Shown: piece by piece, positions 1-55,020 of the stretch
Position numbering within the stretch: position 1 is the first letter of the stretch
Layout of the letters: the number at the start of each line of letters is the position of its first letter
NCBI GenBank assembly: GCA_027082835.1
Contig: JALWTP010000025.1
Coordinates: 1-55,020 of the forward strand
Length of the DNA: 55,020 nucleotides
Source of the DNA: Candidatus Kaiserbacteria bacterium
Lineage (GTDB): Bacteria; Patescibacteriota; Minisyncoccia; Phycocordibacterales; UBA2100
Direction: 5' to 3'
Made by a program: the position numbers and the translations under genes
Notes under the pieces: generated by a model
Databases searched by the model: none
What the model was told of the DNA's origin: nothing
Seen by the model: only the letters and a program-made list of their open reading frames with translations

Positions 1-2
1 AG

Positions 3-599
3 AGGTCAGAGCATATACTTACGATAGAAGATCCGATTGAATATGTATTTAAGCCAAAAATGTCTTTGGTTGACCAGAGAGAGGTTAAGATAGACACAGA
101 AGACTTCGCTACTGCTCTTAGTGGTGCATTCAGACAAGACATAGATGTACTGCTTATAGGAGAGATGCGTGATCCACAGACAATGGCAGCCGCAGTAACT
201 GCCGCCGAAACTGGACATTTGGTATTTTCCACATTACATACCAATAACGCAGCACAGACGGTCAATCGTATAATAGACTCATTTCCACCTGACCAGCAAG
301 ATCAGATACGATTGCAGTTGGCATCATCTTTAGCGGGTATATTTTCTCAGAGATTGGTACCACGCATCGGAGGTGGATTGGTGCCGGCGTATGAATTGCT
401 TATAGCGAATAAGGCGGTTGCAAATCTCATACGAGAAAAAAGAACGCACGAATTGAATACGGTAATTGAAACCGGAGCAAAAGATGGAATGATTGATATG
501 AGTCGTACTCTTGCTGAATTAGTTGCCAGTGGTGAGATAAGTGCAGAAACAGCATATCAATATTCACTAAATCCTAAGATACTTGATAGACTTTTGTAA
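3..599 (+). CDS. pilT: Type IV pilus retraction ATPase PilT, C-terminal part (5' end lies outside the window)
   Basis: Frame is open from the window edge (ITIEDPIEYVF...). LIGEMRDPQTMAAAVTAAETGHLVFSTLHTNNAAQTVNRIIDSF is the PilT-type secretion ATPase core and tail. Confidence 0.8.
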   Translation, partial: RSEHILTIEDPIEYVFKPKMSLVDQREVKIDTEDFATALSGAFRQDIDVLLIGEMRDPQTMAAAVTAAETGHLVFSTLHTNNAAQTVNRIIDSFPPDQQDQIRLQLASSLAGIFSQRLVPRIGGGLVPAYELLIANKAVANLIREKRTHELNTVIETGAKDGMIDMSRTLAELVASGEISAETAYQYSLNPKILDRLL

Positions 600-607
600 A
601 AAACAAT

Positions 608-1816
608 ATGACACTTTTTAAATACACTGCAATAGATGACCAAGGACAGGAAAGGAGGGGTAGTATTGATGCTATCAATGAAGATGTTGCTATTGCTGCA
701 TTGCAAAGGAGATCTCTTGTAATTTCATCCATAAAGTCTACTGAAGAAAAAGATCTTCTCACTGGTGATATAAAATTCTTTGAGCGGATAACAAACAAAG
801 AAATTGTTATATTATCTCGCCAAATAACCACATTATTTGAGGCACAGGTATCTGCTTTAAGAGCATTTAGTCTTTTATCTAGTGAAACAGAAAATCCGGC
901 ACTGCGAAAAAGATTAACAAAAATAGTAAGCGATTTAGAGAGTGGATCAACAATTTCAGATGCACTTGCCAAGCATCCGAAAGTGTTTAGCCACTTCTAT
1001 GTTTCAATGGTAAAAACAGGTGAAGAAACCGGTAAGCTAGATAGTTCCTTTACATTCCTTGCCGATTATCTTGATCGTACCTATGAAGTCGGTGCAAAAG
1101 CGCGTAATGCATTAATTTACCCGGCATTTGTTATTGCAACATTTTTCGGCGTTATGATTTTGATGCTTACCACGGTAATTCCGAGATTATCAGATATTTT
1201 ATTGGAAACGGGACAAGCGATGCCGGTATACACAAGAATTGTTATCGCAGCAGGTTCATTTATGTCAAAGTATATATTTTTGATTCTTATTGCATTTATC
1301 GTAGGCGGAGTGTTTTTGTTTCGGTATGCACAAACAGAAAAAGGAAAGCGTTATCTAGCCAAAGCACGACTCAATATTCCATATGTGGGCGACCTATATC
1401 GCAAGCTTTATATGTCGCGTATAGCGGATAGTTTAAGTACAACACTTTCAAGTGGTATACAGTTGGTTCGCGGAGTTGAAATTAGTTCAGAAGTGGTTGA
1501 TGATCCGGTGTATGCACAGATATTGAAAAATGCAGCTAAAGAAATACAAGGAGGACGATCAGCGTCTGATGTTCTTGTTGAATATCCGCAGTTTCCCCAT
1601 ATCTTTATTGCAATGATGAAAGTGGGAGAAGAGACGGGAGATTTGGGAAATATACTCGAGACGATGGCAAAGTTTTATCGGCGTGAGGTAAATAATTCAG
1701 TAGATACATTAGTATCTCTTATCGAGCCTTTAATGATTGTGATGCTCGGTGCCGGAGTAGGATTTTTATTGGCTTCCGTTCTTGTGCCTATATACAATCT
1801 CTCTTCAGGGTTGTAG
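608..1816 (+). CDS. pilC: Type IV pilus platform protein PilC (GspF family)
   Basis: 402 aa with a duplicated GspF-type domain (VKTGEETGKLD and MKVGEETGDLG motifs) and hydrophobic segments. Sits directly after pilT. Confidence 0.85.
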   Translation: MTLFKYTAIDDQGQERRGSIDAINEDVAIAALQRRSLVISSIKSTEEKDLLTGDIKFFERITNKEIVILSRQITTLFEAQVSALRAFSLLSSETENPALRKRLTKIVSDLESGSTISDALAKHPKVFSHFYVSMVKTGEETGKLDSSFTFLADYLDRTYEVGAKARNALIYPAFVIATFFGVMILMLTTVIPRLSDILLETGQAMPVYTRIVIAAGSFMSKYIFLILIAFIVGGVFLFRYAQTEKGKRYLAKARLNIPYVGDLYRKLYMSRIADSLSTTLSSGIQLVRGVEISSEVVDDPVYAQILKNAAKEIQGGRSASDVLVEYPQFPHIFIAMMKVGEETGDLGNILETMAKFYRREVNNSVDTLVSLIEPLMIVMLGAGVGFLLASVLVPIYNLSSGL

Positions 1817-1981
1817 GTTATCCACAAAACAAGTGTGTTCGTACATAAAGTGGTAATACTGGCAGTATAATGAAAATACAAGGTGGGGGTCGGTCAACTC
1901 CTTAGATCTTGTAAACTGTGCACTCTGCAGAAATATACGCAGTGGGCAAGGTCAAATTATTATTTATAATAAAAACAATAT

Positions 1982-2401
1982 ATGCAAATATTTAGTAAAA
2001 ATAGAGGTTTTACATTGATAGAACTTCTCGTTGTGATTGCGATCATTGGAATACTTTCATCAGTCGTTTTGGCATCATTAAACTCAGCACGAACAAAGTC
2101 ACGAGATGCACGACGAATAGGTGATTTGAAGCAATTACAATTAGCGCTTGAGATGTATTATGATTCAAACAGCGGATACCCTACATCAACAGCAGCACTA
2201 AAGACTGCAGGATTTATTCCAACGGTACCAACTGATCCTAAGGATGGTTCAGCATATGGTTACGCAACAGGAACAAATGACTTCGTTCTTCGCGCTAAAC
2301 TTGAAACAAACAATAATGTACTTTCAAGTGACGTAGATGGTACTGTTAATACATTGGATTGTAGCGACTCTCCTACATACTATTACTGTATACAACCGTA
2401 G
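1982..2401 (+). CDS. Type IV (major) pilin with class III signal peptide
   Basis: N-terminus KNRGFTLIELLVVIAIIGIL is the prepilin cleavage/methylation motif. 139 aa, followed by a strong terminator. Confidence 0.85.
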   Translation: MQIFSKNRGFTLIELLVVIAIIGILSSVVLASLNSARTKSRDARRIGDLKQLQLALEMYYDSNSGYPTSTAALKTAGFIPTVPTDPKDGSAYGYATGTNDFVLRAKLETNNNVLSSDVDGTVNTLDCSDSPTYYYCIQP

Positions 2402-2426
2402 TAGTTTGTCACGTAAAACAGTAAAC

Positions 2427-2452
2427 AAAAAGCGCCAAGAGGCGTTTTTTGT
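2427..2452 (+). terminator. Rho-independent terminator after the pilin gene
   Basis: GCGCC-AAGA-GGCG hairpin flanked by an A-run and a T-run (aaaaagcgccaagaggcgtttttt). Confidence 0.7.
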
Positions 2453-2511
2453 TTGCTTGCTACACACAGATGTACATAGATAGCACACGAGGCACCGTGT
2501 ATACTGTATTT

Positions 2512-3333
2512 ATGTATCCAGAATTATACAGTACATTTATTTTCGGAGTCTTTGGTTTAATTGTAGGTAGTTATGCAAATGTGTATATACTGCGACTGCA
2601 CACAGGAAAATCCACAGGAGGTCGCAGTGGGTGTATGAGTTGTGGTGAGACACTTACTTATAGAGATCTTGTTCCGGTCGTTTCGTATTTTGTATTAAAA
2701 GGAAAATGTAGAAAATGCGGAAGTCATATTTCTCATCAGTATTGGCTTGTGGAAGCGACAATGGCTCTTTTGTTTGCATCTATTGGTTTTTACACACAGT
2801 TTATTTCACAGGGTATCTTTTCTGCATGGTTAGTGACACTACTTGTTATTATTACGGTTTATGATATTCGCCACACCATCATACCCAATGAAGTCGTATA
2901 TACATTTATAGCATCCCTTATAGCGATGCATATTTATATCTTATTTTATATACCTACTAGCGCAGTATTACCATATATTTTCAATGTTGTGGCATCAGGA
3001 ATTGTGGTTCCACTCCCATTATTTCTATTATGGTTGGTGTCTAAAGGGGCTTGTATGGGGTTTGGTGACATCAAGCTTACACTTGGGTTTGGCCTAGCAC
3101 TCGGTATATACAATGGTCTTAGCGCAGTATTTCTTGGTTTTATTATAGGGTCTATCATTGGGGTAGGAATAATAACTTCGCAAAAACTATCATATCAATA
3201 CTTTAAACGAGGAGCACAAACAATTCATATGAAAAGTGAAATACCTTTTGCTCCGTTTTTGATAGCAGGGTTTCTCCTTGTATATATATTTGGATTTGAT
3301 GTAATAGGTATTTTGCAAAGTATAACGCTATAA
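2512..3333 (+). CDS. pilD: Prepilin peptidase PilD (A24 family)
   Basis: CMSCGETL...CRKCGSHI zinc-type motif, multiple TM helices, GFGDIKL active-site-like motif. ATG at 2512 preferred because 2449 overlaps the terminator. Confidence 0.8.
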   Translation: MYPELYSTFIFGVFGLIVGSYANVYILRLHTGKSTGGRSGCMSCGETLTYRDLVPVVSYFVLKGKCRKCGSHISHQYWLVEATMALLFASIGFYTQFISQGIFSAWLVTLLVIITVYDIRHTIIPNEVVYTFIASLIAMHIYILFYIPTSAVLPYIFNVVASGIVVPLPLFLLWLVSKGACMGFGDIKLTLGFGLALGIYNGLSAVFLGFIIGSIIGVGIITSQKLSYQYFKRGAQTIHMKSEIPFAPFLIAGFLLVYIFGFDVIGILQSITL

Positions 3334-3342
3334 TATTGTTGT

Positions 3343-3990
3343 ATGAACATATTCTCTTGCAAGGATAAAACATTAATTGACTGTAGAGGATTTACTCTCA
3401 TTGAGATGATGGTAGCAGTATCATTGTTTGTGATAGTAATGACAATGAGTGTGGGAGCTCTTCTTGATTTGGTGAGCGCAAATCGCAAATCGCAAGCGCT
3501 ACAATCGGTTATGAATAATCTAAATGTTGCATTAGATGGAGTGGTACGAAATGTACGCATGGGAACTAATTATCATTGTGGAAATGCATCTACCGATATT
3601 TTTCCTTCAACACTCAGTACAAAGGCAGATTGTGTGGCAGGAGGCAATCTATTGGCGTTTGAGCCGTTTGGTGGGAGTGCCAGCAACACAGGAGATCAAG
3701 TTGTATATTGGATAGAGAATAAGCGACTTTATAAATCCACAGATTCTCGTGCAACAAAGATGGCTATGACTGCTCCTGAGATAGATATAGATTCATTCAG
3801 TGTGTATGTAACCGGCGCAGAAAAATCACTTAATGCTGATTTAGATAAGGTGCAACCGAAAGTGGTATTTGTTATATCAGGAACTGCGGGGGCTGCAGGG
3901 AATACAAAAAGCACTATAGGTACAAAGAAGAAAATACGCACTACGTTTCATATTCAAGCAGTAGCAACGCAAAGAGTATTAGATTTATAA
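3343..3990 (+). CDS. Minor pilin / pseudopilin
   Basis: CRGFTLIEMMVAVSLFVIVM prepilin-type N-terminus; lies within the pilus operon. Confidence 0.75.
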   Translation: MNIFSCKDKTLIDCRGFTLIEMMVAVSLFVIVMTMSVGALLDLVSANRKSQALQSVMNNLNVALDGVVRNVRMGTNYHCGNASTDIFPSTLSTKADCVAGGNLLAFEPFGGSASNTGDQVVYWIENKRLYKSTDSRATKMAMTAPEIDIDSFSVYVTGAEKSLNADLDKVQPKVVFVISGTAGAAGNTKSTIGTKKKIRTTFHIQAVATQRVLDL

Positions 3991-3991
3991 T

Positions 3992-4579
3992 ATGTATAAG
4001 AAACGATATATAAAACAAAAAATAAGAGGATTTACGCTTGTAGAGCTTGTTGTGGTTATGGGTATAGTAGTGGTTATCTCAACCATTACTCTCACCAGTT
4101 ATTCAAAATTTGGAGGAAGGATTTTATTGCGCAATTTGGCTTATGACATAGGTCTTACTATTCGACAGGCGCAGGTACATGGTATTTCCGCACAGCAATT
4201 TAATGGATCTGGATTTTCTAGTGGGAATGGTATTTTTATAGATTTAAATACCTCAAATACTCAATTTATACTATATACTGATTCAAAAAATGGCGATGGA
4301 TTTTATACTGTTGGACAAAATGAATTAATGGACACTTATACTCTCGGTCGAGGATATACCATACAAAAAATTTGTGTAACTTCTAGTGGAACTGAGTACT
4401 GTGATGCAACAAAAACAGACATATTATTTAAGCGACCGGAACCCGATGCTATTATTAGAGCGTATAGAGGGAATAGGTGGTCTGTATATGATAGTGTGAG
4501 GATGCATCTCGTTGCTCCACAAGGATATGCAATTAATGTATTGGTGGAAGCGTCAGGGCAGATTTCAATTCAAAATTAA
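3992..4579 (+). CDS. Minor pilin / pseudopilin
   Basis: IRGFTLVELVVVMGIVVV prepilin-type N-terminus. Confidence 0.75.
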   Translation: MYKKRYIKQKIRGFTLVELVVVMGIVVVISTITLTSYSKFGGRILLRNLAYDIGLTIRQAQVHGISAQQFNGSGFSSGNGIFIDLNTSNTQFILYTDSKNGDGFYTVGQNELMDTYTLGRGYTIQKICVTSSGTEYCDATKTDILFKRPEPDAIIRAYRGNRWSVYDSVRMHLVAPQGYAINVLVEASGQISIQN

Positions 4580-4582
4580 TAT

Positions 4583-5107
4583 ATGAACACAGTCACTAAA
4601 AATAAAGGATTTACCCTTATAGAAACACTAGTTGCTATTTCTGTGCTGGTGACTGCATTGGTTGCTCCGCTAACTCTTGCATCACAAAGTTTATTTGCGG
4701 CTGTATATGCAAAAGATCAGATTACTGGATTTTATTTGGCTCAAGAGGCCATAGAGTTGATTCGTGAAAAAAGAGATAACAACCTACTTGCTATTGTAAA
4801 TGGTGGAACTATAGATTGGTTACAAGGTATATCTACTACCAATAATCTTTTGGTTGATGTAAAAAATGACACAATATCTAATTGCTCTGGATCATGTTTT
4901 AATACACCACTAAAATATGATGGAACATTTTATACCTATACTACAGGTACTGATACTAGTTTCTCCAGGAGTGTGAAAGTAACAAGGGATGCAAATAATC
5001 CGAATGAAGCAGTGGTAGTTGCAACGGTACAGTGGCGCACCGGTACATTTAAAAAAAGAAACATAGAGATAAAGGAAAGGTTATACAACTGGGTACCATC
5101 AAATTAA
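4583..5107 (+). CDS. Minor pilin / pseudopilin
   Basis: NKGFTLIETLVAISVLV prepilin-type N-terminus. Confidence 0.75.
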   Translation: MNTVTKNKGFTLIETLVAISVLVTALVAPLTLASQSLFAAVYAKDQITGFYLAQEAIELIREKRDNNLLAIVNGGTIDWLQGISTTNNLLVDVKNDTISNCSGSCFNTPLKYDGTFYTYTTGTDTSFSRSVKVTRDANNPNEAVVVATVQWRTGTFKKRNIEIKERLYNWVPSN

Positions 5108-5117
5108 TGTATAAACT

Positions 5118-5633
5118 ATGAATAAATGTCTACAAAAAACAAAAGAAAGTATACAAACACGAGGGTTTACTCTTCTATACGCTTCTTTGATAGCGTCGCT
5201 ACTTACCGCACTGGGTATTGCTATGTTTGGTATTGCACAAAAAGAATTAACACTCTCATCTTTGGGTCGCGAGTCGCAATATGCATTTTATGCTGCAGAC
5301 ACTGGAGCCGAATGTGCTACCTATTGGGATTTTAAAAGTAATGCTTTTGCCACATCGACGGTGTTTGCTGGGAATGCAAAATGTGCCGGGAAAACATTAT
5401 CAGATTTTCCTACCGGTTATGAAAATGGGTTAGGAAATGATGGGGTTGCCGGATTAGGAGGCACCAACACCTCTACATTTTGGTTTGAAACTAATAGTCA
5501 TTGTGTATATGTACGAGTAACAAAAGCGAATAGTTATCCATATACAAAAATAGAATCATTTGGATACAATACTAAGTGTAGTGATGTAACTAATCCCCGT
5601 AGACTTGAGCGAGCGGTTCGATCAACCTATTAA
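5118..5633 (+). CDS. Pilin-like protein (PilX-like, degenerate prepilin N-terminus)
   Basis: TRGFTLLYASLIASLLTALGIAMF hydrophobic N-terminus; last gene of the pilin run. Confidence 0.6.
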   Translation: MNKCLQKTKESIQTRGFTLLYASLIASLLTALGIAMFGIAQKELTLSSLGRESQYAFYAADTGAECATYWDFKSNAFATSTVFAGNAKCAGKTLSDFPTGYENGLGNDGVAGLGGTNTSTFWFETNSHCVYVRVTKANSYPYTKIESFGYNTKCSDVTNPRRLERAVRSTY

Positions 5634-7981
<2,348 letters not shown>

Positions 7982-7982
7982 T

Positions 7983-9410
7983 ATGGATATATTAAACAGT
8001 ACAATAGAAGAACTAAGGAAAGCAATGGATGAAGGTGTACTTTCAGCGGTGGATGTGGCGAAAGCATATGAAGAAAATGCAAGAAATAGAAACGATGAGA
8101 TACATGCGTATTTGGAAATATTTGATGATGTAGAGGAGCAGGCGCAGCGAGCAGATGAGATGATTAAACGAGGTGAGATATATCCACTCACCGGAATACC
8201 GATTGCAATCAAAGATAATATTTTGATTAAAGGGCGTATTGCCAGTGGTGCTTCAAAGATACTGGAGAACTATACGGCCTCGTACGATGCAACAGTAATA
8301 CAAAAGCTCAAAGAACAGGGAGTGGTATTTATCGGACGAACGAATATGGACGAATTTGCTATGGGGAGTTCTACGGAAAACTCAGCATTCGGAGAAACGA
8401 AAAATCCGCACGATACTACGCGTGTCCCCGGTGGGTCATCAGGTGGGTCTGCGGCAGCCGTTTCTGCGAATATGGCACTGGTGGCATTGGGAACCGATAC
8501 TGGTGGTTCAATTCGTCAGCCTGCGGCACTGTGTGGGGTAGTTGGATTCAAACCTACATACGGAGCAGTCTCGCGCTATGGTGCGATAGCAATGGGATCT
8601 TCACTTGATCAGATTGGTCCATTTGCACGAAACGCTCGTGATGCGCAGATGGTATTTGATGCAATAAAAGGAAGTGACTTTTATGACGCAACCTCTCTTT
8701 CCGAGAGTACTTTGAAAGAGCCACATAAACCTAAAAAGATAGGTGTACCGCGACATTTTCTTACCAAAGGGGTGGATAAAGAGATTATGGAAGCGTTTGA
8801 AGCGAATTTAAAGAAACTTGAACAAAACGGATATGAGATAGTAGATATTGAACTACCTTCAATAGAATATGCTCTCGCGGTGTATTACATTGTGATGCCT
8901 GCGGAAGTATCTACTAACCTTGCGCGCTATGATGGTATCCGCTATGGCGTAGCGAAAAAGGGAGAGACGCTCTTGGACGATTATTCCAAAACACGAAGTA
9001 ATGGATTTGGTGATGAATCACGCCGAAGAATACTTTTGGGTACTTTTGTGCTTTCTTCAGGATACGCAGATGCTTATTATAGAAAAGCGCACGCGGTACG
9101 CGGGCAGATACGAGAAGATTTCAAAAAAGTATTTGAAAGTGGTGTTGACTGCATAGCGACTCCTACTACGCCAACACCTGCTTTCAAAATAGGAGAAAAG
9201 GCATCAGACCCGCTTGCGATGTACGCAGCTGATATTTTTACCGTACCCGTAAACCTTACTGGGGTTCCGGCAATATCTGTCCCTATGGGGAAAGTAGATA
9301 CTGATGGAGCTTCCCTTCCTATAGGAATGCAATTTATTGCACCGCAGTATCACGATGGAGACTTGTTTGAAATGGCAAAAGATTTTGAAAAGATAAATAA
9401 TATAAAATAG
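7983..9410 (+). CDS. gatA: Asp/Glu-tRNA amidotransferase subunit A
   Basis: Amidase signature GGSSGGSAAAV; 475 aa. Confidence 0.9.
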   Translation: MDILNSTIEELRKAMDEGVLSAVDVAKAYEENARNRNDEIHAYLEIFDDVEEQAQRADEMIKRGEIYPLTGIPIAIKDNILIKGRIASGASKILENYTASYDATVIQKLKEQGVVFIGRTNMDEFAMGSSTENSAFGETKNPHDTTRVPGGSSGGSAAAVSANMALVALGTDTGGSIRQPAALCGVVGFKPTYGAVSRYGAIAMGSSLDQIGPFARNARDAQMVFDAIKGSDFYDATSLSESTLKEPHKPKKIGVPRHFLTKGVDKEIMEAFEANLKKLEQNGYEIVDIELPSIEYALAVYYIVMPAEVSTNLARYDGIRYGVAKKGETLLDDYSKTRSNGFGDESRRRILLGTFVLSSGYADAYYRKAHAVRGQIREDFKKVFESGVDCIATPTTPTPAFKIGEKASDPLAMYAADIFTVPVNLTGVPAISVPMGKVDTDGASLPIGMQFIAPQYHDGDLFEMAKDFEKINNIK

Positions 9411-9411
9411 T

Positions 9412-10056
9412 ATGGATACTCACTCTACAATTACTCCACCTGCGTTTAATGATGTGGTACCACCAAAAATGGTGAACTCAAAAAACACATATACTCATAT
9501 TCAAGAGCAACCAACATTAGCACACGATGCACAGCAGTGGATATTAAACAATGTGTTTCCCAGTGTTTTCGGTGTCTCACTTTTGATATCAATGATACTT
9601 ATGGTGGGTATTTTGTATGCTATTTTGCGCGTGCGACAGATACGAGAAATGGAAGCGCTGAAATATAAAAGTCAGCCGATGACAGCACAGGCAAAGCGAA
9701 CATTCAAAATAGAAGATGCCCCTACAGAAGGAGCGCTTGGTGAAGTGCGATGGCAAGAGGTGATACGACACTCGTCGTCTGACAATCCAAACGATTGGCG
9801 GCAGGCGATACTGGAAGCAGATATTATGCTTGACGATCTAATGAGTAGAAAAGGGTATATGGGAGAGAGTTTAGGTGAGAAGCTCAAGCAGGCTAACAGA
9901 GGGGACATTCACACGATAGACAATGCATGGGAGGCGCACAAAATACGCAACAGGATTGCACACGACGGAAGTGACTTTAACTTAGATGAGAGGGAAACAC
10001 GCCGTGCAATACACCTTTACCGAAGTGTATTTGAAGAGTTGGGGTATATTGAATAG
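9412..10056 (+). CDS. Membrane-anchored protein with a C-terminal HEPN/DUF4145-like motif
   Basis: One TM helix (VFGVSLLISMILMVGILYAIL). C-terminal WEAHKIRNRIAHDGSDF contains an Rx4H box. Confidence 0.45.
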   Translation: MDTHSTITPPAFNDVVPPKMVNSKNTYTHIQEQPTLAHDAQQWILNNVFPSVFGVSLLISMILMVGILYAILRVRQIREMEALKYKSQPMTAQAKRTFKIEDAPTEGALGEVRWQEVIRHSSSDNPNDWRQAILEADIMLDDLMSRKGYMGESLGEKLKQANRGDIHTIDNAWEAHKIRNRIAHDGSDFNLDERETRRAIHLYRSVFEELGYIE

Positions 10057-10084
10057 TATCCAGATTCGTGATAGTGTGGTACGC

Positions 10085-10155
10085 AGCGGGGTGGAGAAGA
10101 AGTATCTCGCGGGGCTCATAACCCCGAGCCATCGGTGCAATTCCGGTCCCCGCAA
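10085..10155 (+). tRNA. tRNA-Met(CAU), initiator-like, with non-canonical D and T loops
   Basis: Hand-folded cloverleaf: AGCGGGG/CCCCGCA acceptor (1:72 A-A mismatch), anticodon arm CGGGG-CTCATAA-CCCCG (three G-C pairs next to the loop), T arm ATCGG-TGCAATT-CCGGT. Confidence 0.6.
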
Positions 10156-10166
10156 CATGTTTAAAG

Positions 10167-10196
10167 AAAAATCGAGCTATGCTCGATTTTTCTTTT
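10167..10196 (+). terminator. Rho-independent terminator
   Basis: AAAAATCGAGC-TAT-GCTCGATTTTT hairpin plus T-run. Confidence 0.7.
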
Positions 10197-10237
10197 GTGG
10201 GACAAAATGATTGAAAGATATATGGTAATATATAACC

Positions 10238-10919
10238 ATGGTCAAGAGTTCAGAAAAAATACAAGCAAGAATACTTAGAAAACGAGGAATTAGTATAACT
10301 GAAATAGCAAAACAGCTTAATGTTTCGAAAGGGTCCGTAAGTATTTGGTGTAGTGATATTATTCTTTCGGAAAAGCAAAAACGAGTTCTTTATGAAAACA
10401 AAATAAAAGGCGGGTTGATTGGCAGAATGAAAGGTGCAGAAAAAAAACAAACAGAAGCGTCTTGATCAACTGTCAAAATATGAAAAAGAGGGAGAATTAG
10501 AAATTAACGCAATTACAAAAAGAGATCTTCTTATGTTGGGAATTGGTTTATATTGGGGCGAAGGAACAAAAAGTAATTATGGAGGTCCCGCTGTCATTAC
10601 TAATTCTGATCCAAATGTTATTTTACTTGCAATGCGGTGGTTTCAGGAAAACTTTGGTGTTGCGGTAAAAGATTTTAGACCGTATATTTATATTTCTGAG
10701 ATACATAAGGAAAGGGAAGAAGATATAATGAATTTTTGGGTAGGCACTCTAAAAATACCAAAGAAACAATTTTTAAGAATTATTTTTCTAAAAAATCGTC
10801 CTAAGAAAAAATATGAGAATTATGATTCTTATTATGGTATATTATCGTTGCGTGTGCGCCGTAGTACGAACTTGAAATATAAAATATTGGGTTTAATTAA
10901 AGCGTGTGCACCAAAGTAA
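10238..10919 (+). pseudogene. HTH plus single-motif LAGLIDADG-like endonuclease, split into two ORFs (10238-10465, 10434-10919) at an A8 run
   Basis: ORF1 carries an HTH-like ILRKRGISITEIAKQLNVSKGSVSIW. ORF2 carries LGIGLYWGEGTK (LAGLIDADG-like, acidic E). The frames overlap at gcagaaaaaaaac. Confidence 0.55.
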
Positions 10920-10923
10920 ATAT

Positions 10924-10997
10924 GTCGGCGTAGCTCAGTTGGTTAGAGCGAGCGTTTCATACGCGCTAGGTCGGAGGTTCAAATCCTCCCGTCGACA
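10924..10997 (+). tRNA. tRNA with CAU anticodon (elongator Met or Ile2; cannot be decided by eye)
   Basis: GTCGGCG/CGTCGAC acceptor, GCTC-AGTTGGTTA-GAGC D arm, AGCGT-TTCATAC-GCGCT anticodon arm, GGAGG-TTCAAAT-CCTCC T arm. Confidence 0.85.
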
Positions 10998-11226
10998 CAC
11001 ATAACACATAGAACAAAACACGAGCAGTGTTTTGTAATGATGTGGTATTGGCGACGAGAGGATTTGAAAAGAGGTGTCGGTATACAAGACGAACGAAACG
11101 AAGTGGAGTGAGGGCTTGTCGACACCGGCGGGGTCGCGTCGCTTGATATTTTAGAGCGCAAAGCGCGAATAAAATATCTAGCAAAGGTGACCAAATCCTC
11201 CCGTCGACACACATAACACACAGAAC
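10980..11226 (+). repeat. 35-nt direct repeat (10980-11014 and 11192-11226) duplicating the tRNA T-loop to 3' end plus trailer; offset 212 bp
   Basis: caaatcctcccgtcgacacacataacaca[t/c]agaac occurs twice. Confidence 0.9.
11058..11200 (+). ncRNA. Candidate structured element (three-way junction), tRNA-Met-linked copy
   Basis: Anti-T box GAGGATTTGAA 11058-11068; hairpin GGTGTCG/CGACACC 11073-11126; long hairpin 11132-11192; closing partner CAAATCCTC 11192-11200. Homologous to 12218-12340. Confidence 0.4.
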
Positions 11227-11245
11227 CACACACTATTTCTTGAAA

Positions 11246-11274
11246 TAAAAAACGCCCATATGGGCTGTTTTTTA
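11246..11274 (+). terminator. Rho-independent terminator
   Basis: A-run, GCCCATATGGGC palindrome, T-run. Confidence 0.65.
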
Positions 11275-11395
11275 TACTGCGCGAACGAAGGGACTTGAAT
11301 CTTTAATATCTTCGTATAGAAGTTAAGTATATGCTACACATAAAGTTGAGCATATATTGGTTGTAGATTTTGCCTGTCATTGTTATTATATACAT

Positions 11396-12079
11396 ATGAA
11401 AAGTAAAAAGGTGGTGAATAAAGATTTTTTTAAAAACTGGTCAAGTGAAATGGCGTATGTGTTAGGATTTTTTGCTGCCGATGGATATATGTGGGAAAGT
11501 GCACGAGGTGCATATTTTTTTGGTTTTCAGATTAAAGATAAGAATTTGCTGTATAAAATAAGAAAAATATTAAATTCAAACCATAAAATTGCTCAGAGAA
11601 TCAGTAAAAATAGTAATTGGCATGATAGTTATAGATTACAGATTGGTAGCAAGGAAATGTTCAATGATCTCTTAATGCTTGGTATGACTCCTGCAAAGAG
11701 TAAGACACTCACATTTCCTAAAATTCCAAAAGAATATTTGAAAGATTTTATACGAGGTTATTTTGATGGTGATGGAAATGTGTATTTTAAAAAACATTTT
11801 GCAAAAGATAGGGGAAAAGATAGATGGGTCTTTCAAACGCGATTTACATCTGCAAGCAGAAGGTTTCTAAAAGAAATACAAGAAAGATTAAAAAAGAAAT
11901 ATATACAGGGCGGATACATTTACCAAAAACAACGAGGATATGAACTGGTATTCAGTCATCGCGATAGTATTGCTTTATATGAATTAATGTATAATAATAC
12001 TGCAACAAGTTTGTATTTACGGCGCAAAAAAGATATTTTTGAAAAAGCGTTGCGAACTTTGTACCATAAGGGGACGTAG
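11396..12079 (+). CDS. Double-motif LAGLIDADG homing endonuclease
   Basis: Two LAGLIDADG motifs, VLGFFAADGYM and IRGYFDGDGNVY. The stop codon TAG (12077-12079) lies inside tRNA-Asp. Confidence 0.8.
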   Translation: MKSKKVVNKDFFKNWSSEMAYVLGFFAADGYMWESARGAYFFGFQIKDKNLLYKIRKILNSNHKIAQRISKNSNWHDSYRLQIGSKEMFNDLLMLGMTPAKSKTLTFPKIPKEYLKDFIRGYFDGDGNVYFKKHFAKDRGKDRWVFQTRFTSASRRFLKEIQERLKKKYIQGGYIYQKQRGYELVFSHRDSIALYELMYNNTATSLYLRRKKDIFEKALRTLYHKGT

Positions 12080-12142
12080 CTCAGCCGGTAGAGCACTGCC
12101 TTGTCACGGCAGGGGTCGCGGGTTCAAGTCCCGTCGTTCCCG
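12070..12142 (+). tRNA. tRNA-Asp(GUC)
   Basis: GGGGACG/CGTTCCC acceptor, GCTC-AGCCGGTA-GAGC, CTGCC-TTGTCAC-GGCAG, GCGGG-TTCAAGT-CCCGT. Confidence 0.9.
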
Positions 12143-12148
12143 CATTAC

Positions 12149-12176
12149 AAAAAAACAGCCCGTATGGGCGTTTTTT
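12149..12176 (+). terminator. Rho-independent terminator (repeated at 12361-12388)
   Basis: aaaaaaacaGCCCgtatGGGCgtttttt. Confidence 0.65.
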
Positions 12177-12217
12177 GTTGCGGAAACGAAACAACAGTGC
12201 CTGCGCACTGTTGTGGC

Positions 12218-12340
12218 GGGACTTGAAAAGAGCGAGCATATCGGAGGAGGTACGACGACGATGTGAGCGGCGGGGTCGCGTAGCTTAGTATTTTAGAGTG
12301 CGGAGCACGAATAAAATAGTTAGCGAAGGTGACCAAGTCC
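12218..12340 (+). ncRNA. Candidate structured element (three-way junction), tRNA-Asp-linked copy
   Basis: Anti-T box GGGACTTGAA 12218-12227; hairpin CATATCG/CGATGTG 12237-12265; long hairpin 12274-12334; closing partner CAAGTCC 12334-12340. Confidence 0.4.
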
Positions 12341-12483
12341 TTACATTGCTCTCGCATTACAAAAAAACAGCCCGTATGGGCGTTTTTTGTTGCGGAAACG
12401 AAACTACAGTGCCTGCGCACTGTTGTGGCGGGACTTGAAAAGAGCGAACGATACACTTTTCTGCAAGAATTCAAGTGGCACAG

Positions 12484-12515
12484 AACAAATGTATCGATTA
12501 ATCGATACATTTGTT
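12484..12515. terminator. Perfect 15-bp palindrome; likely bidirectional terminator
   Basis: AACAAATGTATCGAT-TA-ATCGATACATTTGTT between the tRNA region (+) and the convergent flavoprotein gene (-). Confidence 0.6.
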
Positions 12516-12528
12516 TTATATCAATCAT

Positions 12529-13791
12529 CTATTTTAATTTTTCAATTATATCCCTCGCGGCGACATGTGCTGTTGTCCAGCAGAGTTGAAGTGAAAATCC
12601 GCCTGAGGGTCGGTTGATATTAAGCAAATCGCCGAGTATATAGAGGTTAGGAACAATTCTAGAAGTCATATTTTTAAAGTCCACCTCTTCCAATTTTACA
12701 CCGCCGTCTGAAAGGACTGCACGATCAAGACCCATAGTTCCAACAATAGGAAAACCAAGTGCCTGCATGGTTTTCACCAATTTTTTCCGCTCGTCTTTGG
12801 TTATGGAATGCACACTCACTTCTCCGAGCGAGAGGTCTGATAGAAATATAACAGTGTGTGCGAGACTCTTGGGAAGGATCTCCGGCAAGACATTACGAAG
12901 TTTCTTGTTTTTATTATTATCAAATAATCTCACTACACGCTTATCTAAATCGTGCTCATTAGTATCTGGAAAGAGATTTATTTCAGCATGTACCGGTCCC
13001 TTTTTAAGGAGCTCACTTACCTCATGCGAAGAATTCAATACCAACGGTCCCGATATACCAAAGTGAGTGAAAAGAATCTTTCCTTTCTTCTTGAGTTTAG
13101 TTTTTCCATTTTGTTTAAATCGCAGTTCCATAAACGAAACCGATGTTCCCGACAGTTTATGCACCCACTTCGCATCTGTTTTAAGAGGAACGACATTTGC
13201 AGATGGTTTTGAAACACTGTGGCCCGCAGTAGAAAGGAACGCGAAGCCATCTCCGGTAGAACCCGTTTCAGGTGCCGCCATTCCTCCTGTTGCCAATACT
13301 ATATATGGCGCTTCATAGACAGTTCCGTTTTTCAAAAGAACCCCTTTGGCAATTCCGTCTTTAAAGAGTACTTTACGCACTGGGGAACTTGTCTGTACAT
13401 TTACTCTATTTTTCTTAAGTTCTTTTCGCAGAACCGCAGTCACATCAGTAGCTTTTTGTGATTTGGGAAAGACTCGGTTGCGCGCTTCGGTAACCAGTGG
13501 AAGTCTGCGACTTTCAAAAAAGGTAAAAGTGTCTTGTGCTGAAAATTGTGAGAAAGGCGAGTGAAGGAATTTTTTTGCCTCAGGGAAGTTGTCCAAAAAC
13601 TTTGCAACTTCAAATGTGGCATTGGTTATGTTGCATCGTCCTCCGCCGGTGATAGAGAGTTTCTTGCCAAGTTCATTATTTTTCTCCAAAAGCACCACCT
13701 TTAGCCCTTTGGATGCAAGAATACCCGCACACATCATACCTGACGCGCCTCCTCCCACTACTATGACATCTGTTTTTTGTACACTACTCAT
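12529..13791 (-). CDS. FAD-dependent oxidoreductase, HI0933/BaiN-like family
   Basis: DVIVVGGGASGMMCAG dinucleotide-binding motif and SITGGGRCNITN signature; 420 aa. Confidence 0.8.
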   Translation of the reverse strand: MSSVQKTDVIVVGGGASGMMCAGILASKGLKVVLLEKNNELGKKLSITGGGRCNITNATFEVAKFLDNFPEAKKFLHSPFSQFSAQDTFTFFESRRLPLVTEARNRVFPKSQKATDVTAVLRKELKKNRVNVQTSSPVRKVLFKDGIAKGVLLKNGTVYEAPYIVLATGGMAAPETGSTGDGFAFLSTAGHSVSKPSANVVPLKTDAKWVHKLSGTSVSFMELRFKQNGKTKLKKKGKILFTHFGISGPLVLNSSHEVSELLKKGPVHAEINLFPDTNEHDLDKRVVRLFDNNKNKKLRNVLPEILPKSLAHTVIFLSDLSLGEVSVHSITKDERKKLVKTMQALGFPIVGTMGLDRAVLSDGGVKLEEVDFKNMTSRIVPNLYILGDLLNINRPSGGFSLQLCWTTAHVAARDIIEKLK

Positions 13792-13860
13792 ACGGTATAG
13801 ATAGCTTCAGTATCCACAGATATTGTGCATCGTCAATGAACATTGTAGTATTACGTCTAA

Positions 13861-13936
13861 GCCGAGATAGCTCAGTCGGTAGAGCGCTCCCATGGTAAGG
13901 GAGAGGTCACGAGTTCGAATCTCGTTCTTGGCTCCA
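13861..13936 (+). tRNA. tRNA-Thr(GGU), CCA encoded
   Basis: GCCGAGA/TCTTGGC acceptor, CTCCC-ATGGTAA-GGGAG, ACGAG-TTCGAAT-CTCGT, ends TCCA. Confidence 0.9.
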
Positions 13937-13969
13937 AAAATACAGAAATCCAGACTGTGTTTTACATAA

Positions 13970-14042
13970 GCCAACCTAGCTCATCTGGTAGAGCAACGGT
14001 ATCGTAAACCGTAGGTACGGGGTTCGAGTCCCCGGGTTGGCT
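13970..14042 (+). tRNA. tRNA-Thr(CGU)
   Basis: GCCAACC/GGTTGGC acceptor, ACGGT-ATCGTAA-ACCGT, CGGGG-TTCGAGT-CCCCG. Confidence 0.9.
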
Positions 14043-14043
14043 C

Positions 14044-14907
14044 ATGACTAAAGAACGCATACACGAGATAGAAGCACTGATGCAACAGCCTAACTTTTGG
14101 GATGATTCTGCACATGCGCAATCGCTCATTAAAGAATTGCAGGAATTAAAAGACGCACAAGAAGGTTTGGGAAAATACGATAAAGGACCGGCGATAGTAA
14201 GTATACTCTCCGGCGCCGGAGGAGATGATGCGGAAGACTTCTCCGCGATACTTTTTCATATGTATCGCAAGTTTATAGAAAGCAAGGGATGGGAGGCGGT
14301 AGTGTTAGATGAAAATGTGAGCTCAGCGGGGTACAGAAGTGTTTCGTTTGAGGTTGCCGGCAAGGGTGCCTACGGCACCCTTGCCGGCGAGTCCGGTGTA
14401 CATCGCCTTGTGCGCATTAGTCCATTCAATGCGCAAGGAAAACGCCAGACCAGCTTTTCGTTGGTGGAAGTACTGCCGAAACTCCCTGAGGTAAGCGAAG
14501 TTGCCATTGCCGACAGCGATATAGAAGTGAGCTTTGCGCGCTCAGGCGGCGCCGGCGGGCAAAATGTAAACAAAGTGGAAACTGCGGTACGGATAACACA
14601 CATCCCGACGGGTATTACGGTAAAGTGTACGGCAGAGCGCTCTCAAGAGCGTAACAGAGAAAAAGCAATGAATATCTTGCGTGGGAAATTGTATAAGAAA
14701 CAATTAGAAGACAACGAAAAGTTAGAAAAAGGACTTTCTGTGTCAGCTGATACAAAGATAGAATGGGGAAGTCAGATTCGTTCGTATGTGTTACATCCAT
14801 ACAAAAAAGTGAAAGACCACCGCAGTGGATTTGAGACGAGTGATGTAGAGGCAGTACTAGGTGGCAACTTGAGCGACCTCATACAGAGCAATAGACAGAT
14901 TAAGTAA
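14044..14907 (+). CDS. prfB: Peptide chain release factor 2, short form (287 aa) with no frameshift site
   Basis: SPF tripeptide ([15 protein letters not shown]) and GGQ ([25 protein letters not shown]). The ATG is 2 nt after tRNA-Thr. Confidence 0.85.
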
Positions 14908-14946
14908 TGCAAGGTATGCAATAGATGCACTTTGTGTACCGTGTGC

Positions 14947-14980
14947 CTGCTTGTATAATAGATACAAGCAGATCGTTTTG
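14947..14980 (+). terminator. Rho-independent terminator after prfB
   Basis: CTGCTTGTAT-aatag-ATACAAGCAG 10-bp stem followed by a T-rich tail. Confidence 0.6.
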
Positions 14981-15024
14981 TTGGTATATCTGTATTTGAT
15001 TATGAATAGATCTGAAATAATGCA

Positions 15025-15705
15025 ATGATTCGTTTTGAAAAAGTAACAAAATTTTATAATGGAGGTCCTGCGGCTGTAGATAACATCACGCTTTCTATTG
15101 AATCAGGAGAGCTTGTTTCCATTGTGGGTCAATCAGGCGCCGGCAAATCCACTCTGCTCAAAATGATTTTTGCAGAGGAACAGCCAAGCGAAGGAAAGGT
15201 GTTTTTTGAAGACAGAGATATAGCTACAATGAACAAAAAAGAACTGAATGTAATGCGCAGAAAAATCGGTGCGGTGTTCCAAGACTTCAGACTGCTACCT
15301 AAAAAGACCGTGTACGAAAACATTGCGTTTGCTATGGAAGCTGCGGGTCAGTCTGAGGAAAATATCGTGTCAGATGTGCCGTATGTTCTTGATCTTGTAG
15401 ACTTAAGTGAAAAGATGGACAATTTTCCACACGAACTCTCCGGTGGAGAACAGCAACGAATAGCTATAGCGCGCGCCATCGTGAATCAGCCCGATATTGT
15501 GGTGGCAGATGAGCCAACGGGAAACCTTGATCCGATAAGTGCGTATGAGGTAGTGCAGATACTGAAAAAAATAAACGATCTTGGAACAACGGTTATACTC
15601 TCCACACACAACAAAGAAATAATAGAATCCCTTGAGGAGCGGGTGATTACTATGGATCAAGGAAAGATTACTCGAGACGACAAAAGCGGAAAGTATGTTT
15701 TGTAG
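15025..15705 (+). CDS. ftsE: Cell division ABC ATPase FtsE
   Basis: Walker A GQSGAGKST, signature LSGGEQQR, Walker B VVADEPTGNLD; followed by ftsX. Confidence 0.85.
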   Translation: MIRFEKVTKFYNGGPAAVDNITLSIESGELVSIVGQSGAGKSTLLKMIFAEEQPSEGKVFFEDRDIATMNKKELNVMRRKIGAVFQDFRLLPKKTVYENIAFAMEAAGQSEENIVSDVPYVLDLVDLSEKMDNFPHELSGGEQQRIAIARAIVNQPDIVVADEPTGNLDPISAYEVVQILKKINDLGTTVILSTHNKEIIESLEERVITMDQGKITRDDKSGKYVL

Positions 15706-15723
15706 TATAATAAATCACTGTAT

Positions 15724-16671
15724 ATGAATACATGGACAAACATAAAAAGAATTTCAAGAACAGGATTTATCGGATTTCTTCGTAATGGATTTATTTCACT
15801 CGCAACCGTTCTCATTATGGCAACAATGCTGTTTGTTATGGGAACACTAATGACTATGAATGCCGCTTTGAGCTCAACACTCACTCAACTGCAAAATAAA
15901 GTAGACATCAATGTTTATTTCGTACAAGACGCACCAGAAAAAGATATACTCGCTTTGAAGGATTCAATCTCTCAGCTTCCTGAAGTGGCTTCTGTAGAGT
16001 ATATTTCAAGCGACAAAGCACTGGAGCAGTTCAAAGAGCGACACAAAAACGACCAAATAACACTGCAGTCACTTGAAGAGTTAGACAAAAATCCACTTGG
16101 TGCATCGCTGGCAGTGCGAGCAAAACAAACAAGCCAATACGAAGGAATTGCAAAATTTTTAGACAAAGAAGATGTTGTTGGTGGTAGCAAAAATGCAATT
16201 ATCAAAAATATAAACTACTATCAAAACAAATCAGCTATAGACAAGCTGACACAAATTATTAGCGCGTCGCGAAGTTTCGGACTTCTATCTACCATATTCT
16301 TGGCAGTCATTTCTATACTTATTGTATTTACCACTATTCGATTGGCTATATACACCACAAAAGATGAGATAGGAGTGATGCAGTTGGTAGGGGCGTCAGA
16401 TTGGTATGTGCAGGGGCCGTTTATTATTGAGGGAGCATTGTATGGATTTGCGGGAGGGATTGTTTCTCTGATAGCACTCTATCCGTTCGCACTGTGGCTT
16501 GGAGCTCCATCGCAGGCACTGCTTGGGTCATTTAATGTGTATACCTATTATGTAAGCCACATTGGTTTGTTGTTTTTTGTACTCGTAGGAGCTGGATCTT
16601 TCTTGGGAGCAATCGCAAGTCTGGCGGCAGTAAGGCGGTATTTACGGTACAAAGTAGCAAAACAGGTTTAA
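15724..16671 (+). CDS. ftsX: Cell division permease FtsX
   Basis: N-terminal TM, periplasmic domain, three C-terminal TM helices (FtsX topology); operon with ftsE. Confidence 0.8.
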   Translation: MNTWTNIKRISRTGFIGFLRNGFISLATVLIMATMLFVMGTLMTMNAALSSTLTQLQNKVDINVYFVQDAPEKDILALKDSISQLPEVASVEYISSDKALEQFKERHKNDQITLQSLEELDKNPLGASLAVRAKQTSQYEGIAKFLDKEDVVGGSKNAIIKNINYYQNKSAIDKLTQIISASRSFGLLSTIFLAVISILIVFTTIRLAIYTTKDEIGVMQLVGASDWYVQGPFIIEGALYGFAGGIVSLIALYPFALWLGAPSQALLGSFNVYTYYVSHIGLLFFVLVGAGSFLGAIASLAAVRRYLRYKVAKQV

Positions 16672-16709
16672 TTATTAGCATAATATACGCGTAGTACGCG
16701 TTTAAGCGC

Positions 16710-18371
16710 ATGGCAAAAAAAGGACACAAATACATATTCGTGATAGGAGGAGTTATGTCTGGAGTGGGGAAAGGAGTCACTACAGCATCTATTGGAAAAG
16801 TATTACAGGCGAATGGCTATAAGGTCAACTTGGTAAAAGTTGACCCCTATTTAAATGTAGATGCGGGAACAATGAACCCGATTGAACACGGCGAGGCATT
16901 TGTGCTTCGCAGTGGACTTGAAACCGACCAAGATATGGGCAATTACGAGAGATTTCTCGGGAGAGATTTGCCCGAAGAGAATTATGTAACCAGTGGTATG
17001 GTGTATCGTGATGTTATTGAGCGCGAGAGGAATCTTGGCTACGATGGCAAATGTGTGGAAGCGATACCGCACATACGCGATGAGATAATCAATCGTTTTG
17101 AAAAGGCGGCAGCAATAAACGGCTCGCAGATAAGTGTCATAGAAGTAGGTGGTACTGTTGGGGACTTTCAGAATGCTATGTTTATAGAAGCGTCACGTGT
17201 TATGAAAGCAAAGTATCCTGAAGATGTACTATATATAATGGTGACCTATTTACCGGTGCCTCCAAAGATCGGCGAGATGAAAACCAAACCAACTCAAAAT
17301 GCCATACGACAGCTGAATTCATACGGAGTACAACCAGACTTCATTATTGGTCGTTCTGAGGAAGTACTTGATAGCCGCCGGAAAGACAAAATTGCACAGC
17401 AATGCAACATAAAGCCAAATCATGTTATTTCAGCACCGGACATTGAGAGTATTTATGATGTACCTCTCAATTTTGAGCGAGACAATTTATCGGGACTTAT
17501 ATTAGAACAGCTCCACTTGCGTAAAAAGCACAAAAAAGTGGCAATGACACTCTGGGAGGACTTTGTAAAGAAAGTACACAATCCAAAAAAAGAAATAAAT
17601 ATAGCGATAGTGGGAAAATATTTCTCGTCGGGCGACTTTGTTTTATCTGATGTGTATATATCGGTTATAGAAGCTATCAAGTTTTCCAGTTTCTCTCTTG
17701 GAGCGAAGCCAAAACTTACTTGGATTTCATCACAGGACTTTGAGTCAGGAAAACTACCGCTTTCAACATTAAAAAAGTATGACGGTGTTATCGTTCCCGG
17801 AGGGTTTGGCACGACAGGTATTGATGGTATTATTCGTGCTATACAGTACGCGCGAGAGAATAAAATACCGTATCTTGGATTGTGTTATGGTATGCAACTC
17901 GCCGTCATTGAATATGCACGCAATGTGGTGGGTATCAAAGATGCAACAACACGCGAAATGGATCCTGATGCCGAAAACTTGGTAATTGACATTATGGAGG
18001 ATCAAAAAAAGAAGCTGGAAGAGAGAAACTATGGAGGTACGATGCGACTTGGCGTATATCCAGCTGAAATTACAAAAGGGACTTTGGCGCACAAAGCATA
18101 CGGTGAAGATATGGTGGAAGAGCGACACCGACATCGATATGAAGTAAACCCTCAGTACATAGAAAGATTAGAAGAGAAGGGAATGGTCTTTTCGGGTACT
18201 TCGCCCGATGGAACACTTATGGAAATTGCAGAACTACCGGCAAAGGTGCATCCGTTTTTTGTTGCAACACAATTCCATCCCGAATTACAGGCAAAGCCAC
18301 TTACTCCACACCCGCTATTTACAGCGTTTGCTAAAAGTGCCATCAAACGATCTATGCACAGCAGTAAATAA
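16710..18371 (+). CDS. pyrG: CTP synthase
   Basis: KYIFVIGGVMSGVGKG N-terminus and glutamine amidotransferase domain with GLCYGMQ. Confidence 0.92.
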   Translation: MAKKGHKYIFVIGGVMSGVGKGVTTASIGKVLQANGYKVNLVKVDPYLNVDAGTMNPIEHGEAFVLRSGLETDQDMGNYERFLGRDLPEENYVTSGMVYRDVIERERNLGYDGKCVEAIPHIRDEIINRFEKAAAINGSQISVIEVGGTVGDFQNAMFIEASRVMKAKYPEDVLYIMVTYLPVPPKIGEMKTKPTQNAIRQLNSYGVQPDFIIGRSEEVLDSRRKDKIAQQCNIKPNHVISAPDIESIYDVPLNFERDNLSGLILEQLHLRKKHKKVAMTLWEDFVKKVHNPKKEINIAIVGKYFSSGDFVLSDVYISVIEAIKFSSFSLGAKPKLTWISSQDFESGKLPLSTLKKYDGVIVPGGFGTTGIDGIIRAIQYARENKIPYLGLCYGMQLAVIEYARNVVGIKDATTREMDPDAENLVIDIMEDQKKKLEERNYGGTMRLGVYPAEITKGTLAHKAYGEDMVEERHRHRYEVNPQYIERLEEKGMVFSGTSPDGTLMEIAELPAKVHPFFVATQFHPELQAKPLTPHPLFTAFAKSAIKRSMHSSK

Positions 18372-18433
18372 CAAGACAAAAGCTATGCGGTATACTGATA
18401 TAAAGTTATTTAATTAATATCAATTTTCTTTTT

Positions 18434-18949
18434 ATGAATATACATCCACTTTTTGTGCATTTTCCAATAGGGTTATTGGTGATATATGTACTTTTAGAAT
18501 TATTACCTTCTAGCTTGGAGCGGAAATATCCATGGTTGCGCAATACAAAGATTTTCTTGCTCATTATGGGTACGGGCGCAGGATTCTTTGCCCTTGGAAC
18601 AGGAGATATGGCGGGAGAGATAGTGGGGGAAAATGCGTTAGTGGAAACACACGCGGCTTTTGCAGGGTCTACCATAGTTTTATTTTCTTCTTTGACCGTT
18701 ATATATCTATTTGATGTATTGAGAAAGATGGGGATTTTGTCTGTAATACTCAGATTGAGCTTCATATTCAAAGGAATTATATTGTGGCTTGAAAAAATAG
18801 CGCGGGCGCTACGAAGGCCTTGGATAGTTGGTATTTTGGCGATAGTAGGGTTTATGCTTATATCTATTACCGGAGGACTTGGTGCAAGTATAGCCTATGG
18901 ACCGGATATAGATCCACTTGTAGGATTTATCTACCATTTATTCTTTTAA
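18434..18949 (+). CDS. Membrane protein, DUF2231-like
   Basis: MNIHPLFVHFPIGLL N-terminal motif; 4-5 TM helices. Confidence 0.45.
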   Translation: MNIHPLFVHFPIGLLVIYVLLELLPSSLERKYPWLRNTKIFLLIMGTGAGFFALGTGDMAGEIVGENALVETHAAFAGSTIVLFSSLTVIYLFDVLRKMGILSVILRLSFIFKGIILWLEKIARALRRPWIVGILAIVGFMLISITGGLGASIAYGPDIDPLVGFIYHLFF

Positions 18950-18955
18950 GGTAAA

Positions 18956-19831
18956 CTAAATATGCACTACGATTTCAATAGGATTGTGGTCTGAGTTCGT
19001 AAATCCAAAATCAAGAGCGTGTATTTCTTGTATTGATACTCCGGGCGAGCAAACAAAACCGTCAATAATTGCAGTCCCTGTTTTCCCTTTAATATATCCA
19101 TTATTAGTTGCGCGCACTGACGGCGTTTCTTCACTAAAGCTTAGTTGCCATCCCTGTGGTAGTTTTTCAGTTGGGAAAGAGATGTTTGTTAGATTTTTAC
19201 ATTCTTCGCTACTTTTTGTGCGTTTTAAATTCATATTCCAATCAGCGCCAATAACCACTTCGTATCCTTTTTTATATAAAATATTTCCATACTGTAATAC
19301 TTCTTCGCACTGCTCCATCTTAATATCTGTATTTGCATCAAATGATGCAAGGTGTGTATTTATAACCGCTAACTTTTTTCCGTTTAATGTTATATATGAC
19401 GCTAAAAAGCTATCCTTTCTTTTAAATACTTTATAGTATGTCTCACTTTTTTTGTACCGTATTATCTCATAGCGAATATCTTTGTATTTGCTATTCATAT
19501 AAGTACTGAGTCCATGTTCATTTCGCAAGAACTTGGTCATAAGTGGTATTTTAAAATTGGGTGCAAACGAATAAGTGAAGTCTTTAAGACTCCGTACCAC
19601 ATATTTTTCAAGATTGTGCCAATAGTTCAATAGGCTTCCTCGTGATATTTCTTGGAGTAAAAATACATCGGCATCATGGTTTGCGATGGCTTCTTTTATA
19701 CCATGTATGTTTCTACGAACAGCAAAAAAAGATGAAGGAATATATCTTCTTCCTCCTGCCATTTTTATATCTGCCTCTTTGCCCATACCGCCAAAACCGA
19801 CATTCCAAGTAACTATTTTCAGTGTATGCAT
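18956..19831 (-). CDS. Endonuclease/exonuclease/phosphatase (EEP) family protein
   Basis: KIVTWNVGFG, DVFLLQEI, NTHLASFD, GADWNM, SDHNPIE motifs. ATG at 19831 preferred over 19924. Confidence 0.75.
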   Translation of the reverse strand: MHTLKIVTWNVGFGGMGKEADIKMAGGRRYIPSSFFAVRRNIHGIKEAIANHDADVFLLQEISRGSLLNYWHNLEKYVVRSLKDFTYSFAPNFKIPLMTKFLRNEHGLSTYMNSKYKDIRYEIIRYKKSETYYKVFKRKDSFLASYITLNGKKLAVINTHLASFDANTDIKMEQCEEVLQYGNILYKKGYEVVIGADWNMNLKRTKSSEECKNLTNISFPTEKLPQGWQLSFSEETPSVRATNNGYIKGKTGTAIIDGFVCSPGVSIQEIHALDFGFTNSDHNPIEIVVHI

Positions 19832-20026
19832 TGTGCAATAATAGCAGAAAGATATTGAGCGTCCTAATTTTATGTGTATTATATAAGGACTGTTGTGTCC
19901 AATAGGATTTTGACCCACAGACAAAGCAGTTCACAGATGTCCGAGGTGACACCTCGCACACACCTCGCACAGCTTAAATAGAGTATCTAGGTTTTCGAAC
20001 CTTATCAAAATCGAAGTACAACACAT

Positions 20027-20097
20027 TGCCAGATCGTCTAATGGTAGGACAGCCGGTTCTGGTCCGGTCAATCTTGGTTCGAGTCCAAGTCTGGCAG
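20027..20097 (+). tRNA. tRNA-Gln(CUG)
   Basis: TGCCAGA/TCTGGCA acceptor, GTCT-AATGGTA-GGAC, GCCGG-TTCTGGT-CCGGT, CTTGG-TTCGAGT-CCAAG. Confidence 0.85.
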
Positions 20098-20118
20098 CAT
20101 ATATAATATCAACACTGG

Positions 20119-20502
20119 TTACAGTGCATCAATTGCTCGTTTGAGATGATTTTCTACTTCCTTTGCAAACAAAGAAAGGTCAGTATTTTTTATCATCGCC
20201 ATTGCAACAGTAGGGAGGATTGATGATACAAATACCGTACCATTGTCTTCGTATACAATGACATTGCACGGCAACAATAGCCCAATTTCTTTTTCTGCTT
20301 GGAGTGCTTTGTGTGCAAAGTTAGGATTGCATGCACCGAGTATGGTGTAATTCTCATACTCTGCACCAATTTTCGCTTTCATAGTTGCTTTTACATCTAT
20401 TTCAGTAAGCACTCCGAACCCTTCTGATGCAAGGATTTCTTTTATTTTGCTTATTGCTTCGTGAAATAGAAGATTTGTGTCTTTTGTGTATCCGTAATTC
20501 AT
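20119..20502 (-). CDS. DUF302 domain protein
   Basis: 127 aa, EGFGVLTEIDVKATMKAKIG... typical DUF302 pattern. Confidence 0.6.
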   Translation of the reverse strand: MNYGYTKDTNLLFHEAISKIKEILASEGFGVLTEIDVKATMKAKIGAEYENYTILGACNPNFAHKALQAEKEIGLLLPCNVIVYEDNGTVFVSSILPTVAMAMIKNTDLSLFAKEVENHLKRAIDAL

Positions 20503-20578
20503 AGTGTCTTTAGTTTTATATTAAAGTTATTAACAGGGGAACTTGACTGTATACCCCGTGGGGGTATTATACCTGTAT

Positions 20579-20848
20579 ATGAAGAAAGAAATCAAGAACA
20601 AAGTGGGGAGAAGATTAAAGATAATCTCCGGTCAGATAAAAGGACTTCAACGAATGGTTGATGAAGACGAATATTGTGTAGATATCATTACGCAAACCTC
20701 TGCTGTACGAAAAGCACTATCTGCTGTGGAAGATCTTATGCTTGAAAATCACTTATCAACCCATGTGGTAGAGCAAATGAAAGGTGGAAAGCACAAGAAA
20801 GCCATCAAAGAGATTTTAGATGTATATAAGGTATCAAAAAATAAGTAA
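20579..20848 (+). CDS. Metal-sensing transcriptional repressor, CsoR/RcnR (DUF156) family
   Basis: RLKIISGQIKGLQRMVDEDEYCVDIITQTSAVRKAL helix pattern with the conserved Cys. Confidence 0.75.
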   Translation: MKKEIKNKVGRRLKIISGQIKGLQRMVDEDEYCVDIITQTSAVRKALSAVEDLMLENHLSTHVVEQMKGGKHKKAIKEILDVYKVSKNK

Positions 20849-20849
20849 C

Positions 20850-21929
20850 ATGAGTACAAAAACAAAGAAAACATTGGTACTGATAGCATTTATTCTTTTC
20901 TCAATAGGACTGGTGAGCATCTTTAATCTGTTTATGAGCGCAGGCGAGGTGGCAAATATCGCGTTCGCCTATGCAGTGGGACTTACTATGATTGTGCTTC
21001 CATGTACACTTCCACTTGCGTTTGTGATTGTGCCGATGGCAATGAATAAGAGTGCAAAGAAAGGATTGATAATGGCACTGTTGTTTGGCTTGGGTATTTC
21101 CATCACACTTGCAATATATGGACTATTTGTTGCCACGGTAGGAAATGCAATAGGGCTTGATGAGGCAGTGGGAAATGCAGGATCGGTAAGCAAAATACTG
21201 TTTATGATCGGTGGTTTATCTGCATTTATTTTTGGGCTATCTGAGTTGGATCTCATTTCATTTAAGTTGCCGAGTTACCGTGGTGCGTATCCAAAAATCA
21301 TACAAAATCATGGCGACTATCTAAAATCACTTTTCTTGGGAATATTTTTAGGGAATGCAGGAGTCGGCTGTCCAAATCCGCTCTTTTATGTACTTCTTGG
21401 GGACATAGCTATCGCCGGTAGTGTATCAAATGGAATGTGGTTTGGTTTCGTACATGGTATAGGGCGGGCAACTCCTTTAATTTTTTTGGCGATTCTCGGT
21501 ATCTTGGGTGTAAATGCTGTAAGCGGTATAGCATCAAAGACAAAGACGGTGACAAAATGGACGGGGATCAGCCTTGTCTTCTTGGGGTCGTTTATATTTA
21601 TCAGCGGAGCATCGCATCAGTGGTATGAACAAACTCCTGTGCATCGCGGATGGAATAAAACAATAGAAATAATCACCGGAGAAAATAGTGGAGTAGTGGA
21701 GATGGAGGATCACGATAGTGTCACAAATGTACAAGATACGCACACTGTCGAAGGGACACCAAAAGAAACGCCGATACATACAGCAAAAGACCACGAAGAC
21801 GGGAAGGACTTCATACCGGCGCCGTGGTCGTGGATAGTGTTGTTGACGATGAGTATCGTACCTATTGTATGGTATTATCGAAAGGAAAAACAAACGAAAG
21901 AGAAGCAGGGCACAAATGAAAGTATTTAA
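20850..21929 (+). CDS. Polytopic membrane protein, CcdA/DsbD-like, with His/Asp-rich C-terminal region
   Basis: IVLPCTLPLAF and GVGCPNPLFY Cys motifs in TM helices; tail EDHDSVTNVQDTHTVEG...HTAKDHEDG. Confidence 0.4.
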   Translation: MSTKTKKTLVLIAFILFSIGLVSIFNLFMSAGEVANIAFAYAVGLTMIVLPCTLPLAFVIVPMAMNKSAKKGLIMALLFGLGISITLAIYGLFVATVGNAIGLDEAVGNAGSVSKILFMIGGLSAFIFGLSELDLISFKLPSYRGAYPKIIQNHGDYLKSLFLGIFLGNAGVGCPNPLFYVLLGDIAIAGSVSNGMWFGFVHGIGRATPLIFLAILGILGVNAVSGIASKTKTVTKWTGISLVFLGSFIFISGASHQWYEQTPVHRGWNKTIEIITGENSGVVEMEDHDSVTNVQDTHTVEGTPKETPIHTAKDHEDGKDFIPAPWSWIVLLTMSIVPIVWYYRKEKQTKEKQGTNESI

Positions 21930-21960
21930 TAGCAAATTAATAACTAATAAAATAAATACT

Positions 21961-22218
21961 ATGAACAAAATTCAATTTCTAACAATGGTAGGGTGTCATA
22001 ATTGCGAAGCGGTAAAAAAGCTTTTTAACGAAGTGATACCCGAGTTTAAAGACTCAGTTGAAGTAGAGGAGATAGATATGATGTCTACTGAGGGACAAGA
22101 GCTTGTGCAAAAGTATGGCGTATTTGCGTCTCCTGGAATTATCATAAACGATGAACTTTTTGCCACAGGCGGAGTAGATAAAGAAAAGTTGGTAGAGAAA
22201 TTAAAAGAACTTTCATAG
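21961..22218 (+). CDS. Thioredoxin/glutaredoxin-fold small protein
   Basis: 85 aa, FLTMVGCHNCEAVKKLF CxxC motif. Confidence 0.6.
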   Translation: MNKIQFLTMVGCHNCEAVKKLFNEVIPEFKDSVEVEEIDMMSTEGQELVQKYGVFASPGIIINDELFATGGVDKEKLVEKLKELS

Positions 22219-22277
22219 AAACGATGTAATAGCTTAAAACAAATAGCGTTGAGTGTGAGGCATGTTTAATTTTACAT

Positions 22278-22499
22278 ATGCTACACTATATGAGTATGAA
22301 TGAAGAAACAAACAACTCAGGGATGAGTATAGAAGAGAAGATAGATGCAATATATGTATCTGTTGAGAAAACGCGCAAATATTTTCTTATTGTTATGTGG
22401 GTGACGCTTGGAGCGTTTGTATTGCCGGCAATAGGGCTCTTATTTGCAATTCCGGCGTTTATAAACACATACACCACGAGCCTGAACGGATTGTTGTAA
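22278..22499 (+). CDS. Small hypothetical membrane protein
   Basis: 73 aa with one long hydrophobic segment; no recognisable family. Confidence 0.35.
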   Translation: MLHYMSMNEETNNSGMSIEEKIDAIYVSVEKTRKYFLIVMWVTLGAFVLPAIGLLFAIPAFINTYTTSLNGLL

Positions 22500-22509
22500 T
22501 TCTTGTAAT

Positions 22510-23199
22510 GTGCGCGCAATGTTTGCAAAACTATATACCAATACAAAACTGAGATACGGAGCTACAATTATTTTTATAGTAGCATTGTTTGTCGTTTTTT
22601 CTATTTTTGCGCAGACACATACTGCACTCTTGGAAAGAATGACACAGCAAGCGGGTATTGTTGGAATTATTTCCTATATTGCGATTATGGCATCGGCCAT
22701 TGTTGTAGCACCCATTGGAACGCTTTTCTTGATACCGCTTGCTTCAGCAAGCTGGGGCGCGTTTCTTGCGGGAGTGTATACTGTACTCGGGTGGACGGCC
22801 GGTTCTTTAATTGCTTTTTATATAGCACGAAAGTGGGGTAGCTGGGTTCTATCGCGGACAAAAAATATTCATAAACTGCACGAAATAGAAAAGGCACTGC
22901 CTAAGCGACAAGTATTTTTCATACTCGTGCTTTTGCGTATTACTATACCTGTTGATGTATTGAGTTACGCTCTGGGGCTGTTTAGTAAGGTGTCGTATCG
23001 TATGTTTTTCTCTACGACTTTAATCGGGGTGACACCTTTTACCTTTTTGCTTACCTATGCGGCTTCAGGGTCGCTCAGATTTCAAATTTTTACCGGAGTA
23101 GTTGGGTTGCTTTTGTTTTTAATCGGAATCTATCAATTACGGAAAAGAAACTTACATTCAAAAACGAAGACAAAAGAAGAGAAAATGGAAAATATATGA
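22510..23199 (+). CDS. TVP38/TMEM64 (DedA-related) family membrane protein
   Basis: VAPIGTLFLIPLASASWGAFLAGVYTVLGWTAGSLIAFYIARKWG. Start could be GTG 22510 or ATG 22519. Confidence 0.5.
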   Translation: MRAMFAKLYTNTKLRYGATIIFIVALFVVFSIFAQTHTALLERMTQQAGIVGIISYIAIMASAIVVAPIGTLFLIPLASASWGAFLAGVYTVLGWTAGSLIAFYIARKWGSWVLSRTKNIHKLHEIEKALPKRQVFFILVLLRITIPVDVLSYALGLFSKVSYRMFFSTTLIGVTPFTFLLTYAASGSLRFQIFTGVVGLLLFLIGIYQLRKRNLHSKTKTKEEKMENI

Positions 23200-23239
23200 A
23201 GTTATTTATAAAGAATTAAGTTTTGATATATTAAAAAAT

Positions 23240-23716
23240 ATGAAAAAAATAATACTTATCGCAGGTGGAACATTATTTATCTTTATAGGAAGTGTATGGT
23301 GGAGTAACTCACTCTCAGGTGGAGATGCCGACATCATCGCAAGACGGGGAATTCACTGGCATCCATCTATAGAGATATATGTTGACGGAAAATCGGTACT
23401 TATACCGGAAAATATGGGGCTGACAGGTGTAGAGAGCCCAATACACACACACGATGATACGCCATTGGTGCATTTGGAGTTTTCAGGGGTGGTACACAAA
23501 AAAGACATAACACTCAATCAGTTTTTCAAGGTGTGGCACAAGAGTATAGATTCCTTTGGTAAAAAGGTAGCTATGACAGTCAATGGGGTGCCTAATACGG
23601 AACTGGGCGATTATGTGATGCACGATAAGGATAAAATAGTACTTCGCTATACCTCTGAAAATGCACCAACAGCATCATCCACGGTGTCTACCACGATAGA
23701 GGAGAATATACAGTAA
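23240..23716 (+). CDS. Hypothetical exported protein
   Basis: N-terminal TM/signal; HWHPSIEIYVDG...HTHDDTPLVHLEF His-rich motifs. Confidence 0.4.
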   Translation: MKKIILIAGGTLFIFIGSVWWSNSLSGGDADIIARRGIHWHPSIEIYVDGKSVLIPENMGLTGVESPIHTHDDTPLVHLEFSGVVHKKDITLNQFFKVWHKSIDSFGKKVAMTVNGVPNTELGDYVMHDKDKIVLRYTSENAPTASSTVSTTIEENIQ

Positions 23717-23718
23717 AT

Positions 23719-24228
23719 ATGATCTGGTTTGCATTTGGAACTGCGGTGTTGTTTGTGTTCACTTTTTTGGGGTTTGTGGCCCTGTTGCCATTGTTTTTTG
23801 AGGGAGAGTTTCGGCGTGTGTACAATACAAAAAAGATATTGCAATCTTTGGTGGTTGTTTTTATTCTTAGTTTTGCACTTTCTTCGCTTACTGTATTCTT
23901 TCCGACTTCGTTTTGGGCAGACAGGATACAGCATGCTATCGGAGGAGCAGGAGTATTGATGCTTACTTGGTATCTCGCGCTAAAAGCGGCGAGTATTTCA
24001 GTATCTCGTCCAACATTTTTTGTTTTGGGCTTTCTCATCGTTACCACACTTGGTGTGGGATATGAATTATTAGAGTTTTTGGGAGAGATGACCACTTCGT
24101 TTGTGTTTCAAACAAGTCAGTATGACACATGGCTTGATCTATTGAGCAACACTGTAGGTGCACTTGTGTCTGGAGCTATTTTGATGCAACTAATTTCAGA
24201 AAAAGAAAAAATAAAGAACTCTCGGTAA
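23719..24228 (+). CDS. Hypothetical membrane protein
   Basis: 169 aa with about 5 hydrophobic helices. Confidence 0.4.
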   Translation: MIWFAFGTAVLFVFTFLGFVALLPLFFEGEFRRVYNTKKILQSLVVVFILSFALSSLTVFFPTSFWADRIQHAIGGAGVLMLTWYLALKAASISVSRPTFFVLGFLIVTTLGVGYELLEFLGEMTTSFVFQTSQYDTWLDLLSNTVGALVSGAILMQLISEKEKIKNSR

Positions 24229-24282
24229 CTGATTATATCCACAAAGTACCCCCTCTCTCTTTTCAGATGAGGTGTATTATGT

Positions 24283-24681
24283 ATGTATATGGAAACAACA
24301 TTATTTTTAGCCAAGTTTCTTGGTTTGTTTTCTATCATATTTTCCGTTGCGATAATCCTGCGACGCAAAATGATAGTGCATTTATTAAAAGAGTTTGTAC
24401 GCGATAGAGCACTTGCGTTTATGGTCGGTATTGCCGAGATGGCTGCTGGACTATTAGTCGTTTTGTATCATTTCAAGTGGGATAATACTTTGGAGAGTGC
24501 TATAAGCATTCTCGGTATAGCAATGGTACTTGAAGGTACATTTTATTTGTTTGCACGACAAAAGACAATTAAAAAGTTAGTCCATTCCATGGATAGCGTA
24601 AGTGGGTACTACTTTTTCGCAGTGCTCTATCTTATTCTTGGAGTATATCTTGCATACACCGGATTCGGATTGGGAGCATAA
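24283..24681 (+). CDS. Hypothetical membrane protein
   Basis: 132 aa with 4 hydrophobic helices. Confidence 0.4.
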   Translation: MYMETTLFLAKFLGLFSIIFSVAIILRRKMIVHLLKEFVRDRALAFMVGIAEMAAGLLVVLYHFKWDNTLESAISILGIAMVLEGTFYLFARQKTIKKLVHSMDSVSGYYFFAVLYLILGVYLAYTGFGLGA

Positions 24682-24701
24682 GAGAGAAAGGATAGTGGTA
24701 C

Positions 24702-24727
24702 AAAAACAGCACAGAAGTGCTGTTTTT
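24702..24727. terminator. Bidirectional terminator hairpin
   Basis: AAAAACAGCAC-agaa-GTGCTGTTTTT between convergent genes. Confidence 0.65.
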
Positions 24728-24755
24728 GTATAACTAAAATATGTCTAATGTATAT

Positions 24756-25556
24756 TTATACACCCAACCATAAAAATACGAGTGTGCCTACTATAAATAC
24801 AATCAGTCCGCCAAGAAGCCCTGAAATAATATGTTTTGAAGCATTTTTTTCATTGCGAATATTACGCAGAGTACTGGGAAGAAGATCGCGTACTACTACA
24901 AAAATAAATGCACCTGCGACCAATGCAAGAAAGTAAGGAACAAACGCAGTGATTCCTTCAATAAGTAGTCCAACCACTATTCCAATAAATATGGTTGCGG
25001 AAACTATAAAATTAAGTGTGAGCGCACGCACTGTAGAATATCCGGCCTCTTTTAGAATAAAAAACTTTGACATACCCTGTACTGCCTCGTGGATAAAAAG
25101 AGCAATGGTCGTCGCAATTCCAAGTTTGATACTTAGTGCAAATGCAGGAGGCAAAAAGAGGCCATGTAAGGAATCATGGAAAGACGCGCCAAGCATCACA
25201 CGATGCGCATCATGCAGTGTATGCGTATGGCTGTGCGTAACACTATGGTGATGATGCTTTGAAATAAAGAGATACCCAAGCATTTCAAGAATAATTGCGC
25301 CGGATACTAACGATACAAATATCAAGAAAGGTGTTCCTCCGCGATCATATGATTCGGTAAGTAGCCCGTACGAAACTACACTAAAAACACCGGCAGAAAA
25401 TGTAACAAGATAGTGTGAATTTTTAGTTATCCAGTTATCTTTTCTATAAATAATGAAAATTGCCCCCGAAAGAGATGCTGTCATTACCACAAAAGCAGAT
25501 ATCAAAATGTATGCCAACATATACACCATGATAGCACATGACACACTATACTCCAT
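24756..25556 (-). CDS. ZIP family metal transporter (ZupT-like)
   Basis: His-rich loop KHHHHSVTHSHTHTLHDAH and HEAVQG motif; about 8 TM helices. Confidence 0.75.
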   Translation of the reverse strand: MEYSVSCAIMVYMLAYILISAFVVMTASLSGAIFIIYRKDNWITKNSHYLVTFSAGVFSVVSYGLLTESYDRGGTPFLIFVSLVSGAIILEMLGYLFISKHHHHSVTHSHTHTLHDAHRVMLGASFHDSLHGLFLPPAFALSIKLGIATTIALFIHEAVQGMSKFFILKEAGYSTVRALTLNFIVSATIFIGIVVGLLIEGITAFVPYFLALVAGAFIFVVVRDLLPSTLRNIRNEKNASKHIISGLLGGLIVFIVGTLVFLWLGV

Positions 25557-25582
25557 CTAAAAGTACGATATACTATACGCAT

Positions 25583-26326
25583 ATGCCATTAATTTCACGA
25601 TTTCAAGCAATAGGCGAAGAGGAAAAAACGCACGCCGTGCGCGAATTGATAAAGCAATCAACTCCCGATTTTGACTATTTCTTTATGCTTGTGCTTTCTG
25701 TTTTAATGGCGACTTTTGGATTGCTCGCAGGGAGTGAGTCCATCGTCATAGGAGCTATGCTACTCGCGCCGTTGCTCGCGCCGATTATGGGTCTTGCACT
25801 GGGAACTTCAATGTCGCATCATCCGCTTATACTACGATCGCTTTCTACTATTGGATACTCAATCGCATTTGCGGTAGGCGCTGCACTTATAGGGTCATTT
25901 TTGTTTGCTTTTGGTGGTATCGGCAGTGGTGTTAATGATGTCATTTTGTCTCGCACACATCCATCATTGCTTTATTTCTCGGTAGCAGTTATTTCAGGTC
26001 TTGCCGTTGCGTATACTACCGTGCGCCCAAATCTATCGTCTACACTTCCGGGAGTAGCCGTTGCGGTTGCGCTTATTCCACCTCTTGCGGTATTTGGTAT
26101 CGGGATTGCAATGTTTAATCCGCAGATAATTGCAGGTTCGTTTATTATGTTTGCGATAAATGTGATAGGAATGGTGTTTGCCGGCATGGTTACTTATTCA
26201 CTTATGGATGTACATCACAAACGCTTTATAGCGGAGAAAACAATTCAAAAAGAAGAAGAAAGAGTAGAAAAAGAAGAAGAAAAGGTACAAGAAATAAAAG
26301 AGAAGAACGAAGAGATGGTACAATAG
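25583..26326 (+). CDS. DUF389 family membrane protein
   Basis: FDYFFMLVLSVLMATFGLLAGSESIVIGAMLLAPLLAPIMGLALG. Confidence 0.55.
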   Translation: MPLISRFQAIGEEEKTHAVRELIKQSTPDFDYFFMLVLSVLMATFGLLAGSESIVIGAMLLAPLLAPIMGLALGTSMSHHPLILRSLSTIGYSIAFAVGAALIGSFLFAFGGIGSGVNDVILSRTHPSLLYFSVAVISGLAVAYTTVRPNLSSTLPGVAVAVALIPPLAVFGIGIAMFNPQIIAGSFIMFAINVIGMVFAGMVTYSLMDVHHKRFIAEKTIQKEEERVEKEEEKVQEIKEKNEEMVQ

Positions 26327-26337
26327 TCCATACGCAT

Positions 26338-27420
26338 ATGGACGAGAGAATTATAGGGCATATTGATATGGATGCCTTTTTTGCATCAGTTGAGGAGAGA
26401 GACAAACCATACTTGAAGGATTTTCCGGTGGTTATCGGCGCCGACCCCCAAGGCGGAGCGGGTCGAGGTGTAGTGTCTACCGCTAACTACAAAGCGCGAG
26501 AGCTTGGTATACACTCAGCTACTCCTATTACGAAGGCGTGGGAGCTGTGTGAAGGTGCGCGAAAGCGCGGAGGAAAAGTATGTGTGTTTATCACACCCTC
26601 TATGGGCAAATATGAGCAGGTATCAAAAGAAATATTTTCTATTGTGCGAGAATTTGTTCCAAAGGTATCGCAGAGCAGTGTGGACGAGGCGTCTATGGAT
26701 ATGAGTTTTTGTAAGACTTTTGATGAGGCTCGCATGGTTGCGCAACACATCAAAGAAGCGGTGTTAAAGAAACAGAACCTCACCTGTTCTATAGGGATAG
26801 GAGAGAACAAGATGATTGCGAAAATCGCTTCCGATTATGAGAAACCAAACGGACTTACCGTTGTAACACCTGAAAATACAGACACTTTCTTAAGTACACT
26901 TCCGATTAAGAAAATACCCGGTGTTGGAGGAGTAACACAAAACAAACTGGCGCGACTCGGTGTTCGCACTGTGCAAGATGCCAGGGCATTTTCGTGGGGG
27001 TATTTGCAGAAAGTGTTTGGTAAAAATGGATTTTCACTATGGGAAAAGGTGAGAGGTATAGACTATAGAACAGTGGAAACCAAAAAGCCAAAGAATAAAT
27101 CTATAGGCAAACATTACACCTTTAACAAAGACACATACGATATGGAGGTCGTCAGCAAAGTGATAAAAGAGCAAATACTCTCTATAATAAAACAGGTGCA
27201 TAAAAAGGGATTCTCTGAATTTAAGACGATAGTACTTACCGTGCGGTTTGATAACTTTGTTACCAAAACGCGTTCAATAACCGCCGAAGCATATATGTCT
27301 ACACAAAAGGATATTGAAATGAAGGCATTAAAATTACTCCTGCCGTTTTTTGAGAAAAGCGAAAACCCAGAGAAGCGTACCATACGACTTATCGGTATAC
27401 GCGTTGAGAATTTGCGGTAA
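26338..27420 (+). CDS. dinB: DNA polymerase IV (Y family)
   Basis: IGHIDMDAFFASVEERDKP N-terminus, SIGIGENKMIAKIASD, little-finger domain. Confidence 0.88.
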   Translation: MDERIIGHIDMDAFFASVEERDKPYLKDFPVVIGADPQGGAGRGVVSTANYKARELGIHSATPITKAWELCEGARKRGGKVCVFITPSMGKYEQVSKEIFSIVREFVPKVSQSSVDEASMDMSFCKTFDEARMVAQHIKEAVLKKQNLTCSIGIGENKMIAKIASDYEKPNGLTVVTPENTDTFLSTLPIKKIPGVGGVTQNKLARLGVRTVQDARAFSWGYLQKVFGKNGFSLWEKVRGIDYRTVETKKPKNKSIGKHYTFNKDTYDMEVVSKVIKEQILSIIKQVHKKGFSEFKTIVLTVRFDNFVTKTRSITAEAYMSTQKDIEMKALKLLLPFFEKSENPEKRTIRLIGIRVENLR

Positions 27421-27484
27421 ACTATACACATATAAGAATAAAAAGTATGAAGAGCGAAAAAAGCGGGCTGCAAAAATAACGAAA

Positions 27485-28099
27485 ATGCTTAAAAAAATGT
27501 ATCCTCACCCCAAAAGTGAGTTGCGATATACAACTCCGATACAGTTTTTAGTTGCGGTTATATTAAGTGCGCAATGCACCGATAAAAAAGTAAACGATTG
27601 CACAGAAGAGTTGTTCAAAAAATATAAAACAGCTGATGATTTTGCAAAAGCGAAGCTCACAACCCTCCAAAGGGAGATTTCCTCCATCCCATTTTATAGA
27701 AATAAAGCAAAGTACATAATTAATTCATGCAAAATATTGAAAGATTCATTTAATGGGGAAATACCCAAAACTGTTAAAGAACTGACAGGTCTTCCCGGTG
27801 TGGCGTATAAGACGGCAAATGTGGTTCTCGGTGAAGTGCATAACATATGGGAAGGAATAGCAACCGATACGCATGTTCGCAGGTTTGCACTTCGCTTTGA
27901 TTTAACCGAGAACACTGATCTTACGAAAATCTCAAAAGATTTGGAGTGCCTTATTCCCAAGAAAGACTGGAAATATATTAACAACGGACTCGTACTGTAT
28001 GGAAGGTATGTATGTCCTGCACGAGAGCATGATTGTTCACAGCACGAACTCACTAAAGTATGGAGAAAATCAGCAACACGCTGGCCAAAGGCAAAATAA
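27485..28099 (+). CDS. nth: Endonuclease III-like HhH-GPD glycosylase with an incomplete Fe-S Cys motif
   Basis: FLVAVILSAQCTDKKVN and LPGVAYKTANVVLG HhH. C-terminus is GRYVCPAREHDCSQHEL (only 2 Cys). Confidence 0.8.
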   Translation: MLKKMYPHPKSELRYTTPIQFLVAVILSAQCTDKKVNDCTEELFKKYKTADDFAKAKLTTLQREISSIPFYRNKAKYIINSCKILKDSFNGEIPKTVKELTGLPGVAYKTANVVLGEVHNIWEGIATDTHVRRFALRFDLTENTDLTKISKDLECLIPKKDWKYINNGLVLYGRYVCPAREHDCSQHELTKVWRKSATRWPKAK

Positions 28100-28144
28100 C
28101 TATTCTGTACCATGTATGTATGGTAATGGTATACTGTGAGTATT

Positions 28145-28849
28145 ATGGTGCGCAGGAAAAGACAAAAAGTAGCTATTTTTGATGTAGATGGAACTATTTT
28201 TAGGTCTAGCTTATTGATAGAGTTGGTATATATGATGGTTGAAGAGGGATTGATCCCAAAAGAAGCTGAAAAAATATACAAAAAAGCGCATACAAAATGG
28301 AAAAACAGGGAAGGAGGATATTCCGAATATATTGACGCGGTCGTAGACTCATTCTATTCAAATATAAAAGGTATACATTATGCGGATTTTGCAGAGATAT
28401 CCAAACGAGTAGTGAAAGAGCAAGGAAAGCATACATATAAATATACACGTAATTTGTTGAAAAAATTAAAGAAGCAGGGATATTTTTTGCTTGCGGTTTC
28501 GCACTCGCCTAAGACTATTTTAGATCAATTTTGTCCACTGCTTGGATTTGATAAGGTGTATGGAATGATATATGAGATTGGTCCGGAAGATCGCCTTACC
28601 GGTGAAGTGACAGATAAGCATCTAATTCTTAATAAGGCATATATTGTGAAGCATGCCGTAGAAAAAGAGAAGCTTACCTTGGAAGATTCGGTAGGGGTGG
28701 GAGATACCGAGAGTGACATATCTTTTTTGGAGTTGGTGGATACGCCCATTTGTTTTAATCCCAACGCAGATTTATATAAAGTAGCTTCGCGTAATGGATG
28801 GCACGTGGTAGTTGAAAGGAAGGATGTTGTTTATGAATTTCAAAGCTAA
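28145..28849 (+). CDS. HAD-IB family hydrolase
   Basis: VAIFDVDGTIF motif I, SHSP motif II, GVGDTESD motif IV. Confidence 0.65.
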   Translation: MVRRKRQKVAIFDVDGTIFRSSLLIELVYMMVEEGLIPKEAEKIYKKAHTKWKNREGGYSEYIDAVVDSFYSNIKGIHYADFAEISKRVVKEQGKHTYKYTRNLLKKLKKQGYFLLAVSHSPKTILDQFCPLLGFDKVYGMIYEIGPEDRLTGEVTDKHLILNKAYIVKHAVEKEKLTLEDSVGVGDTESDISFLELVDTPICFNPNADLYKVASRNGWHVVVERKDVVYEFQS

Positions 28850-29639
28850 GGAGTTCCAAAATAAGATATATACCTTCTATAAAAACTATGGCAGACATCA
28901 TTTACCATGGCGACACTCTACAGACCCGTATTGCATTTTGGTTTCTGAATGTATGTTACAGCAAACACAGGTGGACAGAGTTATTCCTAAATACGAAGCA
29001 TTTATAAAACGGTTTCCTACAGTTAAATCTCTTGCTAAAGCTTCGTTGCCTGAGGTTTTACAACTATGGAGTGGGTTAGGATATAACCGACGAGCAAGAA
29101 TGCTCTATAATGCCGCGCAGGAGATAGTTGTTGCTAATAAGTTTCCGACCGACTTGGAAGAGTTGCAGACACTCTCTGGAGTTGGTCCATATACCGCATC
29201 TGCCATTTTGGCATTTGCGTACAACAAGCCGGTTATTATGATAGAGACCAATATTCGGACGGTGTTTATACATGAATTTCTTAACGGAAAGAGCAATATC
29301 ACAGATACCAAAATAAAAGAGTACATACAACATACTCTTGATACTGAGAATCCGCGAGAGTGGTATGCAGCGCTTATGGATTACGGAGCATATTTAAAGA
29401 AAAAATACCCCAATCCATCCAGAAAAAGTGCGCACCACACAATACAAAAACCGTTTAAAGGGTCTTTGCGAGAAGTAAGAGGACATATCTTAAAAGAACT
29501 CTGTTCTCGCTCGGTACATGCTGATGAATTTATGAAAAGCAATTTTCCAAAAGATAAGATACAAAAAGCGTTGCGGGATTTGGAAAAAGACAAGCTCATT
29601 ATTCATCATAACGGTATGTGGGAAATTGGTACTAAGTAG
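28833..29639 (+). CDS. MutY-like adenine glycosylase N-terminal domain homolog lacking the Fe-S Cys cluster
   Basis: LPWRHSTDPYCILVSECMLQQTQVDRVIPKYEAFIKRFPT...LWSGLGYNRRAR aligns with MutY. No Cys cluster and no obvious NUDIX domain. Confidence 0.65.
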   Translation: MNFKAKEFQNKIYTFYKNYGRHHLPWRHSTDPYCILVSECMLQQTQVDRVIPKYEAFIKRFPTVKSLAKASLPEVLQLWSGLGYNRRARMLYNAAQEIVVANKFPTDLEELQTLSGVGPYTASAILAFAYNKPVIMIETNIRTVFIHEFLNGKSNITDTKIKEYIQHTLDTENPREWYAALMDYGAYLKKKYPNPSRKSAHHTIQKPFKGSLREVRGHILKELCSRSVHADEFMKSNFPKDKIQKALRDLEKDKLIIHHNGMWEIGTK

Positions 29640-29647
29640 AAAGTGTA

Positions 29648-30886
29648 TTACTGTGCATCACGGTGTATGTCAGTGAGTTGTGCTGAGAACAAGACGCCGG
29701 TAATTAATACTCCACCTAGTGCGAGAAATATATAATTAAGTGGTACGGCGAATAACAAAAGTGTTGCTAAAAATGGTGCAATGATATAGGCGATGGGGAA
29801 AAGCATACGAAAAGCACTGATAATGTCAGAATCGTCCGTATCTGCATGTTTGAAGAAATAGCTTTCACTCCCTACTTCAATCATCGCTGCTCCGATGCGG
29901 GTTATAAAGATAATAGGTATCCATATAAGTAAAGCAGTGGTGGTAAGAAAGGTGAGTGCTCCGGTGGATATACTAATGATAAAAAAACCGAGTATTAACA
30001 CTTCTTTTTCTCCGATGCGAGTATCTTCTAATCTTCCTATGGGTATCTCTATGAGTACAAATGCAAGTGTCGCTATTGAAATGAATAGACCGACATACGA
30101 AAGGGGCATACCGAGCACTTGGTGTATATATAGCGGAAAATAGATAACCATAGTAGCGTAAAAGACTCTTAGAAAGAATTGAGCTACGAAGACATTACGC
30201 ATATCGGAACTCGCCTTGAGGATGTGTATAATGCTCTGCAGGTTTAGTTTGTGATAGGTCGGGTCATTAAAAGTTTTCAAATAGGGTGTTGCAATAAATA
30301 TAAAAGGAAAGAAAATAAATGCAGAGATTAAGAAAAGCATCATATAGCCACCCTGCTGTACCAAGAGACCTCCAATAAGAGGAGCGCCAATCCATGCAGC
30401 TGCGGCAATGGATAAAAAGGTGCCGCGAATACGGCCAGTTTCTGTATCTTCCGGTGTTGATCCTTCAAGGAATATATCAAGTGAGAAGGCAATAAGGGTC
30501 GGTACAATAAAAGTAGTAACAAAGAAAATAAAGGTGAATAGCAAACTATGACTTAGTGCAATTCCAACAAACGCCAAGAATTCAAGTGCACTGAGTGTGA
30601 GTATATTGGTGTAGTTTCCGAATTTTTTAAGTATATATGGTGCACTTCCCAATGCGAGAAGAGTAATCACTGAACCCACTGAGTAGAGAATGCCGATATA
30701 ATTTTCTGGAAAACCGCGAGCAACAAGCAGGGTTGCCATAAAGTAAGAAACGAGTGCTAAGTGCAGTGAAAAGAGAAAATTAAGTACATATAACGCACCG
30801 CGCGTTTTACGCATTCTCTGCAGACAGTGTATGTGTTTAATACTATGTATATGCGCCATTGCTATAAGTATATAGCAATGGCGCAA
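29648..30886 (-). CDS. MFS transporter
   Basis: About 12 hydrophobic helices, 412 aa. The true start may be an internal Met. Confidence 0.65.
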   Translation of the reverse strand: MRHCYILIAMAHIHSIKHIHCLQRMRKTRGALYVLNFLFSLHLALVSYFMATLLVARGFPENYIGILYSVGSVITLLALGSAPYILKKFGNYTNILTLSALEFLAFVGIALSHSLLFTFIFFVTTFIVPTLIAFSLDIFLEGSTPEDTETGRIRGTFLSIAAAAWIGAPLIGGLLVQQGGYMMLFLISAFIFFPFIFIATPYLKTFNDPTYHKLNLQSIIHILKASSDMRNVFVAQFFLRVFYATMVIYFPLYIHQVLGMPLSYVGLFISIATLAFVLIEIPIGRLEDTRIGEKEVLILGFFIISISTGALTFLTTTALLIWIPIIFITRIGAAMIEVGSESYFFKHADTDDSDIISAFRMLFPIAYIIAPFLATLLLFAVPLNYIFLALGGVLITGVLFSAQLTDIHRDAQ

Positions 30887-30919
30887 AATACAGATATAAC
30901 CTATACACAGGTTATAGAT

Positions 30920-32809
30920 TTATACGCAAACAATAACCGGTATAACGATAGGATTTTTGTGTGTTTGTTGCAATAAGAATTTGCTAACAATATCTCCAAG
31001 TTCGTTTTTGAGTTGGTCCATATCATTTTTCCCCGGCTTTTTAAATGAATCTTCCACAGTTTTTTTTACAATAAGCCGAGTTTGTCCGAGGAGCTCTTGT
31101 GATTCTCGCAAATATACAAATCCACGCGATATGATGTCAGGAGATTTTTTCAGTTTTCCTGAGCGTATGTGTATGGTTGCCACAATGACAAAGATTCCGT
31201 CTTGAGCGAGAGCTTGTCTGTCTTTAATAACGGTTTCTTGTATGTCGTGCACTTTCAGACCTTCTACGATACGAGTGGTCATTGGCGCTGTTTCTTTTAA
31301 GCGTACAAACTTTTCACCGTTCTTGCTTATCTCAACAATAGTGCCATTGTCTGGTATTACAATGTTTTCCTTTGGTATACCGGTAGATTTTTGAATCAGA
31401 TCTGCGTGAATGCGCAACATATAATGGTATCCGTGTTGTGGTATGAAGTATCTTGGCTTTATGTGTTGATGTATCCATTTGGCTTCTTCGCCGCTTCCGT
31501 GTCCTGATGCGTGCACATCACTTGTTTCGTAGGTAATAATGTGAGCTCCTTGTCGTGCAATCTTGTCTTTCAATGATTGTACGGCATTTTCATTTCCCGG
31601 AATGACAGAAGAAGACAACACAACCGTGTCAGATGTAGTGAGTTTTAGGAATTTGTGAGTTTTGTCCGCCATACGCATCAGTGCCGCGTAGGTGTCACCT
31701 TGTGCTCCCGTAGCGAGAACCAATATCTTGTTTGCAGGATAGTCTCCCATTTGCTCACTCTTTATTATAGTACCTTTCTTTGGTTTAAGCATACCGAGCT
31801 CTTGTGCTATTGATAGGTTGTTTTTCATACTGCGTCCTTCAAGTACCACCTTTCGTCCGTTTTCTTCCGCTATCTGGATTATGCGTATAATGCGTTCCAA
31901 TTGAGATGCGAATGTTCCAATAATAAGACGCGTTTTTGATTCTTTTATTATCTTTTTAAATGATTCAAATACTTTGTGTTCAGGTATTGACCATCCAGGT
32001 TTCCATACACTTGTTGAGTCCATAAGAAGGCAGGTTATTTCCTCTTCTTCAAATACACTAAATGACTCTTCTTCCTCTTTGTCTACCACTCCGGTGCCGT
32101 CATGGTTAAGCTTAATGTCTCCGGTGATGGCTATATTTCCTTGTGGAGTTTTTATGATCACTCCCATAGAGTCCGGTATGGTGTGTGTTACACCATAGAA
32201 CCGCACTTGTATAGAGCCGACATTTATTGTTTCAGTAGATTCAACTTCGCGTATATCAAGATCGGGAAGATGAGGAAACTCTTCTTGGCGTTTCTTAATC
32301 ATTACTCCGGTTAATCTTCGTGTATAAATAGGCGGATTTCCTATCCTGTCTATGATGTAGGGGATTCCTCCTATGTGATCCAAGTGTCCGTGTGTTATAA
32401 CGAGTCCGCGTATTTTAGATTGGCGGTCTTCCAAGTATTGAGTGTTTGGCAAGATATAGTCTACTCCCGGAGTACTGTCTTCTTGGAACATAAAACCACA
32501 GTCCACAACAATTATGTCGTCATTGTACTCAATGGCGGTCATATTTCTTCCGATTTCCTCTACACCACCAAGTGGAATAATTCGTATTGTGTCTTTGGGA
32601 AGTGGCGGAATAACATCGTTTTTTCTACGAGCAAATTGACTCGGCGCCTGTGGGCCACGGTGTTTTCGGTTTGCGCGTGGTTTTCTGGTGCGAGACCCTG
32701 CTGAGCTTTTCACATTGCGCGTTGTCTTTTTTTCACCGACTGTTTTTCTCTGATGTGGTCGTTGAGTACTCCTTTTTGCAGGAGTTCTCTTTTCGTTTTT
32801 TTCTTTCAT
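30920..32809 (-). CDS. rnj: Ribonuclease J (beta-CASP metallo-beta-lactamase) with a basic N-terminal extension
   Basis: VITHGHLDHIGG motif and beta-CASP region. The first ~70 aa are K/R-rich. Confidence 0.85.
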   Translation of the reverse strand: MKEKNEKRTPAKRSTQRPHQRKTVGEKKTTRNVKSSAGSRTRKPRANRKHRGPQAPSQFARRKNDVIPPLPKDTIRIIPLGGVEEIGRNMTAIEYNDDIIVVDCGFMFQEDSTPGVDYILPNTQYLEDRQSKIRGLVITHGHLDHIGGIPYIIDRIGNPPIYTRRLTGVMIKKRQEEFPHLPDLDIREVESTETINVGSIQVRFYGVTHTIPDSMGVIIKTPQGNIAITGDIKLNHDGTGVVDKEEEESFSVFEEEEITCLLMDSTSVWKPGWSIPEHKVFESFKKIIKESKTRLIIGTFASQLERIIRIIQIAEENGRKVVLEGRSMKNNLSIAQELGMLKPKKGTIIKSEQMGDYPANKILVLATGAQGDTYAALMRMADKTHKFLKLTTSDTVVLSSSVIPGNENAVQSLKDKIARQGAHIITYETSDVHASGHGSGEEAKWIHQHIKPRYFIPQHGYHYMLRIHADLIQKSTGIPKENIVIPDNGTIVEISKNGEKFVRLKETAPMTTRIVEGLKVHDIQETVIKDRQALAQDGIFVIVATIHIRSGKLKKSPDIISRGFVYLRESQELLGQTRLIVKKTVEDSFKKPGKNDMDQLKNELGDIVSKFLLQQTHKNPIVIPVIVCV

Positions 32810-32835
32810 AATAGTTTTTGTGTAATTAAGTTAGT

Positions 32836-34617
32836 TTAATAATTTTTGTTTTTTAAGAAAAAGTTCCAAACTCGTTCCGTTTGTGTATACCATGTAGATA
32901 TTTCTGAAAATCTTTCACTCGGAGTCGCTACTATCTGCATAGTGGTTCCTTTTATTGACTTTGGAGTAATGTAAATAAAGTCAGGAGAGTATAAAAATAG
33001 AGCGGGGGTGTCCTTTTGAATTGTCTTTTCAAATTTAAGATAAAGCTCATTTCTTAATTTTGCATCAGTTTCTTTTCGTGCTTTTTCAAGATAGGTATCG
33101 GCATTTGTATTGGTATACATTGAAATGTTTAATCCCGGATCGTCTTTTTGTGATGAGTGCCAAAATGCAAACAGATCTAATCCACGACCAACTACCTCTC
33201 CGAAAAGAAGTGCCTCATAATCACGCGGGCGTATTACATTTTGGTTCAGGTCTCCCGTGTCATATACACGCACTTTTGTTTGTATGCCTATGTTCTCCCA
33301 AGTTTTAGCTATGATATCAGCTGCCATTTTTAGCTCAGGCGTGTTGGCGGTAGAAATGGTTATAGTTATCGGCTCTTTTTTAAGTTTCCACTGGTGTGCC
33401 TCTTCGTCAAATGTGGCACCAGATTTTTCAAGGAGTGCTCGAGCCGCGTCGTTTCTTTCTTGTTGCGTTTTGTATGTACTATTTTCAAAATGTGCTTGTC
33501 CTTCAACAGTGCCCGGTGGGATAGGAGAGTTTATGGGAGTACCAAATCCGTTGAGTACTTGCTCTACCAATGCCTGTTTATCAATTGCGGTGTCCAGAGC
33601 TTTACGCACATTACTGTTTACAAGTGCATGGTTTTTGTTTTGATTTAAGAAGAGCGCGAATACACGAGGAAAATCTATTTTCTCCAATACAGAGTCGTTT
33701 TTTAAAACTTTTTCTATTTTATTTGATGAGATAGCGCTCAAACTGGTAATTTTTCCACTCGCATACGCACGGATTAAATCGTCTTCGTTTGAATAGAAAT
33801 ACATAAGAAACCTATTTATATATGGTCTGCCAAGTGCATATTTCTCAAATGACTTCAGCTCGTATCGTGAAGGAACTCCAGAAGAATCGTATTTTATGTT
33901 CTTAAGTTTAAATGGCCCTGATCCAATTGGATTGGTGTTAAATTTGCTAAATGCAAATTCTTGATCAGGTACATTTTTCCATATATGTTTTGGTAGTATG
34001 CCGAGAGTTGTATTTTCCAAGAAAGGCGCGTAAGGAGTTTTAAGAGTAAATTCAACTTCGCGTGCATTTATTTTCTTTACTGACACGCCGTCCCACTCCG
34101 CTATGCGCGTACTTTTGATTATAGGGTCTTGTGCTTTTTGTATGGTAAAGAGTATGTCATCTGCAGTCAGAGGGGTGCCATCATGAAATTTCACATCATC
34201 TTTCAAAGTAAATGTATATACTCTACCATCTTCTGAGACAGTGTATCTTTTTGCCAAATCGGGGATGAGATCACCATTTTTTGATGCCTTCATCAATCCT
34301 GAATATATAAGCATCGTGAGGTCGCGGTCAGTGTCGGTTTGGGCAATAAGCGGGTTAATAAAGCGCGGTGCCCCGACAACCCCTTCTATCACCGCACCTC
34401 CGCGAGTTGGAATAGAGGTAGTAGTGAATGTGTTGATTTGTGAGATTATTCCCAATGTGCTTAGTAGCACACCTGCTGTTAATATCCAAAATATAACTTT
34501 TTCAAAAGGAGAAAGAGAGTCAATGGTTGTCTGTATTTTATTCAAAAAAGAAACATTGTATGACCAATCAGATATTCTTTTGAATGTATTTTTTATCGTA
34601 TTAAGCGTAGTACGCAT
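32836..34617 (-). CDS. ABC transporter substrate-binding protein, family 5 (peptide/nickel type), membrane-anchored
   Basis: About 590 aa; N-terminal TM; SBP_bac_5-like pattern (GSGPFKLK, YSGLMK). Confidence 0.7.
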   Translation of the reverse strand: MRTTLNTIKNTFKRISDWSYNVSFLNKIQTTIDSLSPFEKVIFWILTAGVLLSTLGIISQINTFTTTSIPTRGGAVIEGVVGAPRFINPLIAQTDTDRDLTMLIYSGLMKASKNGDLIPDLAKRYTVSEDGRVYTFTLKDDVKFHDGTPLTADDILFTIQKAQDPIIKSTRIAEWDGVSVKKINAREVEFTLKTPYAPFLENTTLGILPKHIWKNVPDQEFAFSKFNTNPIGSGPFKLKNIKYDSSGVPSRYELKSFEKYALGRPYINRFLMYFYSNEDDLIRAYASGKITSLSAISSNKIEKVLKNDSVLEKIDFPRVFALFLNQNKNHALVNSNVRKALDTAIDKQALVEQVLNGFGTPINSPIPPGTVEGQAHFENSTYKTQQERNDAARALLEKSGATFDEEAHQWKLKKEPITITISTANTPELKMAADIIAKTWENIGIQTKVRVYDTGDLNQNVIRPRDYEALLFGEVVGRGLDLFAFWHSSQKDDPGLNISMYTNTNADTYLEKARKETDAKLRNELYLKFEKTIQKDTPALFLYSPDFIYITPKSIKGTTMQIVATPSERFSEISTWYTQTERVWNFFLKNKNY

Positions 34618-34733
34618 AGTGTGTATTTTTATTGGTTTTATATACAAAATGAAAATGCAATGTGGACTGACTACCTTTATAGAGCGAGTAGTATGTAGTA
34701 AGGAAATCTTTAATACCGTATCTATATGATAGA

Positions 34734-34964
34734 TTATACCAACAAAGCAACAAAAGCGGTTATTGCAAATAATACTGCCAATACAATACTTGCGCGAAAT
34801 AAAGTACGCTCCAAGCCTCGTCTCGTATTAAATTGCGAGCCAAAGTTATCTGCTCCAAATGCTCCTCCAAGACTTGATCCAGTTTGCTGAAGCAAAATCG
34901 TGGTGATGAGCATTACGGAAAGCGTTATTTGTATGTACGGCAAAAAACCGATAATTGCTTCCAT
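34734..34964 (-). CDS. secG: Preprotein translocase subunit SecG
   Basis: 76 aa, two TM helices, LLQQTGSSLGGAFG motif. Confidence 0.7.
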   Translation of the reverse strand: MEAIIGFLPYIQITLSVMLITTILLQQTGSSLGGAFGADNFGSQFNTRRGLERTLFRASIVLAVLFAITAFVALLV

Positions 34965-35073
34965 GTTGCTTGCGAGTATACCAATAGTTTAAAAATAAGC
35001 AAGTGCAATATTTTATGTAAATCTTAGCTGATATTGCAATTCGTTTTCTGTTTGGTATAGTGCTGGCACAATT

Positions 35074-35721
35074 ATGAAAGAATTAGTTATAGAAAAACGA
35101 CCAGAAGGTGTAAAACCCAAGGCAATACGGGAGCGCGGATACATACCCGCAGTGTTTTATGGTCCCAAAGAAGATGCTACACCTATTATGGTTGCAAAGA
35201 GTGATTTTATTAAGCTCTATGATGAAGTAGGTGGGTCAGCAATCGTGAGTCTTACTGGAGTAGGAGATGAGAAAGAGGTGCTCATTCATTCAGTAGATTG
35301 GCATCCGGTGAGTGGAGATCCTATAAGTGTTGATTTCTATTGTATTGAGCGCGGAAAGAAACTCACTGTAACGGTTCCATTGACTTTCGTTGGAGAGGCA
35401 TCTGCAGAGAAGCTTGGAGGTATTGTTGCCAAGGCATTGCACGAATTGGAGATAGAAGTGCGTCCTCGCGATATACCATCTGAAATATCTGTTGATTTGA
35501 GTGCACTCACTGAATTAGATAGTACCATAACCGTTGCTGACCTAAACATAGATTCAGAGATTGATGTTTTGCGAGACGCAGAAGATGTGGTGGCTTCCGT
35601 AACGGTACAGAAAGAAGAAGCAGAAGAAGAGGAGCGAAGTGTTGATGATGTGGAAATTGAAGGAAAAGGAGGAGATGAAAATGCCGAATCAGGAGACGAT
35701 AGCGAAGAAAAGAGCGAATAA
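35074..35721 (+). CDS. rplY: Ribosomal protein bL25 (Ctc form) with acidic tail
   Basis: RERGYIPAVFYGPKEDATPI N-terminus, two-domain Ctc length, E/D-rich C-terminus. Confidence 0.8.
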   Translation: MKELVIEKRPEGVKPKAIRERGYIPAVFYGPKEDATPIMVAKSDFIKLYDEVGGSAIVSLTGVGDEKEVLIHSVDWHPVSGDPISVDFYCIERGKKLTVTVPLTFVGEASAEKLGGIVAKALHELEIEVRPRDIPSEISVDLSALTELDSTITVADLNIDSEIDVLRDAEDVVASVTVQKEEAEEEERSVDDVEIEGKGGDENAESGDDSEEKSE

Positions 35722-35739
35722 TCTATCAAATAAAACAAT

Positions 35740-35771
35740 AAAAATGCACACTTCCATGGTGTGCATTTTTT
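35740..35771 (+). terminator. Rho-independent terminator
   Basis: TGCACAC-ttccatg-GTGTGCA followed by a T-run. Confidence 0.7.
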
Positions 35772-35810
35772 ATAGGAAGTTTTTTGTAGACAATGTATAC
35801 TTAATGAAAT

Positions 35811-37163
35811 ATGCGTGTGCATAAGGTAGAAATATTTTTTTTTTTTTTTTTTATTGTTGTTATGGTAGCCGCTCCATTTTCGTATTCGTATGCGGAAACG
35901 GCAGCACAACGACGCGCTAGGCTACAAGCAGAATTGACCAAGATAGAAAGTGAAATACAGGCGCAGGAGAAAATATTGAAAGAAAAGAGCACTGAGCGTC
36001 AAAGTCTTGAACGAGATGTGGCAGTACTCAATGCACAGGTATACAAAGCGCAGCTGGCGATAAGGCGCAGAAACATAACCATATCAAATCTTTCATCAAA
36101 GGTGAGTCTTAAAAACGCTGCGATAGAAGAATTGAATAAAAAGATTGAAAGAGAAAAAGAGTCATTACAACAACTCATTACAAAGACAAACGAAATAGAT
36201 AATCTATCGCTTTTTGAAATTATTCTCGGGAAAGACGACATCTCAACCATATTCACCGATATAGATTCATTTAATGTATTAAAAAGTTCAATATCAAAAT
36301 CATTTAAGGTGATAGACGCAACAAAAAAGCAAATAAACTTCCAGAAAAATGCTCTTATTGATGCCAAAACCGAAGAACTTGATTTACGACGATTGCAAGT
36401 ACTGGAGAAAAACAAGGTAGAACAGAAAAAGAAAGAAAAGAAAAATATCCTAACGGTCACCAAAGGACAGGAGAAAATATATGAAAAAATAGTGGCCGAG
36501 AAGAAAAAATCAGCTGCTGAGATACGGTCTGCGCTCTTTGCGTTGCGAGATTCGGCAGCGATTCCGTTTGGGAAGGCGTATGACTACGCCAAAGAGGCGA
36601 GTATAAAAACGCATGTGCGTCCTGCAATTACGCTTGCAATTCTGACGCAAGAGACAAACTTGGGCGAAAATGTAGGGCAGTGTTTGCTCACCAATTCACC
36701 AAACAAAGGAGATGGGAAAGGGAAAAATACCGGAAGAGCATTCCGGCAGGTTATGAAAGGCAGTAGAGATGTAGATCCGTTTATGCAAATAGTAAATGAG
36801 CTGGGATTGGATCCATTTAGTCAAGTGGTTTCGTGTCCACCGGGATATGGATACGGTGGTGCTATGGGACCGGCACAATTTATTCCTTCAACATGGGTGT
36901 TATATAAAAAGAGAATAGCAAAAGCGTCAGGCGAAAATCCTCCAAATCCATGGAATCCTCGTACGGCTGTCTTTGCCACCTCGCTTTTGATGATGGACAA
37001 TGGTGCCGATGGCGGGACGTATGCATCTGAGCGATTAGCAGCACTGCGCTACTTCGCAGGATGGAAAAACGCGCGAAAGTCTGCTTACGCATTTTATGGG
37101 GATAGTGTAATGGAACTTGCAACCAAAATACAGCGACAAATTGATATTATTGAGGGAAAGTAA
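35811..37163 (+). CDS. Secreted coiled-coil protein with a C-terminal lytic transglycosylase (MltB/SLT_2-like) domain
   Basis: Signal peptide MRVHKVEIFFFFFFIVVMVAAPFSYSYA, long coiled coil, then LTQETNLG and GAMGPAQFIPSTW motifs. Confidence 0.7.
   Translation: MRVHKVEIFFFFFFIVVMVAAPFSYSYAETAAQRRARLQAELTKIESEIQAQEKILKEKSTERQSLERDVAVLNAQVYKAQLAIRRRNITISNLSSKVSLKNAAIEELNKKIEREKESLQQLITKTNEIDNLSLFEIILGKDDISTIFTDIDSFNVLKSSISKSFKVIDATKKQINFQKNALIDAKTEELDLRRLQVLEKNKVEQKKKEKKNILTVTKGQEKIYEKIVAEKKKSAAEIRSALFALRDSAAIPFGKAYDYAKEASIKTHVRPAITLAILTQETNLGENVGQCLLTNSPNKGDGKGKNTGRAFRQVMKGSRDVDPFMQIVNELGLDPFSQVVSCPPGYGYGGAMGPAQFIPSTWVLYKKRIAKASGENPPNPWNPRTAVFATSLLMMDNGADGGTYASERLAALRYFAGWKNARKSAYAFYGDSVMELATKIQRQIDIIEGK
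35835..35852 (+). repeat. 18-nt poly(T) homopolymer inside the signal-peptide coding region
   Basis: Counted directly; encodes FFFFFF in frame. Confidence 0.95.
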
Positions 37164-37241
37164 AGGAAATTATAGAGTACTGATGAGGATGGTACATGAA
37201 ATTACTTGCCTCTTTTTGAAAAAATGATACAGTATCGCGAT

Positions 37242-37499
37242 ATGAAAAAGGATATACATCCGGAAAATTATAGAGAAGTATTGTTCGTCGATAACACATC
37301 AGGCGAAGAGTTTTTGCTTAATTCAACAGTTGAAACTTCAGAAAAAGGAACATATAACGGAAAAGAATATCCTCTTGTTCGTATTGAGATTTCGAGTGCG
37401 TCGCATCCATTCTATACCGGTGTAAAAACAACCATAGACACCGCAGGTCGCGTTGAGAAATTCAAAGCACGAGCAGCCGCAGCTAAAGGCGATAAATAA
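37242..37499 (+). CDS. rpmE: Ribosomal protein bL31 (type B, no Zn Cys motif)
   Basis: [13 protein letters not shown]...[10 protein letters not shown]. Confidence 0.85.
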
Positions 37500-37564
37500 C
37501 GCACAATAGCGTATACTGTAACCGTAGGCTTTTCGTCTGCGATTTTATACTATTATGTAATATT

Positions 37565-38557
37565 ATGTTCGAAACTAACGAAAAACCCGAGATTATACAA
37601 AAATACGAGCATGATCCTCGTGTAGGGTATTTAATACAGGAATATCATAAACTTGAAGGACAAGAGCACGATGCGAGAGAGCTGGCACAAACAGACCCAC
37701 AGATGGCAGAACTTGCAAAAGAGGACTGTGAAGCAATACTGCAAGCAAAAGAAGGAATTATCTCTCAGATACAAGATATTGTGAAAGAGGATTCTGTACA
37801 ACAAAAGTTTCCTGATGAGTTGGTCCTTGAAGTGCGCGCAGGTGCGGGGGGAGAAGAAGCCGCACTATTTGCAGAAGAGCTTGCGCTTATGTACACCAAG
37901 TACGCAGAGGTTAAGGGGTGGAGTGTGCGAACACTTCACGAATCTCGTTCATCTATGGGAGGATTTAAAGAAGCATCTTTTGAGATTAAAGGAAAGGGGA
38001 GCTATAAACTACTTCGTCTTGAGACGGGAGTACATCGAGTGCAACGAATACCTGCGACAGAAAAACAGGGGAGAATCCATACTTCTACCGCGAGTGTGGC
38101 GGTACTTCCGGTGTATAAACACACGACAATAGAAATAAATCCTGCAGATTTAGAGATAGAGTTTTCTCGCTCTGGTGGGAAAGGCGGACAAAATGTAAAC
38201 AAAGTGGAAACAGCGGTACGATTGACGCACAAACCGACAGGACTTACTGTGCGCTGTACTGCAGAGCGAAGCCAGCAGAAAAACCGCGAGAAAGCATATT
38301 CCATCATCGCTTCGCGATTGCAAGAGATGCACGATGAAGAAGAAGCGCGCAAGATATCGGACGCACGGTCATTGCAAGTGGGTACGGCAGACCGTTCTGA
38401 AAAGATTCGCACCTACAACTTCCCGCAGGACCGTATTACCGATCACAGAATTAAAGAATCTTGGTCGGGCATTGAAAAGGTAATGGGAGGCGATATAGAT
38501 ACAATACTTAAAGCGATAGGAAGTGCTGCAGAGGAGGAAGGCGAAGATTCTGAATAA
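37565..38557 (+). CDS. prfA: Peptide chain release factor 1
   Basis: PAT tripeptide ([14 protein letters not shown]) and GGQ ([20 protein letters not shown]). Confidence 0.9.
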
Positions 38558-38633
38558 AATCACAAGCATATTGCTCTTTTTGGTTTAATTTGATAGTATC
38601 TCTTTGCCCACTCGTAAAGTGGGTATAAAAAAT

Positions 38634-39353
38634 ATGACAGAAACAATGATAAAAAAATTATTTGAAGTTGGCGCACACTACGGATATTCTCGTTCAAGAC
38701 GAAATCCGTCTATCGCCAAGTTTATTTTTGGACAAAAAAATAAGAACGACATTTTTGATCTTGAGCTTACACAAAAGCAATTTGTGAACGCAATGGATGC
38801 TATAGAGAAAACTGCCGCTACCGGAAAGAATATTTTGTTTGTTGCCGGCAAAAACGAAGCACGCATAATAGTACGCAATGGAGCAGAAAAGGTAGACCAG
38901 CCATTTGTATGTGGTCGTTGGATAGGTGGAACCCTTACCAACTTCAAAGAAATCTCAAAGCGCGTGCGTTTGCTCGATACTCTTAAAACCGATAAAGAAA
39001 AAGGAAACCTAGAGAAGTACACCAAAAAAGAACGACTTCTTATAGATAGACAAATAGATGATTTGGAAAAGATGTTTGGTGGTATTGCTGATATGAAAGA
39101 GCTACCCGCAATGCTTTTCATAGTAGATCCAAAGCACGAAGATGCTGCGGTGAAAGAAGCAAAGACACTTAATATACCAACTGTTGCACTCGCCAACTCT
39201 GACTGCGATATTTCAAATATTACCTATCCTATTCCCGCAAACGACGCGACAGCAAAAAGCATAGCGTTCGTTGTAGATTCAGTGGTAGCCGCTATTGAAA
39301 ACGGAAAGAAAAATATCAAGAAAGACAAACCAGCTGAGGAAAAAACAAAATAA
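38634..39353 (+). CDS. rpsB: Ribosomal protein uS2
   Basis: LFEVGAHYGYSRSRRNP...; upstream of tsf. Confidence 0.9.
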   Translation: MTETMIKKLFEVGAHYGYSRSRRNPSIAKFIFGQKNKNDIFDLELTQKQFVNAMDAIEKTAATGKNILFVAGKNEARIIVRNGAEKVDQPFVCGRWIGGTLTNFKEISKRVRLLDTLKTDKEKGNLEKYTKKERLLIDRQIDDLEKMFGGIADMKELPAMLFIVDPKHEDAAVKEAKTLNIPTVALANSDCDISNITYPIPANDATAKSIAFVVDSVVAAIENGKKNIKKDKPAEEKTK

Positions 39354-39392
39354 AGAAGGACTCTTACTATTAGTTTAACTTATACATAGTGT

Positions 39393-39971
39393 ATGACATC
39401 TACTGAACTTATTAAACAATTACGAGACGAAACGGGAGTTTCTATAATGCAGTGTAAAAAAGCATTGGAAGAAGCCAATGACGATATTGAAACTGCGAAA
39501 GTGGCACTGCGAAAAATTAGCGCACAAGTAGCTGCAAAGAAGTCAGACCGTGAGCTTGGCAGTGGTACCATACAGGCATATCTACACGCTGGAAACTCTA
39601 TTATGGGAGCAGTGGTGCTTGCATGTGAGACAGACTTCGTAGCGAAAAATGAAGAATTTGTCGCACTTGCATATGACATTGCTATGCATGTAGCAGCGAC
39701 TGCTCCTGAGTTTATATCGCGTGATGATGTAACAGAAGAGTCTACCGCAGCTGCACGAGAGCTTTTTGAAAAAGAGGCACAAGACAAGCCGGAAGAAATG
39801 CGAGAAAAAATAGTGGAAGGAAAGATGAACTCATTCCTGAAAGAAAAGGTGCTATTAGAGCAACCATTTGTGAAAACTCCTGATAAGACTATACAAAATC
39901 TTCTTGATGAAGCTACACAAAAATTTGGCGAGAGAATTGAGATTTCAAAAATGTCTCGTCTTTGTGTATAG
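39393..39971 (+). CDS. tsf: Elongation factor Ts (short form)
   Basis: LIKQLRDETGVSIMQCKKALEEANDDIETA UBA-like N-terminus; 192 aa. Confidence 0.85.
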   Translation: MTSTELIKQLRDETGVSIMQCKKALEEANDDIETAKVALRKISAQVAAKKSDRELGSGTIQAYLHAGNSIMGAVVLACETDFVAKNEEFVALAYDIAMHVAATAPEFISRDDVTEESTAAARELFEKEAQDKPEEMREKIVEGKMNSFLKEKVLLEQPFVKTPDKTIQNLLDEATQKFGERIEISKMSRLCV

Positions 39972-39979
39972 TATTATAT

Positions 39980-40390
39980 ATGACCTACAGCATACTTTTC
40001 GTTGTATTTCTTACACTTTTTGTTGCTTTTATTACACTTAAGCATTTTTCGCTATTGGAAAATGTGGAGGTGTATAAAAGAGTGCGATCAAAGGGCGATG
40101 CAAAAGTAGTAAAGTACGCGCGCATCGCCAAAAAAAGCACAGAGAATATTGATTTTGGTGCACTCGTTATATTTACAATGCGCAGAAGTATTCATTTGGT
40201 AGCACATATTATTGCAACTGTTGCCAAAAGCGTTGAGAATAACGCACGGAAAGTTACCGGAGCAATGGCCTACTCAAAAGAAGAAGTGTCTATGCGTGAA
40301 GGGTCTTCGTTTCTGAAAGAGGTTTCCATACACAAAAAGGGACTTGACACAGATAGAATTAAAAGAGAAACTACTCTGACTTCTGAATAG
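39980..40390 (+). CDS. Hypothetical membrane-anchored protein
   Basis: N-terminal TM (ILFVVFLTLFVAFITL); no recognisable family. Confidence 0.35.
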   Translation: MTYSILFVVFLTLFVAFITLKHFSLLENVEVYKRVRSKGDAKVVKYARIAKKSTENIDFGALVIFTMRRSIHLVAHIIATVAKSVENNARKVTGAMAYSKEEVSMREGSSFLKEVSIHKKGLDTDRIKRETTLTSE

Positions 40391-40416
40391 GTTTGGAAGT
40401 TAGATTGGCAGAAAAA

Positions 40417-40576
40417 GGTTGCTGTTTAGATGAAAATCAGTATCCTTATACACACAATAAAATAAAGAACGCCAGAAAGCTGAGTTGGCAAGAAGAATAT
40501 TGCCAACCGCCTTGAGGTTGCTGTTTAGATGAAAATCAGTATCCTTATACACACAATAAAATAAAGAACGCCAGAA
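40417..40576 (+). repeat. 99-bp-period duplication of the tRNA-Thr leader plus a degenerate 5' tRNA half
   Basis: The 61-nt ggttgctgtttagatg...aacgccagaa is identical at 40417-40477 and 40516-40576. The first copy continues as a degenerate D arm plus AACCGCCTTGA. Confidence 0.9.
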
Positions 40577-40642
40577 TAGCTCAGTTGGTAGAGCAACCGC
40601 CTTGTAAGCGGTAGGTCAGCGGTTCAAGTCCGCTTTCTGGCT
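40570..40642 (+). tRNA. tRNA-Thr(UGU)
   Basis: GCCAGAA/TTCTGGC acceptor, GCTC-AGTTGGTA-GAGC, ACCGC-CTTGTAA-GCGGT, AGCGG-TTCAAGT-CCGCT. Confidence 0.9.
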
Positions 40643-40923
40643 CAAAATACAAATTCTTCTTGTAAACAAGAAAGAGCAACCGCCTTGTCTATAGTCAAGT
40701 TGGGTAGGTCAGCGGTTCAAGTCCGCTTTCTGGCTCAAAATACAAATTCTTCTTGTAAACAAGAAAGAGCAACCGCCTTGTCTATAGTCAAGTTGGGTAG
40801 GTCAGCGGTTCAAGTCCGCTTTCTGGCTCAAAATACAAATTCCTCTTGTAAACAAGAAAGAGCAACCGCCTTGCCTATAGTCAAGTTGGGTAGGGCAGAG
40901 GTTCAAGTCCGCTTTCTGGCTCA
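40643..40923 (+). repeat. Three tandem 93-bp units, each a spacer hairpin plus a partial pseudo-copy of tRNA-Thr(UGU) (D-stem 3' strand to 3' end, anticodon 3' stem replaced)
   Basis: GAGCAACCGCC starts at 40674, 40767 and 40860. The units differ by only a few substitutions. Confidence 0.9.
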
Positions 40924-40934
40924 AGATAAGAAGT

Positions 40935-41636
40935 TTATTTCTTTGCTGTAGAAGTTGCTGTTGTTGTGGCTAAATCAGGCAGTATGGCGAGTATGTCGTC
41001 CATACTCTGCAATCCCGAGTAGGTTTTGTCGTTGAGCACAATGCCTGGGAGTGCATCTTTTTTGATATTTTTCATTTCAGTGAGAGTGGTAATAGCGGGG
41101 AGTCCGATGTTGTAATCAAATGAGTAGATACGCACATCGGGGTTTTGTTTTATAAGCTCGGTTAATACATATCCCTGTCGTTTACAGTCGGTACATTCAC
41201 CTTTTTTGTTTGAATAAAAGTATAAAATAGTTGTGGGCTTTAAATTACATTTTTCCGATACTTTTTTCATCAGAAGCATATCTTTAATTTCAAGGAGAGA
41301 ATAATGTTTTTTGAGACTTATTACTTGCGGGTTATCAGCTCCGAGTTGTGCTTCGGTAAAGGCAAGTTTGTGTCCCAATGAGTCCAATTCATTAGAAAGC
41401 ACCGGCTTTCCTGAGATGTCTTTACATGATTGTTCTTGCAGTAAATCAAACTGTGTCTCAAGCGAGAGTATGTCTATTGAAATACCAGTCTCAAGCGAGC
41501 GTATTTGCGAAATGCGCTTATCATTAAAATAGTTGTTTGCAACAATGGCGGTAACAAAAATAAATCCTGTAATAAGAAAGGTTATAAGGTATTTTGCCCA
41601 CGGTGTAGCAGGTCGTTTGTGTTGTATCGTTTCCAT
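40935..41636 (-). CDS. Membrane-anchored hypothetical protein with a CxxC (thioredoxin-like?) C-terminal domain
   Basis: N-terminal TM; YFYSNKKGECTDCKRQG motif. Confidence 0.4.
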   Translation of the reverse strand: METIQHKRPATPWAKYLITFLITGFIFVTAIVANNYFNDKRISQIRSLETGISIDILSLETQFDLLQEQSCKDISGKPVLSNELDSLGHKLAFTEAQLGADNPQVISLKKHYSLLEIKDMLLMKKVSEKCNLKPTTILYFYSNKKGECTDCKRQGYVLTELIKQNPDVRIYSFDYNIGLPAITTLTEMKNIKKDALPGIVLNDKTYSGLQSMDDILAILPDLATTTATSTAKK

Positions 41637-41668
41637 TTCGGCACTATATCACTAACATAGCGAAATAT

Positions 41669-42898
41669 CTATCTCCAGCGCACTTTGTCTTTCACCACTA
41701 CTTTATAAAGTGAACCCGCAAGCCATAGTGGAGTAATAAACCCGTAAAGAGCAATATATAAAGGAATGTCAAATGAAAATATTTTATCTTTAGAGATTTT
41801 CTTTCCGATGCTTATCAATACAAAAGTGAGCGCCAAAAGTGCGAAAACAATAGAGGAAAGCGCCGTGGTGTTAAAATAGAACATATCAAATTGCATAGAA
41901 GGAACCTGTACACCCACAGTCTGAAAGCGAACTATTTCTTCAACTATTTTCACTCCGGTATTCCACAGAAGAGTTGCGAACAAAAAAGTTGCGCTAAATA
42001 TACTAACTAGAGAAAGAGGAAGGATGAATAAACCGAGTGTACCGTATTTTCCGTTGAAAAACATGTGACGATAATCAACGGCATTTTTTAAGAATCCAAA
42101 AGTCCAGCGAACTCGTTGATTATAAAGTGCCTTAAATGTTTTTGGAGAGGTTGTGTGTACGATTGCACGTGGCTCGTTCGTTATTTTCTTATTATGTTGT
42201 TGTAATCGCAGACACATTTCAAGATCTTCGGTACTGTGGCCGTGTCTCCATGGTCCTACTTCCAAGATGACACTTCTTCTAAAGAAAGAAAAAGGTCCGG
42301 GGGTGATAAAAAGAGAGTCCATATGTGCAAATACATTGCGAACGAAGATTGCAAGACCGTATTCAGCTTTTTGCACGAGTTGTAATATATTTTGCGGGTT
42401 GTGTATTTTGATGCTTGGCGTTACCGCAGAGGTGTGTATATCTTCAAATTGTTTTGCAATATACAAAAGGGCATCGTGTTCTACATATGAATCTGCGTCA
42501 AGACAGCCGATAATCTCAGAATCGGAATATTTAAGAGCCATATTCATTGCACTGTGTTTGCCGCCGTTTTTTTTATCCAACACGGTTATTTGGTTGTGGT
42601 GTTCAAAAGTCTTGAGTATAGAAAGTGTATTGTCGGATGAGCCATCATTTACGGCAATTATACGCAATTTGTTTTTTGGGTAAGTCAATTGGAGGAGGGA
42701 CTCCAGTGTTGCACCTACTGTTTTTTCTTCATTAAAGCACGGTACAATGACTGTGGCAGTTGGAAGTGCATCTTCGTCTATATCTATAAGCGTATTTCGG
42801 TCGTTTTGCAGATGTTCAAAATAGGTAATAAGCAAAAAAACCTCGAAATACAGCGAGACAAAAAGTGTCGCAAATAATGCTATTTGTGATATTTCCAT
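41669..42898 (-). CDS. Processive family-2 glycosyltransferase (membrane-embedded, QxxRW type)
   Basis: VIVPCFNEE, DADS, QRVRWTFG motifs plus N- and C-terminal TM helices. Start at MEISQ (42898) leaves a divergent promoter region shared with pheS. Confidence 0.75.
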   Translation of the reverse strand: MEISQIALFATLFVSLYFEVFLLITYFEHLQNDRNTLIDIDEDALPTATVIVPCFNEEKTVGATLESLLQLTYPKNKLRIIAVNDGSSDNTLSILKTFEHHNQITVLDKKNGGKHSAMNMALKYSDSEIIGCLDADSYVEHDALLYIAKQFEDIHTSAVTPSIKIHNPQNILQLVQKAEYGLAIFVRNVFAHMDSLFITPGPFSFFRRSVILEVGPWRHGHSTEDLEMCLRLQQHNKKITNEPRAIVHTTSPKTFKALYNQRVRWTFGFLKNAVDYRHMFFNGKYGTLGLFILPLSLVSIFSATFLFATLLWNTGVKIVEEIVRFQTVGVQVPSMQFDMFYFNTTALSSIVFALLALTFVLISIGKKISKDKIFSFDIPLYIALYGFITPLWLAGSLYKVVVKDKVRWR

Positions 42899-42993
42899 TG
42901 AGTGCGATTGTAACACGAATTGGCGAAAATAATAGAAACTACTGTGCTTTTTCATTACTTCTTTTATGCTATACTCACCAATACATACAAAGT

Positions 42994-43725
42994 ATGACAA
43001 ACGAGGAAAAACAGTATATACACCCACTGACGGGCGCAATACGAGAGGTCGTAGCTATTTTCTCGGAACTTGGGTTTGAAATAGCACAAGGTCCTGAGTT
43101 AGAGGAAGAGAAGTATAACTTTGATGCACTCAATGTCGCGAAAAATCATCCGGCGCGGGATATGCAAGACACCTTTTGGGTGGATGAGAATCATGTACTG
43201 CGTACACATGACACTGCCGTTACTGCGCGGAAATTGGAAGAAAACGACGGTCCTATGCGCTTTATTTCATGTGGAAAAGCATACAGGAACGAGGCAACCG
43301 ATATGACGCACGAAGCACAGTTCTATCAGGTAGACGCGTTTGTGATAGGAGAAAACATTAGCTTGTCACATCTTAAATGGACACTTGAGAGATTCTTTCA
43401 AAAGTTTCTCGGGGGCAAAGTAGAAATACGATTTCGACCGGGCTTTTTCCCATTTGTTGAGCCGGGAGTGGAAGTAGATATGAAATTGCTCGGAGATACA
43501 GTACCAGAGCGACTTCTTGGAAAGTGGATAGAAATACTCGGCGCGGGAATGCTTCACCCAAATGTACTTCGTGCAGGTGGTATAGATCCTGAGAAATATC
43601 AAGGATGGGCATTTGGGGGTGGAATTGAGAGACTTGCTATGTTGAAGTGGGGAGTAGACGATGTTCGCATTTTCCATTCAGGAGATCTTCGCTTCATCCG
43701 ACAATTCATTAAAAATGCAAAATAA
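42994..43725 (+). CDS. pheS: Phenylalanine-tRNA ligase alpha subunit, short form
   Basis: Class II core motifs (HPARDMQDTFW, FRPGFFPFVEPG, GWAFGGGIERLAM); 243 aa. Confidence 0.88.
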   Translation: MTNEEKQYIHPLTGAIREVVAIFSELGFEIAQGPELEEEKYNFDALNVAKNHPARDMQDTFWVDENHVLRTHDTAVTARKLEENDGPMRFISCGKAYRNEATDMTHEAQFYQVDAFVIGENISLSHLKWTLERFFQKFLGGKVEIRFRPGFFPFVEPGVEVDMKLLGDTVPERLLGKWIEILGAGMLHPNVLRAGGIDPEKYQGWAFGGGIERLAMLKWGVDDVRIFHSGDLRFIRQFIKNAK

Positions 43726-43736
43726 AAAAGCAATAT

Positions 43737-45650
43737 ATGAAAATTAATTATAAATGGTTACAAACATTTTTTGATGAAGGAGTGCTTCCTTCGGTGAGTG
43801 AATTGGAACAAGAGCTCACTTTTCATTCTTTTGAAATAGAGGGTGTGGAAGAGAAGGATGGTGATTCCATTATAGATATAGATGTTCTTCCCAACAGAGC
43901 GGCTGATTGCCTTTCTCATCGTGGTATTGCTCGTGAGATTTCTGCTTTGTTTAGTTTGCCTATGAAAAAAGATGTCTTCAGAGAAAGCGATGAACTATCG
44001 CCGGTCACTGAAGATACAAAAGTAACGATAGATGAGGATTCTTCATGTTCGTATTATGTAGCCGTTTCTGTATGTGATGTGGAGGTAAAAGAATCACCCC
44101 AGTGGCTCAAGGATAGATTGGAATCTATCGGACAGAAGTCTATTAACAATGTGGTAGATGCTACCAACTATGTTTTGTTTGATATTGGACGACCAACGCA
44201 TGTATTTGACGCAGATAAATTAGATGGAGAGAAGCCGCATATACGCACTCGCCGTGCAAAAAATGGTGAAAAAATCACTTTGCTTGGCGGAGAAGAAAAA
44301 GAACTCTCCGATACGATGACCGTGATTGCCGATGGCAACAGCGATGTGCCTCTGGCAATAGCGGGTGTAAAGGGAGGTGCGTATGCCGAGGTAGATGAAA
44401 ATACCAAAAATATACTGATAGAAGTAGCCAACTTTAATCCACAACAAACTCGCATCACTGCACAACAATTAAAGCTTCGTACCGATGCTTCTGCTCGATT
44501 TGAAAATAATATAGCCGACCGCGTTGCCAATTATGGAGCACTTGAAGTAACGAAGCTTATTTTAGATATTGCAGGAGGCACCCTTAAAGGATATTCATTT
44601 AATGGTGGTTTGGATGAAGGAAATACTGAGGTGGAAGTACCGATTAAAAAAATATCAAAGCTGCTTGGTGTAGAAGTTCCTCAAAGCGATGTTGAGAACA
44701 TATTGGATAGGTTGCAGTTTGATACAAGTACACAAGCAGATACCATTATCACAAAAGCTCCATTTGAGAGGCGTGATATTAAAATACCCGAAGATGTTAT
44801 AGAAGAGATAGGGAGAATGTACGGATATAACAAAATTGAAAGTATGTCGCTCCCTGATCCTGAGAGAGAACCACATATAAACAAAAAGTATGCATACGCT
44901 GAGAAAATAAGAAGTGTGCTTGGCGAAAAAGGATATACTGAAGTGTACACTTATTCGCTTCGCGATTCTGGAGAGGTTAAATTGCTCAATGCACTTGCGA
45001 GCGATAAAGACTATCTGCGCAATGATCTTTCCGGTGGTCTTGTGGATGCACTAGACAATAATGAACACAATATGCCGCTACTTGGCATCTATGATGGTAT
45101 GAAGATATTTGAAATCGGTAATGTATTTACCGACGGTGGAGAAGAAACACATGTGGCAATTGGAGTGCGAAGTGTGGGAAAAAAGAAACGAGAAGAGAGA
45201 AATAAAGCATTGTTGGAGGATGCAAAGAAAAATTTGGAAGAATTGCTTGGCACTGCATTGCCGGAAGTATCTACTGAGACTTTAGAATTTAATTTAGATT
45301 CTGTCATAGCAGAATTGCCTGATATAGATCACTACCCTCATAGGGAAGTGATATCTGAGGTGCAGTACATTGCACCGAGTCAGTATCCATTTGTACTGCG
45401 CGACATTGCAGTATGGACTCCTGAGGGAGTGGGTGGTGAAGAAGTATTAGAACTTATTAAAGAAAATGCGGGCGAGTTATTGGTGCGAGTAGATATGTTT
45501 GATACTTTTGCAAAGGATGGAAAAGTTTCGTATGCATTCCACTTGGTATTTCAATCAAAAGAGCGAACCCTTAACGATACAGAAGTAGGAGAGATAATGA
45601 AATCTGTTGAAGATATAATACAAAACCAAGAAGGATGGGAGGTCAGATAA
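43737..45650 (+). CDS. pheT: Phenylalanine-tRNA ligase beta subunit, short form
   Basis: B3/4, B5 and C-terminal anticodon-binding-like domains. Begins directly with KINYKWLQ; 637 aa. Confidence 0.85.
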   Translation: MKINYKWLQTFFDEGVLPSVSELEQELTFHSFEIEGVEEKDGDSIIDIDVLPNRAADCLSHRGIAREISALFSLPMKKDVFRESDELSPVTEDTKVTIDEDSSCSYYVAVSVCDVEVKESPQWLKDRLESIGQKSINNVVDATNYVLFDIGRPTHVFDADKLDGEKPHIRTRRAKNGEKITLLGGEEKELSDTMTVIADGNSDVPLAIAGVKGGAYAEVDENTKNILIEVANFNPQQTRITAQQLKLRTDASARFENNIADRVANYGALEVTKLILDIAGGTLKGYSFNGGLDEGNTEVEVPIKKISKLLGVEVPQSDVENILDRLQFDTSTQADTIITKAPFERRDIKIPEDVIEEIGRMYGYNKIESMSLPDPEREPHINKKYAYAEKIRSVLGEKGYTEVYTYSLRDSGEVKLLNALASDKDYLRNDLSGGLVDALDNNEHNMPLLGIYDGMKIFEIGNVFTDGGEETHVAIGVRSVGKKKREERNKALLEDAKKNLEELLGTALPEVSTETLEFNLDSVIAELPDIDHYPHREVISEVQYIAPSQYPFVLRDIAVWTPEGVGGEEVLELIKENAGELLVRVDMFDTFAKDGKVSYAFHLVFQSKERTLNDTEVGEIMKSVEDIIQNQEGWEVR

Positions 45651-45794
45651 AGGTGTTTTTGTGGATTAGCAAATGTGCATAAAAGCAAGCATTTATGCGT
45701 GTTTTTTGCTATACTATAGAGTATAAAAGGAAGTAATACTGGCGGAGCGCTGTGCGCTCTTTTTACGGCAGTTTTTCAAAAATAGATTTACACT

Positions 45795-47807
45795 ATGGCA
45801 ACACCAAAAAAAGAAATGAAACCAAAAACAACAAAAAAAGGACACTACGGCGCAGATGATATTACTGTTCTGGAGGGGTTGGAGGCAGTTCGCAGACGCC
45901 CCGGAATGTATATTGGAACAACCGGATTGGAAGGACTCCATCACCTTATATGGGAGATATTTGACAACTCGCGCGATGAGGCGATGGGTGGCTTTGCCGA
46001 TACGGTGGAAGTAGCGCTGTTGCCGGGAAATAGGATACGCGTTGCTGATAATGGACGAGGTATACCGGTAGACACACATAAGAAAACAAAAGTCTCAGCA
46101 CTTGAAACCATTATGACCACACTTCACGCCGGTGGAAAGTTTGGTGGCGAAGGATATAAATACTCGGGAGGATTGCACGGGGTGGGTGTATCTGTGGTAA
46201 ACGCACTTTCTACTTATGTGCGTGCTGAAGTACACCGCGATGGCGGACAATATGTGCAGGAGTATAAAAACGGTGGTAAGGCAGTCGCAAAGGTTAAAAA
46301 GCTTGGATCTTCTAAATTGCATGGAACGATAATCACCTTTGAAGCAGATCCTGAGATATTCCCTGAAATTGAATATAACTGGAAAACAATAGTAGAGCAT
46401 CTACGACAGCAAGCATATTTGGTGCGCAGTATGCATCTCACCATATTGGATGCGCGAGAATACACAGGAAAAATAGACGATACCAAGAATTTCTTCTTGC
46501 GCGATCAACTATTGCCGGTGCCATCTATGACTTTCTACTTTGAAGGTGGTCTCACTAGTTTGATATCGTTCCAAAATCGCCACTTAAAAGCGATGCACAA
46601 AAACATTTTTTATGTTGAGAAAGAGCAAGACGATGTGCGTGTTGAAGTTGCCCTGCAATATGTAGACGATATTTCTGCACGCATATCTGCATTTGCCAAC
46701 AATATATATAATCCAGAAGGAGGAATGCATATCACCGGATTTAAAACGGCGCTGACACGTACTCTGAACAATTATGTAAAAAAGGCAAATATCAAAGGAA
46801 TTGACGCAAACTTTACCGGTGACGATGTGCTTGAAGGGTTGACTGCAGTGGTGTCGGTAAAGATGGAGGAAATACAATTTGAAGGGCAAACCAAATCAAA
46901 GTTGGGAAGTGTGGAGGCGCGCGGTGCGGTAGAATCTGTTTTTGCGTCTGCGTTTTCTGAGTTTCTTGAAGAGAATCCCAATGATGCAAAAGCAATTGTA
47001 ACTAAGGCGGTACTGGCAATGAAGGCGCGCAAAGCTGCAAAGGCAGCGAAAGATTCTGTGTTGCGCAAGGGTGCACTGGATGGAATGACTCTGCCGGGAA
47101 AGCTGGCAGATTGCCAGAGTAAGTCAGCCGAAGACTCCGAGATATTTATTGTGGAGGGAGATTCTGCGGGTGGTTCAAGTAAAATGGCACGCGACCGTAA
47201 AACACAAGCGATACTACCGCTTCGTGGAAAGATTTTGAATGTAGAGCGCGCGCGCTTGGACAAAATGCTCGCAAACAACGAGATAAAAGCACTGGTGGTA
47301 GCACTGGGAACCGCTATTGGTGATACATTTAACATAGAAAAACTGCGATATCACAAAGTTATTCTCGCAACAGACGCCGATGTGGATGGCGCACACATTA
47401 GAACACTTTTAATGACATTGTTTTATCGTTATTTCCGTCCATTAGTGGAAGGTGGCTATCTCTACATCGCACAACCACCATTGTATAAATTGCGACAAGG
47501 TAAAAAAGTTGCGTATGCATATTCGGAAGAAGAAAAGTTTGAGGTGGTGAAAAGTTTTGGAGCAGGGAAAAATGATGATGAAAATACAGCGAAAGTAGAT
47601 GAACAACGATACAAAGGTCTGGGAGAGATGAATCCCGAAGAGATGTGGGAAACCACCATGGATCCCGAAAGAAGATTGCTTAAACAAGTAACCATTGAAG
47701 ATGCACAGGAGGCAGATAAAGTGTTTGATACATTGATGGGAACAGATGTAACATCGCGTAAAAACTTTATACAAACACACGCCCTGGAAGCAACGCTTGA
47801 TATATAA
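45795..47807 (+). CDS. gyrB: DNA gyrase subunit B
   Basis: GLEAVRRRPGMYIG, GHKL ATPase, Toprim EIFIVEGDSAGGS, PLRGKILNVE. Confidence 0.92.
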   Translation: MATPKKEMKPKTTKKGHYGADDITVLEGLEAVRRRPGMYIGTTGLEGLHHLIWEIFDNSRDEAMGGFADTVEVALLPGNRIRVADNGRGIPVDTHKKTKVSALETIMTTLHAGGKFGGEGYKYSGGLHGVGVSVVNALSTYVRAEVHRDGGQYVQEYKNGGKAVAKVKKLGSSKLHGTIITFEADPEIFPEIEYNWKTIVEHLRQQAYLVRSMHLTILDAREYTGKIDDTKNFFLRDQLLPVPSMTFYFEGGLTSLISFQNRHLKAMHKNIFYVEKEQDDVRVEVALQYVDDISARISAFANNIYNPEGGMHITGFKTALTRTLNNYVKKANIKGIDANFTGDDVLEGLTAVVSVKMEEIQFEGQTKSKLGSVEARGAVESVFASAFSEFLEENPNDAKAIVTKAVLAMKARKAAKAAKDSVLRKGALDGMTLPGKLADCQSKSAEDSEIFIVEGDSAGGSSKMARDRKTQAILPLRGKILNVERARLDKMLANNEIKALVVALGTAIGDTFNIEKLRYHKVILATDADVDGAHIRTLLMTLFYRYFRPLVEGGYLYIAQPPLYKLRQGKKVAYAYSEEEKFEVVKSFGAGKNDDENTAKVDEQRYKGLGEMNPEEMWETTMDPERRLLKQVTIEDAQEADKVFDTLMGTDVTSRKNFIQTHALEATLDI

Positions 47808-47827
47808 AATACAAGAGAGTGTATAAG

Positions 47828-47856
47828 AAAGGCCCCGCGCGAAGCGCGGGGCCTTT
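47828..47856. terminator. GC-rich bidirectional terminator
   Basis: AAAGGCCCCGCGC-gaa-GCGCGGGGCCTTT. Confidence 0.75.
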
Positions 47857-47872
47857 CTTTGTATAGTGCAGA

Positions 47873-48934
47873 TTAAAAACTAAGAATGTGGATTTGTTTA
47901 GAGAACACATTGTTATATTCATTTGATTCTGGCGTGTAGTTGTACGGATCAAGCTGTATGCTTACATTGTGTAATCCGGCCTGTAGTTGATCAAAGGTAA
48001 TCAAAAGTGTTGCCGAAGCTCCTGGCAAAAGTGATGGCTGTGGTCGTGAAGTAAAGGTGTAATTTCCATTTGATGGAACGGTTGCAGAGAAATACCAGGT
48101 CCCTGTTTCTTTGGTCCCGTTATTTTTAACAATAAATTGTGCTGCACCTTTTTCGTACCTACTGATTATTGGTTGTGGCATAAAAGAATTATCCGACGCC
48201 ACTGTTCCTACTTGTAGTGAAATAAGAGAAAGATCTGCGACACCGTATGGATTTGATTGGCGTGGTACGCGTATAATCTTTGTTTGTATTTTTGTTGGGA
48301 TAGGGGTGGTGACTGATGGAGCTTCTTTTGGTTTGTGGGTCGTGGTTTGAGCTGGGACTTTGTGTTTTGTTGGAGCACTGTGTGTATACGATGTTGGTGT
48401 CGGTTGTGTGGGATGGTGAGTTATGGAGGTTGCTTCTCCTGTGTTTATCACAGTGAGTGTCTTTGAGTCGCGTATACTATCTCCATTTTCATTGGTGTAG
48501 GTTATAGCAAAAGGTACTTCTATTGATGCTTTTGTGGTTATAGGAGTGACCTGCAGGGTATTTTGATCGGGAGCGAAAGTATATGGAATGTTGCAAGGTA
48601 TCGCGGCGTTGTTTATCTCAAAGTGAAATCCCTCTTTGCAAGCATATGCAAAAGAAGTAACACCGGCGTCTCCTCCTTTTCTATTCCATTGCACGAGCAC
48701 AGGATTGCCACTTTTTGCGTTTTGAGGGGTTACGCTCACGACTATATCCTTTTTACCAAAGGGAAGTCTATGAGCTTTGGTCTTTAGAGTTGCAGTCCCA
48801 TCACTTGAGAATATATGAGGTATAAAGCTGATAACCTGTATTGCACTCCATATTCCCACACCGAGTAGTATAAGAAAAGCGACTATTGCAAGTATGTTTT
48901 TAAGCCGAGATGGCTTTTTGCTTTCATCTGTCAT
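47873..48934 (-). CDS. Membrane-anchored surface protein with a T/P-rich linker and C-terminal CARDB-like domain
   Basis: N-terminal TM; THHPTQPTPTSYTHSAPTKHK linker; DLSLISLQV...FIVKNNGT...LDPYNYTPESNEYNN resembles CARDB. Confidence 0.55.
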   Translation of the reverse strand: MTDESKKPSRLKNILAIVAFLILLGVGIWSAIQVISFIPHIFSSDGTATLKTKAHRLPFGKKDIVVSVTPQNAKSGNPVLVQWNRKGGDAGVTSFAYACKEGFHFEINNAAIPCNIPYTFAPDQNTLQVTPITTKASIEVPFAITYTNENGDSIRDSKTLTVINTGEATSITHHPTQPTPTSYTHSAPTKHKVPAQTTTHKPKEAPSVTTPIPTKIQTKIIRVPRQSNPYGVADLSLISLQVGTVASDNSFMPQPIISRYEKGAAQFIVKNNGTKETGTWYFSATVPSNGNYTFTSRPQPSLLPGASATLLITFDQLQAGLHNVSIQLDPYNYTPESNEYNNVFSKQIHILSF

Positions 48935-49032
48935 AGTGTTTGCAATATACCACTTTTCCCATAATTCAACAATAATATTGCACGCCAGTGCATTGTATAT
49001 ACATACACTCCATATTATAGTGAGAGTACTAT

Positions 49033-49746
49033 ATGAATGACCAAACACCACAAGAGCCGAGCATATTTCAATTGCTGTTTAATCGGAAAATGTTTAAGCA
49101 ACTTTTTCTGCTTTGGCTTTTGTTTGTTGTGGTTGGAAGTTTTGTTTCCGCGTTCGCAAGGCAAAACCATATCGTTCTTCGCGATGGCGACCCGGGAGTA
49201 ACCAAAGCGGCACAAAGTGCACTGCTGGCAAACAATACCAATGTAGACTTTTCTTACCCTGATGTCACAAGGGAAGTAACGGCAACATCAGTGGGACAAA
49301 CGAGGAAAATATATCCGAGTCGTTTGGTAATACCTAAAATAGGAACTGATTTGCCAATAAGTAATCCGCAAACACGCGATATAGAAAAGTTGGATGCAGA
49401 ACTACGAAGTGCATCAGTACGGTATCCGGATTCTGCAACGCTTGGAGTGCAGGGTGGAAATATGTTGCTTTTCGGGCATTCAAGCAGATTGCCGATAGTG
49501 CATAACAAGTTATATAAAGCATTTAATAATATAGAAAAATTGAAAAAAGGGGATATGGTAAAGGTGCTCTCAGGTACAGATACTTATTCGTATCAGGTGA
49601 GTAAAGTGTACCAATCAAGTTCGCTTGACGGCAGGATACCGCTCGTTGTACCGGGGCATCGCGTTACACTGCTTACCTGTGACTCCTTTGGCAAAAAGAG
49701 CGATCGCTGGGTAGTGGAAGCAAACTTTATCGGAAAGAATATATAA
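49033..49746 (+). CDS. Sortase family transpeptidase
   Basis: N-terminal TM, LVIPKIG, LLFGHS (catalytic His), VTLLTC (TLxTC catalytic Cys), downstream R. Confidence 0.75.
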   Translation: MNDQTPQEPSIFQLLFNRKMFKQLFLLWLLFVVVGSFVSAFARQNHIVLRDGDPGVTKAAQSALLANNTNVDFSYPDVTREVTATSVGQTRKIYPSRLVIPKIGTDLPISNPQTRDIEKLDAELRSASVRYPDSATLGVQGGNMLLFGHSSRLPIVHNKLYKAFNNIEKLKKGDMVKVLSGTDTYSYQVSKVYQSSSLDGRIPLVVPGHRVTLLTCDSFGKKSDRWVVEANFIGKNI

Positions 49747-49789
49747 AAAATTGGCCCCGAAAGCGCAAGCTTCCGGGACCAAAAAGTTT

Positions 49790-50806
49790 TCACCTCCGTT
49801 TCTTGGAGGTGGAGATAGCGGCGCCTTTGGCGAAGTCGCCAGCATTTCCGCGAGTGACTACTATGTCGATTTTGCCGGCATCAGCGAGTACATTTTCCTC
49901 GACTTTGTCGATATCAACACCGGGGTTCTCGTCTTGCAATTTGCGTCGTTGTTTGACACGAGTTGCAATTGCCCTCTCGCGTGACTCTTGTTGGCGCTCT
50001 TCGGACTTCGCCGCGGCCACATCGTCCGGCTCGTTTATGTTGGTGACATTGACGCCACCATTGGGGATAAAGACCCCCAAAAGCATCAACTGTCGGCGAA
50101 TCGTTTTCTCAGAATCACCCCCTGAGAAAGAGAATCGTACGAACGATTCGCCTTCAGCAGGATCAGCCGGAATGAGGACCTCATCTTGCTCGCCACTGAG
50201 CACATCCGAGAGTCGCTTGTGCATATCACGCACTTCCATGACCTCATCGTCCTCATAGAGTCCGATGTATTTGCGCACAGTGGCCTCTATGACTTTTTTG
50301 AGTGCCGCCTCAGGATTGCCAGATGAGCCGATGGAACGCACATACAGCAAAGGCCACCGCACATACCACCGACGGATTTCCACCCAAACGGTGAAGCGGG
50401 TGCCGTTCTTGGTCTCCACATCTTGAATGGGGAACTCTTCCATATTGCGTTCGCCGATGGCGACGCGGATGTTGAGTTTGCCAAACAAGAGGCGAGACCA
50501 GTAGCACTGAATGCCACTGGGACCGAGCCAACGCTCGTCGTACCCGCCAAGAAAGGTAGGGACTGCATTCAGCGGTGCTTGTACATTCCAGAAACTGGTA
50601 AAGAAACCAACCAAGAATCCAAGAATGAACAAGATGACACCGAAAAGCGCGTCGCCACCCGACACGGCGATACCAAGCACGAATGCAATAGCGCCAATGA
50701 TACCTCCAGAAGGGAGACCGTACGCGAATATGCTCTGCAGTTGCGCGGATCGGTTTTCTTTCGGATTCAGAAGAGCTTCGGGGCCGGTTTCTATGTCGGT
50801 ATACAC
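49790..50806 (-). CDS. Membrane protein with an SPFH/band-7-like domain (visibly GC-rich gene)
   Basis: Two TM helices, then a pattern resembling the SPFH core (GPSGIQCYW...DVETKNGTRFTVWVEIRRWYV). GTG start at 50806 with GGAGAA SD preferred over ATG 50914. Confidence 0.45.
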   Translation of the reverse strand: MYTDIETGPEALLNPKENRSAQLQSIFAYGLPSGGIIGAIAFVLGIAVSGGDALFGVILFILGFLVGFFTSFWNVQAPLNAVPTFLGGYDERWLGPSGIQCYWSRLLFGKLNIRVAIGERNMEEFPIQDVETKNGTRFTVWVEIRRWYVRWPLLYVRSIGSSGNPEAALKKVIEATVRKYIGLYEDDEVMEVRDMHKRLSDVLSGEQDEVLIPADPAEGESFVRFSFSGGDSEKTIRRQLMLLGVFIPNGGVNVTNINEPDDVAAAKSEERQQESRERAIATRVKQRRKLQDENPGVDIDKVEENVLADAGKIDIVVTRGNAGDFAKGAAISTSKKRR

Positions 50807-50971
50807 AGCTTTTCTCCTTATTGTCAAAGTATAGCTATCAGTACGATTAGAAATCGCAATGATAGCTATGTGTACAGCTATGGAAATTAGAGCATATATT
50901 ACTTGACAAGTCAACTGTTTTGTGATTAACTTATTGGTAGCAAATCACTGTTTTTTGAATAAGAGGCCGAC

Positions 50972-51721
50972 ATGGCTACCACCAAAAAATCGACGACCGC
51001 GAAAAAAATCACGAAAGCGGCACAAAAGCCGCGCTTCGTTCGTCGCGACGACCGGGAGGTCGCCGTCTACATGACGAAAAACGCCGCCGGCGCGCGGATC
51101 TTCCGCGAATGCCGGCGCAACGAAAATGGCGTGCAACCCATCGTTGCGCGCCGCGATGTGGTTTACGCGGACACCGGCAAGCCGGTGGTCGTGAAGACCC
51201 GTGTCACACAACTGAAGGATCTGGAAGCGATGGATACCACGCTTCGACCTCCGTCAGAATCTGAGGGCACCAAGCGTGTCCAAGAATTGGAGGATTTTCT
51301 CCGCAAACTGGAGGCGGGAAAAACGGAAAAACTGAAAGAGAAAAAGAAAGAAGGTGGAAGGATGAGAAAAATCTTCCAATCGGTAGTTGGGGTCGCCGCG
51401 GTCATCTTGCTGGCCATCGCCTTCTTTTGGGTGTACCAGCAGGTAACCGTCGGATCTGTGTCGTCGTCGCGTACCGCGACGACGACCACGGTGACTCCCG
51501 GTACTGCTCCGACACCAACTCGCACCACCGCATCCGAATGGACGCCGCGGGATCGCGCAGTTTTTGACCGCGTAGCAAATCGGCGGTTTGCCCGTAGCTC
51601 GGGTATTGTTGCCAGTTGTTATTCGCAGCAAGGACGGATTCGTTGCCCGAGCGGGACGCCACGCGCGCCGGTGGAGGCGGTGAAGTATGCCGCCTTTCAG
51701 GCGGTGCTTGACAGCAGGTAG
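50972..51721 (+). CDS. Hypothetical single-pass membrane protein (visibly GC-rich gene)
   Basis: Lys-rich N-terminus, one TM (VVGVAAVILLAIAFFWVY), T/P-rich linker. AGAGG SD-like upstream. Confidence 0.5.
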   Translation: MATTKKSTTAKKITKAAQKPRFVRRDDREVAVYMTKNAAGARIFRECRRNENGVQPIVARRDVVYADTGKPVVVKTRVTQLKDLEAMDTTLRPPSESEGTKRVQELEDFLRKLEAGKTEKLKEKKKEGGRMRKIFQSVVGVAAVILLAIAFFWVYQQVTVGSVSSSRTATTTTVTPGTAPTPTRTTASEWTPRDRAVFDRVANRRFARSSGIVASCYSQQGRIRCPSGTPRAPVEAVKYAAFQAVLDSR

Positions 51722-51733
51722 CTGATGAACGCC

Positions 51734-51761
51734 AAAAGGGCCGCAGAAATGCGGCCCTTTT
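51734..51761 (+). terminator. Rho-independent terminator
   Basis: AAAAGGGCCGC-agaaat-GCGGCCCTTTT. Confidence 0.75.
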
Positions 51762-51820
51762 ACTTATATACTTGACATATAGTATAACTATGATATAGTT
51801 ATGTTTATAATTACATTTTT

Positions 51821-52897
51821 ATGAAAAACAATTTAAACAAAGTATTTATAACCATTTTTGTCGTATCAGCTACTCTTTTTGGAGGAGTTGCGACTTCGTA
51901 TGCGCAAATGGTTGACTACGGTGGCTTGAATGACTATTCAAACTACGGCGGACTAAACGACTACCAAAACTACGGCGGTCTTAATGACTATACAAACTAC
52001 GGCGGGTTAAACGACTATGTAGACTACGGAGGTCTTAATGACTATGTCGACTATGGTGGTATAAATGATTACACAAAATCTGGTGGTTATTACAGTGGTA
52101 TAAATGATTACACAACATCAGATTCATATACAACAACAAACGATACTGTCACATATGACTACATTGATACGACTTATGACTACATTGACACTACACCAAC
52201 ATGGAATTGGAATATATATTTCAAGAAGCGATATGCATATTCACTCCCTCCTACGGTGAAAATAGTACAAAAAAATCAAAATTCAGATGTACTTGCTGAC
52301 TATTACAATACAACACACAGCAAATACAAGAATACAGGACCTGTAGTGCCGACATTGACAATTGTGCAGAATCAGCAAAGTGGTAATGTGCTTAATGACT
52401 ACAACAACGCAACACGCAACGCATCGGTGCAATCGCCCGTTCCTACATTTGAAATAGTGCAAAAGCCACAAACTTCAAGTGTTATTGCTGACTATATAAA
52501 AGAGACGCAGTATGACAAACCTCAAACTGCAACAGTGGTGCATCCGCGCGTATACCAATATGCAACTAATCCCACACCTGTGGTATATCAAACCAACTAC
52601 ACCCCCGCATACGACTATGTTCGCATCAACCAAGTACCCTACACCGGAACAAATGATGTAGCGTATGTACTCACCCTCATTGCAGTAGCACTTGCCTCAG
52701 TAGGAGCAGTAGTCTACTTTAGAGGAAACATCGCCTACGCATTTGCAGGACTCACTGGAAACACTCCCGTAACACTCAGTGAAGAGGTAAAGGAAGATAC
52801 TGAAAATGAGAATGAAAACGAAACAGAAGGTGACGACAACAACACACCAACACTCTCACTGATAAACGACGAAAACGGTCCACGACTTTCATTTTAA
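51821..52897 (+). CDS. Repeat-rich surface protein (YGGLNDY repeats) with a VPYTG-TM C-terminal module and acidic tail
   Basis: Signal peptide; six Y-G-G-[LI]-N-D-Y octad repeats plus one degenerate SGINDY copy; three IVQ-x-Q-x-S-x-V-[LI]-x-DY repeats; QVPYTG followed by TM VAYVLTLIAVALASVGAVVYF. Confidence 0.6.
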   Translation: MKNNLNKVFITIFVVSATLFGGVATSYAQMVDYGGLNDYSNYGGLNDYQNYGGLNDYTNYGGLNDYVDYGGLNDYVDYGGINDYTKSGGYYSGINDYTTSDSYTTTNDTVTYDYIDTTYDYIDTTPTWNWNIYFKKRYAYSLPPTVKIVQKNQNSDVLADYYNTTHSKYKNTGPVVPTLTIVQNQQSGNVLNDYNNATRNASVQSPVPTFEIVQKPQTSSVIADYIKETQYDKPQTATVVHPRVYQYATNPTPVVYQTNYTPAYDYVRINQVPYTGTNDVAYVLTLIAVALASVGAVVYFRGNIAYAFAGLTGNTPVTLSEEVKEDTENENENETEGDDNNTPTLSLINDENGPRLSF

Positions 52898-52920
52898 TCA
52901 CAGTCAACGACTCGTAACAC

Positions 52921-52950
52921 AAAACCCCGCACGCAAGCGTGCGGGGTTTT
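52921..52950 (+). terminator. Rho-independent terminator
   Basis: AAAACCCCGCACGC-aa-GCGTGCGGGGTTTT. Confidence 0.8.
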
Positions 52951-53230
52951 GTTGTATCATCACAGCATTAGGCGAAGAGAAGGAAGAAAAGATTGGCGAG
53001 TGACCCAGGAGACTCCTGGTCCACTGGTTCAAAAAACTAGCGATTAATCGCTACATTATTGCTTGTTTAGACGATGTATTTGAGTGTGGTGCAATACTTG
53101 ACAAGGTATTGACATTTTAGGCATTAAATGTTAGTATTTAGGCAGTTAAATGCTCCTTTTGATCACACTACTTGGTTAGACAGGAGCGTTTTGTTTTTTA
53201 AGTCAACAAAGAAAGAGAGAGGAGAGCGTT

Positions 53231-53731
53231 ATGACACGCATTTTCTTCGGCGTCATCACGGCGCTTTTCATTGGGTTTGTGGCTGGCTTCACGCCGGCGA
53301 CCGCAACCGCGGGTACTGCCTGTCCGCCCAGTATGCAGGCAATAAATGCATGCTCCGCGTGGCATCGGGCGCAACAGTTGCCGGCGTACACCGGTAAACT
53401 CGCGCAGACGCGCGAGCCGGTCTCGTGCGCCAAGATGATGCAGAGGGAGCCGTCGGCTCTTCTGCTGTATCGGGGGCGGTATGTCCGCAATCCCGATAAG
53501 CGCGGAGTGCGAGTCATCACCCGCTTCCGCAATGTTGGCTGGAAGCGGGAGGGGGGCGTGTTCACCAAGGTGATCTGTGTCCCCAAGCAGTGGATGCGAA
53601 CCGTGAGCGACTTCACGGTTTGTGGGTCCGTTGGACATTACTACTTCAACGGGACCGAAGCTAGCTACTTCAAACGCCAGCACGGCCGACTGACGAGCGA
53701 TGATATAGCTCGGATGTGGAAAGGGGGGTAA
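53231..53731 (+). CDS. Small secreted Cys-containing hypothetical protein (visibly GC-rich gene)
   Basis: GAGAGGAGAG SD; signal peptide MTRIFFGVITALFIGFVAGFTPATATA; 166 aa. Confidence 0.55.
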   Translation: MTRIFFGVITALFIGFVAGFTPATATAGTACPPSMQAINACSAWHRAQQLPAYTGKLAQTREPVSCAKMMQREPSALLLYRGRYVRNPDKRGVRVITRFRNVGWKREGGVFTKVICVPKQWMRTVSDFTVCGSVGHYYFNGTEASYFKRQHGRLTSDDIARMWKGG

Positions 53732-53758
53732 ATCTTCCTTTCACTCCAAAAGTGGAAT

Positions 53759-53786
53759 CGGCAGAAAACCATCAGGTTTTCTGCCG
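53759..53786 (+). terminator. Terminator-like hairpin
   Basis: CGGCAGAAAACC-atca-GGTTTTCTGCCG; no clear T-run. Confidence 0.5.
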
Positions 53787-53862
53787 GCACCATATTTATT
53801 ATTTTTGATTTTCTTGTGTACTGGTGTAGATAAGAAAATTAAGAGATAACAAATATTTAAGT

Positions 53863-55020
53863 ATGACTTTTATTAAAAACAATATTACATATATAGCCAT
53901 TACTTTTGCGATTCTTATCGTAGGTATATTTGCAGTGCTTCCCGTACTATCAAATGGCAATGGACAAGTCGGGATTTCAAATATCTCACTTTCATCTAAC
54001 TCTGTGGCACTTGCATATGGTGGAGGAGGTGGAGATGGAGGTTGTTGCGGAGGTGGAAATACCGGTGGATTTTTTGGCGGCGGAGAGGGTAATCCTCTCG
54101 TTACTCCTCCTACTCCGCCTACTCCTGCACCTTCGTGTACGATAAGCAGCTCTCCATCTACGATTAACAATGGACAAAGTACTACACTTTCTTGGACATC
54201 ACGCAATGCACAGAGTGCTCGTATTGATAATAGTATAGGAAGTGTTTCTACTGATGGTTCGGTTAGTGTTACTCCAAGTGCTTCAACAATATATACTATG
54301 ACCGTAACTGGTGCTGGAGGAACGGCAAGTTGTAGTACTCGCGTGCTGGTAACAACACCACCTCCCGTACACGCACCAACTTGTTATCTTGATACCAACA
54401 AAACATCAGTACAAAAAGGTGACTCGGTAACCTTCTCGTGGGGTTCTTCATACGCAAATCGTGCCACTTTCTCTACTTTTGGTAGTGTAAGCACCGTAGG
54501 ATCACGCGTGGTGTATCCACAAACCAGTGGAAACTATACACTTACCGTATACGGAAATGGGGGGCAGCAAACCTGTTCTGCGCATATATCGGTATATACT
54601 CCACCAATTATTCATCATAATCCGCCTTCTTGTACTATCAATACGAATGTGAGTTCGGTACAGGCGGGAAATCCGGTGAATCTATCATGGAGTTCTACTA
54701 ACGCAACTTCTGCATATATAAACGAAGGTATAGGAAGTGTATCTTTTTATGGTAGCCGTACTGTATACCCATACAACACAAAGAATTACATAATGACGGT
54801 ATACAATGCATCGGGTGAGCGGGCTACCTGTACGAAGACAGTCGGTGTATATACCACTCCAGTGGTGTATCATCCGCCGATAGTTACTGTCGCTCAAACC
54901 AACTACACCCCCGCATACGACTATGTTCGCATCAACCAAGTACCCTACACCGGAACAAATGATGTAGCGTATGTACTCACCCTCATTGCAGTAGCACTTG
55001 CCTCAGTAGGAGCAGTAGTC
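53863..55020 (+). CDS. Surface protein with a Gly/Cys-rich segment, three Cys-bracketed Ig-like repeats and the same VPYTG-TM module (3' end outside the window)
   Basis: ATG 53863 stays open to the window end in frame (not in the ORF track because there is no stop). N-terminal TM; three repeats of about 75-80 aa, each bracketed by Cys (first: SCTISSSPSTINNGQSTTLSWTS...C); C-terminus identical to 52588-52714. Confidence 0.65.
   Translation, partial: MTFIKNNITYIAITFAILIVGIFAVLPVLSNGNGQVGISNISLSSNSVALAYGGGGGDGGCCGGGNTGGFFGGGEGNPLVTPPTPPTPAPSCTISSSPSTINNGQSTTLSWTSRNAQSARIDNSIGSVSTDGSVSVTPSASTIYTMTVTGAGGTASCSTRVLVTTPPPVHAPTCYLDTNKTSVQKGDSVTFSWGSSYANRATFSTFGSVSTVGSRVVYPQTSGNYTLTVYGNGGQQTCSAHISVYTPPIIHHNPPSCTINTNVSSVQAGNPVNLSWSSTNATSAYINEGIGSVSFYGSRTVYPYNTKNYIMTVYNASGERATCTKTVGVYTTPVVYHPPIVTVAQTNYTPAYDYVRINQVPYTGTNDVAYVLTLIAVALASVGAVV
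54894..55020 (+). repeat. 127-bp exact copy of 52588-52714 (C-terminal anchor module)
   Basis: Base-by-base comparison shows identity from tcaaaccaactac... to ...agcagtagtc; truncated by the window end. Confidence 0.9.

Follow-up and report, generated by a model that had tools for sequence, protein, structure and literature searches.

Mobile DNA classically integrates at the 3′ ends of tRNA and tmRNA genes, and to our knowledge every system described at them brings its own recombinase. Tyrosine-integrase elements that target the T-loop, and their CIME-type remnants, occupy tRNA and tmRNA sites, leave the gene intact, are accompanied by a copy of the gene's 3′ part that starts in the T-loop, and accrete in tandem. 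The sequences described here are alike in these respects but differ in others: the unit is only ~200 bp, no integrase lies near the copies examined, an inverted copy of the tRNA end is present as well, the repeats reach into the trailer and terminator, and the flanks are matched to many different tRNAs. Small repeats such as REP/BIME, Correia, RPE and the IS200/IS605 PATEs are non-coding, rich in hairpins, sporadic, adjacent to terminators and sometimes arrayed, as our element is, and they need a trans-acting enzyme, a likeness that we propose for it too. It departs from these MITE-like repeats in that its inverted arms, 5–28 nt long, are copied from the host gene (segments a′ and a2, below) and no constant target duplication is present; within the sequence studied it occurs only at tRNA 3′ ends, and there seem to be few copies of it. 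Bacterial class C group II introns, too, insert directly behind the hairpins of intrinsic terminators; the element is far too small to be one, lacks intron domains and has no Rfam intron match.

Structured RNAs offer a different set of comparisons. Some non-coding RNAs (dicistronic plant tRNA–snoRNA genes, mitochondrial t-elements, mascRNA and 3′ETS-derived sRNAs) are transcribed together with a tRNA and freed by tRNA-processing enzymes, and the YrlA Y RNAs mimic tRNAs. As an RNA, our element would resemble these in lying directly downstream of a tRNA, in the same orientation, and in having a helix of acceptor/T-stem sequence. It differs in that a three-way junction replaces the T-loop and the arms are exact sense and antisense copies of the adjacent tRNA, and neither the YrlA nor the tRNA model of Rfam matches it. 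The IS110 bridge RNA, the tigRNA of TIGR systems and the omega RNA of TnpB/IscB likewise interleave a folded scaffold with segments that match a site, which here means both of its strands. The matching segments of our element differ in being 10–28 nt long and mutually complementary, and genes for Nop-domain proteins, IS110, TnpB and IscB are absent nearby. TIGR systems have two spacers of 8–12 nt, box C (CCA) and box D (UG) motifs, short regular repeats and an adjoining gene for Tas, a Nop-domain protein (PMC12045711). Membership of the TIGR or bridge-RNA families was ruled out by the ~200-nt unit, the lack of box C/D motifs and dual spacers, and the lack of Nop and IS110 genes in Pfam scans.

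The mobile elements and non-coding RNAs of Patescibacteria are poorly known. In this report we describe, from a 55,020-nt stretch of contig JALWTP010000025.1 of a Candidatus Kaiserbacteria bacterium (‘the window’), a ~200-bp unit without a protein gene that joins a conserved folded core to antisense and sense copies of the adjacent tRNA. A full-text literature search found no description of this element, and it is apparently undescribed. If it is mobile, it would have a T-loop-directed mechanism of a new sort, one that regenerates the host gene and re-templates the element's own arms; if it is an RNA, it would represent a new tRNA-linked class specific to Patescibacteria. On either reading it accounts for spurious ORF calls in these regions, and the covariance model supplied here makes it searchable. 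The choice between mobility and RNA function can now be tested directly with metatranscriptomes and complete CPR genomes.

Architecture of the two loci

The element has a characteristic layout (Table 1). The host gene, whose 3′ part from the T-loop onward is termed ‘a1’, is followed by a terminator-like hairpin, ‘t’, and then by ‘a′’, in which the 3′ part of the gene recurs in inverted orientation up to U54, often with a hairpin inserted at position 64/65. Next come the core, then ‘a2’, which repeats the 3′ part of the gene in direct orientation from C56 onward, and finally a terminator. The conserved module measures ~120–140 nt, and it sits in the 3′ flanks of tRNA and tmRNA genes of Patescibacteria.

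Table 1. Coordinates of features at the tRNA-Met and tRNA-Asp loci, numbered from the first nucleotide of the window
Feature	Position	Strand	Remarks
tRNA-Met (CAT), intact host gene	10924–10998	+	ARAGORN; Rfam tRNA, 68.8 bits; a1 from C56 (10980) on
Met repeat copy 1, a1 (T-loop C56 to 3′ end plus 24 nt of trailer)	10980–11021	+	42 nt, 93%; spacing 212
Trailer hairpin t (AAAACAC-GAGCA-GTGTTTT)	11013–11035	+	Apex of the long imperfect palindrome a1–t–a′
a′, inverted tRNA-Met 3′ part, through U54	11049–11068	−	90% and 89% complementary; 18/20; acceptor 3′ strand, T-stem 3′ strand and T-loop
Junction AAGAG and hairpin P1, Met	11069–11126	+	Stem GGTGTCG (11073–11079) with CGACACC (11120–11126)
Conserved module, Met: CGGCGGGGTCGCG, long hairpin P2, GGTGAC	11126–11191	+	11126–11199 is 85% identical to 12268–12341 over 74 nt; P2 with GA/GAA internal loop, apical GCGC-AAA-GCGC
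Met repeat copy 2, a2 (second tRNA-Met 3′ part from C56, plus trailer)	11192–11233	+	26/26 to a1
Old bidirectional terminator (11244–11273) and ancestral, oppositely oriented tRNA-Asp 3′ remnant (11278–11299)	11244–11299	−	Remnant truncated in T-loop
LAGLIDADG homing-endonuclease gene (HEG)	11396–12079	+	PF14528, E = 1.4e-15; stop codon inside tRNA-Asp 5′ end
tRNA-Asp (GTC), intact host gene	12070–12143	+	ARAGORN; Rfam
Asp repeat copy 1	12138–12235	+	Last acceptor bases, t, a′ parts, a′ hairpin, AAGAGCGA
Copy 1, t	12150–12179	+	
Copy 1, a′ acceptor part	12179–12189		a′ matches tRNA-Asp at 25/26 positions
Copy 1, a′ hairpin	12191–12214		
Copy 1, a′ T part	12215–12227		
Junction AAGAG and hairpin P1, Asp	12228–12267	+	CATATCG/CGATGTG type
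Conserved module, Asp: CGGCGGGGTCGCG, P2, GGTGAC	12268–12333	+	Covariance model, 134.6 bits; P2 with GA/GAA loop, GTGC-GGA-GCAC apex
a2, Asp: degenerate tRNA-Asp 3′ copy from C56 (CAAGTCCTTACATTGCTCTCGCA)	12334–12356	+	3 nt longer than the original
Asp repeat copy 2 (young, 98% identical)	12350–12447	+	Direct and inverted repeat comparison
Copy 2, terminator	12362–12391		
Copy 2, a′ acceptor part	12391–12401		
Copy 2, a′ hairpin	12403–12426		
Copy 2, a′ T part	12427–12439		
Copy 2, AAGAGCGA	12440–12447		

The original prediction reported direct repeats at both tRNA genes, and both are present. That at tRNA-Met begins at C56 of the T-loop (CAAATCC) and contains a single mismatch in its first 35 nt; that at tRNA-Asp extends over 98 nt, with 98% identity. 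The degenerate T-loop/acceptor copy noted downstream of tRNA-Asp is also real. These repeats correspond to a1 and a2 plus trailer; the homologous core that the two loci share, and the inverted tRNA 3′ copies before each core, had been missed. Repeats of 42–98 nt at 93–98% identity within 212 bp are far above chance, the Met and Asp inserts are homologous to each other, and short diagnostic patterns drawn from the insert match only these loci, with 0–0.05 matches expected by chance. The inserts and their flanking repeats are two copies of one small folded non-coding element.

An identical offset of 212 bp at the two loci had also been claimed. The start-to-start spacing is indeed 212 bp in both repeat pairs, but at tRNA-Asp this holds only for the trailer/terminator block. 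The T-loops lie 212 bp apart at the Met locus but 209 bp apart at the Asp locus (12125 to 12334), owing to 3 additional nt in the degenerate copy, and in relatives they are separated by 205, 204, 198 and 194 bp. The equality is therefore a coincidence, the unit being ~195–212 bp, and a length constraint of 212 bp is ruled out. The young repeat at tRNA-Asp probably reflects a recent second duplication, in which 95–98 nt of terminator and a′ block were added upon an older, decayed a2.

The LAGLIDADG gene that overlaps tRNA-Asp is a neighbour and lies outside the element. The same arrangement of HEG and tRNA-Asp occurs in L039, L041, L043 and L067 (L numbers denote related loci). A link between HEG and element was ruled out, since there are elements without a HEG (L047, L050 and L005) and HEGs without an element (L039, L041 and L061). 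On the other side of the HEG, the remnant at 11278–11299 matches the minus-strand tRNA-Asp of L009 at 21/22 positions and the window's own tRNA-Asp at 19/22, and is what is left of an older, oppositely oriented tRNA-Asp.

Structure and covariation

The suggestion that the insert is structured non-coding sequence has held up: the core is predicted to fold as a three-way junction, a model supported by compensatory changes. The junction comprises a closing helix, P0, in which the first bases of a2 pair with the T part of a′; hairpin P1; and the long hairpin P2, with its conserved GA/GAA internal loop and a conserved U–U mismatch. In an alignment of 15 copies, 92.3% of cells pair, compared with 30–38% when partners are slid, none of 500 shuffles reaches the observed values, changes occur on both sides in 22 of 30 pairs, and the covariation score is 0.378 against 0.05–0.08 in controls; all of these figures come from an alignment fitted to the covariance model, and should be read with that in mind. 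P1 stems can be wholly different in sequence yet remain complementary, e.g. GGTGTCG/CGACACC (Met), GCTTCTG/CAGAAGC (L043) and GCTTCCG/CGGAAGC (L067). All of the 11 copies compared fold better on the strand that has the sense of the tRNA, and G–U pairs outnumber A–C pairs by 26 to 15. The conserved junction sequences are GGAG before P1, CGGGG(T)NGCG, and GAC before C56. Each a2 is followed by its own terminator-like hairpin, and in L047 this and the first terminator are related by compensatory changes (CCGCC/GGCGG versus CCACC/GGTGG).

With Rfam 15, only tRNAs were found in the window; the element had no match at E-values up to 5, nor did its relatives, and known ribozymes, introns, Y RNA and riboswitches were discarded on these permissive thresholds. 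A canonical kink-turn in the GA/GAA loop is ruled out by the missing 3-nt bulge, and an IS200/IS605 PATE by the dissimilarity of P1 and P2 and by a left flank that is not the 5′ part of a split target.

Distribution in Patescibacteria

The same layout is found behind tRNA-Ala, Val, Ile, His, Arg, Ser, Met and Asp genes and behind tmRNA in Patescibacteria, or at least nine gene identities. A covariance model based on seven copies has matches in nine genomic contexts: behind tRNA-Ala (L046, L047 and L052), tRNA-Val (L050), tRNA-Ile (L005) and tRNA-Asp (L043 and L067), and at the tmRNA 3′ end (L004 and L005). Behind tRNA-His, Arg, Ser and Met the layout is the same and the cores are others. The flanks correspond to the local gene rather than to one fixed tRNA end: at eight of 12 loci a′ is complementary to the host 3′ part, trailer included, over 18–28 nt, and at seven of 12 a2 is identical to it over 15–26 nt. 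In L067, a2 matches that genome's own variant of tRNA-Asp at 19/19 positions; in several copies a2 is merely 5–10 nt long.

Comparison of orthologous tRNA loci, as the original prediction proposed, did reveal empty sites in some relatives: the loci orthologous to HEG–tRNA-Asp and to tRNA-Met in L039/L040, L041 and L061–L066 have plain terminators and no element. Orthologous sites in the window and in L043 hold different core subtypes. L047, L052 and L005 have tandem arrays in which units are decaying; in L049, the T-loop part of one unit's a2 contains a second unit, with CCAAGTC on either side of it; and in L050, three of the four tRNAs within 9.4 kb carry such elements. The covariance model finds two copies in the window, both at tRNA genes, and none elsewhere there; one exact pattern match was found in a 637-kb contig. 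Viral contigs scanned for the left end of the module gave chance matches only, in GC-rich coding sequence. As predicted, there is no integrase in the window, and Pfam scans and ORF lists disclosed no integrase, recombinase, transposase or reverse transcriptase near any related copy examined; Pfam scans of 30 further ORFs returned only housekeeping genes.

Origin and function

The explanation that we tentatively prefer, and to which we give a little less than an even chance, is a non-autonomous, duplicative element that targets the 3′ ends of tRNA and tmRNA genes. Such a selfish element would land in or beside the T-loop region and leave the gene intact; it would be recognized as a folded single strand in the same sense as the tRNA, and mobilized by an enzyme encoded elsewhere. 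Its tRNA-derived arms would be created from the neighbouring gene, and kept matched to it, by templated repair or gene conversion acting within the palindromes a1–t–a′ and a′–core–a2. The a1–t–a′ arms include the trailer and must therefore have been copied from DNA, not from mature tRNA. Judged from the sequences, the empty orthologous sites, the turnover of core subtypes, the decaying arrays, the nested unit and the clustering in L050 seem to point to mobility or turnover. Against a mobile element count the copy number, which looks low at two per 55 kb here, and the absence of the fixed terminal repeat or target-site duplication of classical MITEs. Two other routes were considered and ruled out. 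A retroelement-like primer-binding site, formed by a′ with mature tRNA, is precluded by the fact that a′ runs into the genomic trailer and not into CCA; in L005, a′ matches at 25/26 and 28/28 positions with the trailer included. A serine-recombinase cut at a central TT would require a shared dinucleotide, which is missing from the junctions as read by eye, for the left one keeps AA, the complement of U54–U55, and the right one has AC in place of TT.

The conserved junction nucleotides, the GA/GAA loop, the U–U mismatch and the separate terminator after a2 look like those of a functional RNA, and together with the strong covariation and the better folding of the tRNA-sense strand they argue for a structured RNA made from the tRNA or tmRNA 3′ trailer, whether through read-through or under a promoter of its own. 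This is the leading alternative, which we regard as less likely than not. The junction of such an RNA would be closed by a helix of antisense and sense copies of the host tRNA 3′ part; the molecule could present RNase P, RNase Z or the CCA-adding enzyme with a tRNA-like handle for processing, or be a cis switch in which a′ pairs with either the 3′ half of the tRNA or the a2 decoy, thereby controlling tRNA maturation. The compensatory changes of the L047 terminators fit this reading, as does the site of the a′ hairpin at 64/65, one nucleotide from the acceptor/T-stem junction, where the tRNA body leaves the acceptor–T helix. Dicistronic tRNA–snoRNA genes processed by RNase Z, cited in PMC12045711, provide a precedent. 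However, a good bidirectional terminator separates the tRNA from a′, so that a′ may rarely be transcribed with it; no promoter-like site was found upstream of a′; and a 20–28-bp duplex between a′ and the tRNA 3′ half on one transcript would harm the folding of the tRNA. The sporadic presence at orthologous loci, the changing core subtypes, the decayed units in arrays and the several copies with a very short a2 also speak against it. A programmable module, in which the three-way-junction scaffold carries three gene-copied segments (the acceptor part of a′, the T part of a′, and a2) as a guide or cis switch, is unlikely in our view. In one variant, the segments would guide a trans-encoded enzyme to the tRNA T-loop region, a form of nucleic-acid-guided integration or homing in CPR bacteria; in another, a′ would pair alternately with the 3′ half of the tRNA itself and with the a2 decoy, gating the maturation of that tRNA or tmRNA.

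The original prediction had likened the repeats to the attL/attR signature of a tyrosine-integrase element with its junction in the T-loop. Both repeats do begin in or beside the T-loop; the integrase-scar reading, whether as a deletion remnant or as a cis-mobilizable mini-element with attP arms only, finds no support in the inverted copy and the gene-matched flanks, and we consider it very unlikely. It would explain the intact gene, the displaced 3′ part starting in the T-loop (a2 from C56, at 11192 and 12334), the choice of tRNA and tmRNA targets, the tandem accretion, and the mosaic boundary between L046 and L047, which coincides exactly with tRNA-Ala (identity is 99% downstream of it and 74–79% upstream); and the ~200-bp unit is comparable in length to a complete attP, such as that of lambda. 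But neither the window nor the surroundings of the related loci examined yielded an integrase, and no orthologous site examined holds the full-length element of which this might have been a remnant; in relatives the site is empty or contains the small element. The blocks of identity extend 24–95 nt past the tRNA, into trailer and terminator, a′ is left unexplained, a single fixed tRNA end would be expected of an att remnant where these flanks match each of at least nine host-gene identities, and compensatory evolution of hairpins is not expected of arm-type protein-binding sites. Distinctly improbable, too, is that the inserts are passive by-products of tRNA-gene rearrangement, with neither function nor mobility of their own, candidate causes being T-loop breaks (e.g. 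by LAGLIDADG endonucleases), unequal crossing-over, and template switching by replication at terminator hairpins. The window does contain signs of such events: the T-loop-truncated minus-strand tRNA-Asp remnant beside the HEG–tRNA-Asp cassette, a 93-nt tandem array (3.4 copies) of partial tRNA-Thr at 40610–40928, a young 98-nt Asp repeat that resembles a simple secondary duplication, and the DNA-copied a1–t–a′ arms. Yet the homologous core is 80–86% conserved between genomes whose neighbouring genes show 65–73% DNA identity, it recurs behind many tRNAs, including loci with no HEG nearby, and the compensatory changes go unexplained. As a complete explanation passive rearrangement is largely refuted; it may account for the secondary 98-nt duplication at tRNA-Asp. 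That the duplications are an assembly artefact, finally, is hardly credible. The contig is metagenome-assembled, its source sample being SAMN10217895, and a Logan contig of the same sequence ends at 12486, just outside the repeats; but an ENA scaffold, perhaps from the same sample, agrees with it at every position over 5.5 kb, substitutions and a 3-nt indel distinguish the repeat copies, and many independent assemblies of other genomes have the same architecture.

The core itself has some likeness to a tRNA. Similarity to the variable loop and T-stem of tRNA-Asp is seen in CGGCGGGGTCGCG, and similarity to its anticodon loop in CTTGTCA. Descent of the core from a degenerate tRNA-Asp is kept as a possible origin only, for CTTGTCA is confined to the one core subtype common to the Met copy of the window, L043 and L067. 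The left parts of other subfamilies differ, and include CGGGGTAGCG and CCGCGTCCAG.

Repeats and layout of the element

Direct repeats had been predicted from the sequence at tRNA-Met and tRNA-Asp, and ARAGORN, Rfam and a repeat finder bear out their coordinates and descriptions. The Met repeat begins in the T-loop, at C56; in the Asp case, a near-perfect repeat block comes after a degenerate T-loop/acceptor copy. The common offset of 212 bp, presented originally as a shared property, is a coincidence: with 3 extra nt in the degenerate copy, the Asp locus has a T-loop-to-T-loop distance of 209 bp, and the homologous units of other genomes span 205, 204, 198 and 194 bp. The unit length of the family is about 195-212 bp.

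Two further features had gone unmentioned. The inserts are homologous, sharing a module that comprises CGGCGGGGTCGCG, a long hairpin of ~53 nt, and GGTGAC, with the T-loop remainder CAARTCC directly after. And before each module stands the 3' part of the local tRNA in inverted copy (termed 'a''); this copy, too, has its end in the T-loop, with AAGAG next to it. The full layout is the host gene, whose 3' part from the T-loop is termed 'a1'; a terminator-like hairpin; a'; the module, or core; a direct copy ('a2'); and a further terminator. The old a2 of the Asp locus carries ~6 substitutions and a 3-nt indel, and 3' of it the terminator and a' block recurs in a young copy with 98% identity, which indicates a later secondary duplication there.

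Features of the Met and Asp loci, in window coordinates unless a comparison locus (L number, from another genome or metagenome contig) is named
Feature	Position	Details	Source
tRNA-Met	10924-10998		ARAGORN, Rfam
tRNA-Asp	12070-12143		ARAGORN, Rfam
Met direct repeat	10980-11021 / 11192-11233	42 nt, 93%, spacing 212 bp	Repeat finder
Asp direct repeat	12138-12235 / 12350-12447	98 nt, 98%, spacing 212 bp	Repeat finder
Degenerate T-loop/acceptor copy, Asp locus	12334-12356		
Homologous inserts, Met / Asp	11126-11199 / 12268-12341	85%	
a', Met locus	11049-11068		
a', Asp locus	12179-12189 + 12215-12227	Hairpin 12191-12214 between both parts	
Second copy of Asp a' block	12391-12439	Hairpin included	
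Terminator beside (-) tRNA-Asp remnant	11244-11273		
Free-standing LAGLIDADG gene at tRNA-Asp	11396-12079; L039 4001-4678; L041 4001-4639; L043 2548-3243; L067 906-1589		
tRNA-Asp anticodon-loop insertions	L041 4654-4893; L061 ~2215-2420; L067 1591-1858		

Secondary structure

Both loci fold far better than shuffled sequence (z = -5.4 and -9.5). The consensus is a three-way junction. Its closing helix, P0, is formed by the T part of a' and the start of a2 (e.g. GGAYTTG with CAARTCC); a conserved (G)GAG comes next, then hairpin P1. The base of the long hairpin, P2, is GGTCGC with GYGACC, and three features mark P2: an internal loop of 5'-GA facing 5'-GAA and a U-U mismatch, both conserved, and an apical stem that in most cases a C(GNA)G triloop closes. 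In an alignment of 15 sequences (A3), whose fitting to the model qualifies the covariation figures, 92.3% of cells pair, versus 30-38% with slid partners; both partners change in 22 of the 30 pairs; covariation scores 0.378 versus 0.05-0.08; and none of 500 shuffles reaches the observed values. Differing P1 stems are apparent in the raw sequences: GGTGTCG/CGACACC (window Met), GCTTCTG/CAGAAGC (L043) and GCTTCCG/CGGAAGC (L067). In 11 of 11 copies, the tRNA-sense strand has a more stable fold than the opposite strand, and G-U pairs exceed A-C pairs (26 versus 15); the conserved entity is therefore a folded single strand of tRNA polarity, either RNA or single-stranded DNA. The a' hairpin, too, is homologous between genomes (AGTGCCTGCGCACT in the window Asp copy, L052 and L005), and its place is always 64/65 in tRNA numbering, a single nucleotide away from where acceptor and T-stem meet.

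Distribution and turnover

Syntenic loci were gathered via homologues of the LAGLIDADG gene at tRNA-Asp. They form two groups: L039/L040, L041 and L061-L066 lack the element and have simple terminators 3' of tRNA-Met and tRNA-Asp, and L043/44/45 and L067 carry it behind tRNA-Asp. A pattern scan of metagenomes located the module behind tRNA-Ala (L046, L047, L049 and L052) and tRNA-Val (L050) as well, and a covariance model built from seven copies located divergent ones behind tRNA-Ile and the tmRNA 3' end (L005) and behind tmRNA (L004). Searching for the T-arm of each tRNA in inverted and direct copy revealed the same layout with other cores at tRNA-His and tRNA-Arg (L050), tRNA-Ser (L017) and tRNA-Met (L043); this search did not find it in non-Patescibacteria loci. 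The arms invariably reproduce the gene beside them, with for example TTCAAATCC at Met, TTCAAGTCC at Asp, Ala and Val, TTCGAGTCC at Ile, and TTCGATTCC at His, Arg and tmRNA. At 8 of 12 loci, a' is the complement of 18-28 nt of the host 3' part, including trailer, and at 7 of 12, a2 is identical to 15-26 nt of that part. Since the arms contain trailer, they were copied from DNA, not from mature tRNA.

The element is gained, lost and reshuffled. Orthologous sites differ in its presence, and where the Asp and Met sites of the window have orthologues in L043, the core subtypes are not the same. L047, L052 and L005 contain tandem arrays whose units are decayed to progressive degrees. In L049, one unit lies within the T-loop portion of another unit's a2, flanked on both sides by CCAAGTC. 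L046 and L047 share 99% identity over at least 1.86 kb that starts with the first tRNA-Ala base, but only 74-79% upstream (UvrC, Ddl), which suggests recent exchange with a boundary at the tRNA-Ala gene. The secondary duplication at the Asp locus belongs here, too.

Nature of the element

The duplications were originally read as an attL/attR-like signature. A scar left by an integrase accounts for the T-loop junction and the intact gene, and this much of the reading stands; it fails on the inverted a', on arms that match each local gene across at least nine tRNA/tmRNA identities, and on repeats that run into the trailer. At these sites relatives have the small element or none, with no full-length element among them, and the related copies examined have no integrase, recombinase or transposase nearby. 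Moreover, Pfam scans and ORFs of the window reveal no integrase—as the original prediction had said—nor any transposase or reverse transcriptase. Passive rearrangement of tRNA genes cannot explain the element either: the core is 80-86% conserved where neighbouring genes share only 65-73% DNA identity, and it evolves by compensatory change across genomes.

We favour, tentatively and at slightly less than even confidence, a selfish, non-autonomous element whose target is the tRNA or tmRNA gene 3' end and whose recognized form is a folded strand, because its distribution is sporadic, its subtypes turn over, its arrays decay, and a strong terminator separates the tRNA from a'. The adjacent gene would act as template for its arms and keep them matched. 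We infer a step that yields both an inverted and a direct copy of the target end, one that we could not trace to any known transposition chemistry. The other remaining explanation, somewhat unlikely in our estimation, is a functional RNA derived from the tRNA trailer; in its favour are the GA/GAA loop, the conservation of nucleotides at the junction, the terminator 3' of each a2, and the tRNA-like placement of the a' hairpin. The selfish-element and functional-RNA readings are not mutually exclusive; both can hold.

The element passes the test for conserved secondary structure, and fails those that define att scars, MITEs and TIGR arrays. It matches the covariance model of no Rfam family; matches in the window are to tRNA only, with no other family even at E up to 5. 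Neither a full-text literature search nor Rfam 15 yielded a description of it. We rate it among the small non-coding elements associated with tRNA genes, as a variant not described so far; there is a small but real chance that it belongs to an altogether new category, as a scaffold whose guide-like arms are copied from the target.

Genomic setting

Housekeeping genes of a Patescibacteria chromosome fill the window, among them those for pili, ligase, GatCAB, PrfB, FtsEX, CTP synthase, RNase J, PheST and GyrB; its nearest GTDB relatives are Paceibacteria-type MAGs with 55-63% protein identity. The LAGLIDADG homing-endonuclease gene, of a family with 2743 homologues, mostly in Patescibacteria, runs into the 5' end of tRNA-Asp; its frame ends inside, or 1-2 bases from, the first bases of the tRNA, an arrangement kept in several Paceibacteria genomes. 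Gene order in L009 is tRNA-Met(+), terminator, tRNA-Asp(-). Window positions 11278-11299 (- strand) match this (-) tRNA-Asp at 21 of 22 bases, versus 19 of 22 for the window's own, and are therefore what is left of the 3' end of an older tRNA-Asp in the opposite orientation, cut off in the T-loop; this relic is separate from the element. The relic implies that the LAGLIDADG gene and (+) tRNA-Asp replaced the old tRNA-Asp as one cassette.

Directly 5' of tRNA-Met, two overlapping ORFs, 10238-10465 (HTH domain) and 10434-10919 (the 161-aa remainder), look like a frameshifted form of a single 225-227-aa ORF at the same place in L041 (3035-3718) and L043 (729-1406). A 127-aa ORF across the Asp element (12145-12528, - strand), annotated as a gene in ENA's identical scaffold (L001 10650-11033), is very likely spurious, because it has no Pfam match and overlaps structured repeats; L043 has an analogous ORF call of 125 aa. 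Between the Asp element and the convergent flavoprotein gene end lies a perfect 32-nt palindrome (12484-12515; AACAAATGTATCGATT / AATCGATACATTTGTT), probably that gene's terminator, at which a Logan contig of identical sequence stops. A 27/54-nt tandem repeat (51915-52068; 5.7 or 2.4 copies, 75-85% matches) lies within an ORF without Pfam match (51821-52894).

Other tRNA genes are rearranged differently. tRNA-Thr(TGT) (40570-40643) is followed by a tandem array of 93-nt units (3.4 copies, 97% identity; whole region 40570-40928), each made of 29 nt of trailer and a partial tRNA-Thr from the D-stem 3' strand to the 3' end, with CTATAGTCAAGTTGG in place of the anticodon arm's 3' side. Its junction lies in the anticodon loop, and so it differs in kind from T-loop-type partial duplication. 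Three relatives have a group I intron-like insertion of ~240-270 nt in the anticodon loop of tRNA-Asp; that of L067 falls short of the gathering score for Rfam Intron_gpI, at 34.5 bits (E = 4e-7). L041 has, next to a tRNA-Met fragment, a further group I intron that does reach gathering level (2693-2904, - strand).

Follow-up and report, generated by a model that had tools for sequence, protein, structure and literature searches.

Structured non-coding cassettes behind tRNA and tmRNA genes of Patescibacteria, a possible class of mobile element

Background

Genomic islands are defined by an intact tRNA or tmRNA gene and a displaced direct fragment of its 3' end that together bound the insert, and island finders demand an integrase and at least 2 kb (PMC4383910). 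Because of these two requirements the elements described here are invisible to such programs. Two segments of the window (the whole stretch of DNA that was analysed, 55,020 nt), 11049-11233 behind tRNA-Met and 12180-12355 behind tRNA-Asp, are, as judged from their sequence, two copies of one element family. Structured non-coding cassettes of about 140-210 nt behind Patescibacteria tRNA and tmRNA genes constitute a previously undescribed family, and a literature search by full-text topic and accession look-up found nothing relevant to tRNA-linked cassettes. On balance we lean towards reading them as non-autonomous mobile cassettes that would target the T-loop and regenerate the 3' end of the tRNA gene.

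Results and Discussion

Architecture and the two units of the window

Each unit runs in the order S, t, A, link and cargo, followed by the next S. S repeats the gene from nt 56, which lies in the T-loop, through its 3' end; t is a hairpin resembling a terminator; A reads as the reverse complement of gene nt 54-76; and the link has the consensus AAG(A/C)G, a purine link standing behind the box in all copies. The cargo comprises 60-215 nt of conserved hairpins, in the window's family (family 1) in the order hairpin ii, CGGCGGGG and hairpin iii ending ..TTAGCAAAGGTGAC. The termini of the element, AAGAG ... TTAG-N-GGNRNN, are conserved and its insides variable, and no unit (140-210 nt) contains an open reading frame. 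The unit is placed between gene nt 55 and the previous S, so that the gene keeps an intact 3' end and terminator, both of which come from the unit, and its former 3' end is displaced downstream; repetition of this leads to arrays. The features of the unit behind tRNA-Met (W1) are as follows.

10924..10998, + strand: tRNA-Met(CAU), target of W1 (ARAGORN; Rfam tRNA 68.8 bits)
10980-10998, + strand: S1(Met), nt 56 to the 3' end; T54 and T55 at 10978-10979
10980..11021, + strand: direct repeat copy 1, S1(Met) and 24 nt of trailer (42 nt, 93% identity to 11192-11233, spacing 212)
11013..11035, no strand: t1, turn-around palindrome ACAAAACAC-GAGCA-GTGTTTTGT, tip of the S1-t-A1 hairpin
11049..11068, + strand: A1(Met), antisense box, reverse complement of tRNA-Met nt 54-73
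11069..11073, + strand: link AAGAG, conserved left end of the cargo
11073..11126, + strand: hairpin ii, type A, 7-bp stem GGTGTCG/CGACACC around GTATACAAGACGA...GGGCTTGT
11126..11191, + strand: junction CGGCGGGG and hairpin iii, right end ...AAAGGTGAC (covariance model, 129.7 bits)
11192..11233, + strand: S2(Met) and trailer, displaced copy of nt 56 to the 3' end and 24 nt

The stretch 10978-11068 folds as a single hairpin (-41 kcal/mol as RNA). A1(Met) is the reverse complement of the tRNA-Met 3' end at 10978-10997 (20 nt, 90%; alignment score 36 vs 14.6 +/- 2.7 for shuffles), with GAGGATTTGAA at 11058-11068 complementing the T-loop and the 3' strand of the T-stem, and it also matches S2(Met) in inverted orientation (18 nt, 89%), the first 9-18 nt of which pair with A1 and close a three-way junction. 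Hairpin iii has the base GGTCGC/GTGAC with a conserved G.U pair, the stem GCTTGATATTTTA/TAAAATATCTAGC and the apical GCGC-AAA-GCGC. The features at tRNA-Asp (W2) are these.

11244..11300, + strand: inverted copy of the tRNA-Asp 3' end and terminator (30 nt, 93%; 32 nt, 88%)
12070..12143, + strand: tRNA-Asp(GUC), target of W2, with S1 at 12125-12143 (ARAGORN, Rfam)
12144..12179, no strand: trailer and t, comprising an A-run, a GCCC-GTAT-GGGC hairpin and a T-run
12180..12227, + strand: A1(Asp), comprising GCGGAAACGAAAC, a side hairpin at 12191-12214 and GGCGGGACTTGAA
12228..12232, + strand: link AAGAG
12233..12267, + strand: hairpin ii, type B, CATATCG 12237-12243 / CGATGTG 12259-12265
12268..12333, + strand: junction CGGCGGGG and hairpin iii, right end ...GAAGGTGAC (covariance model, 110.7 bits)
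12334..12355, + strand: S2(Asp), diverged, comprising CAAGTCC, the patch TTACATTGC replacing CGTCGT, and TCTCGC
12350..12447, + strand: second trailer-t-A-link copy, repeating 12138-12235 (98% identity)

In A1(Asp) an inserted hairpin separates the acceptor-strand and T-stem parts of the reverse-complemented tRNA-Asp 3' end (alignment score 26 vs about 14 +/- 2.6 for shuffles); GGGACTTGAA at 12218-12227 complements the T-loop and the 3' strand of the T-stem, and the side hairpin is homologous to that of the third unit at locus L028. The S1-t-A1 hairpin of W2 spans 105 nt (-58.4 kcal/mol) with t at its tip, and S2(Asp) pairs with A1 over 8 bp. Behind the second t-A-link there is, tentatively, what may be the beginning of an older, truncated type-B cargo (GCGAACGATACAC, compared by eye with GCGAACAATATCGG of L013). 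Self-primed extension from S2 as the source of the next t-A was rejected, the second t-A of W2 being a direct and not an inverted copy. The core repeat, 11126-11199 and 12268-12341, is 85% identical between the two units and has no third copy within the window. Its 5' part, CGGCGGGGTCGCG, resembles tRNA-Asp nt 38-52, and type-A hairpin ii holds GCTTGTC, which resembles the Asp anticodon loop; these resemblances may record the ancestry of the cargo. A pseudo-tRNA with a T-loop insertion would leave the copies on other tRNAs unexplained, and a split or permuted tRNA or a T-loop intron was likewise rejected, the upstream gene being already complete.

An earlier, sequence-only reading of this DNA had proposed a four-part layout common to the two segments, and all of its parts, including the short hairpins, are present and paired in both. 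Its antisense boxes are indeed reverse complements of the upstream T-arm, and its duplicated tRNA piece is there, but both extend further than it had them (the boxes to 11049-11068 and 12180-12227, the duplications to the 42-nt and 98-nt repeats listed above). The element boundaries that it drew left out the upstream half and are not supported. The hairpin of about 40 bp formed by S-t-A, the att-like direct duplication of the 3' end, the arrays and the further cargo families were absent from it.

Extent and setting of the family

The family as recovered here numbers 22 distinct copies, drawn from no fewer than 6 Patescibacteria MAGs and some 20 metagenome contigs, the whole data set consisting of metagenomic assemblies. 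Their host genes are those for tRNA-Met, Asp, Tyr, Arg, Ser (three isoacceptors), Glu, Ala and Gly as well as tmRNA, that is 10 tRNA species plus tmRNA; boxes matched to their own gene therefore do occur behind other tRNA genes, a point that the earlier reading had raised, and across copies S and A alike track the adjoining tRNA, as it had stated for the tRNA-specific parts. The genome scan returned 6 true matches, all in low-GC Patescibacteria, and 11 chance matches in GC-rich genomes; all 20 loci of the metagenome scan are true copies, and copies score 107-142 bits with the covariance model. Where there is enough upstream sequence, copies lie about 120-160 nt (at most about 230) 3' of a tRNA or tmRNA gene on the same strand, the exceptions being L013, L035 and L044. 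Within the window the element is present at two of the seven tRNAs, and alignment scores set against shuffles gave no antisense box behind the other five; a candidate decayed box behind the tRNA-Met at 10085-10156 was dropped (score 12 vs 12.4 shuffled).

The 2.9 million viral contigs scanned contain no true copy, the one candidate from the viral collection (L048) being a chance match within an open reading frame; a phage origin of the window was itself rejected, its phage matches being of tRNA length only and its genes bacterial housekeeping genes. A search within 4 kb on either side of 26 loci found no recurrent neighbour protein, including recombinase, reverse transcriptase or transposase; the window contains no gene for any of these three, and the genome, metagenome and viral scans contain no coding relative of the cassettes.

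In agreement with the sequence-only reading, the element corresponds to no known RNA family in Rfam 15, whether at gathering or at E-value thresholds. Only the tRNAs of the window reach gathering scores; an E-value search of 10900-12560 placed RNAI, Clostridiales-1, MIR6224 and EF0408_EF0409 on element sequence at E of at least 4, and matches with lower E (0.13-1.7) fall on tRNA genes or downstream, all far below gathering. Among the relatives Rfam returned tRNAs and group I introns and nothing else. A hammerhead-like junction was rejected by inspection, its strands reading AAAAGAG / GGCGG / none against CUGANGA / GAAA / H, and has no Rfam match.

Folding, covariation and a possible host RNA

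The three-way junction is the minimum-free-energy structure of W1 (-62.4 kcal/mol, z = -5.4) and the centroid structure of W2 (z = -4.9). The claim that it is conserved and covarying is borne out by 18 distinct homologues, in which 93.3% of cells are paired (33-40% with partners slid) and both sides change in 15 of the 31 pairs, values reached in 0 of 500 shuffles. The hairpin ii stem of W1 covaries fully with those of L007 (GCTTCTG/CAGAAGC) and L017 (GTTACCG/CGGTAAC), TGCGCTA/TAGCGCA being a further such stem, and the G.U pair of hairpin iii is kept in 17 of 18 copies. An alternative pairing, which had been proposed as a covarying switch or pseudoknot, exists in the window but does not hold across the family, the mean best run in 18 copies being 4.06 nt vs 3.73 nt shuffled; only W2 stands out, its patch TTACATTGC pairing over 9 nt with the 3' strand of hairpin ii, in this copy alone.

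S1-t-A1 forms one hairpin of 85-123 nt (about 40 bp, -41 to -78 kcal/mol) in all 17 scorable copies, its ends reading TTCRA...TYGAA, that is, the T-loop. Over 16 distinct hairpins its pairs are 591 Watson-Crick, 28 G.T and 6 A.C, and the excess of G.T over A.C indicates that the tRNA-sense strand is the folding strand, although strand-biased C-to-T mutation could be the source of part of it. In all 21 scorable copies A also pairs with the following S over 6-18 consecutive bp, a pairing that is alternative to S-t-A and closes the three-way junction. A stops at nt 54, as it does also at L005, which has TG instead of TT at nt 54-55. The sequence after the cargo equals the host gene from nt 56 to the 3' end, with 20/20 identity in four loci. 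That the cargo junction and the base of the hairpin are invariant suggests a specific partner protein.

Such conservation would also be in keeping with a non-coding RNA useful to the host, and this is the best-surviving of the alternatives, albeit an unlikely one. A, cargo and S would be transcribed by read-through from the tRNA and adopt a tRNA-like fold, in which the 5' and 3' ends form an acceptor-like helix, accompanied by a side hairpin and by a long cargo arm between nt 55 and 56; the product could take part in the processing or quality control of tRNA 3' ends, act as a decoy to a factor that binds the T-arm, or be a sponge, and arrays and polymorphism would reflect gene duplication and loss rather than mobility. 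In its favour are the covariation-preserved structure on the tRNA-sense strand with its conserved G.U pairs, the strong sequence conservation of hairpin iii and the junction, whose nucleotides CGGCGGGGTCGCGT and AAAGGTGAC are invariant across lineages, the retention of just the 7-9 bp of the A:S2 helix nearest the cargo where the remainder of S2 has diverged, and the recurrence of a side hairpin at the boundary between acceptor strand and T-stem of A, which results in a tRNA-like topology. However, a terminator-like hairpin separates the tRNA from A, there is neither room nor a sigma-70-like promoter for a separate start, and when S1 is included in the folding A pairs with S1 and not with S2. 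Presence at two of seven window tRNAs and at none in the close relative L003 would be odd for a housekeeping function, and several unrelated cargo families occupy the same frame, just as near-identical cargo occurs on different tRNAs. If this alternative were nevertheless true, the phylum, itself poorly known, would gain a new family of tRNA-linked RNAs.

Arrays, gain or loss, and retargeting

Units of different families are combined in arrays. Locus L027 reads S-A(f2)-S-A(f1)-S-A(f2)-S, four units stand behind tRNA-Ala at L028, and at L042 an intact family-2 unit lies beside the tRNA with a decayed family-1 unit farther out; other cargos, in the same frame of box, link and S, are found at L005, at the Met locus of L007 and in the distal unit of L015. 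Near-identical strains differ by whole units, exactly at the S repeats, and these differences were counted as gain or loss, in either polarity. L027 and L033 are identical save for one family-2 unit, situated exactly between tRNA-Gly nt 55 and the next S, and the difference between L032 and L036, a unit of 139 nt between S repeats of 20 nt, looks like deletion of an old unit. In the syntenic relative L003 both window tRNAs are present without the element. Indirect evidence comes from another sample, in which Logan k=31 contigs break at window positions 11008 and 11192 (one contig, L002, beginning exactly at 11192), as would be expected of branch points if alleles that have the unit and alleles that lack it occurred together; a break at 12170 matches an intragenomic repeat to the base, which validates reading breaks as branch points.

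The cargo is decoupled from the identity of the tRNA. Between L026 (Glu) and L042 (Ser) it is 95% identical, whereas S is 44% identical and t unrelated; one cargo (89-95% identity) occurs on Glu, Gly and Ser genes with S and A re-matched, and the identity between the two Glu copies is no higher than 91%. Together with the arrays and the presence/absence differences this favours, of the three roles that the sequence-only reading had suggested, a small tRNA-targeting mobile element.

A quite improbable variant of mobility holds that the units are scars of integrase-driven islands, left by repeated integration in the T-loop and later deletion as attL/attR and a stretch of attP (CIME-like), with the conserved cargo as the arm-binding region of the integrase. 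The T-loop is a known integration sublocation, as Williams reportedly set out in 2002, and an intact tDNA with a displaced direct 3' fragment, tandem arrays and a tmRNA target make up the classic island signature. Yet an integrase is found in none of about 26 loci, the viral contigs hold no copy, and unit length is uniform (140-210 nt) where deletion products would be ragged. Nor would an attP specific for one tRNA fit a 95%-identical cargo on Glu, Gly and Ser; the antisense target copy is foreign to attP, attL and attR, and the compensatory changes seen in the hairpins speak for a single-strand structure under selection.

Another of the suggested roles was that of a recognition or homing site for the LAGLIDADG enzymes of the window; the units might also be part of a mobile endonuclease cassette. 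Two such genes abut window tRNA genes (10238-10919; 11396-12079), and 11244..11300 forms with 12123-12179 a 57-nt inverted repeat that flanks the second gene and tRNA-Asp nt 1-55. This connection is very improbable and was rejected, as the endonuclease gene occupies the same place with the element (L007) and without it (L003, L005), and no homing-endonuclease gene lies near copies at other loci. The sequence-only reading had itself named a simple inverted duplication lacking matched copies at other tRNAs as evidence against it. Such a local accident, an inverted or tandem duplication of tRNA 3' ends, is refuted, in spite of the direct duplications of about 212 nt and the inverted copies at both window loci, by the 22 distinct copies, which come from many genomes and have the frame and the covarying stems in common.

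A proposed mode of movement

Returning to T-loop-targeting mobile cassettes, we suppose that the units are mobile DNA whose enzyme would be encoded elsewhere. At a given tRNA, whole units would spread, duplicate and be deleted by recombination within S, which is formally equivalent to integration and excision of a circle of about 140-210 nt, with S paired to A as a rod between two caps, t and the cargo. The duplex of this rod would reproduce the target site, and may be likened to the attP of CTX phage in its folded, single-stranded form or to an integron attC. On a move to a new tRNA, link and cargo alone would travel, and S and A would be written from the new target. The antisense strand would be nicked at 55|56 and the cargo copied onto that end, giving cargo|C56 and native S; the top-strand 3' overhang (S and n nt of flank) would then fold back, helped by the palindromic terminator, and be filled in to nt 54 to yield A, after which synthesis would switch to the cargo. 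The product would be S-flank-loop-rc(flank)-A-link-cargo-S-flank. We infer this scheme of nick, fold-back and switch as the simplest one that reproduces every junction, its product being exactly as in W1. The copied cargo could be either RNA (SINE-like, by target-primed reverse transcription) or single-stranded DNA.

The fold-back draws on two loci, W1, where a 42-nt duplication of S and flank has an inverted copy in between, and L036, where a 57-nt duplication ends inside A; the constant end of A at nt 54, kept at L005, accords with it. Direct repeats vary from 20 to 111 nt, and most units have S alone, with no flank, in common with the next repeat; fold-back copying through t was accordingly rejected as the origin of every unit.

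It is possible, and we put it forward tentatively, that such protein-free 'T-loop cassettes' form a new class of bacterial mobile element, with a landing site, G53-T54-T55-C56-R57-A58, common to all tRNA and tmRNA genes. On arrival the 3' end of the gene would be rebuilt and a fresh antisense copy of the target written, every copy thus bearing a folded duplex image of its site; movement by an enzyme acting in trans would be nick-and-copy (SINE-like) or by a folded single strand (integron- or CTX-like), and integron-like arrays of non-coding cassettes would result behind the tRNA genes of the smallest bacterial genomes. Patescibacteria have tiny genomes and few recognised transposons, and the cassettes would then be an unseen layer of mobile DNA. 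Harmless landing in a universal site, with arms re-derived from each target, would be mechanistically new and a possible principle for safe-harbour insertion. In practice the units yield false positives as tRNA fragments and break short-read assemblies at tRNA genes, as seen here.

Comparison with known systems

The cassettes share with tDNA islands of tyrosine integrases the split in the T-loop, the 3' end supplied by the insert, the old fragment left as a direct repeat, the tmRNA as a further target, and tandem arrays with the newest unit beside the gene. Such islands, however, are multigene, at least 2 kb long and carry their integrase, whereas the cassettes are non-coding, 140-210 nt long and without one. 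The cassettes add an inverted target copy that gives the hairpin of about 40 bp, and one cargo serves many tRNAs with a re-matched repeat, where an attP is fixed to one target.

Like MITEs, REPINs and elements derived from IS200/IS605, the cassettes are small, non-coding, hairpin-rich and multicopy, with conserved termini and variable insides, and would depend on an enzyme in trans. MITEs have element-specific terminal inverted repeats, a short, fixed target duplication and a related autonomous transposon, whereas the cassette repeats are the local tRNA 3' end, differ from copy to copy, and leave direct repeats of 20-111 nt. The cassettes moreover sit strictly at tRNA or tmRNA 3' ends and have no known partner transposase. 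IS200/IS605-derived elements and REPINs have subterminal hairpins and no target duplication, insert 3' of a fixed tetra- or pentanucleotide, and go with TnpA or RAYT in the genome; the cassettes on the contigs have hairpins and a constant junction, and also duplications, contrary to that family.

Retron ncRNA has a closing a1/a2 repeat, msr and msd hairpins and an adjacent reverse transcriptase gene; the cassettes have a closing helix and hairpins, but a reverse transcriptase gene lies beside no copy. Variable target duplications, inverted segments of the kind left by fold-back priming (twin priming) and the targeting of conserved RNA genes recall site-specific non-LTR retrotransposons and SINEs, as would a structured RNA tail for a partner enzyme; these elements are eukaryotic, and the comparison is purely a mechanistic analogy, no reverse transcriptase being linked to the cassettes. 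A box complementary to a tRNA 3' end is also found in the retroviral primer-binding site, whereas the cassette box mostly copies gene and trailer rather than the mature, CCA-ended tRNA.

In elements of the CTX-phi type, as in the cassettes, two inverted target copies anneal in one strand and rebuild the duplex chromosomal site, the integrated layout is site ... inverted site - spacer - site, and no recombinase is on board. Their target is dif, their enzyme XerCD, and they are kilobases long and protein-coding; for the cassettes a single-stranded circle is hypothetical, and neither a free circle nor a junction read was seen.

Integrons, finally, offer a likeness in form. Their attC is a single-strand site of 57-141 nt conserved in structure, to be compared, in form only, with the 85-123 nt of the S-t-A hairpins, whose sequences are unrelated from copy to copy; the R''/R' core sites RYYYAAC/GTTRRRY are absent from the S-t-A hairpins and IntI genes from the flanks. 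The integron platform consists of attI and a promoter, where here it is a tRNA gene, and the cassettes differ in having hairpin arms that copy the target gene and in lacking an open reading frame. Both systems nevertheless have arrays of small units set apart by imperfect hairpins of 60-140 nt that are conserved in structure and not in sequence, one folding strand, formally excisable circles and the newest unit next to a fixed platform, and the likeness extends to integrase-less attC clusters.

The two segments in the window

The window comes from the chromosome of a member of the Patescibacteria and carries, among other genes, those for type IV pili, LigA, GatCA, prfB, FtsEX, PyrG, DinB, Nth, MutY, RNase J, PheST and GyrB, and it is matched at 99.99% identity by an ENA scaffold. 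ARAGORN and Rfam together give seven tRNA genes and no other RNA, and neither a recombinase nor a reverse transcriptase is found in the window. A direct check recovered, at their coordinates, all the parts that a sequence-only reading had listed behind tRNA-Met(CAU) 10924 and tRNA-Asp(GUC) 12070 (units W1 and W2 below). A repeat finder shows that the cores (11126-11199 and 12268-12341) are 85% identical, that the Met antisense box extends to 20 nt (11049-11068) as the reverse complement of the entire tRNA 3' end, and that each locus carries a ~212-nt direct duplication (10980-11021 equals 11192-11233; 12138-12235 equals 12350-12447). The base of the long hairpin (hp iii) reads GGGGTCGCGT / AAAGGTGAC. 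The window holds no core beyond these two, and of its seven tRNAs only tRNA-Met 10924 and tRNA-Asp 12070 have an antisense box, the other five being at shuffle level.

Anatomy of the unit

Behind ...GGTGAC, every copy repeats the last part of the upstream gene, starting at C56 and running to the 3' end. We describe the unit as S-t-A-link-cargo, where S is the gene from nt 56 to its 3' end (S1 the gene's own, S2 the displaced downstream copy), t is a GC-rich, terminator-like hairpin with an A-run 5' and a T-run 3', A is the antisense box, and the cargo of the window's family (family 1) comprises a short hairpin (hp ii), a junction and hp iii. The box is the reverse complement of S plus two nt, reaching position 54, most clearly in the homologous locus L005 (where the gene has TG at nt 54-55 and the box finishes in ...TTGCA), and is followed directly by the link AAG(A/C)G. 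In every scorable copy S1, its trailer, t and A make up a single near-perfect hairpin of 85-123 nt; the layout first proposed holds for the downstream parts, but missed this upstream half. The box has two possible partners and pairs with S1 when S1 is present. Its pairing with S2 covers 6-18 consecutive bp in 21/21 scorable copies, being kept only over the 7-9 bp adjoining the cargo where S2 has diverged. Many boxes have a small side hairpin exactly between their acceptor-strand and T-stem parts, that of W2 being homologous to one in L028, and no promoter-like site was seen between t and A.

In W2 (window 12340-12348 vs 12259-12267) a 9-nt patch, TTACATTGC, replaces CGTCGT in the displaced tRNA-Asp copy and is complementary, G.T pairs included, to the 3' strand of hp ii. 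Comparable abrupt replacements occur just past the closing helix in L015, L030 and L045; these may be template-switch events, or may reflect selection against S1-S2 recombination.

Distribution, arrays and other cargos

Searching a genome collection for the conserved stretch of hp iii gave 17 matches, of which 6 were true, all from low-GC Patescibacteria; a metagenome collection gave 20 loci (20/20 true), for 22 distinct copies after both scans. Where upstream sequence suffices, all lie downstream of a same-strand tRNA or tmRNA gene, except in L013, L035 and L044. Host genes are Met, Asp, Tyr, Arg(GCG), Ser(GGA, TGA, GCU), Glu, Ala, Gly(UCC) and tmRNA, each box matching the T-arm of its own gene, which bears out the tRNA-matched arrangement suggested from the window. 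No protein recurs near the copies, the neighbours being unrelated housekeeping genes, and no viral contig has a true copy. As the same reading had it, no known RNA family matches, Rfam offering none that fits. Among relatives, the tRNA-Met and tRNA-Asp sites of L003 are empty, since a terminator alone follows both genes; in L007, tRNA-Asp is followed by a third copy of the element and tRNA-Met by a unit whose cargo differs.

Further cargos occur within this frame of S, t, A, link, cargo and next S. That of family 2, present in L036, L042, L027 and L028, consists of a CTTTTG...CAAAAG hairpin and, after it, GTGTACTGAA-NN-TGTAAG, and additional types are found in L007 (at tRNA-Met), L005 (at tRNA-Met), the distal unit of L015 and unit 3 of L028. 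Cargo ends are common to the families: a purine link on the left and ..TTAG-N3-5-GGNRNN on the right. Units also form arrays, as in L027, S-A(f2)-S-A(f1)-S-A(f2)-S (f1 and f2 being the two families); in L028, with four units behind tRNA-Ala and an unrelated t in each; and in L042, where the gene-proximal unit is intact and the distal one decayed. A tmRNA gene (tag ASKTARGILSPFQMKDFGFAYA) with two cassettes occupies L015 3107-3497, identical in L043; in the distal cassette the antisense copy matches the tmRNA 3' end perfectly over 21 nt, and the displaced sense copy preceding this cassette is patched. L035 and L044 (two copies, 311-449 and 1061-1199) hold tRNA-Ala-type arrays with no intact upstream tRNA, only ..AAAGTCCACCA being left, and therefore arrays can be duplicated or parted from their gene.

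Structure, covariation and strand

The covarying three-way junction described earlier is upheld by an alignment of 18 distinct copies: RNAalifold predicts it, the fixed structure pairs 93.3% of cells vs 33-40% with partners slid, and both sides change in 15/31 pairs, observed values that no shuffle reached. Covariation in the closing helix arises by construction, because both arms are gene copies; the independent evidence is hp ii, in which 6/7 pairs covary and plain inspection of the sequences shows four unrelated 7-bp stems as well as covarying inner hairpins. The alternative pairing proposed with the junction falls to chance level across the family. In hp iii the sequence is nearly invariant and a G.U pair is kept in 17/18 copies, while the S1-t-A hairpins have 28 G.T vs 6 A.C pairs; the tRNA-sense strand is therefore the one that folds, as RNA or single-stranded DNA. 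Strand-biased mutation could be the source of part of the G.T excess.

Gain, loss and retargeting

In each of two contig pairs, a single unit is the only difference. L027 has a family-2 unit between tRNA-Gly nt 55 and the S of the next unit that is absent from L033, and L036 lacks a 139-nt unit that in L032 stands between 20-nt S repeats. In a second sample (run SRR13853571), the Logan k=31 contigs L047 and L002 terminate at window 11008 and begin at 11192. S1 and S2 have only 29 exact nt in common, so these breaks are not caused by the repeat; they fall where a mixture of W1-bearing and W1-free cells would be expected to produce branch points, indirect evidence of variation within that population. 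The same Logan contig ends at 12170, exactly 30 nt past the final distinguishing base of the 12141-12192 repeat, an agreement that validates the reading of k=31 breaks as branch points. The breaks at 11008, 11192 and 12170 coincide exactly with cassette repeat boundaries. At tRNA genes, cassette units will break up short-read assemblies; where the breaks fall can show that a population is mixed.

Between a Glu copy (L026) and a Ser copy (L042) the cargo is 95% identical, S is 44% identical and t is unrelated, and the two Glu copies have cargos 91% identical to each other. Cargo identity does not track tRNA identity, so that the part moving between tRNAs would be link plus cargo, with S, t and A renewed. 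At one given tRNA whole units, t included, seem to travel together: the family-2 units of L027 have in common an S ending ..GCACA and a homologous t.

Interpretation and proposed mechanism

The frame, the family, its covariation, the arrays, the whole-unit differences at S repeats and retargeting are observed; from them we infer that the units are, on balance, non-autonomous mobile cassettes. That they are instead RNAs useful to the host seems unlikely to us, and that they are the scar of an island, very unlikely. Any single mechanism for cassette movement is doubtful, and what follows is tentative. At a given gene, the units would behave as miniature tDNA islands (as defined in PMC4383910), supplying a new 3' end and terminator and displacing the old 3' end. 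Recombination inside S would account for gain, duplication and removal as integration or excision of a 140-210-nt circle. In such a circle S would pair with A, making the 'closing helix' and the long hairpin one helix, which would explain the persistent pairing of its cargo-proximal part.

For a move to a new tRNA, we infer that one scheme could yield all the junctions. The antisense strand would be nicked at 55|56; cargo would be copied onto the nicked end, giving cargo|C56 and then native S; the top-strand overhang (S plus flank) would fold back and be filled in to nt 54, producing A; and synthesis would then switch to the cargo. The form of W1 exactly matches this fold-back scheme (a 42-nt duplication and an inverted copy with a 5-nt loop between), and L036 is compatible with it. 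Both RNA and single-stranded DNA fit the data as the template of the copied cargo.

Other elements at the same loci

Features around the cassettes and in close relatives
Window 11396-12079; L003 6001-6678; L005 6001-6639; L007 2548-3243: LAGLIDADG homing-endonuclease gene, directly upstream of tRNA-Asp in four related genomes
Window 10238-10465 and 10434-10919: overlapping ORFs, ending 4 nt before tRNA-Met 10924
L005 6604-6881; L005 4693-4904 (minus strand); L003 5486-5696: group I introns in tRNA genes of close relatives
Window 11244-11300 vs 12123-12179: 57-nt inverted repeat (88-93%) of the tRNA-Asp 3' end and its terminator
Window 12484-12515: perfect 32-nt palindrome, AACAAATGTATCGATT/AATCGATACATTTGTT, in the gap separating the cassette array from the 3' end of the HI0933-like gene
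Window 12529-13791, minus strand: HI0933-like gene

This region forms a hot spot for mobile elements of several kinds. A role for the LAGLIDADG enzymes, one of the possibilities first raised, was rejected, as the endonuclease gene occupies the same position whether or not a relative carries the element; it is therefore a separate resident of the same hot spot. Its protein has thousands of Patescibacteria homologues (>2700 in all, mostly from that group and many on very short contigs), 3 of the closest lying in syntenic loci. The stop codon falls inside the first 10-23 nt of tRNA-Asp in the window, L003 and L005, and the L007 gene ends 2 nt upstream of it, which suggests a free-standing endonuclease whose putative site is the tRNA-Asp 5' end. 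ORF 10238-10465 has a helix-turn-helix (HTH) domain and ORF 10434-10919 a LAGLIDADG-like motif (GLYWGEGTK) with no Pfam match at threshold; the two look like one frameshifted HTH-LAGLIDADG gene. Group I introns interrupt the anticodon loop of tRNA-Asp (42 bits) and a CAU tRNA orthologous to window 10085-10156 (about 65 bits); genes split in this way escape ARAGORN, and the window's own copies are intron-free. The 57-nt inverted repeat encloses the LAGLIDADG gene and tRNA-Asp nt 1-55 in a cassette-like box...S geometry, but its 'cargo' measures 823 nt and the AAGAG link is absent. The palindrome is probably a bidirectional terminator.

Comparison with known systems

We rate the family as new in kind, because the cassettes fail a defining feature of each system compared and because neither Rfam 15 nor the literature searched holds a description of it; the caveat is the pair of rivals, host RNA and island scar. 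Island finders would by design discard such units (PMC4383910). With tDNA islands the cassettes share a regenerated gene, a displaced fragment and arrays, but they have no integrase and no fixed attP. With integron arrays they share hairpin sites conserved in structure only, but lack attC core sites and intI. Like MITEs and SINEs they are small and non-coding, with conserved ends and variable duplications; unlike MITEs they have no element-specific inverted repeats or fixed duplication, and unlike SINEs no adjacent reverse transcriptase. They are also reminiscent of the folded attP of CTX phage, in which an inverted pair rebuilds the target duplex.

What the first reader, a model, noticed from the sequence alone, without database searches (positions are those of the whole stretch)
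40417..40923. tRNA-Thr(UGU) embedded in arrays of its own halves
Upstream, a 99-bp-period duplication repeats the 54-nt leader plus GCCAGAA (40417-40477 equals 40516-40576). The first copy continues as a degenerate 5' half that ends in the anticodon loop (…AACCGCCTTGA), and its D-loop is replaced by a TTGGCAA/TTGCCAA hairpin. Downstream there are three 93-bp tandem units (starting at 40674, 40767 and 40860). Each holds a TTCTTGT-AAA-CAAGAA spacer hairpin plus a pseudo-copy running from the D-stem 3' strand to the 3' end. In each pseudo-copy the anticodon 3' stem is replaced: CTTGT|CTATAGTCAAGTTGGGT instead of CTTGTAAGCGGT. The T-arm and acceptor 3' strand are kept intact, and the third unit is slightly decayed. 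The breakpoints sit in the anticodon loop, which is the other classical integrase crossover site in tRNA genes. No cargo or integrase is present. Together with the Met and Asp loci, 3 of the 7 tRNA genes in this window carry partial self-copies.
Basis: seen in the sequence. Interest (0 to 1): 0.65.

Follow-up and report, generated by a model that had tools for sequence, protein, structure and literature searches.

The report
Dead halves around a tRNA-Thr gene
One working threonine tRNA gene in a tiny candidate-phyla-radiation bacterium sits between tandem, non-working partial copies of itself; the same gene carries similar partial copies in about a third of related genomes, which points to repeated breakage, insertion and copying at the gene's anticodon loop rather than to extra tRNA genes.

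Summary
There is one intact tRNA-Thr(UGU) at 40570-40643. Upstream lies a perfect 62-nt direct repeat (leader plus GCCAGAA) enclosing a degenerate 5' half. Downstream lie three 93-bp units: two are identical and the third has 4 substitutions. A second assembly and k-mer depth in an independent run support each junction and the copy number.

The host is a Kaiserbacteria-like Patescibacterium. No integrase, transposase or cargo was found among the ORFs of 200 aa or more scanned in the 55 kb.

The locus (tsf, a ~140-aa ORF, tRNA-Thr UGU) is syntenic in about 70 relatives, and about 22 of them carry partial self-copies within 500 nt. The same 3' pseudo-copy occurs once in L011 and L054. A similar 5' pseudo-half occurs in L022. 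In L085 a live tRNA-Thr sits inside the split halves of a different tRNA-Thr allele, bounded by 14-bp inverted repeats. Pseudo-copies track their own genome's live gene, which indicates gene conversion.

Best reading: these are DNA-level remnants of insertion or duplication at the anticodon loop, amplified by unequal crossing-over. They are not classic prophage att scars and not extra tRNAs. A functional RNA role for the conserved hairpins is not excluded. It is a new variant of a known kind, of moderate interest.

The parts
40416..40470 (+). Leader copy 1 (AGGTTGCTG...AAGAAC, 55 nt), first copy of the 99-bp repeat.
   Evidence: 100% identical to 40515-40569. It starts with AGGTTG. The duplicated leaders of L022 and L091 start with AAGGTTGG.
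40471..40514 (+). 5' pseudo-half of tRNA-Thr. It has the acceptor 5' strand GCCAGAA, a damaged D arm, the hairpin GTTGGCAA-GAAGAATA-TTGCCAAC (40484-40507), then the anticodon-stem 5' strand and loop up to about nt 35 (CAACCGCCTTG).
   Evidence: Sequence. Fold -16.8 kcal/mol, z = -2.35. Not called by ARAGORN or Rfam. L022 has the same architecture with a similar insert. CAAGAAGAAT (40489-40498) is a perfect inverted copy of the trailer's ATTCTTCTTG.
40515..40569 (+). Leader copy 2, directly upstream of the live gene.
   Evidence: No sigma-70 consensus was found in it.
40570..40643 (+). Live tRNA-Thr(UGU); CCA is not encoded (the gene ends ...GGCTC AAAA).
   Evidence: ARAGORN. Rfam tRNA 74.4 bits, full length.
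40644..40736 (+). Downstream unit 1. Trailer 40644-40672 with hairpin TTCTTG-TAAA-CAAGAA (40657-40672), then 3' pseudo-copy 40673-40736: tRNA 21-36, 12-nt insert CTATAGTCAAGT, TGGGT, then tRNA 44-74.
   Evidence: nhmmer matches profile positions 21-74.
40737..40829 (+). Downstream unit 2, identical to unit 1.
   Evidence: 93/93 identity. Unitig depth is consistent with two exact copies.
40830..40922 (+). Downstream unit 3, decayed. Substitutions are 40843 T>C, 40874 T>C, 40895 T>G and 40899 C>A; the last breaks a T-stem pair.
   Evidence: An independent Logan contig starts at 40813 and carries these variants.
40516..40526 (+). Left arm, GGTTGCTGTTT, of an inverted repeat bracketing leader, live tRNA and trailer. 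It also occurs at 40417-40427. With the preceding pseudo-half it forms CAACC-GCCTTGA-GGTTG.
   Evidence: pairs I14-I19: 10 of 11 complementary to AAAGAGCAACC at 40671-40681, 40764-40774 and 40857-40867. Much longer brackets occur in L091 (20 bp) and L085 (14 bp).
40671..40681 (+). Right arm, AAAGAGCAACC, of the bracketing inverted repeat. It overlaps the start of the 3' pseudo-copy and is repeated in each unit.

Best explanation
The locus holds one working tRNA-Thr(UGU) gene surrounded by non-working DNA remnants of earlier copies of the same gene. In this CPR lineage the anticodon-loop-coding part of this gene is a recurrent site of rearrangement.

Proposed sequence of events:
1. A short segment (leader, complete tRNA, trailer, bracketed by short inverted repeats) is inserted or copied into the loop of the resident gene. 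This leaves a 5' half on the left and a 3' part on the right, and the incoming copy takes over the function.
2. Because the remnants still share 35-60 nt with the live gene, unequal crossing-over or replication slippage amplifies them. This gives the 99-bp unit (leader plus 5' half) upstream and the 93-bp unit (3' part plus trailer) downstream.
3. Gene conversion keeps the matching tracts identical to the live gene, while the unmatched tracts drift.

The remnants cannot make tRNA. Each lacks the anticodon-stem 3' strand, and each lacks either the 5' or the 3' acceptor strand.

Shown: the anatomy, the tandem identity, recurrence and conservation in relatives, concerted evolution, the nested gene in L085, and the absence of an integrase or large element.

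Inferred: the order of events, which enzyme does it (none identified), and whether the first step is insertion of a cassette (my preference, about half of this explanation's weight) or plain tandem duplication followed by internal deletion.
For: 1. Tandem amplification. Units 1 and 2 are identical at 93/93 and the leaders are 62/62 identical. k-mer depths scale with copy number.

2. The 3' pseudo-copy is older than the array.
- It occurs once in L011 and in L054 with the same derived features: an insert after nt 35/36 and TGGGT in place of GCGGT.
- The pseudo-copy-specific block is 14/18 identical between the window and L011 (P about 4e-5), while the spacers barely align.

3. Concerted evolution.
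- In the window and in L011 the pseudo-copy's T arm and acceptor strand equal that genome's own tRNA (AAGTCCGCTTTCTGG versus AAATCCGCTCTCTGG).
- Most partial copies in other loci are 100% identical to their own live gene although acceptor stems differ between lineages.

4. Insertion into the loop.
- L085 has a live allele Y between the 5' half (1-35) and 3' half (36-74) of a different allele X. X's acceptor strands (GCCGGCA/TGCCGGC) match each other and the intact gene of L094/L095.
- The insert carries 14-bp perfect terminal inverted repeats.
- L091 has halves 1-39 and 36-74 around a live gene bracketed by a 20-bp inverted repeat, with a further 8-bp match AAGGTTGG/CCAACCTT seen by eye.
- The window has the same layout with a 10/11 bracket.

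5. Relaxed constraint on tRNA features. The T stem is broken in unit 3, decayed in L054 and split by a 73-nt insert in L083. The D arm is damaged in the window's 5' half.

6. Empty states exist. L015/18/20/21/23/26 have a bare tRNA plus terminator in a 153-158-bp spacer.

7. No mobile-element genes were found among the Pfam-scanned ORFs of the 55-kb window. Gene order around the locus is conserved in the close relatives, and no partial copy lies more than 500 nt from the tRNA in any locus.
Against: - CPR genomes are compact, yet the 5'-half architecture persists across a whole sub-clade, and its hairpin shows at least 6 double compensatory changes with none disruptive. That pattern is what selection on a structure would give. 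Quasi-palindrome correction at the DNA level can mimic it.
- In the 3' pseudo-copy's long arm, the two changes seen on its paired positions are one-sided and keep G-U pairing on the + strand. This hints weakly at an RNA constraint.
- No donor for any cassette was found among the loci.
- Target duplications at the junctions are inconsistent in length: 6-7 nt in the window, about 3 in L091 and 0-1 in L085. No single known transposition or recombination chemistry fits.
- For the window itself, insertion cannot be told apart from duplication plus deletion, because the halves are the same allele as the live gene.
Confidence: 0.55

Rival explanations
1. The partial copies, or at least their hairpins, are functional cis-acting RNA or DNA elements of the tRNA-Thr transcription unit. 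Candidate roles: an insulator or terminator that stops read-through from the rpsB-tsf operon inside the 5' pseudo-half; an antisense or decoy segment that modulates folding or processing of the live pre-tRNA; or a '3/4 tRNA' that pairs with the 5' pseudo-half.
For: - In L044, L058, L064, L072, L098 and L100 the 5' pseudo-half has the same plan in each: positions 1-24, an 8-12-bp AT-rich hairpin, the anticodon 5' strand and loop, then an exact antisense of tRNA 24-36. The antisense co-varies with each lineage's anticodon stem.
- The hairpin has at least 6 double compensatory changes.
- A hairpin sits at the analogous place in the window and in L022.
- The 3' pseudo-copy's 7-pair arm is kept in the window, L011 and L054, with only wobble-compatible changes.
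- In L011 the terminator follows the pseudo-copy, so the pseudo-copy is probably co-transcribed.
- The elements persist in streamlined genomes.
Against: - About two thirds of relatives lack any copy, including close ones (L015, L023, L026), and manage with a bare tRNA plus terminator.
- tRNA-like features are not conserved: T arms and D arms are broken.
- RNAalifold finds no double-sided covariation in the 3' copy, and the covariation term is about 0.
- Fold z-scores are modest, -1.1 to -2.4.
- No Rfam family matches. No consensus promoter or terminator lies in the array.
- Copy number varies from 1 to 3 between genomes.
- No transcript data could be obtained.
- Compensatory change in palindromes can arise without selection.
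Confidence: 0.2
2. The partial copies are classic attL/attR scars. Integrase-encoding phages, plasmids or islands integrated repeatedly into the anticodon loop, each bringing a replacement 3' part. Their bodies were later deleted, leaving only att-site copies.
For: - Breakpoints sit at the anticodon loop, a classical crossover sublocation. Serial integration at one tRNA is known to leave rows of partial tRNAs (tycheposons, bioRxiv 10.1101/2020.12.28.424599; attR fragments, PMC9897764).
- In L091 the 3' copies start cleanly at nt 36.
- At tRNA-Met and tRNA-Asp in this window, a shared ORF-less module lies between the gene and a direct copy of its T-loop-to-3' end, as an integrated element would.
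- The type-A tRNA-Thr anticodon arm is common in viral contigs.
Against: - No integrase, excisionase or phage gene was found among the Pfam-scanned ORFs of the 55 kb.
- Flanking gene order is conserved in the close relatives.
- No locus has a copy beyond 500 nt.
- Units 1 and 2 are identical including the spacer, so they are duplicates, not separate events.
- The window's pseudo-copy has two identity blocks split by an insertion, unlike the single block of an attR.
- The upstream 5' halves are not what integrases that restore the 3' part leave behind.
- L085 shows no duplicated overlap region at its junctions.
Confidence: 0.15
3. The array is an assembly artefact: a repeat collapsed, expanded or chimerically joined from several strains' tRNA loci.
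For: The period (93-99 bp) is shorter than a read pair and units 1 and 2 are identical, so short reads cannot fix the exact number of identical units. Logan contigs break inside the repeats.
Against: - Two assemblies agree base for base.
- Every junction, including the pseudo-half and the decayed unit 3, is carried by its own unitig in run X1.
- Depths scale as expected for 2 and 3 copies.
- A second study's run holds the unit.
- Independent assemblies of relatives show the same architecture.
Confidence: 0.03

Closest known systems
Partial tRNA genes left as attR/attL copies by integrative elements (prophages, ICEs, tycheposons)
   Same: There are direct partial copies of a tRNA gene next to the intact gene. 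Breakpoints lie at the anticodon loop (Thr) or T loop (Met and Asp in this window). Rows of several partial copies at one tRNA are known from serial integration.
   Different: There is no integrase or cargo here. Copies lie 29-100 nt apart rather than kilobases apart. 5' halves lie upstream as well as 3' parts downstream. The identity to the tRNA is interrupted by an insertion. Two units are exact tandem duplicates. The same pseudo-copy is conserved in distant relatives.
Tandem duplication of tRNA genes followed by decay (experimental tRNA gene birth by tandem duplication; tandem-duplication-random-loss with pseudo-tRNAs in animal mitochondria). From my own knowledge; the first is cited in PMC9897764.
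   Same: Both show head-to-tail repeats containing a tRNA gene, pseudo-copies beside one live copy, and concerted evolution of duplicated tracts.
   Different: Units here are sub-genic (93-117 bp) with ends inside the gene at the anticodon loop. They carry inverted-repeat brackets and fold-back antisense segments. In L085 the flanking halves belong to a different allele from the live gene, which plain duplication cannot produce.
Split and tri-split tRNA genes of Nanoarchaeum and Caldivirga, and permuted tRNA genes (mentioned in PMC10714607)
   Same: 5' and 3' tRNA halves are encoded as separate pieces that break in the anticodon loop, with complementary sequences next to the halves.
   Different: Those halves are the only source of the tRNA and are joined by the archaeal splicing endonuclease. 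Here an intact gene is present, the halves are damaged, the organism is a bacterium, and the halves lack intact anticodon stems.
Recombinase-less cassettes moved by host enzymes (Xer-dependent IMEX elements and pdif modules) and MITEs. From my own knowledge.
   Same: These are small ORF-less segments bounded by short inverted repeats and inserted at a specific short site.
   Different: No Xer-type 11-6-11 site, no consistent target duplication and no dispersed copies were found. The cargo is a copy of the very gene that is hit.

Membership tests
Integrase att scar at a tRNA gene | One contiguous block of identity to the tRNA running from the crossover point to the 3' end. | tested here: not met
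   The window pseudo-copy matches tRNA 21-36 and 41-74, with a 12-nt insert and two substitutions between them. The feature is met in relatives L091 and L085.
Integrase att scar at a tRNA gene | An integrase gene and element body (or their remains) between the intact gene and the partial copy. | tested here: not met
   Only 29 nt separate the copies. Pfam finds no recombinase among the scanned ORFs of the 55 kb. No copy lies more than 500 nt away in about 70 syntenic loci.
Integrase att scar at a tRNA gene | Breakpoint at a classical sublocation (anticodon loop or T loop). | tested here: met
   The breakpoint is at nt 35-38 for Thr in the window, L022, L085 and L091, and at the T loop for Met and Asp.
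Tandem repeat made by unequal crossing-over or slippage | Head-to-tail units of constant period with near-identical sequence, including non-genic spacer. | tested here: met
   TRF period 93, 3.4 copies, 97% matches. Units 1 and 2 are 93/93 identical. The upstream 99-bp period has 62 nt at 100%. L044 has two identical 117-nt units.
Functional tRNA or tRNA-like gene | A complete cloverleaf, or a recognised tRNA-like family model. | tested here: not met
   ARAGORN and Rfam (E up to 10) call only 40570-40643 as a tRNA. The pseudo-copies get only an E = 6.5 T-arm match.
Split or permuted tRNA gene | The halves are the only source of that tRNA and can reconstitute intact stems. | tested here: not met
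   An intact gene is present. The 5' half has a damaged D arm, and every copy lacks the anticodon-stem 3' strand.
Split or permuted tRNA gene | A splicing endonuclease or bulge-helix-bulge motif at the junctions. | not tested
   By eye, the long arm has a 2x3 internal loop rather than staggered 3-nt bulges. No search for an endonuclease gene was made.
Transposon or MITE | Terminal inverted repeats plus a target-site duplication of fixed length. | tested here: inconclusive
   Inverted repeats bracket the live gene in L085 (14 bp), L091 (20 bp) and the window (10/11). Apparent duplications are 0-1, about 3 and 6-7 nt respectively.
Transposon or MITE | Multiple dispersed copies in the genome. | tested here: not met
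   Leader and trailer sequences have no other match in the window or in other loci. The whole genome was not available.
Structured regulatory RNA | Base pairs supported by compensatory changes across relatives. | tested here: inconclusive
   The hairpin of the 5' pseudo-half has at least 6 double changes in 6 relatives. The 3' pseudo-copy arm has only 2 one-sided changes, and its covariation term is about 0. DNA-level palindrome correction is an alternative cause.

The most novel reading that the evidence does not exclude
A self-replacing tRNA gene. This would be a roughly 170-200-bp, ORF-less, inverted-repeat-bounded cassette (leader, tRNA-Thr, trailer) that lands in the anticodon loop of the resident tRNA-Thr gene, destroys it and substitutes its own copy, so that the host cannot afford to lose it. 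Because the cassette's own tRNA is again a target, successive take-overs nest like Russian dolls. They would leave periodic units of leader plus 5' half upstream and 3' part plus trailer downstream. The window's 99-bp and 93-bp arrays would be that fossil record, further shaped by unequal crossing-over. Together with the T-loop module at tRNA-Met, tRNA-Asp and tRNA-Thr, this would define a class of miniature tRNA-gene parasites in CPR bacteria moved by an unidentified enzyme acting in trans.
Probability: 0.25. Interest if true: 0.8.

Novelty: new variant of a known kind. Interest (0 to 1): 0.55.

Why it matters
Partial tRNA genes are normally read as footprints of large integrating elements and are used to delimit genomic islands. 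Here the same kind of footprint occurs without any island, at one conserved housekeeping locus, in roughly a third of about 70 related genomes from a streamlined lineage that is thought to carry very little mobile DNA.

- If the cassette-replacement reading is right, it describes a new, minimal way for a gene to behave selfishly, by killing and replacing its own allele. It would also explain why tRNA-Thr alleles do not follow the organism tree in this clade.
- If the functional reading is right, the conserved 5'-half, hairpin and antisense element would be an undescribed kind of tRNA leader.
- Either way the finding has a practical consequence. These copies break short-read assemblies at tRNA loci, and they can be mis-annotated as tRNA pseudogenes or as att sites of non-existent islands.

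Tried and rejected
- Phage origin of the window: rejected. BLAST against phages matches only the tRNA, and the genes are cellular housekeeping genes (rpsB, tsf, prfA, pheT, gyrB, ligA, pyrG).
- Known RNA families: none apart from tRNA, at gathering thresholds or at E up to 10.
- tmRNA or permuted tmRNA: ARAGORN finds none.
- tRNA intron: the 12-nt insert lies near 36/37, but there is no 5' part to splice to and the stem is mutated, so this was rejected.
- Protein-coding repeat: the ORF 40685-40951 (88 aa, TTG start) is made of the tRNA-like units and is taken as spurious.
- Exact-pattern scan of JGI metagenomes for the pseudo-copy junction: 0 hits.
- Scan of viral contigs for the T-loop module: 0 hits.
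- Scan of viral contigs for the type-A anticodon arm: more than 120 hits, showing only that this tRNA-Thr sequence is common.
- Using those viral loci as a background rate for partial self-copies failed. They are tRNA arrays whose other tRNAs cross-match.
- Looking for an 'empty site' for L085 in its sister L070: the flanks are too diverged to align.
- Looking for donors of leaders and trailers among the loci: none found.
- One read-laying run failed and was repeated.
- Pfam on the two flanking unknown proteins, the small ORF next to tRNA-Met and the ORF inside the L004 element: nothing.
Full report
**What is there.** The window is a chromosomal stretch of a Patescibacterium close to Candidatus Kaiserbacteria. 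It carries rpmE-prfA-rpsB-tsf, pheT, gyrB, ligA, pyrG, type IV pilus genes and about 40% G+C. Its EF-Ts relatives carry that name, and the sample is a hydrothermal-vent metagenome. Between a conserved 142-aa ORF (39962-40390) and a convergent 233-aa ORF (40935-41636) lies a 545-bp spacer. ARAGORN and Rfam find exactly one tRNA in it, tRNA-Thr(UGU) at 40570-40643, scoring 74.4 bits.

**Upstream anatomy.**
- 40416-40477 equals 40515-40576: 62 nt, 100% identity, period 99.
- Each copy is a 55-nt leader starting with AGGTTG, followed by GCCAGAA.
- After the first copy comes a degenerate 5' half (40471-40514). Its D region is replaced by the hairpin GTTGGCAA-GAAGAATA-TTGCCAAC, and it stops at about nt 35 of the anticodon loop.

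**Downstream anatomy.**
- TRF finds a 93-bp period, 3.4 copies, score 603.
- Units 40644-40736 and 40737-40829 are identical.
- Unit 40830-40922 has four substitutions, one of which breaks the T stem.
- Each unit consists of a 29-nt trailer with a TTCTTG-TAAA-CAAGAA hairpin, then tRNA 21-36, a 12-nt insert (CTATAGTCAAGT), TGGGT (the stem strand GCGGT with two changes), and then tRNA 44-74.
The repeat starts one base earlier than stated. The anticodon 3' strand is disrupted by a loop insertion plus two substitutions rather than swapped wholesale.

**Is it real?** A separately deposited ENA scaffold is identical over 6.6 kb, including the whole spacer. Contigs of an independent run (X1) break inside the repeats, as short-read graphs do, but unitigs cover each junction. 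Their depths are 37.6 for the piece expected three times and 32 for the piece expected twice, against 12.7-21.1 in the unique flanks. A run from another study also contains the unit. The exact number of identical units cannot be fixed without long reads, but the architecture is not an artefact.

**Relatives.** The order tsf, ~140-aa ORF, tRNA-Thr(UGU) is conserved in about 70 distinct loci fetched through EF-Ts. I compared each tRNA with its own flanks and ran a tRNA-Thr profile against the masked loci. About 22 loci carry partial self-copies, and all lie within 500 nt of the gene. Three recurrent kinds appear.
- *Upstream 5' parts.* These occur in the window, L022, L035, L044 (two identical 117-nt units), L058, L064, L072, L085, L091, L098 and L100.
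- *Downstream direct 3' parts.* These occur in the window, L011, L054, L072, L083, L085 and L091.
- *Downstream inverted copies of the 3' end.* They follow the terminator, in L004, L019, L022, L024, L033, L035, L046, L049, L068, L096 and L098.

Close relatives L015/18/20/21, L023 and L026 show the bare state: tRNA plus terminator, in a spacer of about 155 bp in L015/18/20/21 and L023.

**Age and evolution of the window's pieces.**
- The odd 3' pseudo-copy is not private to this genome. L011 (EF-Ts 81%) and L054 (about 60%) each have one copy with the same derived features. The pseudo-copy-specific block is 14/18 identical between the window and L011, although the spacers hardly align.
- The pseudo-copy's T arm and acceptor strand are identical to the live gene of the same genome and differ between genomes. 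The duplicate is therefore old, and its matching tracts are kept in step with the live gene. Gene conversion is the simplest explanation.
- The 5' pseudo-half with a hairpin in the D region recurs in L022, with a similar insert, although L022's live tRNA has a different anticodon stem. The pseudo-half follows that stem.
- The three units in the window are a recent tandem amplification of one old unit, not three separate events.

**How such pieces arise.** L085 is the clearest case. Its live tRNA (anticodon stem ACGGT) lies between nt 1-35 and nt 36-74 of a different tRNA-Thr allele. That allele's two acceptor strands match each other and match the intact gene of L094/L095. The insert of about 190 bp has perfect 14-bp terminal inverted repeats. 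L091 has the same layout with a 20-bp bracket, and by eye the match extends by a further 8 bp (AAGGTTGG/CCAACCTT).

The window fits this plan: 5' half, then GGTTGCTGTTT, leader, tRNA, trailer, AAAGAGCAACC, then the 3' part. The bracket is 10/11 complementary, and the junction reads CAACC-GCCTTGA-GGTTG. The leader-repeat unit begins with AGGTTG in the window and AAGGTTGG in L022 and L091, whatever the live allele. A 10-nt stretch of the window's 5'-half hairpin is a perfect inverted copy of the trailer. Several relatives carry exact fold-back antisense copies of tRNA 24-36. Both look like marks of template switching or hairpin-mediated joining.

On a single-protein EF-Ts tree, tRNA-Thr allele types do not follow the organism tree. 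L070 carries a mosaic allele. Both fit exchange at this locus.

**What it is not.**
- No integrase, transposase or phage gene was found among the Pfam-scanned ORFs of the 55 kb.
- The flanking genes keep their order in the close relatives.
- No large insertion separates any copy from its gene.
- The window's pseudo-copy has two identity blocks, not the single block of an attR.
- No Rfam family other than tRNA matches.
- The copies cannot fold into tRNAs.

**Could it be functional?** Some features argue for constraint.
- In L044, L058, L064, L072, L098 and L100 the 5' element has one plan: nt 1-24, an 8-12-bp AT-rich hairpin, the anticodon 5' strand and loop, then an antisense of nt 24-36.
- The hairpin shows at least six double compensatory changes and none that disrupt it.
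- The 3' copy's arm changes only in wobble-compatible ways.

Other features argue against function.
- Two thirds of relatives lack the elements.
- Copy number varies.
- T and D arms decay.
- The covariation term for the 3' copy is about zero.
- Fold z-scores are modest.
- No consensus promoter or terminator lies in the array.
- Palindromes can be kept symmetric by DNA-level correction.
- No transcript data were obtainable.

**Verdict.** The integrase-scar interpretation is partly supported: the breakpoints are in the right place, but nothing else of an integrative element is present, and the array is a tandem amplification.

My best explanation, at 0.55, is DNA-level remnants of loop-targeted insertion or duplication of the tRNA-Thr gene itself, amplified by unequal crossing-over and homogenised by gene conversion. 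The rivals are a functional cis element (0.2), decayed classical integrative elements (0.15) and an artefact (0.03).

Published descriptions of partial tRNA genes attribute them to integrated elements or CRISPR spacers (PMC9897764; tycheposons). I found nothing on such arrays in CPR bacteria. I rate the finding a new variant of a known kind, with interest about 0.55.

Noticed in passing
window 10999-11210 (after tRNA-Met) and 12144-12445 (after tRNA-Asp); also L096:4078-4250, L035, L046, L098, L019: A shared ORF-less module of about 150-230 nt sits after the tRNA. Its order is: terminator; an antisense copy of the tRNA's T-loop-to-3' end, often split by a hairpin; a variable stem; GGCGGGGTCGCG; a long AT-rich hairpin (GCTTAGTATTTT...AAAATA.TTAGC); AAGGTGAC; then a direct copy of the T-loop-to-3' end. 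The GGCGGGGTCGCG piece resembles tRNA-Asp positions 44-53 even at the Met locus, so the module has moved between tRNA genes. There is no Rfam match and no hit in viral contigs.
   Followed up: partly
window 11357-12079 (+) and 10434-10919 (+): A LAGLIDADG_3 homing-endonuclease-like ORF (Pfam E = 1.7e-15) ends inside the first bases of tRNA-Asp. It is preceded at 11283-11299 by an inverted copy of the tRNA-Asp 3' end. A second unannotated ORF abuts tRNA-Met and has no Pfam match.
   Followed up: partly
L085:4102-4334: A live tRNA-Thr(UGU) is nested between the two halves of a different tRNA-Thr allele. The insert is bounded by 14-bp perfect inverted repeats, CCGTTAGAACTTTT / AAAAGTTCTAACGG.
   Followed up: yes
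L102:4440-4600 and L072:4530-4680: An acceptor-stem 'minihelix', GCCATgCTGTATGCtctGCATACAGATGGCTCC, is repeated downstream of tRNA-Thr: three copies in L102 and two in L072. The acceptor strands are joined through a foreign hairpin. L011 has a similar GCCAGAG...CTCTGGC hairpin upstream.
   Followed up: no
L070 tRNA-Thr; EF-Ts tree of all loci: tRNA-Thr(UGU) alleles, as defined by their anticodon-stem types, are scattered across the EF-Ts tree. L070 carries a mosaic allele: the acceptor and T arm of one type with the anticodon arm of another. This suggests exchange between lineages at this gene.
   Followed up: partly
window 14044-14907 (+), right after tRNA-Thr(CGU) at 13970-14043: A second release-factor gene (partial PCRF domain plus RF-1 domain, 287 aa as an ORF) lies in the window in addition to the 330-aa one at 37565-38557. 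The short ORF may be the downstream part of a frameshifted prfB.
   Followed up: no
window 10085-10156: This tRNA-Met(CAU) has the lowest score in the window (48.2 bits). It has an unusual D region and starts with an A.
   Followed up: no
window 51915-52068: A 27/54-bp tandem repeat (5.7 copies) lies inside the ORF 51821-52897, which has no Pfam match. It is probably a repeat-containing surface protein.
   Followed up: no
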